Origin: a virus
Taxonomy: Duplodnaviria > Caudoviricetes
Strand: one strand, 5' to 3'
DNA: 64,000 bases
Virus record (IMG/VR): IMGVR_UViG_3300028048_000079
Span: 1-64,000 of that record
In this document: piece by piece, positions 1-64,000 of the stretch
How the letters are laid out: the number at the start of each line of letters is the position of its first letter
How positions within the stretch are numbered: position 1 is the stretch's first letter
Notes under the pieces: model-generated
What the model was told of the DNA's origin: nothing
Database searches by the model: none
The model's input: only the letters and a program-made list of their open reading frames with translations
Program-made: the position numbers and the translations under genes

Positions 1-2
1 TT

Positions 3-326
3 GAAAATTGTGATTCAATAGGTAATGAAGTAAAAGTTACTAACGGTATCTCATATGTCATGGCTGATGCCGGTGGGGATTGGGAATGTCCTGTGCTTTT
101 CTTTATGTATTGGGATGGCTCTAAATTCAGAGGCTATGTTCCTATATATGGTAATGCCGTTAATAGGAAAAATAACTCTGCCTTTGCACAAAGTGACGAA
201 GATAGGGAATTTCTTAAAACACAAAATATACCTGAAGACGAAATAGAAAAAGCAATAGGTAATATTGATTATGATAAGAATGCTTGTCTTAAAGACTTCA
301 AATCAAGAGTTAAACTAAGACTATAA
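3..326 (+). CDS. Hypothetical phage protein, 5'-truncated by window edge
   Basis: Frame 3 is open from the window start into the 60..326 ORF; GGDWECPV...YWDG...RGY.P..GN motif. Confidence 0.7.
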   Translation, partial: ENCDSIGNEVKVTNGISYVMADAGGDWECPVLFFMYWDGSKFRGYVPIYGNAVNRKNNSAFAQSDEDREFLKTQNIPEDEIEKAIGNIDYDKNACLKDFKSRVKLRL

Positions 327-458
327 TATAGCAATTGAATGCCAAGACTTACATAAACTATAATGAAAATATTATTGAAAAACTTAATGAAATACTTGCC
401 AAAATTCAAAAGGTTTAATATTTATAGCAAAATAAAGAATTTAAAAAGTTAACTAAAT

Positions 459-821
459 ATGAGAACATGTTTGGAGAAAGTGTCTATGGACTCAAGACAT
501 ACCCAGGAGGTGCGCAGTGACTATAATAGGGATAATCAATATAGTGCAACACATGAGGATGCTTTAGCAGGTGGAAAACTTGGTAGAGGAACCGGGCATG
601 GCGGACACACATTCTGGCTTCCAAATTGCAATGGAACAATTGGTATTATAAATTATTCAAACTTTGATACCAGTCCATCAAGTATGGCTGGTACGGATAT
701 TGATAATGAAACTCGTAACATTGCAATGGCAAGAAGCCTGTACAATTATGAGAATCAATATTCGGCAAGGATAATTGATAGTTCCATGAATATTCGTGAG
801 GGCCAATATGTAGTACCCTAA
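459..821 (+). CDS. Hypothetical late/virion protein
   Basis: 120-aa ORF; TATTTAT motif at 419-425; terminator downstream. Confidence 0.7.
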   Translation: MRTCLEKVSMDSRHTQEVRSDYNRDNQYSATHEDALAGGKLGRGTGHGGHTFWLPNCNGTIGIINYSNFDTSPSSMAGTDIDNETRNIAMARSLYNYENQYSARIIDSSMNIREGQYVVP

Positions 822-844
822 TGTATAATAATGTTAATTTTATT

Positions 845-873
845 AGGCCATTTGATTTTTGAATGGCCTTTTT
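845..873 (+). terminator. Intrinsic terminator
   Basis: AGGCCATT/AATGGCCT stem followed by T-tract. Confidence 0.6.
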
Positions 874-888
874 ATATATTTATAATAT

Positions 889-1806
889 ATGTTAACAGAG
901 TTATTAGAGCAAATACTTAACGAGTCTGTATCAATCAATAACATTGATGATGCAATTGATAATCACAAGAGGATAATTATCAATTATCACTCCAATGGTG
1001 AGGACATCGCAACGGGTGCCCGTGTGATTGAAGTATATGCTTATGGCCTGACAAAAGCAGGTAACCCTGTAATAAGAGCATTTCAACCTTATGGTGATAC
1101 AACATCTAAAGTACCGTCATGGAAATTCTTCAGACTTGATAGGATTTCAGGATGGGAGGATACCGGTCAAACATTCAGCAGGCCTGCATCTGATTATTAT
1201 AAGGGACTTGGTGAATTTAATCCTGATGATGATAAAACCATGAGTGTTGTCTATAAGATAGCGACATTTGGTGACGATGAAAATAAGATTGATAATTTCA
1301 TTACCAACACAAATCCGAAATTAAAACCGAATTTGTTCAAGACTGATAGTGAAAAGAATTTGGAGAGGTTAAAACAGCAAGTAATCAACCCAATTAAACT
1401 ATCAGATATAAAAACTAAAAATGGGTTTAAGAATATTCAAGAACCGTCTTTAGAAACAGGTCCGAAATTAAAACCACAAGCGAAGAAAAAACCTGAATTA
1501 TATCGTACTGATACTGAACGTGGTTTGGAAAGGCTGAAACAGCAGTTACAGAACCCAAAGAAGATAGATTTGGACAAGTTGACTCAAAAAAATAAACCAA
1601 GCAAAGAAGATGAGAAAGAATTGGCAGATTTGAGGAACAAACTTGGCGATACTTCTAAGCCTATTAAGATGAAAGACCTTAATAACAGATTAGCAGGTAA
1701 ATCTGAAGAACCATATCGTACAGACACAGAACGTAATATGGAAAAATTAAGGCAGCAATTGGAAAATCCCAAAAAGATGGATTTAACCAATATGCCTAAG
1801 AGATAA
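889..1806 (+). CDS. WYL-domain protein with C-terminal helical repeats
   Basis: I.YH...R.IE.YAYG...AFQ...WKFFRLDRI WYL signature; three xTD(S/T)ExxLExLxQQxxNP repeats; N-terminal LTELLEQILNES. Confidence 0.8.
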   Translation: MLTELLEQILNESVSINNIDDAIDNHKRIIINYHSNGEDIATGARVIEVYAYGLTKAGNPVIRAFQPYGDTTSKVPSWKFFRLDRISGWEDTGQTFSRPASDYYKGLGEFNPDDDKTMSVVYKIATFGDDENKIDNFITNTNPKLKPNLFKTDSEKNLERLKQQVINPIKLSDIKTKNGFKNIQEPSLETGPKLKPQAKKKPELYRTDTERGLERLKQQLQNPKKIDLDKLTQKNKPSKEDEKELADLRNKLGDTSKPIKMKDLNNRLAGKSEEPYRTDTERNMEKLRQQLENPKKMDLTNMPKR

Positions 1807-1868
1807 TTAGGCTTGACTTAATGTTATAGGTAAACTATTTTTATTATATATTTGACATATTTTTCACA

Positions 1869-2540
1869 ATGGACTTAAAAAGCAAACTTAAAACAGCCAA
1901 AAATATAGCAACCGAAACCCCAATTTCAGAAAGGGTAATACCAAGACAGAGTGTTGACACCTTTGTCGGTAATGTTTCAAGTCTTGATGAAAAGGTTTTC
2001 GGAAAGGAATTGATTTATGATGACAACAGCCCGGCACCTTATGATGCAAAAGCCGAAATGAAGATGATTAAGGAAATAGGCGTACCAACCGATAAAATCA
2101 GTCTTAGCAAGCTACCTGATGCAATTAAGGAGTCAATAGCGAGAAATCCTCTGGTTTTACAACCTGTTGACCCTAAGATGGATGCATTCACGGCTAAACT
2201 CGCAGCCGTACAAGGTGTACAGAAAGCTACAAGCATTATAAATCAGCTTGATGAGGCAGACCAAGAAAAAGAAAACATGCGTAAGCCTTTAAATGAGGTT
2301 GTAAATGCAGCACCCATTGACTATTCAATGATTAAGACAATAGTTGAGAATGCTGTTAAATCGTTAAAGTCAGAAATCAAGAATGAACTCAACGAGTCTA
2401 TCAGCCGAGTCAATAGGAATAATGATTCTTCATTAAAAGTTATGAAGATGTCAGATAAGTTCCTTTTCCTTGACTCTGACAACAACATCTTCGAGTGTCA
2501 AATGGTATACAAAGGTAAAAATAAAACCAAAAAAGCATAA
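1869..2540 (+). CDS. Hypothetical protein (possible head-associated, LNE motifs)
   Basis: 223-aa ORF with phage-like composition. Confidence 0.7.
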   Translation: MDLKSKLKTAKNIATETPISERVIPRQSVDTFVGNVSSLDEKVFGKELIYDDNSPAPYDAKAEMKMIKEIGVPTDKISLSKLPDAIKESIARNPLVLQPVDPKMDAFTAKLAAVQGVQKATSIINQLDEADQEKENMRKPLNEVVNAAPIDYSMIKTIVENAVKSLKSEIKNELNESISRVNRNNDSSLKVMKMSDKFLFLDSDNNIFECQMVYKGKNKTKKA

Positions 2541-2598
2541 AAAATCTCTATATTAACATTTTTAAATGGTGGAAGAAGAAGTTTTTCTGCCATTTATT

Positions 2599-2630
2599 TT
2601 TGTTTTTGAAATAAAAGTAGTATCTTTGCA
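2599..2630 (+). promoter_or_regulatory. Bacteroidota sigma-A-type promoter (-33 TTTG / -7 TAnnTTTG)
   Basis: TTTG 2599-2602 and TATCTTTG 2621-2628, upstream of the 2657 operon. Confidence 0.75.
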
Positions 2631-2656
2631 ACTGAAAACAGAAAATTGTATAAGAT

Positions 2657-3271
2657 ATGTTATCAATTGAAAAGATTAATTTAAACTACATCACCTTTTG
2701 TAACAAGTTAAAGAAATATAACTGTTATTCTGATGAAATGATTTCAGAAATCGGTGATTTAATAAAGGATTGCAGTTTCTCTATGACAGATGAAACGGGT
2801 TCTGCTTATCAAGGGTCAATGATTGATGTCGTGCTTAATCATCTATGCCAAGTTGCTTATAGTATCAATGAAATTGTCCTTGGTCCGAATAGCAAGTTTG
2901 CTAACATGAGGGTTAATTCCGATATGCTTATGCGTGTACTTTTACTTCAGCATATTGGAAAAGCAGAAATATTTATTCCGTCAAGAGATAGTTGGAAAAT
3001 CAAAAAAGGAATGCTTTATGAATTTAATAATAATACTAAAGCAACATTGAAACTTGGCGAACGTTCTCTTTATCTCTGTCAGAAATACGGAATAACCCTT
3101 TCAGAGGAAGAATATGAAGCAATCAGAATAATTGATAAACTTGACGATGATAAAGTTAATTCATATATAACCCCACTTTGTTTGATTGTTAAAATGGCAA
3201 ATCAATTTGTGGCAGTTGAAATGAGACAAAAATACATTAATAATATTAAACAAGAAACAATTGAAGAGTAA
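2657..3271 (+). CDS. HD-domain-like protein, degenerate metal motif
   Basis: LLQHIGK where HD hydrolases have LLHDxGK; ERSLYL..KYGI.L.EEEYEAI helix pattern. Confidence 0.55.
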   Translation: MLSIEKINLNYITFCNKLKKYNCYSDEMISEIGDLIKDCSFSMTDETGSAYQGSMIDVVLNHLCQVAYSINEIVLGPNSKFANMRVNSDMLMRVLLLQHIGKAEIFIPSRDSWKIKKGMLYEFNNNTKATLKLGERSLYLCQKYGITLSEEEYEAIRIIDKLDDDKVNSYITPLCLIVKMANQFVAVEMRQKYINNIKQETIEE

Positions 3272-3276
3272 AAATT

Positions 3277-3831
3277 ATGTTCGGAAGAAAAATAACAATT
3301 AATTACAACGGCCTTGTTGATACTAAATTTGAAGAAGATATACAAAAACTTGAATTTGTAAATAAGTCACCAAATAAAGACCCATATTACGAACATGAAG
3401 GTGACAGTGGTTTTGATTTACGTGCGTGGATTACTGCTGATGAACAAGGTGCAAAACTCGATAAGAAAACCAATGAGGTATCAATCACGTTAAAACCACT
3501 TGAGCGTAGGATGATACACACAGGGTTGTATTTCAAATTACCGAAATATACAGAAATGCAAATAAGACCTCGTAGTGGATTTGCTATTAAGGAAGGACTT
3601 TCCCTAATTAATGCAGTTGCAACCATTGACTCCAATTTCAGAGGTGAGGTATGCATTCTTGCTGTTAATCTCTCTAATAAGAATATTGTAATCAAGTCAG
3701 GAGAAAGAATTGCACAAGGAATATTATGTCCTGTATATAATTCTTACCTTGTTAATTTAACAAATGTGGAAAATATTTCAGAAGATACAGACCGTGGTGC
3801 AAACGGTTATGGAAGTAGTGGTAAAAGTTAA
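3277..3831 (+). CDS. dut: Trimeric dUTPase
   Basis: Motifs GDSGFDL, RPRSG, TIDSNFRGE, GERIAQG, RGANGYGSSG. Confidence 0.95.
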   Translation: MFGRKITINYNGLVDTKFEEDIQKLEFVNKSPNKDPYYEHEGDSGFDLRAWITADEQGAKLDKKTNEVSITLKPLERRMIHTGLYFKLPKYTEMQIRPRSGFAIKEGLSLINAVATIDSNFRGEVCILAVNLSNKNIVIKSGERIAQGILCPVYNSYLVNLTNVENISEDTDRGANGYGSSGKS

Positions 3832-3845
3832 TTAAAAATTAAATT

Positions 3846-4865
3846 ATGTTAAACAAAAAGACAGTACTTTACAGTTTAAAGGATGTAGCCATTATGCCGG
3901 CTGCAATTTCAACAATTGAACATCGTAGTGAATGCAACCCATATTACAAGGACGGAAAATTGCCAATATTCACAGCACCTATGCCTTGTGTAGTAGACTC
4001 TAACACATATAGCAGATTTGAAGAATATGGTATTAATGCAATACTTCCAAGAACAGAAGATATTGGTGTAAGACTATATAATTGTGATAAACGTTGGTGT
4101 GCTTTTTCACTTTCTGAATTTGAAAATAAATTCATAGAAAGAAAGGTTGAAAGTTCAAATTTGTATATTCTGATTGATATTGCCAATGGTAATATGAAGA
4201 AGTTATATGACTTATCCAAAGAGGCTAAGGAATACTATGGTGACAGAATGAAATTGATGGTTGGGAATGTTGCTAATCCAGAAACTTTCCGTAAATTCTG
4301 TGAAATTAATGTTGACTATGTAAGATGTAGTGTGGGAAGTGGCCAAGCTTGTATAACAGCGACTTCGATTGGACTATTGTATCCTATGGCCTCACTTATT
4401 GATGATTGCTATAGAATTAAAACAGATTATGGATTTAAAACAAAAATCGTTGCCGATGGCGGTCTTTCAAGTTACCGACGTATGATAAAGGCACTCGCAT
4501 TAGGTGCTGATTACATTATGCTGGGAAGTACATTGAATAAACTTGAAGATAGTGCAGGTGAAATTATCCCACGTATGGTCATAGATGAAGAAACCGGTAA
4601 ACTTGTTCAAGGCAAAGTAAAAGAATATTACGGTATGGCTTCTGAAAAGGGTATGGCGATGCTTGGGAAGAAAGGAACCCCTGAAGGTAAGACTATTTAT
4701 AATAAATGCAAAGGAACAATTCAGAGTTTTACTACTGAGTTTATTGATTATCTGAAATCAGCAATGTCTTATTGTAATATAAGAGATATTGAGTACTTTA
4801 TAGGCGGACCGGAACTTAACATCCTAAGTTCAAATGCCTCTAATCAGTTTAATCAAACAGCATAG
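3846..4865 (+). CDS. IMP dehydrogenase / GMP reductase family (no CBS domain)
   Basis: TAPM, IDIANG, VGNVA, catalytic loop VGSGQACIT, IVADGG, KALALGADYIMLG, YYGMAS. Confidence 0.9.
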   Translation: MLNKKTVLYSLKDVAIMPAAISTIEHRSECNPYYKDGKLPIFTAPMPCVVDSNTYSRFEEYGINAILPRTEDIGVRLYNCDKRWCAFSLSEFENKFIERKVESSNLYILIDIANGNMKKLYDLSKEAKEYYGDRMKLMVGNVANPETFRKFCEINVDYVRCSVGSGQACITATSIGLLYPMASLIDDCYRIKTDYGFKTKIVADGGLSSYRRMIKALALGADYIMLGSTLNKLEDSAGEIIPRMVIDEETGKLVQGKVKEYYGMASEKGMAMLGKKGTPEGKTIYNKCKGTIQSFTTEFIDYLKSAMSYCNIRDIEYFIGGPELNILSSNASNQFNQTA

Positions 4866-4898
4866 GCTTTTTTAGCATAAGTATTAGATATTTTTTGG

Positions 4899-4937
4899 TG
4901 CAGACAGTTTTTTTAATAGGCTGTCTGCATTTTTTTG
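4899..4937 (+). terminator. Intrinsic terminator
   Basis: TGCAGACAG/CTGTCTGCA stem plus T-tract after the IMPDH-family gene. Confidence 0.7.
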
Positions 4938-4987
4938 TTTATTTTTATTTAGCAAATATATATATTAATTAATATATTTAACTAAAC

Positions 4988-5221
4988 ATGTTTAATTTTC
5001 TTACAGCCACAGAACTTGATGCATATATTAACTTATGCGAACGTAATATGGAGTTTCTTGCAATGCAAAGAAGACTTAATCCGACAGATAGGGTAATTAA
5101 CAAAGATTACAATCAAATGTTATCACTTCGTAAAAGACTTTATACTGAGGCAAATAAAAGATTAAAAGAATTAATTGAAAAAGAAAATGAACCCACTGAG
5201 AAGACTATACAACAGGATTAA
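4988..5221 (+). CDS. Hypothetical protein
   Basis: 77-aa ORF in operon context. Confidence 0.6.
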   Translation: MFNFLTATELDAYINLCERNMEFLAMQRRLNPTDRVINKDYNQMLSLRKRLYTEANKRLKELIEKENEPTEKTIQQD

Positions 5222-6347
5222 TGCTTATTGGATTGGCTTATTATATGGTTTAAAGGAAACAAATGATGTTGTTTTCACACAAGCAGGTAATGACGTTAAT
5301 GCTGGTACAGAAATCCAACAACAAGTATCTGAAAACAGAGTATCAAAGGATTTGCTTAAAGGTGAAGTAACACAGCAAGTAGAGGAACTACGTTACCGTA
5401 CATATAAAGTTGACCGTGAGTCAAAGCAGTTTGAATATTTTTCACCGACTAAGGCACTGCGTTACGAAAAACAAGATAGTAAATTTGTGAAATATGATAA
5501 TAGTGACAATCTTGAACTTATCACTATTCAGCCAAATCATGCACAAACTGCAAATGTGTATGATGCTACTAAGGATATTGACTTTATGCAAGCTGAATTA
5601 TCCGATAAACAAGGTAATGTCAAGATAAATGTCGGTCACTTTGATGTTGAAAACACATATAATATCAAGATTGAGCGTGATTTCATGCCACGTTTCAGAC
5701 TTGAAGTGTATACAACAAGGCTTGTTGTTAAAAAACTTGATGACAAGGATAACATGATACTTGATTTCTATGTCAGCAAATATCCACAAGAAAAAGATAT
5801 GAAATCAATTTATTTCATTAAGGAAGTTGAAAAGATGCTTTCTGGTTATAGACAGTCTGATATTACATCAATGAGCCGTATTTCATTTGTAACATCTCAT
5901 GCATATGGTCTTAATGATATGATTGAATTTAAATTTGACCACATCTACTTCAGAGATATCCTAGAATATGATGGTCATTACGTTTTGAAATTCAAAGCGC
6001 ATGCTTATGTTAATGGTAAAGACCAAACTGACGAATATTATTCAAAAACAATGGATGAAAAATATAAAAACCACGAAAGGAAAGAAGTAGTAATAGATGC
6101 ATTTGGTGGAGGAAACAAGCACGAAACATTTATCTGTGATGAATGTGGAAAGGAAATTGAATATGATACTGAGGCTATTGACGATATGGCAGCAACACAA
6201 GGCAGAGATATTATGGATGACGAAATTGAAGAAGATAATGGCATAATGTCATATATTGACTTACAGATTGCTGAGCAGACATTTGGAAAGAAGTTATGCA
6301 AAGACTGCCTAAAAAAATACTTAAATAACATGAATAAACAGAAATAA
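5187..6347 (+). CDS. Hypothetical protein with split C-terminal Zn finger
   Basis: CDECG...LCKDC; start moved to ATG 5187. Confidence 0.7.
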   Translation: MNPLRRLYNRINAYWIGLLYGLKETNDVVFTQAGNDVNAGTEIQQQVSENRVSKDLLKGEVTQQVEELRYRTYKVDRESKQFEYFSPTKALRYEKQDSKFVKYDNSDNLELITIQPNHAQTANVYDATKDIDFMQAELSDKQGNVKINVGHFDVENTYNIKIERDFMPRFRLEVYTTRLVVKKLDDKDNMILDFYVSKYPQEKDMKSIYFIKEVEKMLSGYRQSDITSMSRISFVTSHAYGLNDMIEFKFDHIYFRDILEYDGHYVLKFKAHAYVNGKDQTDEYYSKTMDEKYKNHERKEVVIDAFGGGNKHETFICDECGKEIEYDTEAIDDMAATQGRDIMDDEIEEDNGIMSYIDLQIAEQTFGKKLCKDCLKKYLNNMNKQK

Positions 6348-6352
6348 ACGGC

Positions 6353-6862
6353 ATGGCAAGAGAATACGCATTTTTGATGATTAACTATGACACACCAGAG
6401 TTAATAAAAGATATTCAAAACAAACTTACCGATGATGAATTGTATATTGAAGAAGGCGAACATTACGGTATTGAAGGTGAAACACATGTAACACTTGTTC
6501 CTTGTCTTGATAACAGTGTTGATGTCAATGAACTTAGAACTATGTTACAGCCACTTGACAAATATACATTAATGCTTAACAATGTTTCAATGTTTACCAA
6601 CAACGAGAATTATGATGTTTTAAAATGTGATGCCAATTCTTTTATACTTAACGACACGAATAAGAGAATTAGAGAGAAATTCCCTTCATATAGTGAGTAT
6701 ACTGACTATCACCCACATGTTACAATTGCATATCTCAAAAAGAACATGGGTGAGCAATATTTACAGGAAATGTTATCACCGCTTATCATTTTAAAACCAA
6801 CATCATTCCACTTCAGTTATGTAGATAAAGATGGTAACGAAAAAGACTTATACTTCAAATAA
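6353..6862 (+). CDS. 2H phosphoesterase, Acb1/T4 gp57B-like (candidate anti-CBASS nuclease)
   Basis: Two HxT motifs (ETHVTL, YHPHVTIAY), 169 aa, layout resembles Acb1. Confidence 0.8.
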   Translation: MAREYAFLMINYDTPELIKDIQNKLTDDELYIEEGEHYGIEGETHVTLVPCLDNSVDVNELRTMLQPLDKYTLMLNNVSMFTNNENYDVLKCDANSFILNDTNKRIREKFPSYSEYTDYHPHVTIAYLKKNMGEQYLQEMLSPLIILKPTSFHFSYVDKDGNEKDLYFK

Positions 6863-6902
6863 TAGTTGATATTATTATAAAAAACTTATACATTAATATT
6901 GT

Positions 6903-7310
6903 ATGTGTAAAAATGCGAAAATACTTGATATAAGAGGCATCCTCGAACAACTTGAAAAAGATAACAGGTCAATTGTAGTTACATTACCGGCCAATATAGA
7001 ATGGAGTGACTATGAAAAGGAACTTGAAAGAGTTAAGGACTACAGTGAGGTTATGAATTTTAAGGTTTACAATTTTCCCAAAGGAATAAACCGTGGAGAT
7101 AAATGCTATATAGTACATAAAGGATATGTAGTTGGGTGGATGAAAATCATAGGGTTCAGCGAAAAGAATTTTAAATGTACTACAACCGGTAAAGAATATA
7201 GTGGTAAATTCATTGAAAGAAGTGGACCGTTCCATTATCTTGATACAAAAATACCAATGAAAGGTTTTCAAGGTTTTAGATATTTTAACATACTTGATTA
7301 TCAAAAATAA
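6903..7310 (+). CDS. ASCH/PUA-like domain protein
   Basis: G.KCYIVH.G.VVG strand pattern and C-terminal IPMKGFQGFRY, resembling the ASCH PxKGxQG motif. Confidence 0.5.
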   Translation: MCKNAKILDIRGILEQLEKDNRSIVVTLPANIEWSDYEKELERVKDYSEVMNFKVYNFPKGINRGDKCYIVHKGYVVGWMKIIGFSEKNFKCTTTGKEYSGKFIERSGPFHYLDTKIPMKGFQGFRYFNILDYQK

Positions 7311-7382
7311 TAGACAAAAAAATAAATTAAAAATCTGGGAAGCATTTTAGAAAATTACAAGAAACAACTCGAAGAAGATAGA

Positions 7383-7805
7383 ATGAACGAAGATAAGGAG
7401 TTCACAATGCCTTCATTTGATGATGACATTATTGGTAAATTAAATGATGTTGATAAAGAAGCAGTAGCACAAAGAGTTAAGGAATTACGTGAAGACCCTA
7501 ATGACATGGAAAACGTTTTTAAAAAGTTCCATCAGGAGTTTCCAAGACTAACTGAGAGTGAGTTAGACGAAAAGGGTGATACCAAATTAGATACTGATGT
7601 AAAACTCGTGATTAAACGTGCATTTTGCCCAAATTGTGGAAAAGAATTAGTTAGTAAGTCACCTGTAATGTATAATCCATTTACTCTTGAAAAGGTTGCA
7701 AAACATGAATGTGAGTGTGGTTTCAAGGCAAATCTCGAACATGCCTATCCAAGAATGATGTTTGTTAATTCAAACGGTGAAGAAATAAAAGCATTTGCTG
7801 ATTAA
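7383..7805 (+). CDS. Zn-ribbon protein
   Basis: CPNCG...HECECG. Confidence 0.7.
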   Translation: MNEDKEFTMPSFDDDIIGKLNDVDKEAVAQRVKELREDPNDMENVFKKFHQEFPRLTESELDEKGDTKLDTDVKLVIKRAFCPNCGKELVSKSPVMYNPFTLEKVAKHECECGFKANLEHAYPRMMFVNSNGEEIKAFAD

Positions 7806-7809
7806 TAAA

Positions 7810-8433
7810 ATGAAGATTGCAATAGACATAAATGATGTACTGAGGGATTTTACATCACAATTCAAAAACTATTATATTAAAGGTATTGACCCTTCATTTG
7901 AAATTGAAGACGATGAGATAACATCTTTTGACTTCTCTGAAATTTTCCCATTCAAGGATAGGAATGCCTACAATATGTTTAAATATGTGGATTTTGCATT
8001 TGAACTGTATGGACGTGCCGAGCCTATGGATAAAATGCTCCCATATCGTTTTAATGATTGGACGCAGAAAACCCTAAAAGACCTTGACAAGGAATATATT
8101 CCCGATATAATGCTTGTCAGCCCTTTTGAAACCGGTAAGTCAATACAATCAACATATGCATTCTTATCAAAAATCAGTTCATCAGTGAGAGAAATCTATT
8201 TTCCTGTTGACTCTTCTACGATATGGGACAGATGTGATATATTAATTACGGCAAACCCAAATCTCATTGAAAATGCACCGGAAGGAAAAACAGTGGTTAA
8301 GATAGAAATGCCTTACAATAAGAATGTTGAAACAAAATATACCTTCAAATCCTTGATGGATGTCATCAATGACGAAAACGAAACAATTATAAAAATTTTA
8401 ACCGGTGAAGAAAATGGAGCAAAAGCAGAATAA
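7810..8433 (+). CDS. HAD-fold 5'(3')-nucleotidase-like protein
   Basis: KIAIDINDVLRDF motif I variant; C-terminal PYN; start at ATG 7810. Confidence 0.65.
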   Translation: MKIAIDINDVLRDFTSQFKNYYIKGIDPSFEIEDDEITSFDFSEIFPFKDRNAYNMFKYVDFAFELYGRAEPMDKMLPYRFNDWTQKTLKDLDKEYIPDIMLVSPFETGKSIQSTYAFLSKISSSVREIYFPVDSSTIWDRCDILITANPNLIENAPEGKTVVKIEMPYNKNVETKYTFKSLMDVINDENETIIKILTGEENGAKAE

Positions 8434-8776
8434 AAAAAGATACGCAATAAATTTTGAGAAATTCTTTGAACTCGTTTCTAAGAAAAATCAAAACGAAAAG
8501 AATAATGAGTCTACCATTACAGAAATTTGGCAACCTGACACAGATGGAGAATTGCAAATTGTAAACAAGGAAATGGTAGATAACAAATATGATACAAACA
8601 ATAATCTTTGCAGTTTGAGATATGATTTCTTGAATGGACTGATTAATCAAATACTTTCTGTATATATGACGACACCGGAAAACCAACTTTTCAGAAATGA
8701 AAATCAAATGAGTTTCGGACAGAGAATTATCTTTGAAACATTCCTAAGAGAGGGTGTAATTTACGAAATTAAATAA
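8414..8776 (+). CDS. Hypothetical protein
   Basis: ORF coupled to neighbours. Confidence 0.65.
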   Translation: MEQKQNKKRYAINFEKFFELVSKKNQNEKNNESTITEIWQPDTDGELQIVNKEMVDNKYDTNNNLCSLRYDFLNGLINQILSVYMTTPENQLFRNENQMSFGQRIIFETFLREGVIYEIK

Positions 8777-8794
8777 CTTTTGAAGAATTTAACA

Positions 8795-9967
8795 ATGGAT
8801 AACAAGAAAAATAAGGAAGTAATAAAGCGCATTGAAAATGCGATTTCTACTGTTAAGAACAAAGAGTCTGTACTATATTTCTTTGTAGCAGATGCAAGGA
8901 ATGTGCCTAATGCTAAAATGGAGTACATATATGAACTTGCATACACGTTGCAAGAAATGAAATACAATGTATGCATGCTTTATCAACTTGACAACGAATA
9001 TACCCAAAAGGAATTAAAAGAACTAACAGCCAAAGAAAAACCGATTGATGAACGCAGACAATTTATTGGTGTTACTGATTGGCTTGGTGAACGTTATGGT
9101 AAGTTGAAGCATCTCAATATTTCAAAAGGAACATGGAGTGTATCACCATCAGACTTCTTGTTCATACCTGAAGCATTTGCAAGCCTCATGAAAGAGACAT
9201 ATGACAAACATGTTACCTGTAAGAGATACGTGATTGTACAGAATTTCAGACACATCACTGAATTTATTCCTTTCGGAGACCAATGGGCAAGCTATGGCAT
9301 TACAGATGCAATTACAACAACATCCAGACAAGCAGATTTGGTGAAATCAGTATTTAAGTATGTTAAAACATATGTTGTGCCACCTTATTTTCCTGAATAT
9401 TTCAGAAAGCCGCTTACAGCTAAGAAACTCATTGTAAATGTAGTTACGAAGACAAAAGAGGACGCTGAACATATTGTTAAGATGTTCTATTGGAAATATC
9501 TTCCTTTCCGTTTTGTACCTTTCCGTTTCTTAGTTAATTTCCCAAGAGAAAAATATGCTGAAATGCTTCAAGAGGGTGCAATCACTGTTTGGGTTGACCA
9601 AGATGCATCATTTGGTAACAATGCTCTTGAGTCTATGCGTTGTGGTAACATTGTCATTGGTAAAATTCCTGATAATATACCTGAATGGATGACTGACGAA
9701 AACGGTGAAATTCTTCCAAATGGCCTTTGGGTTGATGATATTAACGCAATACCGGATGTACTTGCATCTGTTATCAATGAATGGGTAGAAGATGAGATTT
9801 CTCCTAAACTTTATGATGAGATGGATAAGACAAATAACAAATATACCTATGAAGAGTGGGAGAAAAACGTTAAGTATATGATTGAAGACATTTTCAATAA
9901 GAGAATTGCTGAATTTGCATCAGTCAAAGAAATTACAGAAAATAAAATCAAAGGAGAGAATAGCTAA
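8795..9967 (+). CDS. Glycosyltransferase (GT-B-like)
   Basis: LFIPE, ASFGNNALESMRCGNIVIG (variant of EgFGlxxlEAmacG). Confidence 0.7.
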   Translation: MDNKKNKEVIKRIENAISTVKNKESVLYFFVADARNVPNAKMEYIYELAYTLQEMKYNVCMLYQLDNEYTQKELKELTAKEKPIDERRQFIGVTDWLGERYGKLKHLNISKGTWSVSPSDFLFIPEAFASLMKETYDKHVTCKRYVIVQNFRHITEFIPFGDQWASYGITDAITTTSRQADLVKSVFKYVKTYVVPPYFPEYFRKPLTAKKLIVNVVTKTKEDAEHIVKMFYWKYLPFRFVPFRFLVNFPREKYAEMLQEGAITVWVDQDASFGNNALESMRCGNIVIGKIPDNIPEWMTDENGEILPNGLWVDDINAIPDVLASVINEWVEDEISPKLYDEMDKTNNKYTYEEWEKNVKYMIEDIFNKRIAEFASVKEITENKIKGENS

Positions 9968-10794
9968 TGAAGGACGTAACAATTATTATACCGGTTCATG
10001 AATATAATGAAACTGTTGATGGGTTGATTAGAAATGCTTTAAAGAGTGTTGCAACATGCCGAGAAGAATACAAGGATGGAAAACTTCCAGTTACAATAGT
10101 TGCAGCACGTAGCCTTGATGAACAACTTAGCAAATCTGATATATATCAGGTAATTTCTGAAACAAAAATCATTTGGAAAGAGGGTGCAACAGATTTCTGT
10201 TCAATGATTAACTATGCTGTTGATTATATTGATACAGATTACTTCTCTATTCTTGAATATGATGATGAATACCGTAAGAAGTGGTTCAAACTCGCTAATG
10301 ATTATTTCTATGGTAATGAAAGCATTAGTATTTTCCTCCCATTGAATGCTGTCCACGCAAACAATAAGGAATGGCAATTTGGCAATGAGTTTGCACTTTC
10401 AAATGCTTTTATCACTGATGAGGTTAATGACACAGATGATGTGGGTATTATCAATTTCAAACGTATGGAAAAATGCTCAGTATTTAATCTGACAGGCGCA
10501 ATCTTCAATAAGAATGATTTTATCAAGGTCGGTAAGTATAAGCCATCAATCAAGGTTGCATTTAACTATGAACTCCTGTTAAGACTTACAAACAAAGGAC
10601 TCAAGTGTATGGTAGTTCCAAAAGAAGGTTATGTGCATAATGTAGGGCGTGAGAATAGTCTGACAGATATTTACAACAAGACACTCACAGATGATGAGGT
10701 AAATAAATGGTTTGAACTTGCATTCCGTGAATATGTCTATGACAATGATAGAAACAAGGATATTATCAATGTTTCAGAAGAAGAATTGAAATAA
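9967..10794 (+). CDS. Glycosyltransferase family 2-like
   Basis: VTIIIPVH start, N.A..IDTDYFSILEYDD DxD-type motif, YELLLRL. Confidence 0.8.
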   Translation: MKDVTIIIPVHEYNETVDGLIRNALKSVATCREEYKDGKLPVTIVAARSLDEQLSKSDIYQVISETKIIWKEGATDFCSMINYAVDYIDTDYFSILEYDDEYRKKWFKLANDYFYGNESISIFLPLNAVHANNKEWQFGNEFALSNAFITDEVNDTDDVGIINFKRMEKCSVFNLTGAIFNKNDFIKVGKYKPSIKVAFNYELLLRLTNKGLKCMVVPKEGYVHNVGRENSLTDIYNKTLTDDEVNKWFELAFREYVYDNDRNKDIINVSEEELK

Positions 10795-10818
10795 TTTCTA
10801 TTGTTATATTTATTTTTA

Positions 10819-11613
10819 ATGTGCGAAACTAACGAAAAAATAGTAACAAATGAAGTAGAAAATACAGTTTTAGAACAACAACCTAAGAAACGTGGAAGAA
10901 AGCCAAATCCTGAAAAAAGAAGTGGCTACTTCTACGAAGAAGAGGAAGAAGCATTCAGACAATATGTAGAAAGTGATGACCAACGTTTTAAAGACCGGAT
11001 ATTCAGCCAAAAACTGTATCCGGCTTTTACCAAGATGATTGAGTCTATCATTAGAAGATATGGCCTTTTTACTCCATCAGAAGATTTCAGTGATACATTT
11101 CATGATACACTTTCTTTCCTTATTACTAAAGTCAATAATTTTGATTTTTCAAAAGGATATAAAGCATACTCCTACTGTGGTACTGTATGCAAACGTTATC
11201 TGCTGCTAAAAAGAACACAAGACATGAAGAAACGTGATACAATACTTTCTTATGATACTATGTTTGCAAATGGTGGCGATAATAGAAGTGATTATGATAG
11301 GGAACATGCAACTATTTCTTTTAATACTGAATTGATTGGCCGTAATATTGAAAAAATACAATTCATATTAAGTCCTGAAAATAGTGAAAAATTAACAGAA
11401 AAAGAAAGACAAGTTGGCTATGCCCTTTTGGAAATATTAATGAATTGGGAACAAATATTCTCAAATCTATCAACAGATAGAAAGTTCAATAAAACATCTT
11501 TCCTCTATTTCGTAAAAGAATACACAAACCTTTCAACAAAAGATGTGAGGGATGCAATGAAAAAATATAAGGAAATCTATTTTCTTGAAAAGGAAAACCT
11601 GATTAATGAGTAA
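10819..11613 (+). CDS. Phage sigma-70-family (gp55-like) late transcription sigma factor
   Basis: Region 2-like FDFSKGYKAYSYCGTVCKRYLL, preceded by helices IESIIRRY...DTLSFLITKV; no clear region 4. Confidence 0.7.
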   Translation: MCETNEKIVTNEVENTVLEQQPKKRGRKPNPEKRSGYFYEEEEEAFRQYVESDDQRFKDRIFSQKLYPAFTKMIESIIRRYGLFTPSEDFSDTFHDTLSFLITKVNNFDFSKGYKAYSYCGTVCKRYLLLKRTQDMKKRDTILSYDTMFANGGDNRSDYDREHATISFNTELIGRNIEKIQFILSPENSEKLTEKERQVGYALLEILMNWEQIFSNLSTDRKFNKTSFLYFVKEYTNLSTKDVRDAMKKYKEIYFLEKENLINE

Positions 11614-11638
11614 TTATAGATATAATATAGTTTGACAA

Positions 11639-12055
11639 ATGGCACTTAAACCACTTAAACATTATAGATTAAAACTTAATTCAGTTGATAAGATTGAGGA
11701 ACTGCTTCAAGAATTATACAATGAAGTATGTCAGAATATTGAGGCAATTCAAAAAGAAATGAACAAACTCTCTAACTCAATTGAACTCAATAATGAAATC
11801 GTAGACTCAAAAGCAAAATATGCCAAAGCAATGAATGATTTTATTGCTAATAAAGATAAAGCTATTGGCAGAAAACTCGAAATTGCAAAACTTATGTCTG
11901 AAGTACTTAAATTTAATGGAAATGTTGCCAAGACATTTGCAGAAAGTGATGCAGTTGGAGATTGGAGTGAGTTTATGAACATGGTTAATAAGGATGGTGA
12001 TAAAGCAGAAGAAACAGCACAACAAGAAGAAAAAATAGAATATAGGCTTAACTAA
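11639..12055 (+). CDS. Coiled-coil hypothetical protein
   Basis: 138 aa, heptad-rich. Confidence 0.7.
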   Translation: MALKPLKHYRLKLNSVDKIEELLQELYNEVCQNIEAIQKEMNKLSNSIELNNEIVDSKAKYAKAMNDFIANKDKAIGRKLEIAKLMSEVLKFNGNVAKTFAESDAVGDWSEFMNMVNKDGDKAEETAQQEEKIEYRLN

Positions 12056-14067
12056 TGGCAAACATCAAAAAGACTAAGGATGATGCAATGTCCATCATCA
12101 ATGCGGCACTTACAATTGTAGATAGGTTTCCGGAGTTTGATATAACAAATACAGATTTGTCTTTCAATACTTCAACAAACCCATTTACTTTCCTTATGGA
12201 TTTATTTAAGGAAACTGCCGGATATAATCTCTTTTTGGAAATTATTACAAGATTTATTGTAACATCTTTACCTGTGGTGGAAACATCAGTTAAGGCCGTA
12301 ATTCTATCCAATATCAAAAACATGCTTGCTTGCTCGTTAAATCCTTTCATCACTGAGGATATATTAAGAGAAGGAATTGTTTTCGACTTGAGGCTTCTTG
12401 ACCTTTTAAACAAACTGAATTATTCGCCATTTGATAAAATAGGCCAATATTATTATTTTGGGTGTGATGAATTTAACTCAACGTCTGACTTGATAAAAGC
12501 TGGTGATTTTGATGCATTCCTATGGTATGTTAAAAACAAATCAAACAGAAGACAAGTATGGTATGGTGCTAATTTAGTTGATACATATACTGACTCAATT
12601 GATGCACCCACGATTGTACAAAAAAAACCCAAAAGCAACCCACCAATTAAAAATGAAGGAAAATGTGCTAAAGATAATGGCATTATAACATTGCAATATT
12701 GTGAAAGACCATCTGGTTTAAGGAATGCAGATTGCACTGGTAGAATATCTTATCTTCAAACACCTCACCACAATTGTCTTCAAGTATTCATAGGCAATAC
12801 GCAAGACACTGACAGTGAGGTTACTGATTTGCAAAACAGTATTAAAGAATACGATGATACTATTAATGGCGCAAAGATAATCATAGAAGATTGTGACAGA
12901 CAGATTGCGGAAATTTCAGAAGAAATTAGTGTTTTGGAACAACAGTTTTCTTCACATATAATTGACAAGGAAACATATGATGCAACTTATGAAACGTTAA
13001 TAGCTACACAAAATGCATTAAGCACAACAATAAAAAACCAAAACATTGATGTAATCAACCCGGCAATTGTATCCAAAACAGAAGCAATTGCAAACTTAAA
13101 ATCACGAACAACGAATAATTACGATAATCCTCAACGTTATCGTACAATTGAGCAGAACTATTACTATGGCCATACTCTCCTTGAGTTCAATACTGACTAT
13201 ATAATGTCATTGAAACTGTTTGACTCAAAGAATTTGGCAGCGCAATTAATTGATTGTCTAACCGGATGCCTTACAGTTAATTTACATCTATCATATGAGC
13301 AAATGCTTGTCAAACAGGAAACACAGAAGATGGTACAGTCAATTGTAGAGACTGATGATGCCGTTGTAAGTGACTGTTTCTTTACTTTCTCTAATGCTGA
13401 TTATGATAAAATGCTTCAAAAAGCAGAACTTGCAAGAGAAGGATTATATACAACAAATACTTTTAATCCCACAGGTGCAAAAATTGATGCTGAAGCAATT
13501 CTTGATAAACTTAACAATATTAACGAGGGGTCTTCTAAGGAAACAATACAGAGCGTTATTGAAGGCAGTCTGACGGAAATAAGTAAAACAATGTCTGACA
13601 CATCATATGATGCTAATGGCGGTGTCAATTTTGGTGCAGAAATCAATTTCATTGAAAATATAATGAATAATCTTGCCTACGTAATTACATTGGCAGTACT
13701 TTCGCCAAAACTATATCTACTTATAGGAGTTAATCTCAGACTATTAGGAAAACAGCCTAATTTCAATATTAATAGTTTCATTGACGAAAATAAACAGATG
13801 ATGGTAAATATATTGCGTAGTGTGCGTGATACATTAGTACAATATCTTGTTGATGAATTAATGAAAATACTTGCTGGGTTAGCAAGGGAGGTTTCTGTTA
13901 AAATGGCTGTTGAACAAGCACAATACTATTCAAGACTTATTAAGAGACTTATTAGTTGTATTAAATCAAGCCGTGGAGATGGCGATGAGACTGATTTCAA
14001 TATTGATGATGTAAACTATGCTGATATTATACAAGAAACCGAAGAGCCGAAAAATAATGAATGTTAA
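12055..14067 (+). CDS. Large hypothetical protein, probable tail/baseplate structural
   Basis: 670-aa ORF, coupled, upstream of the gp5-like gene. Confidence 0.55.
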   Translation: MANIKKTKDDAMSIINAALTIVDRFPEFDITNTDLSFNTSTNPFTFLMDLFKETAGYNLFLEIITRFIVTSLPVVETSVKAVILSNIKNMLACSLNPFITEDILREGIVFDLRLLDLLNKLNYSPFDKIGQYYYFGCDEFNSTSDLIKAGDFDAFLWYVKNKSNRRQVWYGANLVDTYTDSIDAPTIVQKKPKSNPPIKNEGKCAKDNGIITLQYCERPSGLRNADCTGRISYLQTPHHNCLQVFIGNTQDTDSEVTDLQNSIKEYDDTINGAKIIIEDCDRQIAEISEEISVLEQQFSSHIIDKETYDATYETLIATQNALSTTIKNQNIDVINPAIVSKTEAIANLKSRTTNNYDNPQRYRTIEQNYYYGHTLLEFNTDYIMSLKLFDSKNLAAQLIDCLTGCLTVNLHLSYEQMLVKQETQKMVQSIVETDDAVVSDCFFTFSNADYDKMLQKAELAREGLYTTNTFNPTGAKIDAEAILDKLNNINEGSSKETIQSVIEGSLTEISKTMSDTSYDANGGVNFGAEINFIENIMNNLAYVITLAVLSPKLYLLIGVNLRLLGKQPNFNINSFIDENKQMMVNILRSVRDTLVQYLVDELMKILAGLAREVSVKMAVEQAQYYSRLIKRLISCIKSSRGDGDETDFNIDDVNYADIIQETEEPKNNEC

Positions 14068-14077
14068 AATGATATAA

Positions 14078-14473
14078 ATGAGTTGGATTACAAGTATAGC
14101 ACAAGGGATAGAGAAAGTTTTTACAGGAGTCAGACCGGCATTGAAATCAATTCCGCCATTACTTCTTATATGTGAACTTTACAGAAGACCGGGTCTTTCA
14201 GCAATTGCCCTTACAAGTGCAATTATTAGAAGATTACCAGAAGCCGGCATAGAAACTGGTGTAAATCCTGATGGTTCTCCAAATAAAATCGGTGCTTTCG
14301 TTAGAATTATGTGTGAGGAAATTGTAAAGGAAATAAAAGATAATGCAAGGGTTACAAGTGTTGTTGAACCAAACACAATCATGACCATTGGTACAGGCGG
14401 AAATGCCGGTGGCCCTGTAGTTGTACAAGCAACAAACCCATCAATAAGTAAATTATTAGGACTAATACAATAA
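14078..14473 (+). CDS. Probable baseplate/spike-associated protein
   Basis: Gly-rich C-terminus GTGGNAGGPVVV; gene context. Confidence 0.45.
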   Translation: MSWITSIAQGIEKVFTGVRPALKSIPPLLLICELYRRPGLSAIALTSAIIRRLPEAGIETGVNPDGSPNKIGAFVRIMCEEIVKEIKDNARVTSVVEPNTIMTIGTGGNAGGPVVVQATNPSISKLLGLIQ

Positions 14474-14652
14474 TGGAAAATATAGAAATGATGTCTAATG
14501 ATGAACTCAAAAATAAACAAAGAGAATTACTTAATGAGTTCGAAGACCAAAAAACAATAATTGCAAAAGCTTATAGTAAAATGCTTTCTTTGCAGCAAGA
14601 AAATGCTGAAATATATAAGATACTAAGTAAAAGAGAAGGGAGACCACAATAA
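14473..14652 (+). CDS. Small coiled-coil protein (59 aa, absent from the ORF track)
   Basis: MENIEMMSNDELKNKQRELL...; TAATG overlaps with both neighbours. Confidence 0.75.
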   Translation: MENIEMMSNDELKNKQRELLNEFEDQKTIIAKAYSKMLSLQQENAEIYKILSKREGRPQ

Positions 14653-15533
14653 TGGATGAAACAAGTAATTTAATCTATTTTTGCAACGTATTGTCAGTAA
14701 TTGATGATAAAGAAGGATTAAGAATTAAAGTGAGAATACCTTATCTTGATGACAGTAAAACTCCTGTAAGCGAACTGCCATATGTCTTCCCATTGCTGCC
14801 TAAATTCGTCCATGTAAACCCTAAAAAAGATGAAATGGTGCTTGTAGTCCTCCAAACTATAAATGGAGCACAAAGTAATAGATTTTTCATCGGTCCTGTT
14901 ATTTCACAACCGCAAAAATTAGATTTTGATGCATATGCATATTCAGCACAAAGCCTTTTCACTGGTAATCAAATAGCAAAACCATTACCTGCACCAAGCC
15001 TTGACCCCGATAATAACGGTACTTTGCCTGATAGAGAAGATATTGCAATACAAGGACGTGGAAATTCTGATATGGTTCTTAAACCAACAGAACTTAGACT
15101 TAGGTGTGGCTTCAAACAAAATTCAACCGCAAATAAAGAAGATTGTCTTAAATTCAATAAAGTTGACCTTGGCTACATACAAATAAAATACAATCATATG
15201 AAAGACCATAAAAACAATGATTTTTCAAGTATTATTAATATTGTAGCGGATAGAATTAACCTATTATCACATGATTCAAGGGATTATTTCAATCTAACAG
15301 ACCCAGATAGTTTAATTAAAGATGACGAATTAAAGAAAATATTTGAAAATGCACACCAATTACCATATGGTGATAAGTTAATTGATTTCCTTAAAGAGTT
15401 TATCAGAATATTCCTTAATCATACGCATCCATTCTCAATGGATAAACCATGTCTAAATGAACCGGATTTGGAAAAACTTACAACAAAATCACACTTGGAT
15501 GAAATGCTTTCAAATTCAATAAGGATAAACTAA
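14652..15533 (+). CDS. Baseplate hub/central spike protein (gp5/VgrG N-terminal OB-fold-like)
   Basis: RIKVRIP...PLLP...P...E.VLV OB-fold pattern; C-terminal NHTHP. Confidence 0.7.
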   Translation: MDETSNLIYFCNVLSVIDDKEGLRIKVRIPYLDDSKTPVSELPYVFPLLPKFVHVNPKKDEMVLVVLQTINGAQSNRFFIGPVISQPQKLDFDAYAYSAQSLFTGNQIAKPLPAPSLDPDNNGTLPDREDIAIQGRGNSDMVLKPTELRLRCGFKQNSTANKEDCLKFNKVDLGYIQIKYNHMKDHKNNDFSSIINIVADRINLLSHDSRDYFNLTDPDSLIKDDELKKIFENAHQLPYGDKLIDFLKEFIRIFLNHTHPFSMDKPCLNEPDLEKLTTKSHLDEMLSNSIRIN

Positions 15534-15596
15534 GTCCGATTATATTTTTTAATCGGATTTTTCGTCTATTTATATACATACAAACAAGATTTTACA

Positions 15597-17033
15597 ATGG
15601 CAATCAATACTAAAACATTTTTCTCAAAAACAAATACAATTGTAAGAGACAATGCTTGCAACCTTTCACTTAACCCAGTAGCAGAGTTAAACTACGGAAA
15701 AATGTTGTCACGCATATTAATCTACTTTGACCATAACAAAGTTAAACAAATGGTCGAAGATAAGACATATCCTGATATTTCCAAACTGAAACATGTACTC
15801 CACATGACTAATGCGGCATCTGTTAATGATAGAAACATTAACTGTGGTATGATGGATAGTGAATATAATAAAACAAAAAGAAGAGCAATTTCATTTGACA
15901 TCATATTCTTCCTAATACCTAATGATTGGGACAATGGAAGAGGCTTTGACTATGCATATGACTTATATGATAAAGAACATCGCTCAGTTTCCAAAGATGG
16001 ATGTAGCTGGTATCAATTCAGAAACTATTGTAAATGGGATACAGAAGGTGTATACAGCATCGAAAGACTTTCTAATGAAGTAGATTTATTTACTTCAATA
16101 AATGGAAACCTTTCAACAATCATTATAGGATACCAACATTTCGATGTGGGCAATGAGCCACTTGTATTTGATATTACAGAAACATTCAATAAATTCATTA
16201 CAGGAGAATTGTGCAACTACGGAATAGGAATTGCATTCTCACCTGCATTTGAGTCAACTACAACTGAATTGTCACAATATGTAGGCTTCTTTACACAGCA
16301 TACAAATTCTTTCTATGAACCATACATTGAAACCACGTATGATGAAACAATAGATGATGACAGAACTGATTTCTATCTTGATAAAGATAATAAACTCTAT
16401 TTCTATGCCTCTGTTGGCGGAAAAACAGTCAACCTTGATGAAATGCCTACGTGTAAGGTAAATGATGTTGAATATGAAACAAAACAAGCCACAAAGGGCG
16501 TTTATTATATAGATATCAACCTTTCATCAGAAGACTATGAAACAGATACCATGCTCTATGATACATGGGGAAATATCAAATATAACGGACGTGAAATACC
16601 TGACGTAGAACTAAGTTTTGTCACCAAATCACCAAATGGCTATTTCTCATTCGGACTTCCAACAGAAGAAACAGAAACACCAAAATTCCAACCATATCTT
16701 TATGGTATAAATAACCTTGAAAGAATAAAACGTGGGGATATAAGAAAAGTTTCCATTGATTGCAAAATACCTTATACAATCAACCAAATATACGCAGTTG
16801 ATAACCTTGAATATAGACTTTATACAATGCAAGCAGATAGGGAAATAGATGTTATATCATACACAAAGGTCGAAAGAGGGTACAACTCAAACTACTTCTT
16901 CATCAATACTAATGATTTAATACCATCAAGATACTATATTGATATTAAAGCCAAATATGACTACGAAGAAATATATCATAGGGATATGCTTGAATTTGAT
17001 ATAATAAATGATGTTAAGGAACATTTTAATTAA
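15597..17033 (+). CDS. Probable virion structural protein
   Basis: 478 aa, beta-rich; TATTTAT at 15567-15573. Confidence 0.6.
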   Translation: MAINTKTFFSKTNTIVRDNACNLSLNPVAELNYGKMLSRILIYFDHNKVKQMVEDKTYPDISKLKHVLHMTNAASVNDRNINCGMMDSEYNKTKRRAISFDIIFFLIPNDWDNGRGFDYAYDLYDKEHRSVSKDGCSWYQFRNYCKWDTEGVYSIERLSNEVDLFTSINGNLSTIIIGYQHFDVGNEPLVFDITETFNKFITGELCNYGIGIAFSPAFESTTTELSQYVGFFTQHTNSFYEPYIETTYDETIDDDRTDFYLDKDNKLYFYASVGGKTVNLDEMPTCKVNDVEYETKQATKGVYYIDINLSSEDYETDTMLYDTWGNIKYNGREIPDVELSFVTKSPNGYFSFGLPTEETETPKFQPYLYGINNLERIKRGDIRKVSIDCKIPYTINQIYAVDNLEYRLYTMQADREIDVISYTKVERGYNSNYFFINTNDLIPSRYYIDIKAKYDYEEIYHRDMLEFDIINDVKEHFN

Positions 17034-17088
17034 TATATGAAACAATTCAAAAGACAACACTGGTAGGTAATATATAAGTTTACCTACA

Positions 17089-17508
17089 ATGAGAAAAAAA
17101 GATTATAAATTAAAACACAAAATCAAATACTGTGTAGTTAACTGTCACAATAAGTTTGACCGGTATTTTGTTAAGGAAAAATGGGGTGATTCACAGTTCG
17201 TACCATTCAGTAAAACTTCCTACGATGACCCATATGATGAAACTGACTACGACTATCTAAGTCAGAAGAAAATAAAGAAATATTTAAAAAGATGGCTTTT
17301 AAAACGCATTAATCATACTGTTGAAAAAGTATATTCCGAATATGTAAAACTTGGTTGGCGTAATGAGTTTGAAAAGAAAATCATTTGGAATAAAATGGTA
17401 AGAAACGGAATACATGAAACAACAAAATACTATTGGAAATATTATGAAGGATTATACGTAGATTCCAATAATATTTTAAGATATAAAAAGAAAGGACTAC
17501 CGAAATAA
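17089..17508 (+). CDS. Basic hypothetical protein
   Basis: 139-aa Lys-rich ORF; GLYVD..ILR end. Confidence 0.6.
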   Translation: MRKKDYKLKHKIKYCVVNCHNKFDRYFVKEKWGDSQFVPFSKTSYDDPYDETDYDYLSQKKIKKYLKRWLLKRINHTVEKVYSEYVKLGWRNEFEKKIIWNKMVRNGIHETTKYYWKYYEGLYVDSNNILRYKKKGLPK

Positions 17509-17520
17509 AGTAGTCCTTTT
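17491..17520. terminator. Bidirectional terminator
   Basis: AAAGGACTAC/GTAGTCCTTT stem between convergent genes. Confidence 0.75.
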
Positions 17521-17525
17521 ATTTG

Positions 17526-18710
17526 TTATGAGTTTGCCCAATTGTTATTATCATCAGGATTAATACCATTCTTCCTAAGATACCTATCTGTATATATCCT
17601 ATATTGCTTTGGGTCAAAACCATAGTCAATTAAATCAACAGTGAAATAATCATGTTTGAACTGTTTTAAATCTTCCGGGTCTTCACCTTTGTAATCCCAA
17701 CCATTCACAATCTTTTTAGTATCTTTATTCACTGCAAAATGACTGTATCCTTGATTATTCTTGAAAGTTGACTCTGATAATCTATCCGATTGCTCTCTCC
17801 AACCTTCACCATAACCAACCCTATCTTCTATATTTGGGTTTTTCATAGCTACACCGTTAATCTCACGCTGTTTGGTATTGTACTTTTCAGCAGTTTCAAA
17901 ATCACCGTTCTTCATTGCCTTCATCGCTTTGTCACGGTTATTCCTTGCTGCCATACCAAGCCATCGCTGACCTTCCTTACTATTGCCTATCTCATTAATC
18001 CTTTCCCTACTTTCACTTACATTTACCTCAGAAAGCCTCTTGTTAAATGAATTAATCTTATTGATACACTCACCAACTTCTTTCCATAATTCAATCGATT
18101 GCTGCTTACTGTCAAGTACGCTACCCTCAACCTTACTTACGTAAATGTAACCGTCTTTGGTGAGACTTACAATAATGTATAAATCACTGAAATCCACAAA
18201 AGCATCATACCTGTCAATGTCACATGTAACATAATGTGGGTAATTTCCACAAATACCCTTCAGAACATCCAATATAACATCATTGTTATCATTTATAAAA
18301 TAATAATCGTCATTATCATAATCATCATTATCAGATGTCTCAATTAAACCCTCATTTACAAGCCTTGTAATTGTATTCTCAGCAATCTGTAAAGCATCGT
18401 TCTTGCTAAGTGATAAATGCTCCTTACTTTCGTTCCTACCAAGACATATCTGTGCAAATCCCTGCATAATACACCTTGCAATGTATTCATCATTCTTAGT
18501 ACTAATAGGACAAGGGATTAATCTTTTCTGACCCTTGTACTGAACAGTGATTTTATCCTCATCCTGCCAATAAGCCTTCAATATATCATTCTCTGTAGGG
18601 ACTGTGTAATTATCCATAGTAATAGGGACTTCTAACTCACCCTTATTCCTAAGATTGAATATTTCACTTTTTACGTCCTTAAATATATCATGTGCCGAAA
18701 TTTTAGCCAT
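17526..18710 (-). CDS. Multidomain candidate internal head protein
   Basis: Start likely MAKISAH at 18710, downstream of late motif 18735-18741; LVNE, SES, INE, LSES linkers. Confidence 0.6.
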   Translation of the reverse strand: MAKISAHDIFKDVKSEIFNLRNKGELEVPITMDNYTVPTENDILKAYWQDEDKITVQYKGQKRLIPCPISTKNDEYIARCIMQGFAQICLGRNESKEHLSLSKNDALQIAENTITRLVNEGLIETSDNDDYDNDDYYFINDNNDVILDVLKGICGNYPHYVTCDIDRYDAFVDFSDLYIIVSLTKDGYIYVSKVEGSVLDSKQQSIELWKEVGECINKINSFNKRLSEVNVSESRERINEIGNSKEGQRWLGMAARNNRDKAMKAMKNGDFETAEKYNTKQREINGVAMKNPNIEDRVGYGEGWREQSDRLSESTFKNNQGYSHFAVNKDTKKIVNGWDYKGEDPEDLKQFKHDYFTVDLIDYGFDPKQYRIYTDRYLRKNGINPDDNNNWANS

Positions 18711-18732
18711 ATTTTTCTTAATTATGTATATA

Positions 18733-20751
18733 TTATAAATAGTCTGGATTCTTATAAACATACTTGATTAATCCGCAATCCCAAATACGGTCATAACCAA
18801 GTTTTTTAGTCATTTCAAGTTCAGTCATCTTCAAATCCAAGCCATATTTCTTATTTAATTTCTGTTTTCGGAAACCAAACTTATGATGGCGTGTCTTATC
18901 TTCACATCCAATCTTATAATAACGATACTCAGGCATTAAAGTGCTGTCAAGTTCAAAACCAAGCTTAGTGTATATGTTGTCAAGACTGTTATAAGTCCAG
19001 CGTTTATCTGCAAATGACTTTATTTCTGAATATGAGTAATGGTTAACGAAATAATTGAACAACTTACCACCTATACCACAGCATATATAATTATTGTCAC
19101 TTGCAAATCTGACTAATTCCCATGCCTTATTTTTTCCGCATAAAAATGACATTACACCAACAAGTGTTTCATTATAATAAGCACCTAAATGAACAGTTGC
19201 TTTGGCCGGACCTTGTATGTGATTTTTAGTAAGGAATTCAAATGCTTCAATAGGCTTGATTTCTTTTATCGTACACTTCCTTGCAAAAACCTTTTTATAA
19301 GATATATTTGTTTTTAATATATGCTTTAATTTTGATATAACAATTTCTCTACAGTTAATATATTCATCTTCAAACACATGAATTACATTTATTCCTTTTT
19401 TACGGTACATCCTTGATATACTGTTTAATGAATCACGGTCATTATGCTCAATAGGCACAAAGTGTATTATAAAATCTTTACTTTTAATCATATTGCTTTT
19501 TAATTGCACAATGTCTTTTGTAATATGATTCTTAATGTCAATTAAAAACTTTTTGAAATTGTCACAAACTTCGTGGTTTTCAATTGAATTAATATATTCA
19601 ACAAGTTCATTTACTTGCGTAAATACTTTTTTATCTTTGTAAAATGGTAAATCTATTGATACATTGTTTTGTATAAAATACGACGGAATTACAAAATATA
19701 CAATTTCAATACCTAATTTTTTGGCTTTAACATACTTTTCAGCATCAAGTCTTTTACGTTCCTCAAACAAATTCTTAGCATCGTCATCTGTCATCTTCTT
19801 TGTAAATCTGACCGGAGTAAAATGCTGCTCACCTTGGCATTCAATTATTATGTTTTTACCATTTAGATAGAAATCAACAGTTTGTCTGCCAAGTTTTAAC
19901 ACACTTGATTGATATTCATAATTAATATCTTCCTTGTTGAAACGTGCAATAAGTATGTTTTCTAATTTAGAACTCTTACATTTAGGACAACCTTGTCCTT
20001 GCAAATGACGGTATGGTGTTACTTTAAAAGTGCCATGTACGGGGCATATTATATCTCCTTTGGTTACTCTGTTAACATATATGAAATTCTTGTAATCATA
20101 ATAGTCGTGATGAACTTCATTGGCCTTTTCTACGAATTCTTCTTTATTACCGATTGTTCCGCCATTACATTCAGGACAGCCGCACCCTTGTAGGTGAGAG
20201 CCTGCCGTTTGTATAAACGAGCCATGAACAGGACAAATTATTTCTATTTTATTCTTTATTTTCGTAGAGGTTACTTTATCATATATGTACTTACCATTAT
20301 GTACCTTATTTGCCTTACGTTTCCATTCATCAAGTGTATATGTATAATGTCCACCACATTTAGGACAGCCGATGCCATATATTAAGTTGCAAGCACGTAT
20401 TTCAAACTCACCATGTTCTTCTCCAAATTCATCCTTTTCGTGACAAATAACTGTAACCTTATTTCTTGCATTTGTATACACTACCTTTGAGAAATCATAC
20501 TTGTCACCATGTATCTCTTTGATTTTGGTGATAAAATCATTAGTGTTTCTGTATTTACCACTACAAACCGGACAATTTCCGTTGTTATGAATTAAACTAT
20601 CAAATGTAGTTTCAAAATCTATATTGTGTTTTTTGCATGTAACACACATTTTATCTTTAACTGTGTTTGGATTAGCCTTTGTAAAGTCAAATACATCACC
20701 ATGTCTTTGTTTTACTTTATAAACATAAAAATCAAATTTATCCTCTGTCAT
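18733..20751 (-). CDS. Hef-like free-standing homing endonuclease (Zn-ribbon repeats + PD-(D/E)xK + Hef C-terminal domain)
   Basis: Four C..HG.F....L.G.GCP.C repeats; VDFY...IIIECQGEQH; FARKC..KEI, NHIQG, WELVRFA, IWDCG. Confidence 0.75.
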   Translation of the reverse strand: MTEDKFDFYVYKVKQRHGDVFDFTKANPNTVKDKMCVTCKKHNIDFETTFDSLIHNNGNCPVCSGKYRNTNDFITKIKEIHGDKYDFSKVVYTNARNKVTVICHEKDEFGEEHGEFEIRACNLIYGIGCPKCGGHYTYTLDEWKRKANKVHNGKYIYDKVTSTKIKNKIEIICPVHGSFIQTAGSHLQGCGCPECNGGTIGNKEEFVEKANEVHHDYYDYKNFIYVNRVTKGDIICPVHGTFKVTPYRHLQGQGCPKCKSSKLENILIARFNKEDINYEYQSSVLKLGRQTVDFYLNGKNIIIECQGEQHFTPVRFTKKMTDDDAKNLFEERKRLDAEKYVKAKKLGIEIVYFVIPSYFIQNNVSIDLPFYKDKKVFTQVNELVEYINSIENHEVCDNFKKFLIDIKNHITKDIVQLKSNMIKSKDFIIHFVPIEHNDRDSLNSISRMYRKKGINVIHVFEDEYINCREIVISKLKHILKTNISYKKVFARKCTIKEIKPIEAFEFLTKNHIQGPAKATVHLGAYYNETLVGVMSFLCGKNKAWELVRFASDNNYICCGIGGKLFNYFVNHYSYSEIKSFADKRWTYNSLDNIYTKLGFELDSTLMPEYRYYKIGCEDKTRHHKFGFRKQKLNKKYGLDLKMTELEMTKKLGYDRIWDCGLIKYVYKNPDYL

Positions 20752-20842
20752 AATATATTTGTTTATTATAATAATAAATATCTTATTTTTTCATTAAAAT
20801 ACCAATTTACTATTGCTTATTTTTAATTTTATTAATTTTTTG

Positions 20843-20874
20843 CAAATATACTAATTTTTAGAGTATTTTCCAAA
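20843..20874 (-). promoter_or_regulatory. Bacteroidota sigma-A-type promoter
   Basis: Minus strand TTTG-N20-TATATTTG upstream of the endonuclease. Confidence 0.7.
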
Positions 20875-20931
20875 TATTTTTAGTTAAAAAATGTTATTTT
20901 CGTTAAAATCCCAATGTAAAAAAGTAGATAT

Positions 20932-20962
20932 AAAAATAAAGGGATTGACCTAACAATCCCCT
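20932..20962 (-). terminator. Terminator after major capsid gene
   Basis: GGGATTG/CAATCCC stem with T-tract on the minus strand. Confidence 0.7.
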
Positions 20963-21003
20963 TATTAAATATTGTAAGTAACTAATTTTCAGATAGTTAT
21001 ATT

Positions 21004-22908
21004 TTAACGCAACTCGTTGATATCCCAATGGACGAGGCCGTCACATTTAATTGCGCCATAGTAACGGTTGTTCACAAGTTTCTTAGCGTATCTCGTCGCG
21101 ATTCCCTTAATTGGGGCAAAGTTGAATGGATTGTACATTGTTGGTGTCAAAGCCATTGGAATGTACGGTGCATAGATATAACCTGTATCAAGGAGTGATG
21201 TACCGTGGTGTCCCATAATCAGTGACCAATGAGGCGCATATGGGTCAACAATTACCTGATAACGGCCTTGGAGTGAACCAATCTTCTCAATACCCATATT
21301 GTACTGCTCACTTTCTGCACTTGCATCAGTTACGTGGAAGTACTCAAGGTCATTAAGAACTGCTGAAATTTCAGCTGAGATAACGATGAAGTTAGCACCG
21401 CCACGAAGTGTAGACTTCTGAATTTGTGCTGAAATCATGTTAATCTTGGTCATAAGAGTCTGGTTCCAATCTTTCTGTGTGTAAACAGTTGAAGGAGTAC
21501 CAATTCTCTGCCAACCATTGTAGTCCCAACGTGCCTGCCAAGGAGCAGCTTTACGAATATCACGAAGGATTTCACGGTCAATCTCAGCAGCAATCTGCTC
21601 AGAAAGGATTGCGGTCAATTCAGCCTCAGCATCGATATTGTGGAAAGCGGATACGTCCTGCGCAAGTTCAGGTGACCAAGTAGCACGAAGTTTACGTTCC
21701 TCAACAGAAACAGTTACTGAAGTAAGCTGGAATGAAACCTCACCCATTTCAGTTTCGAGTTCGAGAGAGTCATACTCTGCCCAAGCAACTTGGAAGTCAG
21801 CAGCAGGGTCAATCTTAGTGTCAGGATTCAAACCAATGTAACCATTGATAGTAGTACCCTGGTTCTTGCAAGGCTTCGTAAGGTCAAGCTCAATATAGAT
21901 ATGGCCTTGTGGGTCACAAGTAGGAGCATAATCTACGAGACCAGTAGCATACTTCTGAGTTACAACACGGAACTGGATAGACTCACCCTGTTTGAAAGTG
22001 GTATATTTACCATCTTCGCTATCATCGGTAAAGTCCTTAGTAGCAATAACCTTCAAAGAAGCAAGGAATGACTCAGTATCCATTTCATTACCATCAGGGC
22101 CAATCAAGTGACCTGCATTGAACTGGCTGAAACCACCAACCTTCAACATGAGTGAGCTGATAGAGCCATCGAGTGGGCTAACAGGAATGTCAGCTGGGTC
22201 AACGTCCTCATAGTCACCGTTAGGAAGGATAGTTACGACAGAAGCATTACCAACCTTGATAGTAACCTTACCCTTTGAGTTATCGAAGAGGAAGTCATTA
22301 TAGAAGAGGTCGTAGAGGGTCTTCTTCATGTACTTCGTTACTTCAGGCTCAGTGGTATCAGCATCGGTCTGAGTTGGCTGTACAACCTCATCGGGGAGAT
22401 AGTAACGGTTTCTTGTGTTCCAAGTTCTCTCATCGTTTGCATTGAAATCAACGGGGTTTCCGTTCTCATCATAAAGACGGTTCTTCTGAGTTCTCTTGTA
22501 GCCCATAAGACCTACATGACGGCCAGTATCACCATCAGTAATCTGGGTATCAGATGCAAAGTTCCAATCACGCTCTGAGGTTACAGGCTTGATGAAGAAC
22601 AACTTACCGATAGGAAGGTTCATTGCCTGAACTGAAACAATATCGTTGGCAAGCAGTTTGCTAAACACACGTCTAATCAATGGGAATACAACAGTCTCGA
22701 AAGAGCCTGAGTTATCTGATGCAGTGGCCTCATAAATGAGGTGCTTTGCCTGGTTCTCATAAAGAGTAGAAACGGTTTCCATGATATGGCCTTCGAGACC
22801 GTTTACAAGTCCGAGCTTCTGCCATCTTTCTTGGATGTCTTCTCTAATTTTCTTTTGGGCGTTAAGTTCGATAGAACCAACTGCGCCGCTTGTAAGTAAT
22901 TCACGCAT
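21004..22908 (-). CDS. Major capsid protein (T4 gp23-like)
   Basis: DIVSVQAMNLP, RKLRATWSPELAQD..AFHNIDAEAELTAILSEQIAAEIDREI, YAPYIP, F.P.KGIATRY. Confidence 0.97.
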   Translation of the reverse strand: MRELLTSGAVGSIELNAQKKIREDIQERWQKLGLVNGLEGHIMETVSTLYENQAKHLIYEATASDNSGSFETVVFPLIRRVFSKLLANDIVSVQAMNLPIGKLFFIKPVTSERDWNFASDTQITDGDTGRHVGLMGYKRTQKNRLYDENGNPVDFNANDERTWNTRNRYYLPDEVVQPTQTDADTTEPEVTKYMKKTLYDLFYNDFLFDNSKGKVTIKVGNASVVTILPNGDYEDVDPADIPVSPLDGSISSLMLKVGGFSQFNAGHLIGPDGNEMDTESFLASLKVIATKDFTDDSEDGKYTTFKQGESIQFRVVTQKYATGLVDYAPTCDPQGHIYIELDLTKPCKNQGTTINGYIGLNPDTKIDPAADFQVAWAEYDSLELETEMGEVSFQLTSVTVSVEERKLRATWSPELAQDVSAFHNIDAEAELTAILSEQIAAEIDREILRDIRKAAPWQARWDYNGWQRIGTPSTVYTQKDWNQTLMTKINMISAQIQKSTLRGGANFIVISAEISAVLNDLEYFHVTDASAESEQYNMGIEKIGSLQGRYQVIVDPYAPHWSLIMGHHGTSLLDTGYIYAPYIPMALTPTMYNPFNFAPIKGIATRYAKKLVNNRYYGAIKCDGLVHWDINELR

Positions 22909-22942
22909 ATGTTTTTATACTATTTTCTTATTTATTTTAATT

Positions 22943-22949
22943 ATAAATA
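22943..22949 (-). promoter_or_regulatory. Representative late-promoter candidate TATTTAT (coding strand) before the major capsid gene
   Basis: Same motif within about 40 nt upstream of about 20 virion-type genes (see findings). Confidence 0.65.
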
Positions 22950-22976
22950 TCAGTTAAGTGTCAAAACTTCAACATT

Positions 22977-24443
22977 TTACATTTTGTTAAGTCTTTCCAT
23001 CAGGCTGATAGTAGCTGAAAGGTCTGCTGACTGGTACATTGTTGTTTCAACCAACTTTGTTTTCTTTGACTCGGCCAATTGTCCATCAAGCTTATTTTCG
23101 CTTGTGTTATTAACCTTATTAGTCTTTTTCAGTTCGTTCTCTATTGTATTATAGAGTGCTTTACTTTCATTGATGGTCTTAACATTATTAAAACGTTTAA
23201 CAATATCCTTTTTCTCTTCGGGAGTAGTTGTATGTTCTGTTATCAACTTGATTATGCTTCCGAGGCTGGAATTTACGATGATTGCCTCTTCAAGTTTAGA
23301 TTTAATGCCTTCAGCAATTTTTCTAAGTTCTGCATTCTCCTTGAAGATTGCGTTGGCTTGTCTCTTGATTCGGTCAATGCTTTCGTTAGTTGCTGGCTGA
23401 TAACCCTCGCCTGTGCCTCTTGTTTCTACGCCGCCTACATGTCCGTTTCTTGCGAACTTCTGATGGCTGTTGGTATTGGCATGTGTCATACCTGTACCTC
23501 TTGCATTGGCACTGTTCTCAGTAGAAGTCATTGTTTCATTAACTTCTTGCTCAGAGCATTCACATGGGTTTTTACCGCACTTTCCGCATGTTTCACCTTC
23601 ATTCACCTTTTTCTCAAATGGTTTGTCTTTGCCTTTCGGACCCGCCCAAGGCTTTTCAGTACCTGTTGGTACGCCGGCATCCATAGAGTAAGTGTCTTTG
23701 CTATTTGCAGTTTCCTTGTTACTGTCAACTGTCATAGCCGTCTGTTTCTGATAGTTATCGGTATAACCAAGGTTCACTTCACCTTCATTGACTTTCTTAC
23801 CATTTGGCACATTGCACTCGTCGGTAGTTTCATCACCATCAAGTTCAATAGTGTATTCATCCTCAACAGTGTCGTCATCTTTTGCTTCACTGCTTCCGGT
23901 AGAACCATCAATGTCAATTACATATTCCTTTTCGGTCTCGTCATCTTGCAATGTAACAGTTCCATTATCGTTTTTAAGAACTCTTACGCCGTCTTCCGGA
24001 CCCATTACTTTAAGAACCTTGATAACATCGTCCTTATCCATACTTGTCAGGTCATATTCACCGTCATCACCTTTGAACTGTTCAAGACCACCCCATACAT
24101 CTTCACCTGTAGCATCATCTTCGCCACCTTCAGTGCCTGCTGCATCAACCTCAGCATCAACTTCGGCATCACCTTCAGCAGGTGTTGCATCATCAGTTTC
24201 AGCGGTGTCTGCATCAACAGGATTTTCGGTATCACTTGTAACAGTGTCATCAGTTTCAGTGTCAACCTCTTCCACTTCGTAATCATCGTTGGCTTCAGAA
24301 ATCAACTGACGCAATTGCTTGTTGATACTTTCCTCAACAACATTTTGCAATGTGTTTTTGGTAGTCTCTTCAAACTTCTGTGTCAATCTCTCTTTATCCT
24401 CTACGAGATTCTTGATATATTCACTTCTGATATTGTTTTCCAT
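22977..24443 (-). CDS. Prohead core/scaffold protein
   Basis: Acidic low-complexity middle, coiled-coil ends, many (I/V)xE sites, located between protease and MCP; start likely 24443. Confidence 0.75.
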   Translation of the reverse strand: MENNIRSEYIKNLVEDKERLTQKFEETTKNTLQNVVEESINKQLRQLISEANDDYEVEEVDTETDDTVTSDTENPVDADTAETDDATPAEGDAEVDAEVDAAGTEGGEDDATGEDVWGGLEQFKGDDGEYDLTSMDKDDVIKVLKVMGPEDGVRVLKNDNGTVTLQDDETEKEYVIDIDGSTGSSEAKDDDTVEDEYTIELDGDETTDECNVPNGKKVNEGEVNLGYTDNYQKQTAMTVDSNKETANSKDTYSMDAGVPTGTEKPWAGPKGKDKPFEKKVNEGETCGKCGKNPCECSEQEVNETMTSTENSANARGTGMTHANTNSHQKFARNGHVGGVETRGTGEGYQPATNESIDRIKRQANAIFKENAELRKIAEGIKSKLEEAIIVNSSLGSIIKLITEHTTTPEEKKDIVKRFNNVKTINESKALYNTIENELKKTNKVNNTSENKLDGQLAESKKTKLVETTMYQSADLSATISLMERLNKM

Positions 24444-24570
24444 TAGGAATAAAATTTTATTCAATTATTTTAATTATAAATATATTGTTATGTTTAAAAA
24501 CTACAAAAAATAGGCTATTTTCATAGCCTATATAAATATTTTATCAAAAAGTTTTATTATTTTTTATTAA

Positions 24571-25293
24571 TTAATTACACAAAATTTTATTAATTTTATC
24601 AATTTTTTCAGATAACATTTCGTTTTTTTGATTTATAGTATTACTTTCAATAAAAGGCTCTAACTCTTTGGCATTCATTTTGATATAAGCCGAATTGGTG
24701 CTTGGTTCCATAACAATGTCCCAACACAGCAATTCATAATCATCTGATACTAATGTTGTTCCAAATTTTTGCTCAACGCTTCCTACGCCTCTTGATGAAA
24801 CGCCGATAAGAATACCGTCTAAAATCATATTAGCGGCTAAGTCTCCACTTGTAGAGCAAATACCGTATTGTTTATAGCCTGGTGAAAGATGAAGTTTCAT
24901 TTCTCCGACCAAAGTATGTCCTTCCCATCTCAAATCCAATATGTTATGTGATACATCATGGCCTGATAATGTTGACGAAGATGGATGGTCTAACGCACCA
25001 ATTGCATTATGCATTGCCACTCTTGTATTCATATATTTCTCAACTTCTCTTTTCAATATTGCTTCCGGATAAATTCTTCCGTTTGCATTTTTAATTCCGT
25101 ATTTTTGGAAAACTGCTGAAACAATAAAATCATCAGGTATGACAAACTTATGGTGATTATCAATATCTTCCTTAATTTGATTAATCACATCTGGTTTGCC
25201 AATAATATGGCCATCATTTTCGATAAGAAGGCCATAACCTGTTTGCCCTTTCTTAATCTCTACAAGTTGCTCCTTATTATATATTTTGCTCAT
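24571..25293 (-). CDS. Prohead core protease (T4 gp21-like)
   Basis: NANGRIYP..IL.REV, GALDHP, VSH, GVSSRGVGS, D.V.EPS. Confidence 0.95.
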   Translation of the reverse strand: MSKIYNKEQLVEIKKGQTGYGLLIENDGHIIGKPDVINQIKEDIDNHHKFVIPDDFIVSAVFQKYGIKNANGRIYPEAILKREVEKYMNTRVAMHNAIGALDHPSSSTLSGHDVSHNILDLRWEGHTLVGEMKLHLSPGYKQYGICSTSGDLAANMILDGILIGVSSRGVGSVEQKFGTTLVSDDYELLCWDIVMEPSTNSAYIKMNAKELEPFIESNTINQKNEMLSEKIDKINKILCN

Positions 25294-25348
25294 TTGTGAA
25301 TAGTCTATTCAATATATTATAAATATATTCTTGGACTTAAATAATTAA

Positions 25349-25792
25349 TCAACCAATGATTTCTATTTCACAATTTGTCAAAAGTTCAGTTAAATTCAGG
25401 TTAAAATTATATACTAATCTCAGTATATCATTATTGTATTCCTTTAATTTCTTTTGAAATTTCGGTTTAATATATACGTCATATTTCACATGGCTTTTTT
25501 TACCAAATGCAATACCGTTTTCACTCATTTCTATTGAGCATATATGTTTATTTTCAAAGTCATATGAATTAATCAATGTTTGTTTAACATTTTTTTCAAA
25601 TTCCCTTTTTAAGAAAATTATGTCCTCTGAAAAATCCTTTTTATTAACTGATGGTGTAATGGTTGCTTTTGAACGTATATGTAATATTTCTGGATTATTT
25701 TTATCCAATGCGCCATACTTTGACTGTATGTTAAAATGATTATCAAATGATAATTTATACTCCTTTGCTGTTCTTTTATTCTCTGTATTCAT
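25349..25792 (-). CDS. Hypothetical protein
   Basis: 147 aa; host-type promoter at 25815-25846. Confidence 0.7.
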   Translation of the reverse strand: MNTENKRTAKEYKLSFDNHFNIQSKYGALDKNNPEILHIRSKATITPSVNKKDFSEDIIFLKREFEKNVKQTLINSYDFENKHICSIEMSENGIAFGKKSHVKYDVYIKPKFQKKLKEYNNDILRLVYNFNLNLTELLTNCEIEIIG

Positions 25793-25814
25793 ATATTAAC
25801 CAAATAATACGTTG

Positions 25815-25846
25815 CAAAGATACTATTTTTTTTACAAATTAACAAA
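25815..25846 (-). promoter_or_regulatory. Bacteroidota sigma-A-type promoter
   Basis: Minus strand TTTG-N20-TATCTTTG. Confidence 0.7.
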
Positions 25847-25924
25847 TTTTAACACAAGTTTTTTTTTATAAAAAAAAAATCAGTCAATCTAATTGACTGA
25901 TTAAATAATATATATCCATTGTTT

Positions 25925-26314
25925 TTAGAATGCATTAGCATTAAATGAACGATTTTTATAACCGAAGCCTTTAAGTTTAGTCACATCAACATTAGTTGGA
26001 CGAACATTACTGAGTGCGTTAAGGAAATTAACCCTTCCATTTCTTGTACCTAACTCTCTAAGCATACTAATCATTTCATTTGGTAACTGATAAAAATTGC
26101 CCCCATATGATACAAATACTGGTTTTCCATTATCAGACGTATAGACATCAAAAAGTCCATCATTACTTTCATTTATCACTCTTTTAATTGTTTCGCTAAT
26201 GATAGTGTCCACCTTTTTATTCTTTTCTTCTTTTTGTTTACGCTCATTAATGCATTCCTTAATGCATTTTCTAATCATCCCCTGTAGTTGTGATTCGGTT
26301 AATGTATATTTCAT
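25925..26314 (-). CDS. Candidate internal head protein
   Basis: N-terminal leader LTESQL..MIRKCIKECINE...IISETIKRVINES. Confidence 0.65.
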   Translation of the reverse strand: MKYTLTESQLQGMIRKCIKECINERKQKEEKNKKVDTIISETIKRVINESNDGLFDVYTSDNGKPVFVSYGGNFYQLPNEMISMLRELGTRNGRVNFLNALSNVRPTNVDVTKLKGFGYKNRSFNANAF

Positions 26315-26335
26315 TTGTTGTATGTTGTTTAATGT

Positions 26336-27745
26336 TTATTTTTGTAATTCCCAATCTATATCCGGATGTTCTTCAAAATATTTACGTGCATCCTCAACTG
26401 ATTGCTTAATCTCAGACGGAAGTTGGTCGAAATATTCTGGATGCGTTGCAGCAAAAGTTACAATCATTTTCAGATTATTAATAGGTAACATTCCACCGTT
26501 ATCATCTACTGCATACCCTTCAAATGAATCTGATGGTGTATATCCTTCATTTACTCCATGTTCTTCACTTTCGTTCCACCAGCCTCTATATTTGTCAGCC
26601 ATCATATTGCTAACTACCATATAGCCAACATCTTCCGGATTATATCTCTTGGATAAATCCATTACATCCTTAACTATCTTGGCAGCATCGACGCTATCAG
26701 ACGTATTATAGGATATTTCACCGATTATCCAATCTCTATTTCTTGATGGTTCACCTCTGTAACTTTTAGCAAGTTCTGTTGCCAATGTCTGTACTAATGC
26801 ATTTGACATTGTTTCTTCCGTGATTAAGGTGTTTTTTATTTCCCTAAATTCAGCAGCATCAGCAATAAACTTATCTTCATTAAATGCTTTCTTGGTTACG
26901 TTTTCGATTATCCTCTGAAGGTTTTCCCTATTTTCGCCTTCACATTCTTCAAGTTGTGAATTAAGTGCTTTCAATGCATCAAGTTTAGCCATATCAAAAT
27001 ATGCCTCTTTGTTTTCAACTCTTGAAAGTTTCTCTACAAGCATTTTCTCATTATTATTGAGTTTTGTATTGAATGCTTCTTGTATTTCCTTTACACCGTT
27101 GTTAAAAACCTCATCGATATTTTTCTTATCTGTATCAACATAGATGCAATTTTTTTCTATATGTTCCTTGATACATTTCTTTGCTTCAATATATTCGTTC
27201 ACATTTGAAAGTTTTTCTCCATTCAGAAGGATGTATTCAACTGCTTCAAACAATTTTGCATCTTCATCACTTATTTCCACCATTTCATTTATGCCTTCCT
27301 TACGGATAAGGTCAATAAGTTTCTGGTTGGCTTCAACAATCTTCTTTTTATCCATTGGGCGTATAAGAGAAACGACCTCATTGACATATGCATCGGCATT
27401 TTTTACAGACTCTGCATAAACCAATGTCTTATATACACCGAATTCCTTATTAAGGGTCTTATCTTCCTTAATAAGTTTCACTACTTTATTAATCTTGTGT
27501 CTATCAGCCTTATTATTGAAAAGTTTGGCCGTATTACTTTCAAATACCTTATAGATAGTACCGAAATTACGGTTTTCTCCATAAAGCATAGCAGTTGCAT
27601 CTACTTGTGCTTCAGCCTTGTCATACATTTCATTGGCCATTTGGCGGTCTCTGTTGCCACCTTCTATATCACCGGATTCATATTTTTTCAAGGCACTTGC
27701 CATAAGTATTCCTGCCTTGCGGTATGTATCATTAAATTCTGCCAT
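26336..27745 (-). CDS. Head-module protein with appended C-terminal domains
   Basis: 469 aa downstream of portal; LITEE and VNEG linkers. Confidence 0.65.
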   Translation of the reverse strand: MAEFNDTYRKAGILMASALKKYESGDIEGGNRDRQMANEMYDKAEAQVDATAMLYGENRNFGTIYKVFESNTAKLFNNKADRHKINKVVKLIKEDKTLNKEFGVYKTLVYAESVKNADAYVNEVVSLIRPMDKKKIVEANQKLIDLIRKEGINEMVEISDEDAKLFEAVEYILLNGEKLSNVNEYIEAKKCIKEHIEKNCIYVDTDKKNIDEVFNNGVKEIQEAFNTKLNNNEKMLVEKLSRVENKEAYFDMAKLDALKALNSQLEECEGENRENLQRIIENVTKKAFNEDKFIADAAEFREIKNTLITEETMSNALVQTLATELAKSYRGEPSRNRDWIIGEISYNTSDSVDAAKIVKDVMDLSKRYNPEDVGYMVVSNMMADKYRGWWNESEEHGVNEGYTPSDSFEGYAVDDNGGMLPINNLKMIVTFAATHPEYFDQLPSEIKQSVEDARKYFEEHPDIDWELQK

Positions 27746-27777
27746 TGTATTCTCTTTTATTAAATAAATAGGTGTCT

Positions 27778-29835
27778 TTATTTGTTTAATTTTTCCAATT
27801 GCTTAACCATATTGTCCAAATCTTCATTAATAAGGAAATTCTTTTGGTAAATTGGAACATTTTCGTTTATACGTGACTTATTCTGATAGTATTCTTTTCT
27901 CTTTTTTGCAAGTTTATTGGTATAGTTCTTGCTTTTTCTAATAATATCCTTCTGTATTTCCTTCTGTTCATTAATTGTGTTTTTCAAAAGGTTTCTCATA
28001 AAGGTTTCACCCATTGTGGAACTTTCACCTTCACTGCCAGAGGCTTCTTCAGAACCTCCTGCTTCTTCTCCACCAATCTCATTGGCAGCAGCATTCATAT
28101 CCATCTCACCTTCTGAACCGGTTTCTTCACCTTCTTCATCACCGAAATCAAAGTCTTCACTTTCGACAGCACTTCCTCCGAAACCACCGCCGCCACCTCC
28201 GGGCATTCCACCTTCTTCACCTTCCTCTCCCGGAGCTGCTTCTGAATACTCAGCACCGGCTTCGCCATAAATGTTATCAACCTTGTCAAATATCTTAGTC
28301 CTCTTGATAATTTGTGAAGTCTTCTCCAATTCAGCAGCCAATGCCTTTTCAAGCCTGATTTCTTGTAGGTTTTCTTCAATTTCTTTGTCTGACCAACCCA
28401 TGATTTCCTTACAAGCCCTTGTCCAAGACATAAGCTGAATACCATTACCTGCATCAGAAATAGCATCTTTAGCAGTTGTAACTTTCTTAGCCATATTCTC
28501 TAATTCAAGCATTTCGGCCTGAGAAGATGGATTATTCATTGTAAGATTGAAATTGGTCAGTTCATCCTCAAACCCTAACAAATAAAGATGAATAATACAT
28601 ATCTTGTTCAATTCCATTAACAATGCCTGCTGTATTCTGTTTACAGTTCTCATAAACCTTACATCAAGCAAAGAAAGGTTTTTACCATCACCGGTTGTTT
28701 CTTCAAAATTCAAATATGATTTTGGTATTCTTAATGCTGTACAAACCTTATTCTGTACGAATTTAATGTCATCCATTGCTGTCATATTCTGAGCACCCTG
28801 AAGTGTCTCAATCGGGCTGCTTTCATTGGAATCACGTACAGGCACAAAGAAGTCTTCAGATACATTCAAGATATTTTTCTTTAAATCCAATTGGCCGGTC
28901 ATTGGGTCAATAATTGGTGTTCTCTTGAAATTATTTGCAATATCTTCCACAAATGCAGGGACATCTTCATCACTTATTGTACCAACATTAACCTTGAATA
29001 CACGTCTTTCGATAGAACGTTCAAGACGATATATAAGCATCATATCTTCCATCATTGATAACATTCTCCAATGCCTTCTTGCCTTATTAAGATATGATAC
29101 ACCATATGGCAATAGTAATGAATCATAAAGCAATCTGAAATGTGCAATCTGCCAATTTCGATATGGTATAAATTCATTTTGCCCTACCCATACAAATTTA
29201 GTTGCATCAGTTTGGTTTAAATCAATGTTATTCAAACTCTGATAAGCACCTACATATGGGTTTTCCATACCATTTTCATAACGTTCAACTTCATAAACAG
29301 GCAATTGCCTCCAATTTACAACACCATTTTCCTCATTAATGTCAAGTAACATGAATGTATTACCATACTTACACATACTACGGCATATCATAGGTAACAT
29401 GATGTTAATTTGAAGTCTATTTACAAGCAAATCCTGTAATATGGATTTTACACGTTCTGATTTTGAAGTGACATTTACCAAAAAACCATTCTTCGGAATA
29501 TAGTTTGTTTCCTCTGACAGTATATCAAGTGCAGCACCAATCTCAGGGAAACAGTCCATTAAGTCTGCATCCCTATACATCATCTTAACCTCATTCAATC
29601 CGGCAAGTGACTTGTTGGTTAATTCGTAATTAGCCTTTTTCCATTGCCTTGCAAGAAGATGCTGTTGTTTTAATTGTTTAAGCTTACTGTCATATTCTTC
29701 TTTATTATTTGTTCTGAAAAGAATATCAGAACCGTCAATTCCATATGAATTTACTTTCTTGACAGCCGTCTGTATATCGCTACTGTTTGACAATATATTT
29801 GTCAACTTTTGAAATATCGTTGGTTTTGTTGGCAT
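27778..29835 (-). CDS. Portal protein (T4 gp20-like)
   Basis: PEI..ALDI, SYL.KARR.W..L.MMEDMMLIYRL.R..ERRVFKVNVG, EDFF.P.R, IETL.G. Confidence 0.95.
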   Translation of the reverse strand: MPTKPTIFQKLTNILSNSSDIQTAVKKVNSYGIDGSDILFRTNNKEEYDSKLKQLKQQHLLARQWKKANYELTNKSLAGLNEVKMMYRDADLMDCFPEIGAALDILSEETNYIPKNGFLVNVTSKSERVKSILQDLLVNRLQINIMLPMICRSMCKYGNTFMLLDINEENGVVNWRQLPVYEVERYENGMENPYVGAYQSLNNIDLNQTDATKFVWVGQNEFIPYRNWQIAHFRLLYDSLLLPYGVSYLNKARRHWRMLSMMEDMMLIYRLERSIERRVFKVNVGTISDEDVPAFVEDIANNFKRTPIIDPMTGQLDLKKNILNVSEDFFVPVRDSNESSPIETLQGAQNMTAMDDIKFVQNKVCTALRIPKSYLNFEETTGDGKNLSLLDVRFMRTVNRIQQALLMELNKICIIHLYLLGFEDELTNFNLTMNNPSSQAEMLELENMAKKVTTAKDAISDAGNGIQLMSWTRACKEIMGWSDKEIEENLQEIRLEKALAAELEKTSQIIKRTKIFDKVDNIYGEAGAEYSEAAPGEEGEEGGMPGGGGGGFGGSAVESEDFDFGDEEGEETGSEGEMDMNAAANEIGGEEAGGSEEASGSEGESSTMGETFMRNLLKNTINEQKEIQKDIIRKSKNYTNKLAKKRKEYYQNKSRINENVPIYQKNFLINEDLDNMVKQLEKLNK

Positions 29836-29926
29836 TGTTTACAATCCTATTTAATATAAATATAGACAAGAAAGTATTGTTTTTCAAGGCACTACAAAAT
29901 AACAAAGCAGACAAATTATGTCTGCT

Positions 29927-31804
29927 CTATTTCTTTTTCCGAAACCCACCAAGTAATAACATTGCCTCAAATCTTGCTTTTTCTTTCTTCTCCATTTGTA
30001 CACTGCTGTAAAATGGCATTTTCTTAGGCGATGACATTACAACTTTATCTTCAAGTTTACTACTTCTGTAATCTGAATTGTTACCGTTATTGACATACCA
30101 TGATTTAACAATCTGTGTGTCCTTTTGTTTAACCTTTTCATTACGTAACATATAGAATACAGCAATGAACAACCCCATAGCAAGACATGTAAGTGAATCA
30201 TCATGGCTTCCATCTTGGTGGTCCGGTCTTCCGTTCTTAAATACCCAAGTCTCCAATTCGCTAATAACACGTGTACTTCTAACCCTGAATGAATTGTTTT
30301 TAAGCATTTCAACGAAGTTCGAAATCATCTGAATACGTAAACCATTACTTCTGAAACCAGGCAATGCTTCGCCAGCCTTTTTATTGAACTTTGAAGCGGC
30401 TACTTTCAATGTATAGTTCTTCAATGCATTTTCATCATAATACAAGTTAGGATACCCAAGATTCATTAATGTTAGAATAACAGCATCACCATATCCACCG
30501 ATGGCTTCAACAACTACTAATGCATCATTATAGATTCGTCCATACCTATCCACCAAACCGGCAATTTCCTCACCGTTTATTTTTCCATTATATTCAAGTA
30601 CTTGGTCAAAGAATGGTGCTCCGTTTTCATCGATAGCATCCACATCAATCACTTCAATTGCAGTTCTATCTTCACCACTACCGGATGAAGGGTCTACTGA
30701 TACGATGTAACGGTGTCCCGGAATTGGGTCTTGCCATATCCATGTTTCTGCGATAAGTTGGTCTTTTAACGGCCAATCCGGGGTTATTTGGATAACATTT
30801 TCATTCTGATGCATTTCAATGACTTCCGGTGGTACAACGTTATCCGAAGAACCGAGGAACGAAACAAGCAACTCTTGTGCAATCATCTGTTCATCATTAT
30901 TGAATGATTTACACATATCCTCGAACCAAGGTGAAGTTGGTGTCCATCCATTCTTTTCAAGATTCTTCCACCTCTCTTCATTATATTCAATATTACCTTT
31001 CTTATCTATTACAGGGTCTTCATCCCATAGAATCTCTCCGGTTTTTTCATCTTTCTTATACCATTTAAGATATCGGTTATAACGTGGGTCTTGATAGAAC
31101 TTAAATTCAACAATTCTGAAATTATTCTCGCCCCTTAATGCTTGCGAATAGGTTTTATAATATAGTGGGTCTTTACCGTTAGGAGTTGAAATCATCAGGC
31201 ATTTTGGGTTTTCGACAGCAGACTGAGATGCTCTGGCACTCGTATATGCAGCAACAGAATCAGCCAAGAACGCAGCCTCGTCAAGACAAAGTATGGTAGT
31301 ACTACTGACACCACGTGCAGAGTGAGGACCGGATGCACGTGCGTAAATTTTACAGCCGTTAAAAAGCTCAATGTAGTTTTTATTACGTTTTACGTAAATT
31401 GACTTAAGATTTTTGGGATTATCCGGGTCAGGTGAATAATAATCCCCACCCCACATCCATCTTGGAACCTGGTCGAGAAAATTAACAATTTTATTTGTCA
31501 ATTCAATTGCTTGGTCAAGTTTGTTTGCTATACACAGTATGGTTTCCGGTGACTTCTTATCGGCAAATGCACATTGCCCACAGATGTATGCAGCAGAAAC
31601 AGTAGAAATACCTGACTGACGGCATTTTACGGTTACAACTTCATTATCCTCTGCACACGCCCTTAAATATTCCTTTTGTCTTGGGAATAATAAGAACGGA
31701 ACTTCACTACGTTCCATAGCATTGAATGTGTAAAGATAATTTTCGATAAAGTAAATCCTCGATTTATCTTGATAGCATTTTATATATTCACTTTGTTTAC
31801 TCAT
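29927..31804 (-). CDS. Terminase large subunit (gp17-like)
   Basis: Q-motif FPRQ, Walker A KCRQSGIST, Walker B LCLDEAAF, ISTPNG, nuclease VDPSSG..D and HDD. Confidence 0.95.
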   Translation of the reverse strand: MSKQSEYIKCYQDKSRIYFIENYLYTFNAMERSEVPFLLFPRQKEYLRACAEDNEVVTVKCRQSGISTVSAAYICGQCAFADKKSPETILCIANKLDQAIELTNKIVNFLDQVPRWMWGGDYYSPDPDNPKNLKSIYVKRNKNYIELFNGCKIYARASGPHSARGVSSTTILCLDEAAFLADSVAAYTSARASQSAVENPKCLMISTPNGKDPLYYKTYSQALRGENNFRIVEFKFYQDPRYNRYLKWYKKDEKTGEILWDEDPVIDKKGNIEYNEERWKNLEKNGWTPTSPWFEDMCKSFNNDEQMIAQELLVSFLGSSDNVVPPEVIEMHQNENVIQITPDWPLKDQLIAETWIWQDPIPGHRYIVSVDPSSGSGEDRTAIEVIDVDAIDENGAPFFDQVLEYNGKINGEEIAGLVDRYGRIYNDALVVVEAIGGYGDAVILTLMNLGYPNLYYDENALKNYTLKVAASKFNKKAGEALPGFRSNGLRIQMISNFVEMLKNNSFRVRSTRVISELETWVFKNGRPDHQDGSHDDSLTCLAMGLFIAVFYMLRNEKVKQKDTQIVKSWYVNNGNNSDYRSSKLEDKVVMSSPKKMPFYSSVQMEKKEKARFEAMLLLGGFRKKK

Positions 31805-31922
31805 ATATAAAAAAAAATAAGCACTATTATTTAAATTTATATAAATAGCACTTATTTTTTAAATAATAAAAATTACTTTTTTGGTTTTTGATTTACAGGT
31901 GGCCTCATACGAGTTAACCAAG

Positions 31923-33446
31923 TTATTTTACTTTTTTAAAGTTCCCATCTATAAATGACACCACCATATATCCGTTTTCAGAAATCACACCATCATAATT
32001 AGACATAAAGTAGTCCAAGTCTTCTTCGGGTATTGAATCTAGATAGCCCACTGCCGCAGGTTCACCTTCAAACATAACAACTGAGTCATCATCTTTCCTC
32101 AGTATCCCATCCTTTGTGACATATGGTTTCATTAATTTCAGATATCCTGCATCTATTTCATCGCCGAATTCTGATGCATAGTCTTCATCAGTTGTATAGA
32201 ATACCAATCCACTATCATAAAATCCTCCATTATCACTATGGGCATGATAAAGCAAAAGTGGATTGCCATATTTGTCTGTTACTTTACTACCTCTAAACCA
32301 ATCAAGTATGTTATTATTAGGTTCAATACTTTCATTTATGCAGTCAGCAAGCAGTTCCTCGCTTGTATAATATTCATCTTCAATTTGATGGTTTGCATTT
32401 GTCTGTTGCATAAAGTCATTAAATTCATCCTTATCCTTTTCGGATAATATTTTTCTGATAATATCATCAAGTATTTCCCTACCTTGTTTTGTTTTAGCAA
32501 ATATTTCTCTAAGGCACTCATTAAATTCTTCTGATGGTAGTTCAGATAATGTCATTAGGAAGAAATTTGGTTCAACAGTGCCCAAATCATACATTTGTGC
32601 TACTATAATATCCCACAAGGTAGAACCGAGTCTCATATCCCACAATTCTGCCAATTTGAAATCAGATTTTTTGATAACATACTCAGCCTTTTCTCTATTC
32701 TCTGGTAATCCGTGTGCAATTGCAAGTTCAAGTACACCTTTTATAGTTTCGTTAAGAAGTACTGGGAATATGATGCCTTCTGCTTTGATTGTAACCATAT
32801 TTTGTGGCATACTCATAGTAACATCCACTTTACCGGCTTCTGTTATTTCATTATCTTCTTTCAGTTTATCTTTTTCGAAGAACAAGAGTATTTCATTATA
32901 TTTAATGATTTTCTTATACAATGATGGCAATTCATCGTCTATTTCGAAAAGTTCCTTGATATATGAAGAAATATTTTTGGAATAGTACATAGCTGCACCT
33001 GTTACAAGAGCATTAAGCATACGTCTTTTATATATTTCCCCACTAAGGTAATTCATATCTTGAATGCTATCAAAACTGAAATCAGTTGTTTTTTCTGGAA
33101 TTAGTCTCTGATTATCATCATTGACTTCATCAACAAGTTCAACATCAATTTGTATAGTATCTTCAGGAATGCTGAAAAGTTCTGTTACTATTGTCATGCA
33201 TAGTTGCTCCAAAGCAGACTTGTTTTTTGCCTCAATGTTTTTACATGTTGAAATAAGTCTTCCCAATTCGGTTTTCAACTGATTAATATCAGTAATCTCC
33301 ATATTATCGGTTATTTTAGTAAACTTATTGGCAACGGCATTTATGATGAACTTCTCTTCTTCCTCAGGTGGGTATGAAGGATGTTCACCAAGTGATGTTT
33401 TATTTGTTTCTAATGACTTGAGTATGTGCTTTGGCAGTTCTAACAT
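31923..33446 (-). CDS. Head-module protein with C-terminal ART-PolyVal-like ADP-ribosyltransferase domain
   Basis: After the CINES linker: WFRGSKVTDKYGNPLLLYH...FYTTD..YA..FG...YLKL..P...YDGV. Confidence 0.65.
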   Translation of the reverse strand: MLELPKHILKSLETNKTSLGEHPSYPPEEEEKFIINAVANKFTKITDNMEITDINQLKTELGRLISTCKNIEAKNKSALEQLCMTIVTELFSIPEDTIQIDVELVDEVNDDNQRLIPEKTTDFSFDSIQDMNYLSGEIYKRRMLNALVTGAAMYYSKNISSYIKELFEIDDELPSLYKKIIKYNEILLFFEKDKLKEDNEITEAGKVDVTMSMPQNMVTIKAEGIIFPVLLNETIKGVLELAIAHGLPENREKAEYVIKKSDFKLAELWDMRLGSTLWDIIVAQMYDLGTVEPNFFLMTLSELPSEEFNECLREIFAKTKQGREILDDIIRKILSEKDKDEFNDFMQQTNANHQIEDEYYTSEELLADCINESIEPNNNILDWFRGSKVTDKYGNPLLLYHAHSDNGGFYDSGLVFYTTDEDYASEFGDEIDAGYLKLMKPYVTKDGILRKDDDSVVMFEGEPAAVGYLDSIPEEDLDYFMSNYDGVISENGYMVVSFIDGNFKKVK

Positions 33447-33449
33447 GAT

Positions 33450-34088
33450 TTAATAGACATGCATATTATAAAGAGTTATTGTTCCTTGTTTTGGATAATA
33501 GGTTGTTGGGAAAATGTCAAGACGGTTTGTACCATCAGTAAATGTATGGCATTCATTATTATCGTCTTTACCTGCGTATTTCATGCCATAATTCTGTTTA
33601 AGCATTTGTACAAGTTGTGCAAATTCAAATGGTGTCTTACGTGGGTTTCCACCTGCAAGTTTTGTGATTGAACGCCAAATGTTACTTTCAAGTTGTTCTT
33701 GGCGTTCTGTTTCCACAGCAGCATTTAGCATATCATCATCATGAATGCCTGTAATATTTCTTATTTGGGTATTTGTTAAATCCTCGTTGACGTTTTTCTT
33801 ACCAAGACGTTTTACAAACTCACTAAGTTTATAATATTCTGAATGCTTTTGGAATTTCTTCAGACGGCTTTCAATTAAGTCTTTCTTAGTAATTACCTTG
33901 CCCTCATTTGATGGCGGTATCTGTATTGTCGCCTTTTTAAGGTCAACGCCTGATTTCTGGGCTTGCTGCTTGGTAGTATCAACTGCTTTCTTAACATCAC
34001 CACCGGCAGCATCTACATCAGCGTTAAGTGTAATTCCTTCTTGCAAAGCATAACGTCTTTGTTCCTCTGTTATCTTGATTGTTCTCAT
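33450..34088 (-). CDS. Candidate internal head protein
   Basis: MRTIKITEEQ..ALQEG leader; LIES, VNED sites; late motif 34103-34113. Confidence 0.6.
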   Translation of the reverse strand: MRTIKITEEQRRYALQEGITLNADVDAAGGDVKKAVDTTKQQAQKSGVDLKKATIQIPPSNEGKVITKKDLIESRLKKFQKHSEYYKLSEFVKRLGKKNVNEDLTNTQIRNITGIHDDDMLNAAVETERQEQLESNIWRSITKLAGGNPRKTPFEFAQLVQMLKQNYGMKYAGKDDNNECHTFTDGTNRLDIFPTTYYPKQGTITLYNMHVY

Positions 34089-34165
34089 GATTGCACAATT
34101 ATATAAATAAATATGGAGTAATTATTATTAAAAATGCCCCCATATAATATTGGAGGCATTATCTT

Positions 34166-34798
34166 TTATTTGAAATTAGGTGAAGTAAAAGGTTTTTTCT
34201 TATAGCCTATATTAGTGATAGGTTTTTGCATTTCCCCTTCTTCATCATTATCCTGCATCACTTGGTTGAATATCTCATCAAGTTTGTCTTTATAAGACTT
34301 AGCAACGCTTTCACCCATTTCCATATTGTTATCGTTATTCAGTTCGTTATTGTCCATAGGTGGTTGTTGGTTCATGTCTTGCTGAGACATATCACTTTGT
34401 GGCTGTTCAGGAACTTCCTCTGTTTCATCACCTTTTATGTTGTTCAAGATATCATTTGTATCTTCAGGTGAAAGTCCTTCAATTGCTTGTTTGACAATCA
34501 TACCAGCAACATATTTGTCAAGGTCAGCATCAGGTTGAGGTAAGTTTTCATTATAAGAACGTAGTGACTGACTTAGTTTACCAGTTAACTGTTGGATATA
34601 CTTTTTAGGGTCTGTTTCTTCATTAGCTTCGACACCTGCATCGAAATTTGTATCAAATGGGTTTTCACCATTTCCTTGAGCATCACCCATATTAGCATCC
34701 ATCTGTGGGAAGTCATCGCCTTCATCATCCATCATAGGTGGCTGATTATCCATCGGTGGCTCTGCCATCTCAGCCGGGATTTCCGGCTGAGATGGCAA
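34166..34798 (-). CDS. Acidic Pro/Met-rich head protein segment, probably expressed as a -1 frameshift extension of 34819..36378
   Basis: Only a TTG start abutting a strong hairpin; -1 frame open from the A9 run of the upstream gene; IQQLTGKLSQSLR core. Confidence 0.7.
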   Translation of the reverse strand: MPSQPEIPAEMAEPPMDNQPPMMDDEGDDFPQMDANMGDAQGNGENPFDTNFDAGVEANEETDPKKYIQQLTGKLSQSLRSYNENLPQPDADLDKYVAGMIVKQAIEGLSPEDTNDILNNIKGDETEEVPEQPQSDMSQQDMNQQPPMDNNELNNDNNMEMGESVAKSYKDKLDEIFNQVMQDNDEEGEMQKPITNIGYKKKPFTSPNFK

Positions 34799-34833
34799 CT
34801 TTATGACTTTTCTTTCAGTTAATCTTTTTTTTT
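34763..34833 (-). other. Candidate -1 frameshift signal: A9G slippery run plus 15-bp perfect hairpin
   Basis: T9 at 34825-34833 on +; inverted repeat 34763-34777 / 34783-34797. Confidence 0.65.
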
Positions 34834-36378
34834 ATCGCCATCGATACGTTTCATAATAGCGTCTGTGAGTTTATCAATTACTTCGTCAGTAAATGGCGCA
34901 GAGTCACCAATCTGTATACCGAATGGTTTTTCGCCCTTAGCAGAATCATCATTCCAATCCTTGCCGAATTTATCTATCTCCTTGTTAGGGGGTGTTGTCA
35001 TAGGCTTTTTCTGATAAGCAGGATGCTTACCGAAGTCATTAAGAACGGCTTCTGTTATACGGTTTACAATACGGTTAATGCTTTCGTAAGGTACTTCACC
35101 AATGTCAACCAATGATGGGTCGAGGTCATCGATATATTCACCATTGTCATCAAGTGGCTCTTCTATATCAAGTGAAATCTCGCCATTAGATGGTTGTTCT
35201 TGGCTGTCTAACCACTCATTATAGTCCTGCTCGAACTCATTGTAAGCACCGTCACCTTCAACTTCAGGGAAAGGAACTTCAATATCATCATCGCCCATAC
35301 CTGCAACATCATTTACATCAACTACTTCCTCATTCACTTTATCTGTGAAAGGTGCGCTATCACCCTTTTCGTTTGTACCTGGTGTTGGAGAGTTCTGATT
35401 GTCAGTATTGTGTACTACGTTAGCTTCCTCATGTATAGGCTCTGCATCAGATTCACCTTGATTGCTTTGGTTGTCATCAACTTGGTCTATATAAGGTGCA
35501 GAACTACCAATATTAGTTCCATTTGTCTTGTCCATGAAATCTTTTGACTTATTCCATGCAAGAACTTGTGCTTCTGTCAAAATAACAGTACGGCCATCCT
35601 TTGATTCAACTCTTACAACTTTTCCACCCTTTGGATGCTCACCGGCAACACCTGTTTCTACATACTGAGGCTTCTCAGAATATGTATCACCGCCATTACC
35701 TTTCTCACTTGGGTTCTTATCAGACTTCATATCTTCATTTGAAGCCTCACCATCCTCAGTATAAGGACCACCGGCCTTCTCAGGATTTGTTTCAGTTTCC
35801 TTCAAATCCTTGTCAAGTTTTGCGACGGCTGTGTCGGTGAAAGGGGCATTAACCTTTTTGTCTGATGGATTCTGTGCAGGTGCTTCTGGGAGAGTATGGT
35901 TCATTGTAAAGCCATTGGTCTTATCCTCTTTAAGGATAGTGCTTACATTATTCATAATCTCATTGAAACGGTCAAGTTCATGTCTCATCTCCTTAGTTTC
36001 ATTTACTTGCCATTCAGCAGCCTCTGTTTTAACGCCTTCAGTTACTATTGGTTTTTTTACACTGCATGCCTCATTAATTGACATAAGTTTAAGTTCCAAC
36101 TGTTTTGAAGCCATTGGATAAGTGAGATATTCATTACTCTTTTTGTTCATGAAACCGCCGATGTAGTCAAAATCTTCAGCAATTACCTCGGTATCTTTCT
36201 TCGGTGCTACTTTAATGTAGAATTTTTTACCTTCACGGATAATACCATATGTTTTACCATCAGCACCTTCTGTTTTATATTCAACTATGGATTGTGAACC
36301 TCTTGCGGTAGACTCATTAATGCCATAACCCATAAGGTCTTTCATCCTCTTAAGTTGTTCATCATAAATGTTACTCAT
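34819..36378 (-). CDS. Acidic prohead core-like protein with G(D/S)SAPF-type repeats
   Basis: EQLKRMKDLMGY..NES leader; repeated APFTD/APYID; late motif 36412-36418. Confidence 0.75.
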   Translation of the reverse strand: MSNIYDEQLKRMKDLMGYGINESTARGSQSIVEYKTEGADGKTYGIIREGKKFYIKVAPKKDTEVIAEDFDYIGGFMNKKSNEYLTYPMASKQLELKLMSINEACSVKKPIVTEGVKTEAAEWQVNETKEMRHELDRFNEIMNNVSTILKEDKTNGFTMNHTLPEAPAQNPSDKKVNAPFTDTAVAKLDKDLKETETNPEKAGGPYTEDGEASNEDMKSDKNPSEKGNGGDTYSEKPQYVETGVAGEHPKGGKVVRVESKDGRTVILTEAQVLAWNKSKDFMDKTNGTNIGSSAPYIDQVDDNQSNQGESDAEPIHEEANVVHNTDNQNSPTPGTNEKGDSAPFTDKVNEEVVDVNDVAGMGDDDIEVPFPEVEGDGAYNEFEQDYNEWLDSQEQPSNGEISLDIEEPLDDNGEYIDDLDPSLVDIGEVPYESINRIVNRITEAVLNDFGKHPAYQKKPMTTPPNKEIDKFGKDWNDDSAKGEKPFGIQIGDSAPFTDEVIDKLTDAIMKRIDGDKKKD

Positions 36379-36437
36379 GTTATTTTTTCAAACTAATTAG
36401 TTATTTTAATAATAAATAGTTAATGCTTTTAATAAAG

Positions 36438-38558
36438 TCATTTAATAGAGTTTATTTTATTATATGTATTATTAATTATATCCCAAATTTTATCAAGATA
36501 GTTCATGCGTCTCAATAATTTATATATGATATTGCCACTTGACATTTCTCCACTTCTTGCCAAACCTTCCTTACGCATGTTCTTCAAACGTTTGAATATC
36601 TTCATGGTTTTCTCACCAAGTTCTTCAAGTCTTGAATTACTTGTTTCCTTGTTTATTTTAGTTTCAATATTATCAATATCCGTCATTATTTTGGCGGAGA
36701 ACTCCTTTATATACTTTTCATTAAGTTTAGCGTCATCAAAATTAGACGGTTCTGTAACCCATTTGTTTTTTGTCAAAGAATATACACCTGAAGATACTCC
36801 GGGTTCATCATAATCCTCAACACTCACTTCTACAGGATAACCGTAGATTTTAAGTTTATCATGCGTTTGGTTCCATATTTCCTTTTTAGATTTGAAATAG
36901 TCATCAATCAGTTCTGTTTTCTTATAAATGTCCTTAAAACTTACAATTATATGTACATCAATATCTGAATATTTCGACCAATTGTAATTTGCCAATGAGC
37001 CAGTGAATACAATATCCTTTGGTTTTAAATTAGGTATTGACAATTCATCGATGAAGTCATCCGCAATGTCAAGCAGTTTCTCTCTTACCCTTGAATTAAG
37101 TTTGTCGTTTATCCAAAACTTATCGTTCAGTTCATCTTTTACCTTAAATGATGAAAGACTGACATCACTTGCATCTACCTCATTAATATACAGTTTAGAT
37201 TCAATAATACCCTCTTTTCTTAATACTTCATCACCGAATAACTGTTTAATCAAATACATGACAACAGGATAATCAACAGTCATCATATACTCATTGAACT
37301 CATGATTTATTCTATTTAATCTTTCAACCCATTCAAAAATATCCCCGTTGACTCTTTCAAATAGGTTTCTGAAAGCATTTTCGTTAAATCCACCAATTTT
37401 CTCTATTCTGAAATTATAATCAGCAATGGGGATTTCATTATCCCATGATGTAACATCACTGTTATTCATGAATTTAAACTTACCGTTATTGAAGTCTTCC
37501 TTTGGTACTTCTATCGAAAAAATACTGCCATGTCCAAAATTATCAGTCATTTTTGTATTAAACCAATTCACACCGTAGGTTTCACTTCTTTTCCTACCAC
37601 GCAGTGCACATATTGTACCTTCCTCAATAATGTCATTCAAAGCCATTATATCAGTTCCATGATACAATTTTATTTTTTCCGGTAATTCATCAAAAAATGA
37701 TGGTTTCCATTCGTTTAAATTCATTATTTTACCTTCACTAATTGTCTTATTGATTATTTTAACAGCAGATGCATTGAATATAACATAATTATTTCCTTCC
37801 TCGCCATCAAAACCAAAAACAGTGCCTATTGGATAGACAATGCCCTCTATTCCACACATATTCAATAGGAATAACGATGCTGCTTTTGGAGAGCCTAATA
37901 AAGATGTTAAACGGTCATATAGTTCTTCTCCACTATTTATTCCCTCAATTATTCCCTCAGTTATACCCTCAAATCTGTTACGATATTTGGTATTTAGGAA
38001 ATTCAATCCTTTTAATATTTTTCCTTTAACTTCATCATTAACTGAATTATACCATTCAATATAGTTACTGCCATCGTTTTCCGGTATTTCAACCTCATAT
38101 ACATATGATTTTGCTTTTGAAAGACGTGGTTCCATTTCTGACAGTACGTTGAAAAAAGAATTTATCTCATTGGTATTTTCACTGTATTTTGAAATGAATT
38201 TATTTTTCTCTGCCTCTATTGTATTTGCATCAATAGTTTTTGTAGTATACATTATCATACGTAAATTATTGATAATGTCATTTGTAATATTTTCATCACT
38301 AATAGTATTATTGGCTATTGATATTAACTTTTCTGTTGTTATACGTTCATTATTTTTATCATATGAACCTGTATTTGCTTCTTTTGAACGGTCAGCATAT
38401 TCACTTGCTATTTCAGAATTATCTGTAACATAAGTGCCCCAACCGAACTCCTGAGAGCCGTCACCTGTATCAAGATACTTTTTATGATTAAACTTATTAA
38501 AGTCATAAGAAGTACCGTGAAAACCCCTTATTTCACTTATGTTTCGTCTTATATTCAT
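36438..38558 (-). CDS. Polyvalent protein: two ART-like domains plus a Pol-beta-family nucleotidyltransferase
   Basis: GFHGTSYDF..F...GDG...GWGTYVT; KLYHGT..AL..I; VFTGSLANYNWSKYSDIDVH (GS...DxD). Confidence 0.75.
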   Translation of the reverse strand: MNIRRNISEIRGFHGTSYDFNKFNHKKYLDTGDGSQEFGWGTYVTDNSEIASEYADRSKEANTGSYDKNNERITTEKLISIANNTISDENITNDIINNLRMIMYTTKTIDANTIEAEKNKFISKYSENTNEINSFFNVLSEMEPRLSKAKSYVYEVEIPENDGSNYIEWYNSVNDEVKGKILKGLNFLNTKYRNRFEGITEGIIEGINSGEELYDRLTSLLGSPKAASLFLLNMCGIEGIVYPIGTVFGFDGEEGNNYVIFNASAVKIINKTISEGKIMNLNEWKPSFFDELPEKIKLYHGTDIMALNDIIEEGTICALRGRKRSETYGVNWFNTKMTDNFGHGSIFSIEVPKEDFNNGKFKFMNNSDVTSWDNEIPIADYNFRIEKIGGFNENAFRNLFERVNGDIFEWVERLNRINHEFNEYMMTVDYPVVMYLIKQLFGDEVLRKEGIIESKLYINEVDASDVSLSSFKVKDELNDKFWINDKLNSRVREKLLDIADDFIDELSIPNLKPKDIVFTGSLANYNWSKYSDIDVHIIVSFKDIYKKTELIDDYFKSKKEIWNQTHDKLKIYGYPVEVSVEDYDEPGVSSGVYSLTKNKWVTEPSNFDDAKLNEKYIKEFSAKIMTDIDNIETKINKETSNSRLEELGEKTMKIFKRLKNMRKEGLARSGEMSSGNIIYKLLRRMNYLDKIWDIINNTYNKINSIK

Positions 38559-38607
38559 GCCTAAATGTTAAAAATAGCAAAATCTATAAAAATAAATATA
38601 GGAAAAT

Positions 38608-38640
38608 TTTGTTATAAGAAAAATAATTAGTACCTTTGCA
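38608..38640 (+). promoter_or_regulatory. Bacteroidota sigma-A-type promoter
   Basis: TTTG-N19-TACCTTTG upstream of clpX. Confidence 0.75.
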
Positions 38641-38668
38641 TCCGAAAAAATAAATGTAATATTATTGT

Positions 38669-39826
38669 ATGGCAAAAAAAACAACAAATGAAGAGGTAAC
38701 TCAAGAAGAGATTAAGGAAATAAAGGCACAAATGCGTGACATTATGAATAAGGTCACGCCAAAATACCTTTATGATTATCTTAATCAGTATGTAATTGGC
38801 CAAGAAGAAGCCAAGAAGTATATATCCGTTGCTGTTTATAACCATTATAAACGTTTTATGGATAACATCTATGGTTATACACAATATATTGAGGATAATC
38901 CATATCAAGATGTTGAAATTGAAAAGACTAATTGTATTGTACTTGGAAATTCCGGAAGTGGGAAAACTTATATGCTAAGACTTCTCGCAAAGCATCTGAA
39001 TATACCGTTTTATATACAGGATTCCTGTAGCCTCTCAAGTGCTGGATATGTTGGTGATGATGTCGAGAATGCGGTTCTTGGTGCATTGCGAAGCTGCAAC
39101 TTCAATGTGCAAGCCACACAGCATGCAATTATTGTCTTCGATGAGTTTGATAAACTTTCAAGAAAGAGCGAAAATCCGTCAATAACACGTGATGTCGGTG
39201 GTGAAGGTGTTCAGCAATCACTTTTGAAACTTGTTGAAGGTACAATTGTCAATGTACCGCCCAATGGTGGACGTAAGCATCCGGAACAGGAATGCATTCC
39301 TGTAGATACAAGAAATATTCTTTTCTTCGGCATTGGTGCATTTGATGGTTTGGAAAAGATTATTGAGAAACGCAAGAACAAAAAAACAATTGGCTTTAAT
39401 TCAATTGCAAAGGACAATGAAGTTGAAGAAGACTTGCTTTCAGATGTTACTTCGGATGATTTAAAGAAATATGGCTTGATTCCTGAAATTATAGGCCGTT
39501 TTCCGTTGATTACGCATGTTAAGCCTTTAACAGAAGAACAACTTTATCAGATACTTGTTGAGCCTAAAAATTCAATTATTAAACAGTTTCAGAAACTGTT
39601 TTGGATTGATAATGTTGAACTAACATTTGATGATGATGCTTTGCATATTGTTGCTAAGGAAGCATATGAAATGAAAACCGGTGCTAGAAGCTTGCGTGGT
39701 GTTCTTGATAAATTGCTTGCTGATATTATGTTTGACTACGGTGGTTACAATGAGGAAAAGGTGAAACTTAACATCACAGCTGATATGGTTTCTGCTTACC
39801 AGTCAAAAGTTAAACAAGCTGCTTAA
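38669..39826 (+). CDS. clpX: ClpX-like AAA+ ATPase (no N-terminal Zn domain)
   Basis: YVIGQE.AK..ISVAVYNHYKR, GNSGSGKT, AGYVGDDVE, DEFDK, RDVGGEGVQQ.LLK, GGRKHP, IGF, GAR.LR. Confidence 0.93.
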   Translation: MAKKTTNEEVTQEEIKEIKAQMRDIMNKVTPKYLYDYLNQYVIGQEEAKKYISVAVYNHYKRFMDNIYGYTQYIEDNPYQDVEIEKTNCIVLGNSGSGKTYMLRLLAKHLNIPFYIQDSCSLSSAGYVGDDVENAVLGALRSCNFNVQATQHAIIVFDEFDKLSRKSENPSITRDVGGEGVQQSLLKLVEGTIVNVPPNGGRKHPEQECIPVDTRNILFFGIGAFDGLEKIIEKRKNKKTIGFNSIAKDNEVEEDLLSDVTSDDLKKYGLIPEIIGRFPLITHVKPLTEEQLYQILVEPKNSIIKQFQKLFWIDNVELTFDDDALHIVAKEAYEMKTGARSLRGVLDKLLADIMFDYGGYNEEKVKLNITADMVSAYQSKVKQAA

Positions 39827-39838
39827 TAGTTAGGGGAA

Positions 39839-39918
39839 AATAAAAGGTTGCCTATTCTACAATGTACAAGGCATATAATCTTAGCGCATCTGTATCATTG
39901 GTAGGCAATCCTTTTATT
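39839..39918. other. Long imperfect intergenic hairpin
   Basis: AATAAAAGG/CCTTTTATT, TTGCCTA/TAGGCAA, CAATG/CATTG, TACA/TGTA nested pairings. Confidence 0.55.
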
Positions 39919-40025
39919 ATTAAATATAACGATTATTTTCGAAACTTACCAAATAAAATGGCAGTTCACTAAAACTTTTAAACTTGTGACTACTATTTAA
40001 AGTTAATTATTTTTGAAAATACTAT

Positions 40026-40373
40026 ATGGTTTTAAATATCAACTCTGTAATAGCAAAAGGTGAGCATAAAGGCAAAACAGTAAATGATGTATTGTCTATC
40101 GGCAAAAGGGAGATATTTTCCCTTATAAAGGAAGGTTTTTCTTTTGATGACAATGTATTGTTAATGGCAGGCATTAAGAAAAATGTACGTGATGTAAAGG
40201 TTAGTAATATTTTTGCGGAGCATGAAAAAGATACAAAATCTTACGAAAAGGATACTGTAAGCCTTTCGAAGATATTAAAAGAAATACGTACAATTGACAA
40301 TCTTGATGAAACAATTGAGACTGAAATTGCAGCATCTGATGATACAAATAACGAAGATTACGAAGAAGTTTAA
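40026..40373 (+). CDS. Hypothetical protein
   Basis: 115 aa; KGEHKGKTV.DV motif. Confidence 0.7.
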   Translation: MVLNINSVIAKGEHKGKTVNDVLSIGKREIFSLIKEGFSFDDNVLLMAGIKKNVRDVKVSNIFAEHEKDTKSYEKDTVSLSKILKEIRTIDNLDETIETEIAASDDTNNEDYEEV

Positions 40374-40384
40374 TTTAAAATATT

Positions 40385-41317
40385 ATGTCTCAACTTATAG
40401 GTTTTTGTGGCAGAAAACGTGCCGGCAAGGGGGTTTTATCTGAAATTGTCAAAGAGAAATATGATGGTGTAATTGTAACAGCGGCAAATTATTTGAAATA
40501 TATTTGTTGTGAATTACTTGGGTATACTCTTGAAGAGCTAAATGAACGTAAAGATAATGGATATGTTTTCTTTCTACACCCAAGTTATCAGTGGTACGAT
40601 ACCATACATAAGTGGACGGGAATTGAGATAAAATATATTAAAAAGGAAATTGCTGGAATTAAATTCAACAATGTAAGACAGGTATTGCAAGTCATTGGAA
40701 CTGATTGCATCCGTCGTTATAACCCATCTTGGCATGTTGAATGTATGGTTAAAGATATAAAGAAATATCTTAATGAAGGTAAAACAGTTGTTGTTGATGA
40801 TGTCAGATTTCCTAATGAACGTAAAGCCATTGAAGACCTTGGTGGTGAGTGCTATTACATAGTAAGACCATTAACTGACAATGTTTCAAACCACATTTCC
40901 GAAACTTCACTTACTTGGGATATGTTTGCTGATGACCATGTGATTATTAATAACAATACGCTTGATAATTTCAAAAAACACTTTGAAGAGCATCTAAGTA
41001 TTAATGGAAATTCAGAAAATGCTCACCCAATATTCTTAAATGAAATGCCGTATTTCCAGAAGATGAACAATCTCTTTGGAAAAGAGAAAACCAAATTAGT
41101 TGAAAAGATTTTGGCACAAAATAAAGATTACGATTTGTTTAAAGACAAGGGTGTTTTTAGATTTAAGCCATCCAAATCAAGTGAATTTGCTGAATTTATA
41201 AAGGAACTTTATGGCATTAAAATTGTAGACAACAAAAGAATGAAACATATTTATTACAAGATATATAATCCTTTAATAATTGAAAATTTAAAACGGCATA
41301 TCAATGAAGACAAATGA
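40385..41317 (+). CDS. Deoxynucleoside monophosphate kinase (T4 gp1-like)
   Basis: IGFCGRKRAGKG P-loop, RQVLQVIGTD..R, DDVRFPNE, HISE. Confidence 0.9.
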   Translation: MSQLIGFCGRKRAGKGVLSEIVKEKYDGVIVTAANYLKYICCELLGYTLEELNERKDNGYVFFLHPSYQWYDTIHKWTGIEIKYIKKEIAGIKFNNVRQVLQVIGTDCIRRYNPSWHVECMVKDIKKYLNEGKTVVVDDVRFPNERKAIEDLGGECYYIVRPLTDNVSNHISETSLTWDMFADDHVIINNNTLDNFKKHFEEHLSINGNSENAHPIFLNEMPYFQKMNNLFGKEKTKLVEKILAQNKDYDLFKDKGVFRFKPSKSSEFAEFIKELYGIKIVDNKRMKHIYYKIYNPLIIENLKRHINEDK

Positions 41318-41561
41318 TGTTTCAAAAGATGTTTGGAAATCTTTCCGAAAAGCCAACCGTGAGTTACAGTTTGAACGCAACGGCGGAGGACAGTTTGTAG
41401 CCACAGATAGGACGTGGAAAAACAAAAAGAAGTATGATAGAAAAAGGGACAGAAGAATAAATTTCGACTGTCCCTCTTTATTTTATCGTAATTTTAGATT
41501 ATGCATCTTTAACAACTGTATAAACAGTGTAATTAACACCGTCTTCTGTAACAACAGATGA
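41304..41561 (+). CDS. Small basic protein, candidate ArfA/BrfA-like ribosome-rescue factor
   Basis: RKANRE...KNKKKYDRK; internal terminator precedes the stop codon. Confidence 0.45.
   Translation: MKTNDVSKDVWKSFRKANRELQFERNGGGQFVATDRTWKNKKKYDRKRDRRINFDCPSLFYRNFRLCIFNNCINSVINTVFCNNR
41441..41485. terminator. Bidirectional intrinsic terminator inside the 41304 ORF
   Basis: GGGACAG (41446-52)/CTGTCCC (41468-74) with T-rich tracts on both strands. Confidence 0.7.
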
Positions 41562-44180
41562 AATCACGTGGCAACCTTCTGCTACATAACTAGTGCCTTC
41601 TCCTTCAGGATTGTTACTTGGGTCAAAGTCATAGAATTTTGGTCCGCTTGTTGTACTTGCACTACTTACAATAATATTGGCAGTACCTGCTTGGAAATTA
41701 GCATCTTTACAGTTAAGCAAGTATCTCTTGTCCTCACTACTGTTTCTGAATGTACCACCTGTGATGTTGATAGTACCTGTCTCACAGTAGATTAACTCAG
41801 GTGCATCACCATTACCTATGAAATTACCGCTTTGAATGTTGGCAGTTGCACTTGTGCTTGCTACCCAAAGGATTTTACCATTGCCATTGTTTACAATCTT
41901 GCTGTTTGTACCAGAACCCTTGATAGTGACAGTTTGTGAACCTCTTGCAAGAATACTTGCGAAATCACCGGTTGTATCAACTTCCAATGTGTGTTCATTA
42001 AGATTCAATGTTACATCATTCTTTGCCATCATACCAGGGCCAAATCTTCCTGTTTCAACGTCCTCGCTAAGTTTAACAGTACCGTTGTTATTCATAAGGG
42101 TGTTAAATGATTTCCCTTCACCAGGTAAATCATATGTTACTGCACCACCCATATCACCGACAATCTGTTTTAATGAATAAACTTCACTTTTCAATGATGC
42201 AATAGTAGCATCCTTCTCAGCAAGTTCATTGCCAATCTGTGTGTTAAGGTCTGATATGTTACCCTTTACGGCAATCTCATTGTATGGGTCAAGTGGAGTG
42301 CTTGCACCTACACCATAGTATGCGCCGTTTGGATTAACGTTAATACGTGTACCCTCGTTAGTGGCTTTGTTCTTTGAATAAATCTGAACACAGATACCAT
42401 TAGCATCACCATCATTTGTACCTACATAAGAGATTACATTTGCTGTGCTGTTATAGTATTGTGAGCCGCCGCCATCACTCTCATTAAAGATAAGTGCATA
42501 AGAACCGTTCTGCCCGGTAATTTTGCCCACAACAAATTTATTGTTGGTTTCAGCCTTTGTATAGTAGTTCTCAGGATTGAAAATGTCTGTCAACGGGATT
42601 GTAATATCTTCTTTGCCTGAATCAGAATTGAATGTGATAACAAGATTTCCATTCTCAATTTTCACCTCTGATACCATACCGTCCTTAATAAAGTCTGTTG
42701 CGTCAATTGAAGCCAAAACAGTGTCGCCATTCTTCAACTCAATAGCCTTGGTCTGTGAATTGTAGTCACCACTTGTAACATAAGATGACAAGTCCTGATG
42801 TTCTTTCAAGAAACCTTGTTCATTCACCCATGCCTCAGTTGCATAGCCTTCAAGACTTTGATGCTCAGTAAGATAATTTGCATCGTTCTCTAACTCAGAA
42901 ACCTTAGTTGGAATATCACTTTCCTTTGCCAATCCATCAACAGCAAGTGCAATATCGCCCTTAACTGCAAGTTCCTCTTCAGGCATCATAGTAGCAGAGC
43001 CGCCAACGCCGTAGAAAATACCATTAGGATTAACGTTCAAACGAGAACCTACATTATTGCTTACGTTCTTAGAATAAATCTGTGCACAAACGCCATCAGG
43101 CCCATCAGCATTAACGCCGACAAAAGTCTTAATACCGGCAATCTTGTTTTCAAACAATGCGCCACCACCATCTGACTCGTTCCACAACATTGCAACACTA
43201 TTATCGGCATTAGTGTACTTAGTCTGGAACCATCCATGTTCTACATCGTTTGGTTTAGACCAAATCTTCGAGAATACAGCATTTTTAACTGCATTATCGC
43301 CATCTTCTCTTTCAGCCTTAGTAGCAAACAATGTATCTGTTTCAGCCTTAGTATAATAGTTGGCAGGATTGAAAATTTCAGTCAAAGGGATTGAAATTGG
43401 TTCTTTACCAGAATCTGTATTGAATGTAATAACCAAATTACCATTCTCAACAACAACATTACTAACCATACCATCCTTGATAAAAGGAGTTGCATCAATT
43501 GTTGCAAGCACAGTATCATCGTGTTTGAACTCCATTTCCTTTGAAGTAGAATTGTAATCAACACCGTTGATATATGCTGAAAGGTCTTGGTGCTCAGTCA
43601 GATAACCTGCATCGTTATTGAAATCTGATACATTTTCCGGTTTGTTACTTAAGTCGTTATAACTTCCACTTGTTGCAACAGCAGCCAAATCAGCTGAATT
43701 AGCCTTTAACTCAAGTTCCTCCTTTGTTGCATAGTCTTCCAAAGACTGATGTTCGGTTAAGAATTTGGCATCAGCCTCATCTTTGGTATATACATCTGCC
43801 GACTTTGCATAAACTGAAAGAGCATCTTCTGTAACGAAATTAGCATCATTGTCCAACTCAGAAACCTTTGTAGGAACAGTAGGGATTTCGTCTTTTGTGG
43901 CGAATGTTGCCTTATCTTCCTCGTATGTTTCAGTATCAAGTTTCTTTGCTATTTCTGCGGCCAATTTTGCTTCGATTGATTCACTATTTTCTGCAATTTC
44001 ACCAAGTGTGTCCAATGCAGCAGGAGCACCATTGACAAGTTTATCTACAGCAGTCTGAATTGCTGTATTCATTTCTTTTTCGTCTACACCTCCAAAGTCA
44101 GGTGGGTTTATCATACCAGTACCACTATCCCCTGAATAGTCGTAAGCCCAAGGATTAATGTAATCTTTCTTATTATCCAT
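41499..44180 (-). CDS. Fibre/adhesin-like virion protein with LTEHQ repeats, a duplicated module and C-terminal beta-helix-like region
   Basis: AP.ALDTL.EIA, PTKVSELxND..LTEHQ repeats, I.GG.F repeats; late motif 44203-44209. Confidence 0.7.
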   Translation of the reverse strand: MDNKKDYINPWAYDYSGDSGTGMINPPDFGGVDEKEMNTAIQTAVDKLVNGAPAALDTLGEIAENSESIEAKLAAEIAKKLDTETYEEDKATFATKDEIPTVPTKVSELDNDANFVTEDALSVYAKSADVYTKDEADAKFLTEHQSLEDYATKEELELKANSADLAAVATSGSYNDLSNKPENVSDFNNDAGYLTEHQDLSAYINGVDYNSTSKEMEFKHDDTVLATIDATPFIKDGMVSNVVVENGNLVITFNTDSGKEPISIPLTEIFNPANYYTKAETDTLFATKAEREDGDNAVKNAVFSKIWSKPNDVEHGWFQTKYTNADNSVAMLWNESDGGGALFENKIAGIKTFVGVNADGPDGVCAQIYSKNVSNNVGSRLNVNPNGIFYGVGGSATMMPEEELAVKGDIALAVDGLAKESDIPTKVSELENDANYLTEHQSLEGYATEAWVNEQGFLKEHQDLSSYVTSGDYNSQTKAIELKNGDTVLASIDATDFIKDGMVSEVKIENGNLVITFNSDSGKEDITIPLTDIFNPENYYTKAETNNKFVVGKITGQNGSYALIFNESDGGGSQYYNSTANVISYVGTNDGDANGICVQIYSKNKATNEGTRINVNPNGAYYGVGASTPLDPYNEIAVKGNISDLNTQIGNELAEKDATIASLKSEVYSLKQIVGDMGGAVTYDLPGEGKSFNTLMNNNGTVKLSEDVETGRFGPGMMAKNDVTLNLNEHTLEVDTTGDFASILARGSQTVTIKGSGTNSKIVNNGNGKILWVASTSATANIQSGNFIGNGDAPELIYCETGTINITGGTFRNSSEDKRYLLNCKDANFQAGTANIIVSSASTTSGPKFYDFDPSNNPEGEGTSYVAEGCHVISSVVTEDGVNYTVYTVVKDA

Positions 44181-44255
44181 TTTTATAAAACGTTTATTTA
44201 CAATAAATAGATAAGCACAAACAAAAAAAGACAGCGAAAAACGCTGCCCTTGTAA

Positions 44256-44666
44256 CTATCTTCTACCAAAACGATGGCCACCACTTGGTCTTTGGCCACC
44301 CCCTATATTTGGCCTTTGAATTTGTTGGCGATTGCCAAAATTGTGCGGCCTTGCTGAAGGTGGCCTGTGAATGGCTGTTCTGGGTCTATGGTGAGATGGC
44401 TGAAAGCGATGCCTTGGCGAAGGCAATGGGCGATGATACCTATGGTAATATGTTCTACCATTCAACACATATGGATAATAATAGAAATTATTATAATTGT
44501 AATAAACCAAAACACCATTATAAAAATAAGGTGTGCCGTATGTTATTATCATTTTAGTGTCATCGTTTCCTATTTCAATCTCTTGGGCATATGCGACTGT
44601 TACACAAGAACTTAGTGTAAATAATGTAACAATACCGATAATCAATGTTAAATTAATCTTCCTCAT
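44256..44666 (-). CDS. Lipoprotein with Tyr- and Arg/His/Pro-rich tail
   Basis: Signal peptide with lipobox LSSC; host-type promoter TACTTTTG at 44696-44703 (-). Confidence 0.7.
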   Translation of the reverse strand: MRKINLTLIIGIVTLFTLSSCVTVAYAQEIEIGNDDTKMIITYGTPYFYNGVLVYYNYNNFYYYPYVLNGRTYYHRYHRPLPSPRHRFQPSHHRPRTAIHRPPSARPHNFGNRQQIQRPNIGGGQRPSGGHRFGRR

Positions 44667-44829
44667 TTTCTTACTATTTTTGTTAATAACTATTGCAAAA
44701 GTACTACAAAAAATGATATTTACAAGCCCAAAAGTATGATTTAGGGTTTTCCTCTTTAAACTTTAGGAATTTCCCTAAAACAATAGGGAAAAGCAAAAAT
44801 GGCTTCCTTGGTTGGAAGCCTTTTCAATT

Positions 44830-44975
44830 TTGCCTAATTCTTTTAAAACCTTTTTAGATATCGTTCGGTTGATGATATTTTATAGCCACATCCACCATTC
44901 CAAAAACGTATCATATGCTCTTTTGACATACTCTCGTCCCATAAAGGTAGTGTGCTTTCTTGTTTTTTTTTCGTA
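44830..44975 (-). pseudogene. Possible relic of a lytic transglycosylase-like gene C-terminus
   Basis: Minus-strand translation SKEHMIRFWNGGCGYKISSTERYLK, continuing as KVLKEL after a 1-nt shift; no intact ORF. Confidence 0.35.
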
Positions 44976-44978
44976 ACG

Positions 44979-45356
44979 TCACGTTATAAAGTTGACGGAT
45001 AGCAATCCATTCTTTGTCAGTCTTCCAGAATACCAATCCTTGATAATCTGTTTAAGGAATTTCTTCCTATCTTCATCATCTGTTATGATTGCATGGAATT
45101 TATCATCAAGCAATAACAGAAATTCTTTCAATGACATTGTTTTTAACGGTTGCCCATTACTAAGCATATTCACCATTTTGTCCTTTATAGGATAACCATT
45201 AGCATCTATGTCATCTATCTGAACCGGTGCAAAATTCTTATCAAGATAATTCTTCACCAAGAGCACCTTTTCTGTGCTTGGAGAAAATGCTTCAGTAAGA
45301 ATATCACCAATAATCTCACGTTCAGTTTCTTCGTTTATTAATATCTTTTTTGCCAT
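44979..45356 (-). CDS. Candidate internal head protein
   Basis: MAKKILINEE...ILTE leader; late motif 45371-45377 and host-type promoter 45398-45428. Confidence 0.65.
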   Translation of the reverse strand: MAKKILINEETEREIIGDILTEAFSPSTEKVLLVKNYLDKNFAPVQIDDIDANGYPIKDKMVNMLSNGQPLKTMSLKEFLLLLDDKFHAIITDDEDRKKFLKQIIKDWYSGRLTKNGLLSVNFIT

Positions 45357-45415
45357 ACTGCACATATATTATAAATATCTTTACAACGAAATCAGTGCAA
45401 AGATACTATTTTTAT

Positions 45416-47842
45416 TTATTTTTCCAAATTTCCAAGACCAATATTTTCTACCTCAAATACAAATCCTTCACTTGGCTGTTTGTCTATTATATAATCTGTT
45501 ATTTTATCCTCAAATTCATGTTGTATTGCATGTAATACAGGTCTTGCACCGTAATCAGATTTTTCTTTTACCTTATCAAATATATAGTTAATTGTGGCAT
45601 CTGCATCGAAACTTTCTCCTAAAACATAATTTAATGAATTAACTTTCTTTCGGAATTTACCTATTTCCAGTTTGATTATTTCTTTGATGTTTTCTTCAGT
45701 AAGTTTATTGAAATAAATGATACTGTCTATACGATTAATAAACTCAGGTCTGAATTTATTCTTCATTGCCTTGTTAATTGCATCTCTATTGTTAGCATCA
45801 TTATTTTGTACAAATCCGATACCCTTTCCTCTATTACTGATTTCTTTTGCACCAACATTTGATGTCATGATGACAATAACATTGGAAAAATCTACAATAT
45901 TTCCCATGTTATCTGTGAGTCTACCTTCATCAAACAATTGTAAGAATACATTATGCACATCATCGTCTGCTTTTTCCATTTCATCAAGAAGTAATACACA
46001 GTGATTGTTCTTCTTGATAGCCTCAGTCAGAATACCACCCTTATCATAGCCAATATAGCCGGGAGATGAACCTGTTAATTTACTGACAGTCATCTTGTCT
46101 GAATATTCACTCATATCAAGTCTTACCATAGATTTTTCATCACCAAATACTTCCTCGGCAAGTTTCTTTGCCAAATAAGTTTTGCCACTTCCTGTAGTTC
46201 CGCTAAAAAACAGTACAGCAGGACGGTTATTATTGGCAATACCAATTCTTTGTCTTTTTACTACACGGCAAACCTCATCTACGGCTTCCTCTTGGCCGAT
46301 AACCAAAGATTTCAACTTTGAATTAAGCATTTTCAACTTGTCACGTTCATTCTCATTGAGTTTCGTAACAGGTATGTTAGTTTTAACTGAAATCAATTCC
46401 CTAACATCATCCTCATCAACCACAATAGGTTTATTGTTAAGCATTAGGTCTTTTTCAATCAATTGAATTTGTGACTTTAATTCAATTTCCCTTGATTTAA
46501 GTTTATCATATACATTTGTATATTGTTTTTCACTTGAACTATTAAGCCCTTTAAGTTTTTCTGTTACATCATGCAAGTCCTTCTTGTATTCAGTAATACG
46601 TGGGTCTTCAGCCTTTGAAATGCCTTTCTTTGCACCGAGTTCATCAATAATATCAATAGCATAATCAGGAAGATTTGCCGTTTTTACATATTGTTTGGTA
46701 AGTTTCACACAGGTTTCAATTGCAGCGTCGGTAAATTCAACATTGTGATACTTCTCATATTTAACCTTGCACAACTTCATAATCTCAATGATTTCCTCAT
46801 CAGTCTTCTCTTTCAGTTCAACCTTTTGGAAACGTCTTTTCATGGACGGTCTTCCAAGTATATAGGTATTATATGACTTCTTATCCATTGTGCATATGAA
46901 TTTGATGTTACGTTCCATCAATATCATATCCAACATATTTTCGGTATTAACCTCGCCAAATTTACTGCTTTCAGATAAAATGGACTGAAGGTCATCCACG
47001 AAGAAAATATATCCGTCTTTTTTCACTGCATCAGCAACTATTGCATTGAATTTTGCCTCAAAATTTCCCCTTAATGCGGCACCGGAAACCAATGCCATAA
47101 AATCCATCTTCATCAGTTTCTTATTTTTGAAAGCATCGGGCACTTTTTCGTTAATAATCAGATTGGCAATATGTGCAACTGTTGCTGTTTTTCCAATTCC
47201 GGAATCCCCAACAACCACAACATTGTTACGGTCACGTTTTGATAATATATTAAAAATAGTATTGATTGCTTCATCATTGCCGATAACCTCATCAATTTTA
47301 CCATTTGCTGCCAAATCATTCATATTAATAAGTAAGTCCTCTACTGGCCCCTTTAATATTTGTGGCTGTTGCATACGATTTTTCTTTGATTTACCTATTT
47401 TGGCATCTGATGGAAGTACCGCATCCAAATTAGTAAGCAACTGTTCATATGTTATACCAATTTGTTTGAACTGTTTGGCGATGTTTTCATTTAACTTCAA
47501 AATAGACATCAGCACATGGGCTGATGCAAGTCTTGTAACATTAAACTCTTTGGCTGCACTTTCAATAGCCTTATCATATATTGAGTCATGCTCCACCTTA
47601 TCGATGGTTTTTGGTGCATCTGTCTTTGAAAGAACCTGTACAAACCATTCCTGCATAGATGTGAGCGTACTTGTCAATGTTGCCTTTGAAAGCAATTGAT
47701 AAGCAGATGAATCTTCATTTTCAAGTACAGAGAGAAAAAAATACTCAATAACAATCTTATTTGTTGGATATTTCTTTACTAAGTTATTTTCAATATATTG
47801 AAATATGTTAACCGCTTCGTTTGTAAAATTGGCTTTAAACAT
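45416..47842 (-). CDS. ClpA/ClpC-type two-ring AAA+ ATPase
   Basis: GDSGIGKT, RRFQ, LPD.AID..DE, GQEEAV, GTTGSGKT, RLDMSEY, GYIGY, LLDE.EKA, GRLTD, GIGF, PEFINRID, GARP. Confidence 0.93.
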   Translation of the reverse strand: MFKANFTNEAVNIFQYIENNLVKKYPTNKIVIEYFFLSVLENEDSSAYQLLSKATLTSTLTSMQEWFVQVLSKTDAPKTIDKVEHDSIYDKAIESAAKEFNVTRLASAHVLMSILKLNENIAKQFKQIGITYEQLLTNLDAVLPSDAKIGKSKKNRMQQPQILKGPVEDLLINMNDLAANGKIDEVIGNDEAINTIFNILSKRDRNNVVVVGDSGIGKTATVAHIANLIINEKVPDAFKNKKLMKMDFMALVSGAALRGNFEAKFNAIVADAVKKDGYIFFVDDLQSILSESSKFGEVNTENMLDMILMERNIKFICTMDKKSYNTYILGRPSMKRRFQKVELKEKTDEEIIEIMKLCKVKYEKYHNVEFTDAAIETCVKLTKQYVKTANLPDYAIDIIDELGAKKGISKAEDPRITEYKKDLHDVTEKLKGLNSSSEKQYTNVYDKLKSREIELKSQIQLIEKDLMLNNKPIVVDEDDVRELISVKTNIPVTKLNENERDKLKMLNSKLKSLVIGQEEAVDEVCRVVKRQRIGIANNNRPAVLFFSGTTGSGKTYLAKKLAEEVFGDEKSMVRLDMSEYSDKMTVSKLTGSSPGYIGYDKGGILTEAIKKNNHCVLLLDEMEKADDDVHNVFLQLFDEGRLTDNMGNIVDFSNVIVIMTSNVGAKEISNRGKGIGFVQNNDANNRDAINKAMKNKFRPEFINRIDSIIYFNKLTEENIKEIIKLEIGKFRKKVNSLNYVLGESFDADATINYIFDKVKEKSDYGARPVLHAIQHEFEDKITDYIIDKQPSEGFVFEVENIGLGNLEK

Positions 47843-47902
47843 CAGTAATTTTCAAAATTTATTATGAATATAATAGTCTTTTACATTTTTTTCAATGATA
47901 TA

Positions 47903-47936
47903 TTTGGCTATTTCATGCAAAAATAGTATCTTTGCA
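47903..47936 (+). promoter_or_regulatory. Bacteroidota sigma-A-type promoter
   Basis: TTTG-N20-TATCTTTG driving the KTSC / ARH-ThyX / helicase operon. Confidence 0.75.
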
Positions 47937-47959
47937 CCGTAAAAATAAAACAAAAACAT

Positions 47960-48481
47960 ATGGCAATAGTTTATAATAAGTACGTTAACAACAGAGACCA
48001 CACGTGGTATGATAGCAGCAATGTGCTGTACAGTGTCTGTTATGACACTAATGCAGAGAAGAAATCTCTAAAGGTTGTCTTTAAACAAGGCAGAACATAC
48101 CTTTATAAGGACGTAGATGTAAAGGATTATCTGTTATTCAGAAATGCAGAGTCTCATGGCAAATCAGTAAATGAGTTTATTGTCAAGAAATATAAGGGTG
48201 TCAGACTTTCTGATACATCACAAGAGGCTCTTGACGAACTCAAAGAGGAATTTATCAATGAAAACAAAGTTACTGAGGAAGCATTCACAAATCTTGCATA
48301 TCATTTAGAGATTAATAGTGAAACAAAAGAGTTCCGTCTTAAACTGAATGATAAAACAATTTACGAAGGAGTTGAGAACCAAGTATCAATTACAAGGTTG
48401 CTTAAATCAATGAATATTAACTATTCCTATTCAGAAATGGAAGGAAAAATAACAACAGAAGAGGATTTCGAAAATGAGTAA
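47960..48481 (+). CDS. KTSC-domain protein
   Basis: DSSNV...YD....L.V.FKQG..Y.Y.DV....Y..F..AESHGK..N..I. Confidence 0.8.
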   Translation: MAIVYNKYVNNRDHTWYDSSNVLYSVCYDTNAEKKSLKVVFKQGRTYLYKDVDVKDYLLFRNAESHGKSVNEFIVKKYKGVRLSDTSQEALDELKEEFINENKVTEEAFTNLAYHLEINSETKEFRLKLNDKTIYEGVENQVSITRLLKSMNINYSYSEMEGKITTEEDFENE

Positions 48482-49838
48482 ATTAATTTTAGGTGCTATC
48501 GGTGGTGACATGATTGGTCGCCCTTATGAGTTTCACCCTATTAAAACAACGGAGTTCCCATTGTTCATAAACAATTCTAATTTTACTGATGATACAGTAA
48601 TGACTGTGGCTAATATGGCTTGGCTATTGGACTATGAGAAAAATGACCTTGTTGATATTATGCATTATTTGGGAAATATCTATTCCGATGTTGGATATGG
48701 ACAATGGTTTCACAAATGGCTTATTGCACGTAACAGATTACCATTTTTTTCATATGGAAATGGTTCGGCAATGCGCTGTAGCCCTGTTGGGTGGATGTTT
48801 GATACAATTGAAGAAACATTAGATTATGCCAAAAAGAGTGCGGAGGTAACTCATAATCACCCAGAAGGTATTAAAGGTGCACAAGCAGTAGCATCGGCAA
48901 TATTCTTTGCCCGTCAAAACAAAAGCAAGGAGTTTATTAAAGAATATATAACAAAGAATTTCGGTTATAATCTTGATAGGACAACTGACGAAATAAGACC
49001 AACTTATAAGTTTGATGTTACTTGCCAAGGTTCAGTTCCTGAAGCAATTATCTGTTTCCTTGAAGGTGATGACTATGAGTCAACCGTAAGGCTTGCAGTT
49101 TCACTCGGCGGTGATGCTGATACACAAGGTGCAATTGCTGGGTCAATAGCAGAAGCTTATTATGGTATACCTGAAAAAATACAGAAAGAAATTATTAAAC
49201 GTCTGCCAAAAATGCTTCTAAAAACAGTTGAAGCGTTCTCAGAAAATGCATTTAATCAGAACAATCAACTTTCTGTAACAGTCACACAGGAAACATCTTG
49301 GAAACGTGCATTAAATGCAGCAAGACGTACAATTGGTAAAGAGCCTATTGACAAAGAGCCGTCAGATACTTGGAAAGCGAAAGTATTACTTGCAGAACAT
49401 TCTCCTATTAAATTAGTTGAATATCTTATTTTATTTAAAAGCCTAAGACAATGGGTTGGTGTCCATTTACTAAGACATGAGCATACCCTACCTTTCATTC
49501 ATTCCCAACGTGAAGATAGAAGAAAACTTAATTGTTCAAGGGATGAATTGCCACAAGGCACTCCAAATGACCAAGACTTTGTAGTAAATGCACAAACCTT
49601 AAAGAACATATCTCGTAAGAGGCTATGCACATGTGCTTCAAAGGAAACAAGAGAAGCATGGCAGATGGTTAAGGATAAAATTAGGGAGTTTGACCCTGTA
49701 ATGGCAGATAAGATGGTAAGAAACTGTGTTTACTGTGGTTTTTGCCCGGAACTTAAATGCTGTGGATATGTTAATACTGAAAACTACCAAATAGAACTTG
49801 AAAAATATCGTAAAACTGATTATGACGAAAAAACATAA
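48474..49838 (+). CDS. ADP-ribosylglycohydrolase (DraG/ARH) fused to a ThyX-like domain
   Basis: N-terminal GAIGGD..G.PYEF, FTDDT, SYGNGSAMR, THNHPEG, GGDADT; C-terminal LLAEHSP, RHE-X7-S, RKRLC, NC.Y.G.CPE...CG. Confidence 0.85.
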   Translation: MSKLILGAIGGDMIGRPYEFHPIKTTEFPLFINNSNFTDDTVMTVANMAWLLDYEKNDLVDIMHYLGNIYSDVGYGQWFHKWLIARNRLPFFSYGNGSAMRCSPVGWMFDTIEETLDYAKKSAEVTHNHPEGIKGAQAVASAIFFARQNKSKEFIKEYITKNFGYNLDRTTDEIRPTYKFDVTCQGSVPEAIICFLEGDDYESTVRLAVSLGGDADTQGAIAGSIAEAYYGIPEKIQKEIIKRLPKMLLKTVEAFSENAFNQNNQLSVTVTQETSWKRALNAARRTIGKEPIDKEPSDTWKAKVLLAEHSPIKLVEYLILFKSLRQWVGVHLLRHEHTLPFIHSQREDRRKLNCSRDELPQGTPNDQDFVVNAQTLKNISRKRLCTCASKETREAWQMVKDKIREFDPVMADKMVRNCVYCGFCPELKCCGYVNTENYQIELEKYRKTDYDEKT

Positions 49839-50454
49839 ATGTTCCAAATGTGGTAAAATGGCTACTTGGTACTACTTACCTTCAACACGTGGACGGTCAT
49901 TCTTCTGTGATGACTGTGTTCCACGTGGTTGCACTTGCAATATTGATAATATTGAAGAAATGCCGAGCATATTCAATATGGAAAATGTAAGGTGGTGGCC
50001 AAAACATATTCTTGAAAAGTGCTTGGCTGAAAAGGGAGACCCAATGTTATGTTGTACCAATGAACGTCAAGCAGACTCTTTTTACTATGAGGTTCTTGAC
50101 GAATTAAATAGAAGAGAACCATGTGTAGAATTTGAGTATTCAGAAAGCGGCTTTGAATTTGAAAGCAATTTCTATGTTGTCGACAGAGCAGATGTTCTAG
50201 AAGTATTTGCCAAAGTGATATATCATCACCCTCAAGTAACTCAAAAAATGATAGGGAAGATGGATGAAGTTATAATGTCTTATCGTGATATACACATCAT
50301 ACCATACAATGAGTTTATGACTAAAATATCTGAATGTTGTAGACCATACATTATGAGAACAATGTTAGAAAGTGATAAAATAAATCTGAGATGCTACAAC
50401 TCATTCAGAAGCCAACTATACGAAAAGAAATTTAATATCTTATCAGAAGAATAA
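49822..50454 (+). CDS. Cys-rich Zn-binding hypothetical protein
   Basis: CSKCGK.ATW.Y.P...CDDCVPRGCTCN. Confidence 0.7.
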   Translation: MTKKHKCSKCGKMATWYYLPSTRGRSFFCDDCVPRGCTCNIDNIEEMPSIFNMENVRWWPKHILEKCLAEKGDPMLCCTNERQADSFYYEVLDELNRREPCVEFEYSESGFEFESNFYVVDRADVLEVFAKVIYHHPQVTQKMIGKMDEVIMSYRDIHIIPYNEFMTKISECCRPYIMRTMLESDKINLRCYNSFRSQLYEKKFNILSEE

Positions 50455-52265
50455 TGCCAAAAAAGAAAACAATAGATTTCGGCTTTACGCCATCACCATA
50501 TCAAGAAAAGATTTTCGACTTCATACAGTATGGAGTTGGAAATGCTGTTATATCAGCAGCAGCTGGTGCAGCCAAAACCACTACGGCTGTTTCTGCAATG
50601 AAACTAATCCCAAAATCCAAGAAGTGCCTTTTCATTGCTTTTAATAAAAGTATTGTAGAAGAACTTAATAGAAAACTTGAAGGCTATGATAATTGCACAG
50701 TAAAAACAATTCACAGTTTAGGATATCTTATAGTTAGAAGAAATCTAGGAAGTAATATTGATATTGATGAGTACAAATACCGCACATATCTCAAAAGCAA
50801 TATTACAGAACTGACCTCTATTGATAATGGTATATTCATGACACATCAGATGATAGAGGAATATATTGAGAGTATCACTAAACTGATTGATTATTCAAGG
50901 TTTAACCTTGCACAGTCAGTTAAGGAAATAGAACAAGTGGCTATTAGATATGATATACCTGTTTCCTTTGATGAATGTGAAGTTGCGTTGAAATGTTTGA
51001 AATGGGGCAAGGAAAACTATCAGACAATAGATTATACTGATATGGTATGGCTTCCTTATGAACTATCACTTAAACCATCAGGATTACAATTTGATTGGAT
51101 ATTCTTTGATGAAGCACAGGATGCAAGCCAAATGGCAGTTGAATTATTCTTAAGATGTTTCAAAAGAGGCACAAGGTTCTTCTGCGTAGGTGATAAAAAC
51201 CAAAGTATTAATTATTTCTGCGGAAGTTCCCCAGAAGCCTTTGATTATATGTGCAATTACCCGAATACAACAATTTTTGAATTGCCGGTTTCATATAGAT
51301 GTGCTAAGAATATTACTCTATATGCTAATAATATAGTACCTGGAATGCAATATAGAGAAAATGCTCCGGATGGCTTTGTTGTTGAAAATTGTCACATTAA
51401 CGAAATAAAAGACGGTGATATGGTACTTGCACGTTCAAAAGCACCATTGCTTAAACTATATGTTAAACTTTTACGACGTGGTGTTAATTGTTATATTAAA
51501 GGCCAAGACATTGGTGCCAATCTAATAGATTTACTTGAAAAGATTGAATACGATGACCTCAATGCAGATTTAAATAAGGACGGTGTATTTGTAAGGCTTT
51601 ATGACAGAATGTTCAATGAGCGTAACAAACTTATGGAAAAACGTGGACTTGATATGAATGATGCTACATTGTCAATGAATATCATGGAAATGTATGACAC
51701 TATAAATGCATTAATTATCCTTGCAGAACAATATAAGACCAAGGATGAACTCATTGAGCATATAAGAAGAATTTTCAAAGATGATGCCAAAGGTGTATGC
51801 CTTTCAACAGTTCATAAAGCCAAAGGTCTTGAAGCAGAAAACGTCTATATACTTTGTCATTCAATGATGCCATCAAGACTTGCACATCATGATTGGGAGA
51901 AACAGCAAGAAAGAAATCTGCAATATGTTGCCTATACAAGGCCTAAAAATAAATTAGGATTTGTTTCAGAAAAGGAAATACCACCAACCGGCAGTTCAGC
52001 AGAGCCTTCTGAAATATTAACAGAATTAACTTATATCGAAAATAAAGTTTGTAGGGTTTTAGGCAAAGAACCAATGAAACCTATGAATAATGCTGAAATG
52101 GCAAAATTCAATTTGAGGAATGCAACAGAAATTGGTGATTTACATGAAAAGGATAATTGTATAGATGTTTCTAAAAATACATTTGAAGATAATGCATCAT
52201 TCGAAACAACAGATACTGCACTTCTTGATGAGCTAATGTCATTTATAACAAAAGAAAAAAGTTGA
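50454..52265 (+). CDS. UvrD/Rep-family SF1 helicase
   Basis: AAAGAAKTT Walker A variant, AFNK, TIHS, DEAQD, VGD..QSI, SYRC, STVHKAKGLE, YVA.TR. Confidence 0.9.
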   Translation: MPKKKTIDFGFTPSPYQEKIFDFIQYGVGNAVISAAAGAAKTTTAVSAMKLIPKSKKCLFIAFNKSIVEELNRKLEGYDNCTVKTIHSLGYLIVRRNLGSNIDIDEYKYRTYLKSNITELTSIDNGIFMTHQMIEEYIESITKLIDYSRFNLAQSVKEIEQVAIRYDIPVSFDECEVALKCLKWGKENYQTIDYTDMVWLPYELSLKPSGLQFDWIFFDEAQDASQMAVELFLRCFKRGTRFFCVGDKNQSINYFCGSSPEAFDYMCNYPNTTIFELPVSYRCAKNITLYANNIVPGMQYRENAPDGFVVENCHINEIKDGDMVLARSKAPLLKLYVKLLRRGVNCYIKGQDIGANLIDLLEKIEYDDLNADLNKDGVFVRLYDRMFNERNKLMEKRGLDMNDATLSMNIMEMYDTINALIILAEQYKTKDELIEHIRRIFKDDAKGVCLSTVHKAKGLEAENVYILCHSMMPSRLAHHDWEKQQERNLQYVAYTRPKNKLGFVSEKEIPPTGSSAEPSEILTELTYIENKVCRVLGKEPMKPMNNAEMAKFNLRNATEIGDLHEKDNCIDVSKNTFEDNASFETTDTALLDELMSFITKEKS

Positions 52266-52283
52266 GATTAATTTCTCAACTTT
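52257..52283. terminator. Bidirectional terminator
   Basis: AAAAGTTGAGA/TCTCAACTTTT. Confidence 0.7.
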
Positions 52284-52291
52284 TATAATGA

Positions 52292-52528
52292 TTAGGCATT
52301 TTTGCACTCAATTCCACACACTTTCCTCAACTGAGGTGTCGGTGCGTCAATATTCTCCACAAAGCTGTCCAATGCTGTATTAGTAAATGTTGCTTCTGGC
52401 ACATCAGTATATGTGGCATCCTTCAAAGTTGGAATAGTTTTGAATTCACTTTCCTTAGCAATTTCTTTGCTAACTGCATGGGGTTCTGTATGTCCCCAAT
52501 CAAATGGATTAGATTTATTGTATTTCAT
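52292..52528 (-). CDS. Small late protein
   Basis: 78 aa; last gene of a three-gene late unit. Confidence 0.6.
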   Translation of the reverse strand: MKYNKSNPFDWGHTEPHAVSKEIAKESEFKTIPTLKDATYTDVPEATFTNTALDSFVENIDAPTPQLRKVCGIECKNA

Positions 52529-52547
52529 TTTCTTTCAATTTTATATA

Positions 52548-52943
52548 TTAATAATTATGTAGATTTGCAATTTGTTCATTCAAATTCTCGAATTCTTCTT
52601 CGAAATTAATCTCGTCAAACTTCTCATCTGTATGTGCATTAATCTGTTCAACAGCGTTTGCTATGTCCTGTTTAGTTGCCAAATGGCACATACAACCTCC
52701 CGGCTCGTGGCTAATAATTTCATCTTTGGCCGTATCTATATGCTTATGCACTGAGCAGAACTTACAATCAATATTACCAAGTGAATCCTGAACAGCATCT
52801 TCAATAACCGTCTTAACTTTTTCTTCATCAATGTTAACAGTTATGTTATTGAACTTCTTATCAAGATAGCTTTCAATTACCCCGGTACGCCCTATATATG
52901 GAGTTTCATAATCATATTCATATGGTCTATATGTTCTTGGCAT
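52548..52943 (-). CDS. Small late coiled-coil protein
   Basis: 131 aa; HLATKQDI fibre-like motif. Confidence 0.65.
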   Translation of the reverse strand: MPRTYRPYEYDYETPYIGRTGVIESYLDKKFNNITVNIDEEKVKTVIEDAVQDSLGNIDCKFCSVHKHIDTAKDEIISHEPGGCMCHLATKQDIANAVEQINAHTDEKFDEINFEEEFENLNEQIANLHNY

Positions 52944-52966
52944 TTTCTTTGTTATTTAAATTTTAT

Positions 52967-53296
52967 TTACATATTTCTCACCTTGTCCCAAATGTTGTCA
53001 ATAACAGTACGGCTTGAGTCAATCTTAGTTTTAATTTCGGTTGCTCTTGTATCAACATCATTTATAACATAGTCACGTGCAGACGTGATTGCTGTTTTAA
53101 CCTCATCAATTGCACGGTTTGTTTCATTCGTAACATGACCTTGTGTTTCGGCATGCTTCTCGTCAATATGCTCTTCGATGTGTTCTCTCCACTCACGTGT
53201 TTCCTTTTTCCACTCACTCCACTTTTCTCTTGACTCTTCAGGAATTGTCATAGTGCGGCCACCATCATCATATCCGTAATCATTAAATATAATCAT
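52967..53296 (-). CDS. Small late coiled-coil protein
   Basis: 109 aa; late motif 53318-53324. Confidence 0.65.
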   Translation of the reverse strand: MIIFNDYGYDDGGRTMTIPEESREKWSEWKKETREWREHIEEHIDEKHAETQGHVTNETNRAIDEVKTAITSARDYVINDVDTRATEIKTKIDSSRTVIDNIWDKVRNM

Positions 53297-53375
53297 CTTT
53301 TTACCTTTCTGTTTGCTATAAATAGTTTGATTTTAGCAGTTGTTATACCTATTTATTAAATAAAGACATTTTTTT

Positions 53376-54569
53376 ATGGAAAACCTAAGAGAAAAAATAA
53401 AGGAGGCGTTGACCCAAGTACTTAAAGAGGGGCGTTTTGACAATACGGCAACACCATATAACTCTCATGGCGATGTTTCAAGAAGCCTTGGGCATAATCC
53501 ATTATATGCTGATAATGGTGGGCATGCAGCAAATGACACGGTTTCACAAGTGTCAACATATGATACAAACGGTCAGAACTTCAGAAGTTATGGAAATGAT
53601 ATTATCTTATCGGACAACAAATTCATAATATATAAAATAAAGAATTTCGGCAATGACCAAATAGAGTCTACTCTTAGTTTATTTGGGCGTGGTGCAGGTG
53701 CCGAAAAAGAACTTAGGCGTGCAATTGATACCATCAATGGTGCTGCCAATAGAAACGGACGTTCTGTTAAATACAGAACAATTACTTCTGTTTCATTCCA
53801 AAACACATCAAAACGTACAGGACAGATGTCAAAGACATTTTGGGAGTATAGTTTAGATAATGGGTCAAGTTGGTATATTCTTAAACCGAACCCCGTACAA
53901 TCAATGCAAGCCTCTAAACTTGTTATTAAAACAAATGAAAGCATTCAGAGATTAACTGAGGCACAAGATGAACATTTCTCATTAGAAAAATTATCATCTC
54001 TTCCGAATTTCAATCAGCGTCTTAAATATTGTAGACAGCATCTTGGAAAACATATTGGCAACGGCTCATCAAGAATAGTTTTCCAATTGGATGACCAAAA
54101 ATGCCTTAAACTTGCCAAAAATAATGCAGGCATAGCACAAAACAATTTGGAAAGTGATTATTACAAGCAATCACTTGAATGTTTTCCTAAAATATTTGAG
54201 CATGACTATGATAATGATACGTGGATTGTATGTGAATATGTATTACCGGCCAGACAAAAAGATTTCCAACATTGTTTGGGCATGAAATGGGAAAATTTCT
54301 TAACCTTTATGTCAAGATGCTATTCTGAATACAGTAGAAGGTCATCATACATTCCGAAAATGGATTATGAACAATTTCACAATCTTATTGAAAACAACGA
54401 ATGGTTTGCTGATGTATATGACTACATGAGTGGCTATCAGCCATTATTGGGCGATTTAACAAGAATTGCTAACTATGGTATGGTAAGACGTTATAATGAG
54501 GACATAATTGTTATACTTGACCACGGCCTATCAGAGGAAATATATGACGAATATTATAGAAGATATTAG
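53376..54569 (+). CDS. Candidate virion cargo with a C-terminal protein-kinase-like domain
   Basis: IGNGSSRIVF (Gly loop), LKLA (beta3 Lys), N..E, WIVCE, GDL...NYG, ILDHG; leader IKEALTQVLKEG and linker TNESIQRLTE. Confidence 0.75.
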   Translation: MENLREKIKEALTQVLKEGRFDNTATPYNSHGDVSRSLGHNPLYADNGGHAANDTVSQVSTYDTNGQNFRSYGNDIILSDNKFIIYKIKNFGNDQIESTLSLFGRGAGAEKELRRAIDTINGAANRNGRSVKYRTITSVSFQNTSKRTGQMSKTFWEYSLDNGSSWYILKPNPVQSMQASKLVIKTNESIQRLTEAQDEHFSLEKLSSLPNFNQRLKYCRQHLGKHIGNGSSRIVFQLDDQKCLKLAKNNAGIAQNNLESDYYKQSLECFPKIFEHDYDNDTWIVCEYVLPARQKDFQHCLGMKWENFLTFMSRCYSEYSRRSSYIPKMDYEQFHNLIENNEWFADVYDYMSGYQPLLGDLTRIANYGMVRRYNEDIIVILDHGLSEEIYDEYYRRY

Positions 54570-54617
54570 CAAAGAATGTTAAATTAACTTAACAGTCATT
54601 ATTTTTTCCTTAAAATA

Positions 54618-54650
54618 TTTGGTTTATAAGAAAAAAATTAGTACCTTTGC
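54618..54650 (+). promoter_or_regulatory. Bacteroidota sigma-A-type promoter
   Basis: TTTG-N20-TACCTTTG. Confidence 0.75.
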
Positions 54651-54676
54651 CAACGAATTAAAAAAATGGCATAAAA

Positions 54677-54955
54677 ATGGTTTTTCTATTTATCGTAGTT
54701 GCTTATTTCCTTATCTGTGTAGCATTGGTTTTCTATGAAAACTATGTATATGAGAATAAAATGCCAAAGGAAACACTTATGGAAATAAATGCAAAAATTG
54801 AAATTTTTAAAAATTTAATTAGTAAAGAAACTAATTTAGTCAAGCAATCCTATCTGATGGACGAAAAGGAGTACTGGGAACATGAAAGAGACAAACTTCT
54901 AAATTATCAGAAGAAAACGGGCAAAATATATGAAATATCTAGGAAGCAAAAGTAG
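54677..54955 (+). CDS. Small membrane-anchored protein
   Basis: N-terminal hydrophobic helix. Confidence 0.6.
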   Translation: MVFLFIVVAYFLICVALVFYENYVYENKMPKETLMEINAKIEIFKNLISKETNLVKQSYLMDEKEYWEHERDKLLNYQKKTGKIYEISRKQK

Positions 54956-55664
54956 GATTGTTAATGATATCCTCCCCATTATGCTTTCAGAAATGGAAGG
55001 CAAAAGTGCATTTGTTGATGCATTCTGTGGTGGGTGTTCTGTTATCGAAAACGTTCCGTCACAATATAGGCGTATAGCAAATGACAATAATAAGTACCTG
55101 ATTGCTATGTGGAAATCGTTAACAAATGATAGATGCCGGAAGCCACCTATGAGGATTGAAAGGGATTTCTATTGTGATGTAAGAGATTCTTACAATAAAC
55201 ACGATGACCGTTATAGTGATGGTATTAAAGGATGGGTAGGATTCATGGGTTCGTTTAATGGACGTTACTTTGATGGTGGATATTCCGGCCACAATGTAAC
55301 CAGCACTAACGGTAAATCAAGAGATTATATTTCAGAAAATATAAATAATACATTAAAACAAATACCAAAACTTAAAAGCGTTGAATGGCAAAGTGGAAAT
55401 TATTGGGAAATGGAAATTCCTGACAACTCATTGATTTATTGTGACATTCCTTATAAGGATACTAAACAATACTCAACATCCAAGAATTTCGATTATGAAA
55501 AATTCTATGAGTGGTGCAAGGAAATGAAAAATAATGGGCACATCATATTTGTTTCAGAATATAATATGCCGGACGACTTTAAATGCATTTGGAGCAAACA
55601 AATCACCAATGCAATGCATCAAACTAACACCAAGAAGCCAATAGAAAAACTATTTACTCTTTAG
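54930..55664 (+). CDS. DNA adenine methyltransferase (Dam/D12 class)
   Basis: KYLGSK, FVDAFCGG (motif I), IAND, IYCDIPY (DPPY variant), FVSEY. Confidence 0.88.
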   Translation: MKYLGSKSRIVNDILPIMLSEMEGKSAFVDAFCGGCSVIENVPSQYRRIANDNNKYLIAMWKSLTNDRCRKPPMRIERDFYCDVRDSYNKHDDRYSDGIKGWVGFMGSFNGRYFDGGYSGHNVTSTNGKSRDYISENINNTLKQIPKLKSVEWQSGNYWEMEIPDNSLIYCDIPYKDTKQYSTSKNFDYEKFYEWCKEMKNNGHIIFVSEYNMPDDFKCIWSKQITNAMHQTNTKKPIEKLFTL

Positions 55665-55791
55665 TTAGCGGTTCGGCAACTGCAAGTTCTGAATACAATG
55701 TATGGCCTGACTGATAAGGATAAGGTTGCGTAAAATCCTCTTCGAAACCATACTCATAATATGTTACGAAATATTCTCTTTCTCCGTTCAT
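55654..55791 (-). CDS. Small late protein (45 aa, absent from the ORF track)
   Basis: MNGEREYFVTYYEYGFEEDFTQPYPYQSGHTLYSELAVAEPLTKE; late motif 55814-55820 upstream. Confidence 0.6.
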   Translation of the reverse strand: MNGEREYFVTYYEYGFEEDFTQPYPYQSGHTLYSELAVAEPLTKE

Positions 55792-55819
55792 GACAAAAAT
55801 TATTTAACTACTTATAAAT

Positions 55820-56422
55820 ATGGATAAACTAAAAATAAGATTAAAAGCAACAGGTAAAATTGATTACTGCTATGAAAAATTGGAGCAGGATGGTTTTATT
55901 GAAAAATTTGGCCGACAAATGCCAAATTACAAGCACACTTATTTTAAAGATGAAGAAGCAAAAATACCTATGTACAGAGATGACTTTGACATCATACCAT
56001 GGGAACCGTTTGAATTATTTGGTGTTGAATGTGGGGAAGGGTGGTATGAACTCCTGAAGCCAATATTCAAATATGTTGAAGAATACAATAAAGATAAGGC
56101 AGAAGACAAACGCATGGAAATCTGCCAAATAAAGGAAAAATGGGGGTGGCTATGTGTATATCTTAATTTTTACACACCTGAAGTTAATAAAATTATCAAT
56201 ACAGCAGAAAAAGAAGCAAGCCAAACTTGTGAACTTTGCGGAAGCAAAAAAGATGTTGGTATGACATGTGAGGGTTGGATAACAACTGAATGTCATGATT
56301 GTATGAAGAAGTGGTGCCAGAAGAATGAGAAACCACACCGTTGGAAGAGAAATAGTGACGGTAAAATTTATTGGGTTCACCCAGATAAGGAAGACGAATT
56401 ATTTGAAGGAACTGAATTGTAA
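55820..56422 (+). CDS. Conserved phage protein with Zn finger
   Basis: G.ECG.GW, QIKEKWG.L..Y, TCELCG, CHDC. Confidence 0.75.
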   Translation: MDKLKIRLKATGKIDYCYEKLEQDGFIEKFGRQMPNYKHTYFKDEEAKIPMYRDDFDIIPWEPFELFGVECGEGWYELLKPIFKYVEEYNKDKAEDKRMEICQIKEKWGWLCVYLNFYTPEVNKIINTAEKEASQTCELCGSKKDVGMTCEGWITTECHDCMKKWCQKNEKPHRWKRNSDGKIYWVHPDKEDELFEGTEL

Positions 56423-56428
56423 AAAAAA

Positions 56429-56776
56429 ATGAAATTCTTATTAAGGGCAATTTGGAATTTTTTCATAGGGTATCGAAATGGGTTTGTCCCAAAAACCCTA
56501 TATGAGCATATACCCCAATATCCTGTTAAATTTTGGTGCAGTCCACTATGGATAAACATTAAGAGTAATAATGACTTTGCACTGGTATTCGTCGATGATA
56601 GAAGTGGCACTGAAATTACTTCTGAAATCTATTGGGGTATGTATAAAACATACTTAAAGGATAAGGAAAAATGGTATCAGAAACAATTTGAGGAAAATCA
56701 TACAAAGAAAGAAAAACGTTTCCTTAAAATACATTATTGGTTAAATAACATGGATAAATTACATGACTTGACCTAA
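56429..56776 (+). CDS. Hypothetical protein
   Basis: 115-aa ORF. Confidence 0.55.
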   Translation: MKFLLRAIWNFFIGYRNGFVPKTLYEHIPQYPVKFWCSPLWINIKSNNDFALVFVDDRSGTEITSEIYWGMYKTYLKDKEKWYQKQFEENHTKKEKRFLKIHYWLNNMDKLHDLT

Positions 56777-56819
56777 ATCAATTTATTGATGAGTTTGTGT
56801 AAAAAATACCATTATTTAT

Positions 56820-56852
56820 TTTGATATGATATTTATAATCAGTATATTTGCA
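56820..56852 (+). promoter_or_regulatory. Bacteroidota sigma-A-type promoter
   Basis: TTTG-N19-TATATTTG. Confidence 0.75.
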
Positions 56853-56904
56853 AACGATAAAAAAAAAATAATTAACATAAATAACAATTTAAAATTTAGA
56901 AACA

Positions 56905-57075
56905 ATGCGTAAATTAGTATTAGTTTTCACGGTGCTTGCTTCAATGGCATTTGCATCTTGCGGTAATTCAACAAAGGGTACAGAGAACGATTCAACTAAG
57001 GTTGATACTGTAGTAGTTGACTCAATTGACAGCGTAGCTGCTGATTCAGTTCCTGTTGATTCAGTTGCCGTTTAA
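56905..57075 (+). CDS. Small lipoprotein (56 aa) rich in Bacteroidota O-glycosylation sequons; absent from the ORF track
   Basis: MRKLVLVFTVLASMAFASC lipobox; mature part has DST, DTV, DSI, DSV x3. Confidence 0.85.
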   Translation: MRKLVLVFTVLASMAFASCGNSTKGTENDSTKVDTVVVDSIDSVAADSVPVDSVAV

Positions 57076-57125
57076 GCCTCACAGAAAGAAATTAGAGACT
57101 TTTGAATAAAAATTAACGAGATTTC

Positions 57126-57159
57126 TTTGGAAGTCTCGTTTTTTTGTAGTATATTTGCA
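57126..57159 (+). promoter_or_regulatory. Bacteroidota sigma-A-type promoter
   Basis: TTTG-N20-TATATTTG; places the next start at ATG 57184. Confidence 0.7.
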
Positions 57160-57183
57160 AATGATAAATATAATTTTTTTTTT

Positions 57184-57555
57184 ATGAAACAAATTTTAAT
57201 TTCAGAACTTAAAGTTGGAGATAAACTATACCGTATCAGTAATACCGACGGTAAACTTCTAACCTATACTGTCAAGAATATAGAAAATTCTTGGTATTCA
57301 CTATCTAATGAAACAGGATATATATGTGCCAACATTCACTGTATTGACACAAGTAAAAACAACCTTAATGGAGTTTTCTATACTCACCCATTTATGGCTG
57401 TATGGATGGCAGTACGTAAAATACGTGATGAACAGCATAGACTTGAACAAAAACGTAAACAGATTATTAAAGCAAATAATGTAAAGGTTAAAATAGGATA
57501 TAGTTCTTCAGATGAACACTGGTGGACTAAAATAATAAACATTTTTAAAAAGTAA
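57184..57555 (+). CDS. Hypothetical early protein (SH3-like barrel start)
   Basis: ELKVGDKLY. Confidence 0.65.
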   Translation: MKQILISELKVGDKLYRISNTDGKLLTYTVKNIENSWYSLSNETGYICANIHCIDTSKNNLNGVFYTHPFMAVWMAVRKIRDEQHRLEQKRKQIIKANNVKVKIGYSSSDEHWWTKIINIFKK

Positions 57556-57561
57556 AATATT

Positions 57562-57804
57562 ATGGGTTTATTTAAAAAGAAAAAAACAGAAGATGTAAGC
57601 GCTTGCGAATTTTCGGAAGTTATGGAAGGTGCAATGAATATTCAAGGTAAAGCCTTGGTTAATCAGACAGAACTATCAGTTGCATATCAAGCATATACAA
57701 TGTTCAGGTGGCATGACGGTTTTGGCCATGATGAATCACTTAATCAGGCTGCTATTGTTGTTATTGGTTTGGAAAAGGAAATCGAAAAACTAAAAACAGA
57801 GTAA
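57562..57804 (+). CDS. Hypothetical protein
   Basis: 80-aa ORF in operon. Confidence 0.65.
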   Translation: MGLFKKKKTEDVSACEFSEVMEGAMNIQGKALVNQTELSVAYQAYTMFRWHDGFGHDESLNQAAIVVIGLEKEIEKLKTE

Positions 57805-57805
57805 A

Positions 57806-58123
57806 ATGACAAAAAGTGATATAGTTAGTTACAATATTGGAGCAATCGAAACAATAAAGGATTTTGTGGATTTTTGGTCTCAATACTATGGTTTAGACTA
57901 TCAGTGGAAAACAGATGATGGTGAGAAAAGTCTGATGGTTTGGATTGATTTCAAGGCTCTTGAGTCCTTTACAAAACTTTTCTCGTCAGATACAATTAAC
58001 GAAAACTATCAAGATTTCGAATGTATATTGCGTGCAAAAGATATAGTTTTTCCTAATTTCGAGAATATCCTACCATATTGCGATATTGACGAAAATGATA
58101 TACAAGAATTATTTCCCTTTTGA
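57806..58123 (+). CDS. Hypothetical acidic protein
   Basis: 105-aa ORF in operon. Confidence 0.65.
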   Translation: MTKSDIVSYNIGAIETIKDFVDFWSQYYGLDYQWKTDDGEKSLMVWIDFKALESFTKLFSSDTINENYQDFECILRAKDIVFPNFENILPYCDIDENDIQELFPF

Positions 58124-58169
58124 CATTTATCAATAATATGGCTATTTTTAGCCATATTTTTTGTTTTTA

Positions 58170-58203
58170 TTTGTTTATTTCAAGAATAATTTGTACCTTT
58201 GCA
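58170..58203 (+). promoter_or_regulatory. Bacteroidota sigma-A-type promoter
   Basis: TTTG-N20-TACCTTTG. Confidence 0.7.
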
Positions 58204-58252
58204 TTGTCAAAACAGATAAGCCACCTCACAGTGGTTTTTTAAAAACTGAAAA

Positions 58253-58268
58253 TTGTGCACGTGCACAA
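58253..58268. repeat. Perfect 16-bp palindrome TTGTGCACGTGCACAA
   Basis: Exact inverted repeat in the leader of the 58401 gene. Confidence 0.8.
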
Positions 58269-58400
58269 GTTATTGATATATATCAAAAAATATATGAAAT
58301 GTGACATTTAAGAAGACTTATTTGATGAGAAAGTGTATAAAATACGTTATTTAATAATAAATGAAAAGTAAATAAAAATTTTTAAAGAAAGGGAAAAAAC

Positions 58401-58772
58401 ATGAAGAAAGTTTTATTTATCGTAATGTTTATGTGCACAGTTATTTGTGCAAATGCTGAGAATGAGGGAATGAATGCTGTTAATGAGGTGGCTCGTTATG
58501 AGCTTAGAATAGCAAACTACAACAGTTTATGTAGCACTCTTGAACTTACAAAAGACCAAATTGATAGTGTGAAAGAGATTATTAGTGAATATGAACGTAA
58601 TGTAGAATTTTCAATTCTTGGCTATACTGGTGAGACAAGAAAGACTTTACTTAAGAATAGCATAGATAAGCATATAATGTATATGTCCTATGTTCTTACT
58701 AAGGAGCAGTACAAGAAGTATCTCATGTTGTTTAACTTGACAATGCGTAATCGTGGAGTTGAGGCAAAATAA
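58401..58772 (+). CDS. Secreted/periplasmic helical protein (host-like)
   Basis: Signal peptide MKKVLF...ANA; LELTKDQ and VLTKEQYKKY repeats (Spy/CpxP-like). Confidence 0.75.
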   Translation: MKKVLFIVMFMCTVICANAENEGMNAVNEVARYELRIANYNSLCSTLELTKDQIDSVKEIISEYERNVEFSILGYTGETRKTLLKNSIDKHIMYMSYVLTKEQYKKYLMLFNLTMRNRGVEAK

Positions 58773-58802
58773 TAAGTAAAGTCACAATAGGTCGGAATGT
58801 TA

Positions 58803-58836
58803 AAAGGTGAGGATTAAACGTCCCCACCTTTGTTTT
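58803..58836. terminator. Bidirectional terminator
   Basis: AAAGGTGAGGA/TCCCCACCTTT between convergent genes. Confidence 0.65.
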
Positions 58837-60060
58837 TTAGTCCATGCCTAACTTTCTTCTGAATTTGATAATATAACTTTCAAGATATGTATTAGCCATC
58901 TCTAAGTATTCACCACCGTATTTTTCCCAAATTGGTGTGTATAAAGTATCACCTTCAGTATGTTCAACAAACTTCAAGAATGCCTCACCATTAAATACTT
59001 CTTTTGCTTCCGGTGATTTCCTTTTGATTGTACCAATGATACTAAACTCCTTATAAACTTGATTATAAGCCTTTTTGAATAATGTTATATTCTTCTTGTA
59101 GATTTTTGGCTTCTGTTGTTCTGCATACAAATCAGCACCCATCTTGTCGTAGTAGGCTTGACGGTCAAGGCCATTATACGAATAACTATCCTCATTTATT
59201 GACTTCTTCCAAGAAGATAATGTTTCAGCAATTGCTTTGTCTATACTTTCAGAAACACCACGTCGTTCAGCTTCATACTTATCATTCATTAGTTTCTGTA
59301 CGGTATTAACGATTTCCTGTGCCTTTTCCTTTATTCTCTGTTTAGCACTAAGAAGTCTTGCATCAACCTTAATTGGCTGTGAATTATACAAACTGCTTAA
59401 CTGTTTATATACATAAGTCAATTTTTCAACATTGCCTTCAGCAATTGCTTTATCAGCATTATTGAATAAAGGCTTGGCATATTGATTAATCCATCTATTA
59501 GCAAACTCATTGTTGGAAGCATTATGTTCAGCGTCAATATGCTGTGTTTCATCAATGCTTTCATTATTCTTCTGCATCATTCTTTGTTTACGTCTTTCTT
59601 CTGCCGCCTTTTTTGCTGCCGCATAAGCAGGATTTCTTTCTTCAGGACTTCTGCCAAAACCTGTTCTCAAACATTCACGATTAATTTCAGCTTCTTCTGG
59701 TGTGTAGCCTGTAAGCTTATCAACAATGCCTTCACCAAGCAATTCTTCTTTTAATTGGCTGTGTGCAATCTCTATTGCTTTATTTAACGTTGGTCTGAGT
59801 TCTTCTCTATCAACATTAAATTCATGTGCAAAAGCATCAAGAGTTTCTTCATAGTCATTACGATTACTGAAATCTGTTATTGCTTCAGGTGAAACAGCAT
59901 CAATACCTCCCCAATCCTCATAGACTTCATCCATCCATGACTTAATTCTTGGAACCATTATACTGATATAATGCTGTTCTTCAGAAGGTACACCAAAAGA
60001 CTCCTTCAAAACAGATTTTACCGCTTTTGCAATAATTTTATCATCTATATTTTTAGCCAT
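58837..60060 (-). CDS. Multidomain candidate internal head protein
   Basis: Start MAKNID at 60060; VLKES, NNESIDE, VSESID...SINED linkers; late motif 60085-60091. Confidence 0.65.
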   Translation of the reverse strand: MAKNIDDKIIAKAVKSVLKESFGVPSEEQHYISIMVPRIKSWMDEVYEDWGGIDAVSPEAITDFSNRNDYEETLDAFAHEFNVDREELRPTLNKAIEIAHSQLKEELLGEGIVDKLTGYTPEEAEINRECLRTGFGRSPEERNPAYAAAKKAAEERRKQRMMQKNNESIDETQHIDAEHNASNNEFANRWINQYAKPLFNNADKAIAEGNVEKLTYVYKQLSSLYNSQPIKVDARLLSAKQRIKEKAQEIVNTVQKLMNDKYEAERRGVSESIDKAIAETLSSWKKSINEDSYSYNGLDRQAYYDKMGADLYAEQQKPKIYKKNITLFKKAYNQVYKEFSIIGTIKRKSPEAKEVFNGEAFLKFVEHTEGDTLYTPIWEKYGGEYLEMANTYLESYIIKFRRKLGMD

Positions 60061-60128
60061 TGCAATGTATATTCGAATATAATAATAAATAGTCCACAAT
60101 ATTTATTTGTAAGGTTTTTAGACAAATA

Positions 60129-63100
60129 ATGAACTCGGAAAATTTAGGAACAATATACTCAGAAAATTTCAAAAAATGGTTCGGAGATTGGGAGAATGAC
60201 CCACAGAATGCATCAAAAGTTGTAGACTCAAATGGTATGCCACTTCCGGTATATCATGGAACTGTATGCAAAGGTAAAGACGGTTTACCATTTAAGAAAT
60301 TCAAAACTGAAAGCAACGCAGGTGATGGTGTAATGTTTGCTGATAACTATTCAGTTGCATCATTCTTTGGCGGGCATGGCCAAGCACGTTTCGGTAATTT
60401 TGAAGAAAAGTTTGCACAGTGGCCGCACAAAGATAGTATGGATGGGCTTGTGGAGTTTCTTAATAACGTTCTTAAAAATGGAAAATATTCAATACGTAAC
60501 TTTAATGGGGTTTATAACGGAGAGCCTTATGAATTTTATAGATTGGAATGTGAATATTATGGCGGTGGTAGTGGTTCTACTCCGCTTGGTGACACTGAGG
60601 AAGAAGCACTTGAGACATTAAGACATGAAGTTGAAAAAGAAATAAGATATATGGAAAGAAACTCCAAACAAGGTTATACCGGTGGAGTATATAATGTTTA
60701 TCTTAATATTAGAAACCCATATATATTTGATGCACAAGGGTCACAATTCCATATGCTTAGGACACAGTTTCACCAAAAACGTTTAACTGTATTTGAATTA
60801 GTTTACTTTGTTAAGCAAACCGGAAAATACGATGGTGTTATTGTCAAAAACGTTAGGGAAACAACAATGGGTAATGGCATACTTACAACAGACTATATTG
60901 TTTTTAAACCAAATCAAATTAAGCATGCATTAGATAATAACGGTAATTATGGTTTAGATACTGATGATATGACAGAAGCAAAAATACGTGAAGCAATTAA
61001 AGAAGTATTAACAGAAGCACTCATCACTGAAGGTGTTGAAACTAAAAATATGAAACTTGCCAAACATTATCTTTATCAGAAGAAAGGATTTAATGAGCAG
61101 CAAGCCATGCAATGTATTGGCCAAATTAAAACTGATATACCAAATTCAAGACTTGGTAAATGCAAATTCATGCTTGCAATGGTAAGAATGTTCTGCGATG
61201 GTGATTTCACTGATGGAGCAACTATAATGAAAATCAATAAAAGCCTTAAATTTGCAGCATCCGATGCACATATAAATGAGTATAACAATGACTTGAATGG
61301 TTTATCCGCACAACAGTTAATTGATAAATTTGCTGTTTCAGCCCAACAAGATTTAGACCAAGATAGAAATGATGTCTCATCACAAGAATATAATGAAAGT
61401 AATAACCACTATGAAATCGTAAAGATAACCTCATTTGAAGAGGCAGAAGAGTATGGTGATTATGTATCTTGGTGCGTAACTCATTATGATGACATGTACG
61501 ACTCATATACAAGTAACGGCAATGGCGTATTCTATTTCTGTTTAAGAGATGGATGGCAAAACGAACCTGAAGAACCCGGTGAAGGCTGTCCTCTTGATAG
61601 TTATGGTTTGTCTATGATTGCTGTATCTGTTAATAGTGATGGCTCATGTAATACAATAACATGCAGATGGAACCACGATAATGGAGGAAATGACAATATC
61701 ATGACAACAAAACAGTTATCAGAAGTAATTGGAAGAAACTTCTATGATGTTTTCAAACCGCTTACATTGGAAGAGATACAAGAAAACCAAAAACGCATCC
61801 TTATGGATATTGCTGATGAAGTAAGCACTATTGACATTGAGTATGATGCTGAGAAACTTGAATTTGACCCGGACTATGGTGATACCATAGAGGCTGATGT
61901 ATATGTATATAAGTCAGAAAAAGATGCAAGTGTCATAATTGGTGAAGAAGGAGAATTTATAATTGATATGGTATTTGACTCTGTTAATTATAGAGTTGGG
62001 GATACAATGACCGTATATCTTGGCAAAAAGTCCAATTTTGTAACATTATATTATTCAGAAGGATATATTGTAAAAGGAAAACTTGTTAGTGATACATGGT
62101 TTGACCAAGCCCATAATGAGTTCAATGACGGTTATGGAATGGTTCGTCTAAATAACAAATGGAACTTAATTGATAAAAATGGGCAATACTTATTGAAAGA
62201 TTGGCATGATGCTATTGGCAGAAGACGTTTGAAAGATAGTTACATTGAAGTTGTAGATAATGGAAAAACGAATTTCATTAATATGGAAACCAATGAATAT
62301 TTGTTTGACAGACCTGTAGCTTATATATTCTTTGCCGATGATTATGGTACTTTCATAAGGTTGGAAGGTAATGACTATATACAAGTTTATGACCCCAAAA
62401 CCCTTAAATTAAGAGCACCTTGGAAAATACAACGGTTGTTAGGATATTGTTATTCATCTTTCTATTGTGTAGAATTAACAAATGATGAACAATATCTAAT
62501 TGATAACAAAGGCAATTTATATGGCTATATCAGTAAAGAACTTGCATATCAAAACCCAATGATTAACACTTCTGAAAATGAAAGCATTTCAAGAAACTAT
62601 ATTGATGAAGTAAGGTATATTGATGCACGTGATGAGAAATATAATGGAGCAGTCCACAAAAAGCATTGGACTGAGATATATAACCAAGAGCCGATAACAG
62701 ATGATAGCAGAATACGTGTGTTTCACGGATGTGAGTTGAAGACTGCTTGTAATATAGCTATTAACGGTACGTCAGGAAAAACATACCATACAAGGCAATA
62801 TTCTTATGAAGCCGGTATGAACCCATTAGGAATATTCGTAACAACAGATTTTGAAACTGCAAAGAAATTCGGTGTATCTAATTCCGGTATGGCAATTATT
62901 GAATTTACTGCCAAAGGTTCTGATTTGGAAACCCCTGTATGGAATGGCCAAGGTTCATATTTTGGACAAGGTAGTAATCCTATGCCATTTAGTAATAGTG
63001 ATGAAAGAGATGCACAGAAAATGCAATACAGACAGAATGCACTAAATACTCCCGATGATTATTACTATGATGATAAACATCAAAAACGTGACATCTCTAT

Positions 63101-63626
63101 GAGTCATGTTAGAAATTCAGATAAACCGGAAATGGCCGATAGAATTTTCAATAATACAGAACATCAGGCATTGTTTATTGGTGATTTAAATCCTAATATG
63201 ATAAAAAGAATATGGGTGAAATTACCAAGAGAAGATGGGTATGTACATTCAGATGATAACTATCAACCAATGAGTGTCAGAGAGTTTATAAAGAAATTCA
63301 AGGATAAAGAATGGTGCGAAGGTACTGATTATAAGGGAAATTGGAAATATTCCAAGATAAGAAAAGAAAAACTATTCTATCCTAATGAAGATGTTAAATC
63401 ATTTGATGATGTGATTGATAGGATTTGGAAAAATGAAAAAAATTATTATAACAGTCGTGAAGAAGTAAAACAATCACTTGAGTCTTTTGGAATGCTTCAA
63501 AATCCGCCATCAGATAATGCATATGACTTGATTAAAAACGAATTGTGGCCAAAACAGATTATACAACTGTATGGCAAAGAATATTTTAAAAATAACTTTG
63601 ATAGATTAGGACAATGGATACATTAG
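60129..63626 (+). CDS. Large polyvalent protein: ART-PolyVal + WC-motif domain + WG-like repeats + second ART-like domain
   Basis: FKKWFGDW...SKVVD.NG.P..VYHGT...VYLNIRNP...YDGV....F.PNQIK; WCVT; KWNLIDKNG; RVFHG...GIFVTTD...A..F. Confidence 0.8.
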   Translation: MNSENLGTIYSENFKKWFGDWENDPQNASKVVDSNGMPLPVYHGTVCKGKDGLPFKKFKTESNAGDGVMFADNYSVASFFGGHGQARFGNFEEKFAQWPHKDSMDGLVEFLNNVLKNGKYSIRNFNGVYNGEPYEFYRLECEYYGGGSGSTPLGDTEEEALETLRHEVEKEIRYMERNSKQGYTGGVYNVYLNIRNPYIFDAQGSQFHMLRTQFHQKRLTVFELVYFVKQTGKYDGVIVKNVRETTMGNGILTTDYIVFKPNQIKHALDNNGNYGLDTDDMTEAKIREAIKEVLTEALITEGVETKNMKLAKHYLYQKKGFNEQQAMQCIGQIKTDIPNSRLGKCKFMLAMVRMFCDGDFTDGATIMKINKSLKFAASDAHINEYNNDLNGLSAQQLIDKFAVSAQQDLDQDRNDVSSQEYNESNNHYEIVKITSFEEAEEYGDYVSWCVTHYDDMYDSYTSNGNGVFYFCLRDGWQNEPEEPGEGCPLDSYGLSMIAVSVNSDGSCNTITCRWNHDNGGNDNIMTTKQLSEVIGRNFYDVFKPLTLEEIQENQKRILMDIADEVSTIDIEYDAEKLEFDPDYGDTIEADVYVYKSEKDASVIIGEEGEFIIDMVFDSVNYRVGDTMTVYLGKKSNFVTLYYSEGYIVKGKLVSDTWFDQAHNEFNDGYGMVRLNNKWNLIDKNGQYLLKDWHDAIGRRRLKDSYIEVVDNGKTNFINMETNEYLFDRPVAYIFFADDYGTFIRLEGNDYIQVYDPKTLKLRAPWKIQRLLGYCYSSFYCVELTNDEQYLIDNKGNLYGYISKELAYQNPMINTSENESISRNYIDEVRYIDARDEKYNGAVHKKHWTEIYNQEPITDDSRIRVFHGCELKTACNIAINGTSGKTYHTRQYSYEAGMNPLGIFVTTDFETAKKFGVSNSGMAIIEFTAKGSDLETPVWNGQGSYFGQGSNPMPFSNSDERDAQKMQYRQNALNTPDDYYYDDKHQKRDISMSHVRNSDKPEMADRIFNNTEHQALFIGDLNPNMIKRIWVKLPREDGYVHSDDNYQPMSVREFIKKFKDKEWCEGTDYKGNWKYSKIRKEKLFYPNEDVKSFDDVIDRIWKNEKNYYNSREEVKQSLESFGMLQNPPSDNAYDLIKNELWPKQIIQLYGKEYFKNNFDRLGQWIH

Positions 63627-63643
63627 ATAAAATAAAAAACCTA

Positions 63644-64000
63644 ATGAGTAAAATCGACAATACATATAAACAGTCGATTAATGAAGGTGCATGGGGTGTC
63701 GGTCCAAGACAGAGTGACGATTATCTAGATTTGCAAAGCTTTGTTATAGACGATTGCAGAAAAGTCTTCAAAGATTATATAACAGGTAAAAAAGGACAAC
63801 GCGGTAATGAAGGCGCCGATTTTTCGTGCATTGGACTAATTGACTTTATCTTTGAATTTTTCATAAAAATGGATATTGTATTTGTGGATGAAGATAAGTA
63901 CCTTGTCGATGAATATGCTAAATGTATCGAAAATTGTAAGAAAAATGAATGTTGGTTAAGTAAATGGAATCATGATGCTGATATACAAGGCTCTCTTGAC
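63644..64000 (+). CDS. DUF4259-like protein with a short leader, 3'-truncated
   Basis: MSKIDNTYKQSINE-GAWGVGPRQSDDYLD; open to the window end. Confidence 0.6.
   Translation, partial: MSKIDNTYKQSINEGAWGVGPRQSDDYLDLQSFVIDDCRKVFKDYITGKKGQRGNEGADFSCIGLIDFIFEFFIKMDIVFVDEDKYLVDEYAKCIENCKKNECWLSKWNHDADIQGSLD

Follow-up and report, generated by a model that had tools for sequence, protein, structure and literature searches.

The locus described here raises the question of whether a small phage gene with an intrinsic terminator inside its own reading frame is expressed from an mRNA that has no stop codon and, if so, what its product would do in the infected cell. The gene lies in a window (the whole stretch of DNA that was analysed, 64,000 nucleotides long) from an IMG/VR record of 124,868 bp with a CheckV completeness of 32%, figures which indicate that the record is a fragment of a jumbo-phage genome. 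A preliminary description of this DNA had compared the gene to arfA and brfA, and the non-stop-mRNA logic of these two genes, which it took as established background, is borne out by the literature (PMC6881298, PMC6299226). The reading that we prefer, with a rough probability of 0.45, is that the gene encodes a phage-borne analogue of ArfA and BrfA, produced from a non-stop mRNA, gated by tmRNA and rescuing non-stop ribosomes.

The gene and the operon to which it belongs comprise the following features:

38631..38638, plus strand: Bacteroidota-type -7 promoter motif TAnnTTTG before the ClpX-like gene (motif search)
38669..39826, plus strand: gene for a ClpX-like AAA+ ATPase, the first in the syntenic block (Pfam AAA_2 and ClpB_D2-small; synteny in 6 loci)
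40008-40015, plus strand: second TAnnTTTG motif, before the 115-aa ORF (motif search)
40026..40373, plus strand: conserved 115-aa ORF of the same operon (ORF call, synteny)
40385..41317, plus strand: dNMP kinase gene (Pfam PF21448, E 4e-19; phrog_139; synteny)
41304..41561, plus strand: small basic protein gene, the last in the operon, 85 codons followed by TGA at 41559-41561

The order ClpX-like ATPase, 115-aa ORF, dNMP kinase and small gene is kept in at least six related loci. The start of the small gene, which is the first ATG 3' of an in-frame stop, is overlapped over 14 nt by the end of the kinase gene. The search for TAnnTTTG found no such motif directly before the small gene, which thus seems to be the operon's final cistron. 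The motifs that are present are consistent with a Bacteroidales host, and the phage probably infects low-G+C members of this order. Likeness between the window and the Lak megaphages is confined to the ClpX-like gene. In the 125-kb record of the window we found no release factor, SmpB, ClpP or tmRNA gene over the Rfam threshold, and the same holds for release factors and tmRNA genes in five further large records of related phages, of which one is complete. Matches to the tmRNA model in these phage records are 74-78 nt long and score 24-26 bits against a cut-off of 47 bits, and they are probably tRNAs. Given these results (those for SmpB refer to the window's own record), the phage must depend on the factors of its host.

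The argument about the expression of the small gene turns on elements within it and at its 3' side:

41304..41456, plus strand: conserved core, residues 1-51 (alignments A1 and A4, AF2 model, synonymous core changes)
41418..41456, plus strand: basic C-terminal motif KNKKKYDRKRDRR, residues 39-51 (alignment; likeness to the ArfA and SmpB tails)
41434..41445, minus strand: tract that is A-rich on the plus strand (A-run 41441-41445), the T-tract of the hairpin for the tail-fibre-like gene (sequence, folding)
41445..41475, both strands: terminator hairpin with an 8-bp stem, 41445-41452 / 41468-41475 (folding, locus comparison, window scan)
41477..41486, plus strand: T-rich tract, 8 T in 10 nt (sequence; putative transcript end by analogy with brfA, PMC6881298)
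41476..41561, plus strand: remainder of the ORF, without conservation (between loci, 11-14 of 14 tail codons encode another amino acid)
41499..44180, minus strand: convergent tail-fibre-like gene, 893 aa (PHROG tail fibre and tail protein matches, E 1.6e-6)

The small basic gene with a terminator in its frame, as the preliminary description had it, is present: the hairpin sits 84 nt 5' of the in-frame TGA, it covers codons 48-58 of the 85, and the frame is open across it and the T-tract. The stem is G+C-rich, with a small 3-bp inner stem besides, and its 5' arm codes for the conserved K-R-D-R. On the plus strand the element folds with -23.2 kcal/mol (z -6.0) and on the minus strand with -19.8 kcal/mol (z -5.6), and in both cases none of 200 shuffles equalled the value. 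By analogy with brfA, the plus-strand transcript is expected to end within 41477..41486, which would yield an mRNA lacking a stop and a peptide of some 59-60 residues; the predicted non-stop product of 60 aa has 17 lysine and arginine residues versus eight aspartate and glutamate residues. The part of the ORF at 41476..41561 would then belong to the gene and probably be absent from its mRNA. The overlap of the ORF end with a convergent gene was also described correctly, since the last 63 nt of the ORF (41499-41561) lie within the 3' end of the tail-fibre-like gene, whose stop is 23 nt from the shared hairpin.

The hairpin was missed by the consensus terminator scanner because its formal loop is longer than 8 nt. 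A scan of the whole window found at least 13 other compact sites with a hairpin and a T-tract, all of them intergenic and several bidirectional between convergent genes, and the hairpin at 41445-41475 is the sole strong compact one that lies within a same-strand ORF near its 3' end. Elsewhere in the window, at 17492-17518, a stop codon lies inside a terminator loop. The loop of the hairpin studied here contains a TAA (41458-41460) that is out of frame. A frameshift or sequencing error that would put this TAA in frame was considered and rejected: the open frame is common to the homologues, a loop stop in the +1 frame is confined to about half of them, and a slippery heptamer is absent.

In-frame terminators in homologues had been set as a check in the preliminary description, and they are the rule. 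DNA was compared for 18 distinct loci of the family, which belong largely to one syntenic phage clade and are not fully independent, and 16 of them have a significant hairpin (z -2.2 to -6.4) with a T-rich tract after it. In these 16 loci the distance from the first base of the codon for a conserved tyrosine to the start of the stem is 10-19 nt, and the first in-frame stop always lies 3' of the stem, by 6-150 nt, whereas the other two frames reach stops far sooner. In none of the hairpin-bearing loci does an in-frame stop precede the hairpin or fall inside it or the T-tract, and the order of motif, stem, T-tract and stop is constant among them. In four loci (L004, L005, L008 and L013) the stem is unrelated in sequence to that of the window and occupies the same position, and in the closer set compensatory changes were observed in five of nine consensus pairs.

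The protein sequences show the same boundary. Among 198 representatives of the family, conservation is high up to seven residues past the tyrosine and collapses after it, and the C-terminal extension varies in length from 6 to 82 residues. A Phe dipeptide at the would-be translated U-tract is found in 86% of the representatives, with a small Leu/Phe peak at that place. In the core, the codon changes from locus to locus are often synonymous, and in the tail nearly all of them are non-synonymous, so that constraint on the protein is lost past the hairpin. This pattern indicates selection on the peptide as far as the basic motif and, beyond it, on the RNA hairpin and the U-tract. We consider it likely that the non-stop design is real and selected.

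Homologues with normal stops had been named in the preliminary description as evidence against a non-stop gene, and a minority of this kind apparently exists, while 16 of the 18 loci have their stop after the hairpin. The exceptions are L014 and L015, the two most divergent members, which lie on contigs of higher G+C content and apparently have ordinary stops. Moreover, in about 8% of the short representatives the protein ends in hydrophilic residues a short way past the motif, and judging from these ends they probably have normal stops as well.

The window protein has 74 close relatives, and a profile search of 1.84 billion representatives retrieved 455 proteins at E <=1e-3 and 104 at E <=1e-10, the 455 being family representatives clustered at 50% identity. 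The family has no name in any library, its members are described in their sources solely as "hypothetical protein", and the window protein has no match in Pfam (E <=1), NCBIfam (E <=10) or PHROGs. Relatives at the DNA level are found on viral contigs of 58,916-359,943 bp, with a few on contigs binned into metagenome-assembled genomes; two loci from such bins (L006 and L007) share the phage synteny. A tblastn search of GenBank phages with the core found no match. The core of about 50 residues consists of a lysine-rich N-terminus, a helix, an E-R-N-G-G segment and the motif K-N-K-K-K-Y-D-R-K-R-D, in which the tyrosine and the arginine two positions on are invariant within the family. The AF2 model of the window protein (mean pLDDT 80.5) has a helix at residues 6-25 and is extended besides, and Foldseek found no match to it in the PDB.

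The best Pfam neighbour of the family is DUF7230 (PF23876), which has no known function and matches five of 150 members, with a best E of 4.5e-4 and all scores below the 27-bit cut-off. One locus (L018) matches it with E 0.0024, again under the 27-bit cut-off, and the window protein itself has no DUF7230 match. Over that cut-off, DUF7230 was found in none of the 301 Bacteroidota genomes sampled. By ESM features, the closest named clusters are DUF7230 (0.87) and a cluster containing ArfA (0.85), values which are under the level of evidence and serve as leads only.

Membership of the ArfA and BrfA groups, to which the preliminary description had likened the gene, is not supported. Neither the window protein nor any of 150 family members matched PF03889 (ArfA) in Pfam, NCBIfam gave no match for the window protein, and the comparison by hhalign of the family alignment A1 with the ArfA alignment A3 gave a P of 0.29. 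A search with the A1 profile against all PDB chain sequences (E <=10) retrieved no rescue-factor chain, the one match being a chance-level one to an endopeptidase. At the level of sequence, homology to ArfA, BrfA or SmpB is not supported. The GGQ motif of ArfB and class-I release factors was also tried and rejected: the window clade has N-G-G-G-Q and its relatives NGGRW, NGGHW, NDGKW, HIGF or SPGW, so the Gln is variable, and the RF-1 domain is absent.

Likeness of another kind is found in gene design and in the basic tail. The gene arfA is expressed from a non-stop mRNA and has the same design (PMC6299226). In ArfA (YhdL, PF03889), a protein of beta- and gammaproteobacteria, a hairpin lies within the ORF before the stop, as in the phage gene, and arfA of E. 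coli folds likewise; the 3' end of the latter overlaps the convergent mscL, just as the phage gene overlaps its convergent neighbour. Mature ArfA has about 55-60 residues, a size similar to that predicted for the phage product. The preliminary description was also right about the motif, E. coli ArfA bearing KNKKGKGSYMRK, and KNKKKYDRK of the phage protein shares K-x-K-x-x-Y-x-R-K with KGKGSYMRK of E. coli ArfA, a short, lysine-rich match found post hoc. However, the Gly/Ser of GKGS is absent from the motif of the phage family, which in turn has between N-terminus and tail a helix and an E-R-N-G-G segment that ArfA does not have. Moreover, truncation of the arfA mRNA depends mainly on RNase III cleavage, whereas the phage element looks, from its sequence, like a plain intrinsic terminator.

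A terminator within the coding region is also common to the phage gene and brfA (yqkK) of Bacillus subtilis, where it is rho-independent and leaves about 62 of the 71 codons in the mRNA, the last nine lying outside it (PMC6881298). BrfA is subject to tagging by tmRNA and builds up only if trans-translation fails; there are helical elements in its N-terminal part, and with its positively charged C-terminal region it probes the mRNA channel when this is empty (PMC6881298). The helix followed by a basic tail that AF2 predicts for the phage protein would parallel this arrangement. On the other hand, BrfA has no sequence similarity to the phage protein (profile search of PDB chains, NCBIfam), and its gene belongs to the Bacillus chromosome, whereas ours belongs to a phage.

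The closest parallel to the phage motif is the tail of SmpB. When compared by eye, its pattern KGKK-x-H/Y-DKR runs position by position with KNKK-K-Y-DRK, closer than ArfA does, although this resemblance, too, is short, K/R-rich and found post hoc; one Bacteroidia SmpB tail reads KGKKSYDKR. In E. coli SmpB, function requires KGKK, His136 and DKR, which touch the decoding centre, and tagging depends on these tail residues, which make contact with G530 and with the 16S backbone (PMC4151336). The hhalign comparison with SmpB (PF01668) picks exactly the tail motif, at a non-significant E of 0.013 and a probability of 3%. The SmpB fold is absent from the phage protein, and the likeness is at the level of the motif only.

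ArfT from Francisella tularensis is very small and basic, with a lysine-rich C-terminal stretch, and its identification as a rescue factor did not come from homology-based annotation (PMC6299226). The phage protein is like it in size, in charge and in its lysine-rich C-terminus, with no sequence relation between the two. The arfT gene has an ordinary stop and no control through a non-stop mRNA (PMC6299226), a design that is resembled only by the minority of the phage family with short hydrophilic ends. A second family of small proteins, A2, which was found via the shared motif, carries the same KNKKKYDRKRDK tail. In the segment before this tail, 11 of 21 residues are identical to E. coli ArfA (hhalign E 1.4e-3, probability 18%), a link that is biased by the selection of A2 through the motif and at most hints at A2 as a bridge between the phage family and ArfA.

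The course of events that we infer for the preferred reading is as follows. The RNA polymerase of the host would transcribe the operon with the small gene as its last cistron, and the bidirectional intrinsic terminator, placed directly 3' of the basic motif and inside the frame, would end most transcripts at about 41480-41486, leaving them with no stop codon. Translation of the last cistron would bring ribosomes to a halt at the mRNA's 3' end, and host tmRNA-SmpB would tag the peptide of about 60 residues, leading to its degradation. Untagged peptide would accumulate only if trans-translation were saturated or disabled, for example by broken mRNAs resulting from the infection or from host defences. 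The K/R-rich tail could then enter non-stop ribosomes at their vacant mRNA channel and decoding centre, its invariant Tyr-x-Arg being arranged as in the tails of SmpB and ArfA. The peptide would most likely recruit a host class-I release factor, freeing the ribosome as ArfA and BrfA do. It might also, as the preliminary description proposed, protect translation against RNase or tRNase defences of the host. We give even odds to the peptide acting on non-stop ribosomes; that it does so specifically through rescue dependent on a release factor is a more tentative proposal, with the odds somewhat against it. As regards the terminator itself, a ribosome close behind the RNA polymerase could mask the 5' arm of the stem and suppress termination.

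It may be instead that the non-stop design does gate the peptide on tmRNA capacity and that the peptide is a small basic regulator which binds nucleic acids or the ribosome and is no rescue factor, an alternative that we consider unlikely. It agrees with the lack of homology to any rescue factor and with the nature of the operon partners, which are nucleotide metabolism and ClpX-like genes and not translation genes. Furthermore, a subfamily (for example P0328, P0335, P0349 and P0386) contains the module within proteins of 179-761 residues, and one multi-domain form bears a DnaD-like replication domain, suggesting a module of general binding function. As conserved domains lie on both sides of the module in this subfamily, the motif cannot be a free tail there; a scan of viral contigs with P0349 found loci of the short form only. 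However, the invariant residues of the family lie in a tail of the SmpB and ArfA pattern, and all characterised proteins with such a gene design, namely ArfA and BrfA, are rescue factors (PMC6881298, PMC6299226), which speaks for rescue by the phage peptide.

The better fit of the motif to the SmpB pattern KGKK-x-H/Y-DKR (PMC4151336) than to that of ArfA would also agree with a mimic of the SmpB tail, in which the peptide fills the empty decoding centre and mRNA channel, competes with tmRNA-SmpB and acts as a self-stabilising inhibitor or modulator of trans-translation. For an inhibitor, the non-stop design would yield positive feedback. We nevertheless regard such a mimic as improbable, because the alignment to SmpB mentioned above is non-significant and because a block of rescue without release would deplete the ribosomes that the phage needs.

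Another possibility, to which we give little credit, is that the arrangement results from incidental compaction, the hairpin being a shared bidirectional terminator and the protein working in its full-length or truncated form without any sensing. In line with it, 14 of 19 loci have a convergent gene next to the small gene, and the element, flanked by a tract at either end, can certainly serve both strands; the A-tract used by the minus strand arises from the preferred AGA and AAA codons of the conserved R-K-R, and the loop-borne stop at 17492-17518 is an instance of tight packing. Since the next gene is convergent in so many loci, part of the conservation of the hairpin may come from its service to that gene. 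That the hairpin serves the minus-strand gene alone, which the preliminary description had listed among the findings that would tell against it, is weakened by two loci (L002 and L009) in which the hairpin is kept despite a co-directional next gene. Because these loci keep the hairpin, and because the order of motif, stem, T-tract and stop is constant, the sequences argue that the overlap itself is maintained beyond any role as terminator of the convergent gene. Compaction would also leave unexplained that the arrangement outlasts complete replacement of the stem, and that stops are missing up to the end of the T-tract in the coding frame of the hairpin loci, though frequent in the other frames.

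Attenuation-like control, in which ribosomes on the 5' arm would permit read-through antisense to the late tail-fibre gene and the early operon would time late expression, is very improbable: the 5' arm is indeed coding sequence and a convergent late structural gene does lie 23 nt beyond the hairpin, but a leader device needs no family-wide amino-acid conservation of its peptide and the downstream genes vary between loci.

To our knowledge, back-up rescue factors made from non-stop mRNAs are found in two bacterial lineages only, as ArfA and BrfA, which have independent origins, and no phage-encoded ArfA- or BrfA-like factor is described in the literature searched. The regulatory design of the phage gene is thus one already seen in arfA and brfA, whereas the protein family, as far as its sequences tell, is unrelated to theirs, unnamed and carried by viruses. 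It is possible, though we would not bet on it, that the peptide is the first virus-encoded alternative rescue factor and the fourth independent one that depends on a release factor (after ArfA, BrfA and ArfT), belonging to a family of several hundred jumbo-phage proteins with a decoding-centre motif copied from the SmpB tail, made from a self-terminating mRNA without stop and appearing only when the tmRNA of the host is saturated in the course of infection or under a defence that targets RNA.

If the preferred reading is true, phages would manage ribosome rescue as a resource during infection, and a rescue or sensing system linked to tmRNA would be added to the biology of the jumbo phages and of their Bacteroidales hosts. 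The combination of a conserved basic tail with an in-frame terminator after it would, in that case, be a simple sequence signature by which further rescue factors could be found. Should the peptide have some other role, its conserved non-stop design would still be a clear example of a virus that uses the trans-translation of its host as a sensor.

Besides the hairpin inside the small gene, the window has compact terminator hairpins between genes that work in both directions and have AAGG...CCTT stems, and the loop of the first one listed holds the stop codon of ORF 17089..17508.

17492-17518, compact bidirectional terminator hairpin, between genes
34133-34160, same type, between genes
44801-44820, same type, between genes
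52258-52283, same type, between genes
29905-29927, bidirectional hairpin inside a doubtful 74-aa ORF (29787-30011, plus strand)

The doubtful ORF spans the gap separating two minus-strand genes. Its hairpin probably represents a terminator between genes; that it is another in-frame example is less likely. The gene convergent with the small gene encodes a tail-fibre-like protein with a long internal duplication, in which two copies of about 300 residues each have motifs in common, e.g. a segment ending ITFN-DSGKE, and NYYTKAET.

41499-44180, minus strand, tail-fibre-like protein of 893 aa

Upstream in the operon of the small gene there is a ClpX-like gene, and the two are syntenic in at least six phage loci. 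Its product matches Pfam AAA_2 and ClpB_D2-small, with no match to a zinc-finger N-domain, and no ClpP was found within the 125-kb record. Since in bacteria tmRNA-tagged proteins are handled by the unfoldase ClpX, this linkage could have significance, or it could have none. Two motifs of the Bacteroidota type suggest that the host RNA polymerase transcribes this operon.

38669-39826, plus strand, ClpX-like AAA+ ATPase
38631-38638, plus strand, -7 promoter motif TAnnTTTG, 38 nt upstream of the ClpX-like gene
40008-40015, plus strand, -7 promoter motif TAnnTTTG, 18 nt upstream of the 115-aa ORF

In two related jumbo-phage records, stretches of 74-78 nt match the tmRNA model below its threshold, at 24-26 bits; they probably encode tRNAs and not tmRNA.

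G306:C1:306125-306202, match L051
G304:C1:276278-276351, match L052

The conserved module of the small-gene family is also found internally in multi-domain proteins of 179-761 aa (P0328, P0335, P0349, P0355, P0365, P0366, P0370, P0374 and P0386), as the variant N-G-P-G-W flanked by conserved unknown domains; one carrier has a DnaD-like replication domain.

The tail KNKKKYDRKRDK is common to the small-gene family and to a second family (alignment A2) of phage proteins of 47-65 aa, carried by small viral contigs (further loci L018, L021, L022, L028 and L029).

L017:2858-3004, minus strand, A2 family member

In the ArfA-like segment preceding this tail, 11 of 21 residues are identical to E. coli ArfA, and the A2 genes end in an ordinary stop codon. 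The A2 family may be a closer relative of ArfA, without the non-stop design.

Follow-up and report, generated by a model that had tools for sequence, protein, structure and literature searches.

A candidate ADP-ribose eraser fused to a divergent ThyX-fold domain in a small group of phages

A single gene encoding an ADP-ribosylhydrolase (ARH) domain joined to a ThyX-like domain was analysed in a 64,000-nucleotide stretch of viral DNA (referred to here as the window; positions 1 to 64,000 of IMG/VR record IMGVR_UViG_3300028048_000079). The explanation that we favour, tentatively and at slightly less than an even chance, is that the ARH domain is a captured accessory ADP-ribose eraser, probably used in counter-defence, which is co-translated with a putative thymidylate synthase and shares no chemistry with it. 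The fusion is carried by a small clade of gut Bacteroidales phages that are related to crAss and are probably jumbo phages. In the proposed sequence of events, a bacterial ARH3-like gene would have entered the phage genome between KTSC and the conserved thy1 gene, and would then have lost its stop codon, so that the ARH domain would now be made as the N-terminal extension of the ThyX-fold protein. The ARH domain would counter ADP-ribosylation by host defence or toxin ADP-ribosyltransferases (ARTs), presumably on protein or on nucleic-acid phosphate, and the C-terminal domain would act as the thymidylate-synthase-type enzyme of the phage, in a divergent four-Cys branch of that family. Each half most likely works on its own, and the fusion may serve to express the two together, and perhaps to display ARH in multimeric form on a ThyX-type oligomer, rather than to create a new joint activity. 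The features of the locus are listed in Table 1.

Table 1. Coordinates of the fused gene, its domains and predicted sites, and neighbouring features of the window
Feature	Position	Strand	Basis
ClpB-like AAA+ protein, 808 aa, divergently transcribed, syntenic anchor	45416..47842	-	PF07724 E 3e-55
Promoter-like motif of Bacteroidetes type upstream of KTSC, TTTG-N20-TAtcTTTG	47903..47934	+	consensus match only
KTSC-domain protein, 173 aa	47960..48481	+	PF13619 E 2.4e-10
Fused ORF encoding 454 aa, with the ARH and ThyX-like domains joined by a helical linker	48474..49838	+	ORF list, profile searches, model
ARH3-like ADP-ribosylhydrolase domain, aa 1-255	48474..49238	+	PF03747, ARH3 alignment, fold comparison
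Predicted ARH metal/catalytic residues	E20 48531-48533; T38-D39-D40 48585-48593; D214-A-D216-T217 49113-49124	+	
Junction: end of long helix (H246-263) and short variable linker	49239..49271	+	
Divergent ThyX-fold ('Thy1') domain, aa 266-454	49269..49838	+	model and fold comparison
ThyX-like domain sites	R334-H335-E336 49473-49481; C385 49626-49628; C418 49725-49727; C424 49743-49745; C430 49761-49763	+	
Cys-rich protein, 218 aa, function unassigned, variable slot	49798..50454	+	
UvrD/SF1 helicase, 603 aa	50454..52265	+	PF00580 E 9e-19, PF13361, phrog_1967 E 1e-88
Candidate 'writer' of the phage: large protein carrying ART-PolyVal domain(s); outside the fusion, given for context	60129..63626	+	PF18760 E 3.4e-12, 47.7 bits vs cut-off 31.2

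An earlier reading made from the sequence only had described one uninterrupted 454-aa ORF holding both domains, and this was recovered on the forward strand; the start that it gave for the finding, 47960, is that of the KTSC gene and not that of the fused ORF. The full-length model of the protein had a pLDDT of 93.4 and a pTM of 0.77, and a long disordered stretch was absent from the junction. The KTSC gene and the fused ORF share 8 nt, and KTSC precedes the ThyX-like gene as a conserved neighbour in fused and unfused relatives alike. The ClpB-like gene adjoins KTSC in L003, L004, L011, L013 and L026. For the 218-aa Cys-rich protein encoded downstream, Pfam and PHROG profile searches returned no family, and partial homologues were present only in L011 and L004. 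The homologues of the helicase in L003 and L004 contain inteins. A megablast search of 44-54 kb against phage records gave no match. As a candidate for the host-type promoter that had been proposed, the Bacteroidetes-type consensus match lies about 25 nt upstream of the KTSC start. Such matches were more numerous in the window than expected (13 observed, 6.3 expected), and the extended AGTATCTTTG form recurs 5' of several genes. A generic sigma-70 promoter scan performed at chance level.

The ARH domain scored 124.9 bits against PF03747 (cut-off 26.2; E 6.6e-36; aa 5-232) and also matched phrog_6572 (E 4e-52). It is complete, as had been claimed, with the TDD (T38 D39 D40), GNG.AMR (here GNGSAMR) and DADT (D214 D216 T217) motifs intact, plus E20. 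In the sequence alignment with ARH3, all seven site residues of that enzyme (E41/T76/D77/D78/D314/D316/T317) were matched by E20/T38/D39/D40/D214/D216/T217, and these seven metal/catalytic residues were also retained in P0001 and P0002. ARH3 was the best solved sequence relative (E 1.5e-14), and the model matched it in Foldseek with a probability of 1.0 (TMt 0.60-0.64; 24-26% identity); the same probability was obtained with MJ1187, DraG and Tri1, and the all-helical ARH fold was present. The scores against the equivalog models for DraG (TIGR02662; 54.9 bits) and Tri1 (NF041672; 32.3 bits) were far under the respective cut-offs of 337 and 490, and PADLOC models matched neither the fused protein nor a host ARH homologue. 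With its site residues intact, the ARH domain is predicted to be catalytically competent.

The same fusion was found in three other independent assemblies (P0001/L003, P0002/L004-L005 and L011), and in all of the fused loci the gene order was the same, with ClpB divergent from KTSC, followed by the ARH-ThyX-like gene and the helicase gene. The four assemblies came from different samples and shared 74-92% protein identity. Synonymous sites in the fused genes were saturated, with dN/dS values of 0.04-0.17 across both domains (0.05-0.17 for the ARH domain); in the linker the values were 0.1-0.6, and every indel was in frame. These comparisons indicate that the fusion is genuine, complete and maintained under purifying selection, and its persistence through saturated synonymous divergence could mean that the linkage itself is useful.

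The distribution of the fusion was narrow. The ThyX-like domain was seen in 103 longer forms, and ARH was the fused partner in only these proteins; the other carriers found amounted to two protein clusters and one IMG/VR contig. A literature search returned no paper joining ARH and ThyX and no description of the fusion, in agreement with the earlier impression that it was not a described one. Two high-scoring proteins, P0003 and P0004 (667 and 709 aa), were considered as distant fusions and rejected, as they consist of tandem ARH domains without a ThyX-like part. Elsewhere in the ThyX-like family an N-terminal fusion to a guanylate-kinase-like domain was observed (P0203), and the family appears to tolerate N-terminal fusions. 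When relatives were checked for two separate genes, no adjacent pair of ARH and ThyX-like genes was found; the two were either fused or ARH was altogether absent. The ThyX-like gene was standalone, with KTSC upstream, in L012, L013, L014 and L026 (directly adjoining in L014, with two small ORFs between in L012), and standalone without a KTSC match in cr116_1 and bajarodcaudo virus 1. The presence of ARH varied among close relatives, which favours the reading of an accessory eraser.

The origin of the ARH module was examined through its closest relatives. Over the whole domain, these were ARHs encoded on Bacteroidales chromosomes (60-66% identity), the identity to other phage ARHs being 47% or less, and the chromosomal genes are the likely source of the phage module. 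Nucleotide identity between the window and L011 was 0.93-0.99 over 48410-49309, but only 0.80-0.85 before this tract and 0.76-0.81 across the 3' half of the domain that resembles ThyX, a pattern which shows that the ARH module was recently swapped between phages in the manner of a cassette. In the related 401-kb phage G002, which lacks ARH, a NADAR protein is encoded (E 3e-45). The NADAR family has been shown to act as a phage counter-defence eraser (PMC11825919). The neighbourhoods of the bacterial ARH subfamily in hosts (80 loci) contained no consistent partner and no adjacent ART toxin. The subfamily is conserved across phyla (45-62% identity) in varied gene contexts, in a few loci next to NrtR, and so has the appearance of a hydrolase with a general or housekeeping role rather than that of a dedicated antitoxin. 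In one host, a gene for a DUF1810-ARH protein was located in a region that looks mobile.

The sequence-only reading had offered, as one possibility, that the ARH domain acts on the products of the phage's own ARTs. According to this explanation, which we consider unlikely but which deserves attention, the domain would remove or limit ADP-ribosylation by the ART-PolyVal proteins of the phage, and so protect phage parts or time the take-over of the cell. Because the phage encodes an ART-PolyVal protein, a writer/eraser circuit is possible and self-regulation is a live alternative: the match in 60129-63626 is above the Pfam cut-off, weaker matches lie in 36438-38558 and 31923-33446, the jumbo relative G002 pairs an ART-PolyVal protein (E 9e-22) with its NADAR eraser, and L011 combines a weak ART match with the fusion. 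However, in cr116_1 an ART-PolyVal protein (57 bits) occurs with no ARH, macro or NADAR protein, so that the ARTs of these phages need not be accompanied by an eraser, and the ARH cassette was exchanged independently of the remaining genome. A candidate for the writer in the proposal was found, but its pairing with an eraser was not upheld in cr116_1.

It is rather improbable that the substrate of the ARH domain is instead a small molecule derived from ADP-ribose, either a metabolite or an immune signal (for instance O-acetyl-ADP-ribose, glycocyclic ADPR or a signal of the amino-acid-ADPR kind), and that its cleavage blunts NAD-based defence signalling or serves to recycle ADP-ribose. The closest solved relatives, both by sequence and by structure, are ARH3 proteins, and ARH3 hydrolyses O-glycosidic ADP-ribose bonds as well as O-acetyl-ADP-ribose (PMC8883491). 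The high conservation of the subfamily across phyla would fit a small, invariant substrate, and some of its bacterial members lie next to (downstream of) NrtR-type Nudix regulators. This linkage was limited, though, to about 5-10 of the 80 loci, and in the literature search no enzyme with an ARH fold was described as acting on signals of the Thoeris type.

The C-terminal half of the protein was recognised as ThyX-like by different means. Searches of PDB sequences with the domain, either as a single sequence or as a family profile, gave no match even at E 10, so ThyX was recognised by fold comparison alone. The domain model (pLDDT 95.7) clearly has a ThyX fold: Foldseek matched it to ThyX structures with a probability of 1.0 (TM 0.55-0.62), and VIA Z values of 11-13.2 were obtained with 47 ThyX/PolB entries (rmsd 2.6-3.7, 145-158 residues), the next match being 4.2. 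The Pfam Thy1 profile (PF02511) gave 19.3 bits for the window protein, below the cut-off of 24.8 (E 0.001; profile positions 135-190 only), and relatives in the family exceeded the cut-off, with 25-40 bits. The RHE-x7-S motif and the Cys-rich tail reported before were both present, the motif reading R334-H335-E336-x7-S344-Q-R346 where RHR-x7-S is canonical. Among 150 family representatives the third position was K, H, N or E, with R never predominant, and since this position varies throughout the standalone family, RHE is not peculiar to the fusion. The family has four invariant cysteines (C385, C418, C424 and C430 here), and the site that they form adjoins a conserved dUMP-binding Arg (R383-L-C385).

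In Mycobacterium tuberculosis (Mtb) ThyX, roles in FAD or dUMP contact are assigned to S71, R87, R95-97, S105, R107, Y108, R190 and R199 (PMC6514825). Mapped by motif positions together with a weak hhalign match of the family profile to the ThyX of phage D29, gp48 (59 columns, probability 3%; used only alongside the motifs), and not by residue-level structural superposition, the equivalents of Mtb S71, R95, H96, S105, R107, R172 and R199 are kept as S310, R334, H335, S344, R346, R356 and R383. On the same mapping, R97 (the third Arg of RHR), R190 (of NxR; Q374 here) and the Y108 lid (E347 here) are not conserved in the family, so that its thymidylate synthase activity is only putative; for R87 the mapping was ambiguous. 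Cofactor use in this four-Cys branch may differ from that of canonical FAD-dependent ThyX. The family is large (946 clusters at 50% identity) and routinely annotated as ThyX, and Yutin et al. 2021 (PMC7886860) count Thy1 among the genes ancestral to crAss phages. The C-terminal domain was the sole Thy1-like match in the 124.9-kb record, in which no ThyA was found, and it is the only candidate for the thymidylate synthase of the phage.

A mechanistic coupling of the two halves, in which the ThyX-like domain guides ARH to ADP-ribosylated thymidine or nucleotides (e.g. DarT products) or both domains share a pathway intermediate, is very unlikely. It would agree with the retention of the fusion described above, with the short, mostly helical junction and with the pTM of the two-domain model. 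In addition, the family has lost FAD-phosphate-binding residues and has gained the four-Cys site beside the dUMP-binding Arg, so that its chemistry may be non-canonical. Yet hundreds of standalone proteins across the family share the Cys cluster and the motif changes, which are thus not tied to ARH; very close relatives function without ARH; and the recombination tract spans the ARH module alone, which fits an independent module. The suggested link between thymidylate chemistry and DarT also found no support in the known specificities of the erasers. Thymidine-linked ADP-ribose is reversed by the macrodomains DarG and TARG1, and guanine-linked ADP-ribose by NADAR, whereas the substrates of enzymes of the ARH3 type are O-acetyl ADP-ribose and ADP-ribose linked to Ser or to phosphate (PMC8883491, PMC11825919). 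It is highly improbable, for its part, that the four-Cys ThyX fold serves as an oligomeric platform that recognises pyrimidine nucleotides or ssDNA and directs ARH to base- or nucleotide-linked ADP-ribose, with the fusion being functional; no other eraser with an ARH fold would then be known for ADP-ribosylated nucleic-acid bases, and a ThyX fold would have a non-canonical role. An artefact, whether a chance stop loss, a frameshift or a chimeric assembly joining two genes, has a next to negligible probability, its only ground being the single metagenomic record, and the four independent assemblies, in-frame linker indels and purifying selection on both halves stand against it.

Phage ADP-ribose erasers are only starting to be recognised as counter-defence tools, with NADAR and macrodomain examples known. 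An ARH cassette of likely Bacteroidales derivation in abundant gut phages would be a concrete candidate for a part in ADP-ribosylation conflicts in the crAss/Bacteroides world. The phage 'Thy1' family, annotated as ThyX without two of the cofactor-binding Arg residues and with an invariant four-Cys site, should be regarded as only a putative maker of dTMP.

Several known systems resemble parts of the fused protein. The standalone crAss 'Thy1' proteins (cr116_1 gp_24126 and the 'ThyX protein' of bajarodcaudo virus 1) are 65-81% identical to the C-terminal domain and lie in a similar replication-gene neighbourhood but, unlike the fused ORF, are about 190 aa long and without ARH. Canonical ThyX (T. 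maritima, H. pylori, M. tuberculosis and PBCV-1) and the PolB UMP/dUMP methylase have the same fold as the C-terminal domain, which differs from canonical ThyX in its four invariant Cys and in about 30 additional residues at its C-terminus, both of these features falling outside the part that aligns with the ThyX core. The chromosomal ARHs of Bacteroidales, of about 260 aa and uncharacterised function, occur alone or fused to DUF1810 (often), HsdM or SseB, and never to a ThyX-like domain. ARH3, DraG, ARH1, Tri1 and MJ1187 (PF03747) share the fold and the di-metal site residues of the phage ARH domain, which is shorter than ARH3 at about 255 aa and was found fused to a ThyX fold only in this phage clade. 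The likeness to AdfN, an orphan NADAR eraser of T4-like phages, is one of concept only, namely an eraser of bacterial ancestry kept as an accessory gene (PMC11825919). The fold of AdfN is unrelated to ARH, and its demonstrated target is DarT1-modified guanine in DNA (PMC11825919), whereas the target proposed here for ARH is putative; G002, for its part, carries NADAR where the window phage carries ARH.

The KTSC gene, the fused ORF, a Cys-rich ORF and a UvrD-type helicase gene form a closely packed row on the + strand. The motifs and coordinates given for the 454-aa ORF by the sequence-only reading proved right; the start that this reading had given belongs to the KTSC gene. The window carries two Clp/Hsp100-type AAA+ proteins. 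Homologues of the helicase in two fused relatives (L003:6756-9614 and L004:6255-9008) are 917-952 aa long, with intein or homing-endonuclease domains. In all probability the window represents part of a jumbo phage of ~400 kb with crAss-like genes: CheckV completeness of the 124.9-kb record (G000, 124868; window, 1-64000) was 32%, and a 401-kb record with the same ClpB-KTSC-Thy1 synteny (G002, containing the relative L013) was 100% complete.

Features of the window and their nucleotide identity to the related contig L011
Feature	Position	Strand	Description	Identity to L011
ART-PolyVal match	31923-33446	-	large protein; weaker, sub-threshold	
ART-PolyVal match	36438-38558	-	large protein; weaker, sub-threshold; also nucleotidyltransferase domain	
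ClpX/ClpB-D2-like	38669-39826	+	385 aa, single-ring	
ClpB-like gene	45416-47842	-	808 aa, AAA+ (Clp/Hsp100-type); divergent from KTSC row	
Promoter consensus match	47903-47934		TTTG-N20-TAtcTTTG	
KTSC gene	47960-48481	+		0.80-0.85
ARH domain and junction	48410-49309			0.93-0.99 (flanks 76-85%)
Fused ORF	48474-49838	+	454 aa	
ThyX-like domain, 3' half				0.76-0.81
Cys-rich ORF	49798-50454	+	218 aa	
UvrD-type helicase	50454-52265	+	603 aa, intein-free	
ART-PolyVal protein	60129-63626	+	above Pfam cut-off; matches in two stretches	

The fusion of ARH and ThyX-like domains is a real, rare and undescribed architecture. Two further full-length fusions were found in 5.8 billion protein clusters (P0001, 464 aa, 77% identity; P0002, 460 aa, 74%), and IMG/VR contributed one more (L011, 92%), with identical gene order around all of them. 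Among the four fused genes synonymous sites were saturated, dN/dS lay at 0.05-0.17 in the ARH and at 0.04-0.10 in its ThyX-like partner, and the short linker showed only in-frame indels, which together rule out misassembly or a stop codon lost recently as the origin of the fusion. Two separate genes in relatives had been named beforehand as the observation that would count against the fused ORF; adjacent but separate ARH and ThyX-like genes were found in none of the genomes examined. From close relatives ARH is missing altogether. In L014 a standalone ThyX-like gene directly follows KTSC; in L012 KTSC is followed by two small ORFs and a 194-aa ThyX-like protein 89% identical to that of the window, again without ARH; it is also standalone in cr116_1 and bajarodcaudo virus 1. 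Of 103 longer-than-normal proteins with a ThyX-like domain, just P0001 and P0002 contained an ARH, the rest having homing-endonuclease domains or extensions without an identified domain, and ARH was absent from ten long ThyX-like representatives.

The ARH assignment was strongly supported, with aa 5-232 matching PF03747 (124.9 bits, E 6.6e-36) and a further match to phrog_6572 (E 4e-52); the best solved sequence relatives were ARH3 enzymes (E 1.5e-14). In the alignment, E20, T38-D39-D40 and D214/D216/T217 stand at the positions of E41, T76-D77-D78 and D314/D316/T317, which in ARH3 bind metal or act in catalysis. The full-length predicted model (pLDDT 93.4, pTM 0.77) matched ARH3, MJ1187, DraG and Tri1 in Foldseek with probability 1.0; by equivalog profiles the domain was neither DraG nor Tri1, and no PADLOC model matched it. 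Its nearest relatives are bacterial rather than viral, namely ARHs on Bacteroidales contigs (60-66% identity), many of them DUF1810-ARH fusions; ARHs in phage records reached at most 47%. Members of this bacterial subfamily, which spans many phyla at 45-62% identity, also occur as fusions with HsdM or SseB; at a small number of loci the ARH gene lies behind one for an NrtR-type regulator. The HsdM fusions (ARH-HsdM_N-N6_Mtase, a type I restriction-modification methylase, ~800 aa) were seen in Clostridiales MAGs (L108:6001-8412 and L112:6001-8403).

Between the window and L011, the ThyX-like part had a dS of 0.93 and the ARH one of 0.13. The ARH module behaves as a cassette: it alone was recently exchanged by recombination. 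The G+C of the cassette (0.369) is already phage-like, and its first acquisition from a bacterium is therefore not a recent event. The most economical reading is that a bacterial ARH eraser was captured by the phage and is translated as an N-terminal extension of a phage ThyX-type enzyme, the two activities being independent of each other.

Of the roles considered for the captured ARH, the likeliest is in ADP-ribosylation conflicts with the host, at slightly under even confidence. In G002, ART-PolyVal is accompanied by a NADAR protein in place of ARH, and NADAR erasers are a demonstrated phage counter-defence against DarT1 (PMC11825919). Such a patchy, swappable occurrence, with erasers that differ in fold, is in keeping with an accessory conflict gene. 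The writer/eraser circuit suggested earlier, in which the ARH would erase marks of the phage's own ARTs, is possible since the phage encodes an ART-PolyVal protein, but it is unlikely; cr116_1 has ART-PolyVal, and a search there for ARH, macro and NADAR found none. Cleavage of a small molecule derived from ADP-ribose is somewhat less probable still; ARH3-type substrates comprise Ser-linked and phosphate-linked ADP-ribose and O-acetyl-ADP-ribose (PMC8883491). True mechanistic coupling of the two domains is the least probable. The suggested connection of thymidylate chemistry with DarT finds no support in known enzymology: thymidine-linked ADP-ribose is removed by macrodomains, and ARH3-type enzymes act on the substrates named above (PMC8883491).

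The host-type promoter claimed for the row is supported only as a match to the Bacteroidetes-type consensus. In the window, TTTG-N17-23-TAnnTTTG occurred 13 times against 6.3 expected, about twice. An extended motif, A-rich and then AGTA(T/C)CTTTG, recurs ~20 nt downstream of TTTG (2599, 25815(-), 38608, 45398(-), 47903, 54618 and others), and this set probably represents host-RNAP promoters of the phage. Early genes of crAss-like phages are thought to be transcribed by a virion-delivered RNA polymerase, so a host-type promoter alone does not imply early expression.

The ThyX-like domain matched PF02511 (Thy1) below threshold (19.3 bits, cut-off 24.8), over the last 55 profile positions only; relatives of the domain pass this cut-off. 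The model of aa 266-454, predicted with 47 homologues as input (pLDDT 95.7), had only ThyX as top Foldseek matches (probability 1.0, TM 0.55-0.62), and VIA-align returned 47 ThyX or PolB entries (Z 11-13.2, rmsd 2.6-3.7 Å, 145-158 residues) before the first unrelated entry at Z 4.2. No PDB sequence matched, even with the family profile. The domain belongs to a large family, viral for the most part, with 946 representative clusters at E <= 1e-3, the majority of 180-230 aa. In the ESM Atlas its neighbourhood consists of viral clusters named 'ThyX', and a published list of ancestral genes of crAss-like phages includes Thy1 (PMC7886860). About 60 members like P0126, P0127 and P0129 (430-500 aa) have an unassigned N-terminal extension of ~170 aa and a C-terminal one, some on contigs of 130-470 kb. 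The domain is the sole Thy1-like sequence in the 124.9-kb record, where ThyA was not found. Genes of the family have been invaded by HNH/NUMOD4 endonucleases and a group I intron-like RNA; in L026 an insert of ~350 bp (6213-6563) splits the gene and matches RF00028 (group I intron) with E 3e-8, its 39.2 bits falling short of the gathering score of 50. Classical thymidylate synthase genes are likewise targets of homing elements, and by analogy this invasion suggests that the ThyX-like gene is important and conserved.

Motifs were mapped on M. tuberculosis ThyX in an alignment, with residue roles from PMC6514825. By this mapping, equivalents of S71, R95, H96, S105, R107, R172 and R199 are conserved in the family, and those of R97 (third residue of RHR; E336 in the window; K, H, N or E family-wide), R190 (Q374) and the Tyr108 lid (E347) are not. 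The RHE variant noted in the fused ORF is thus unconnected to the fusion, since the motif losses and added cysteines are family-wide. Compared with the M. tuberculosis enzyme, the family adds four invariant cysteines (C385, C418, C424 and C430), of which C424 and C430 lie in the C-terminal ~30 residues that fall outside the aligned ThyX core.
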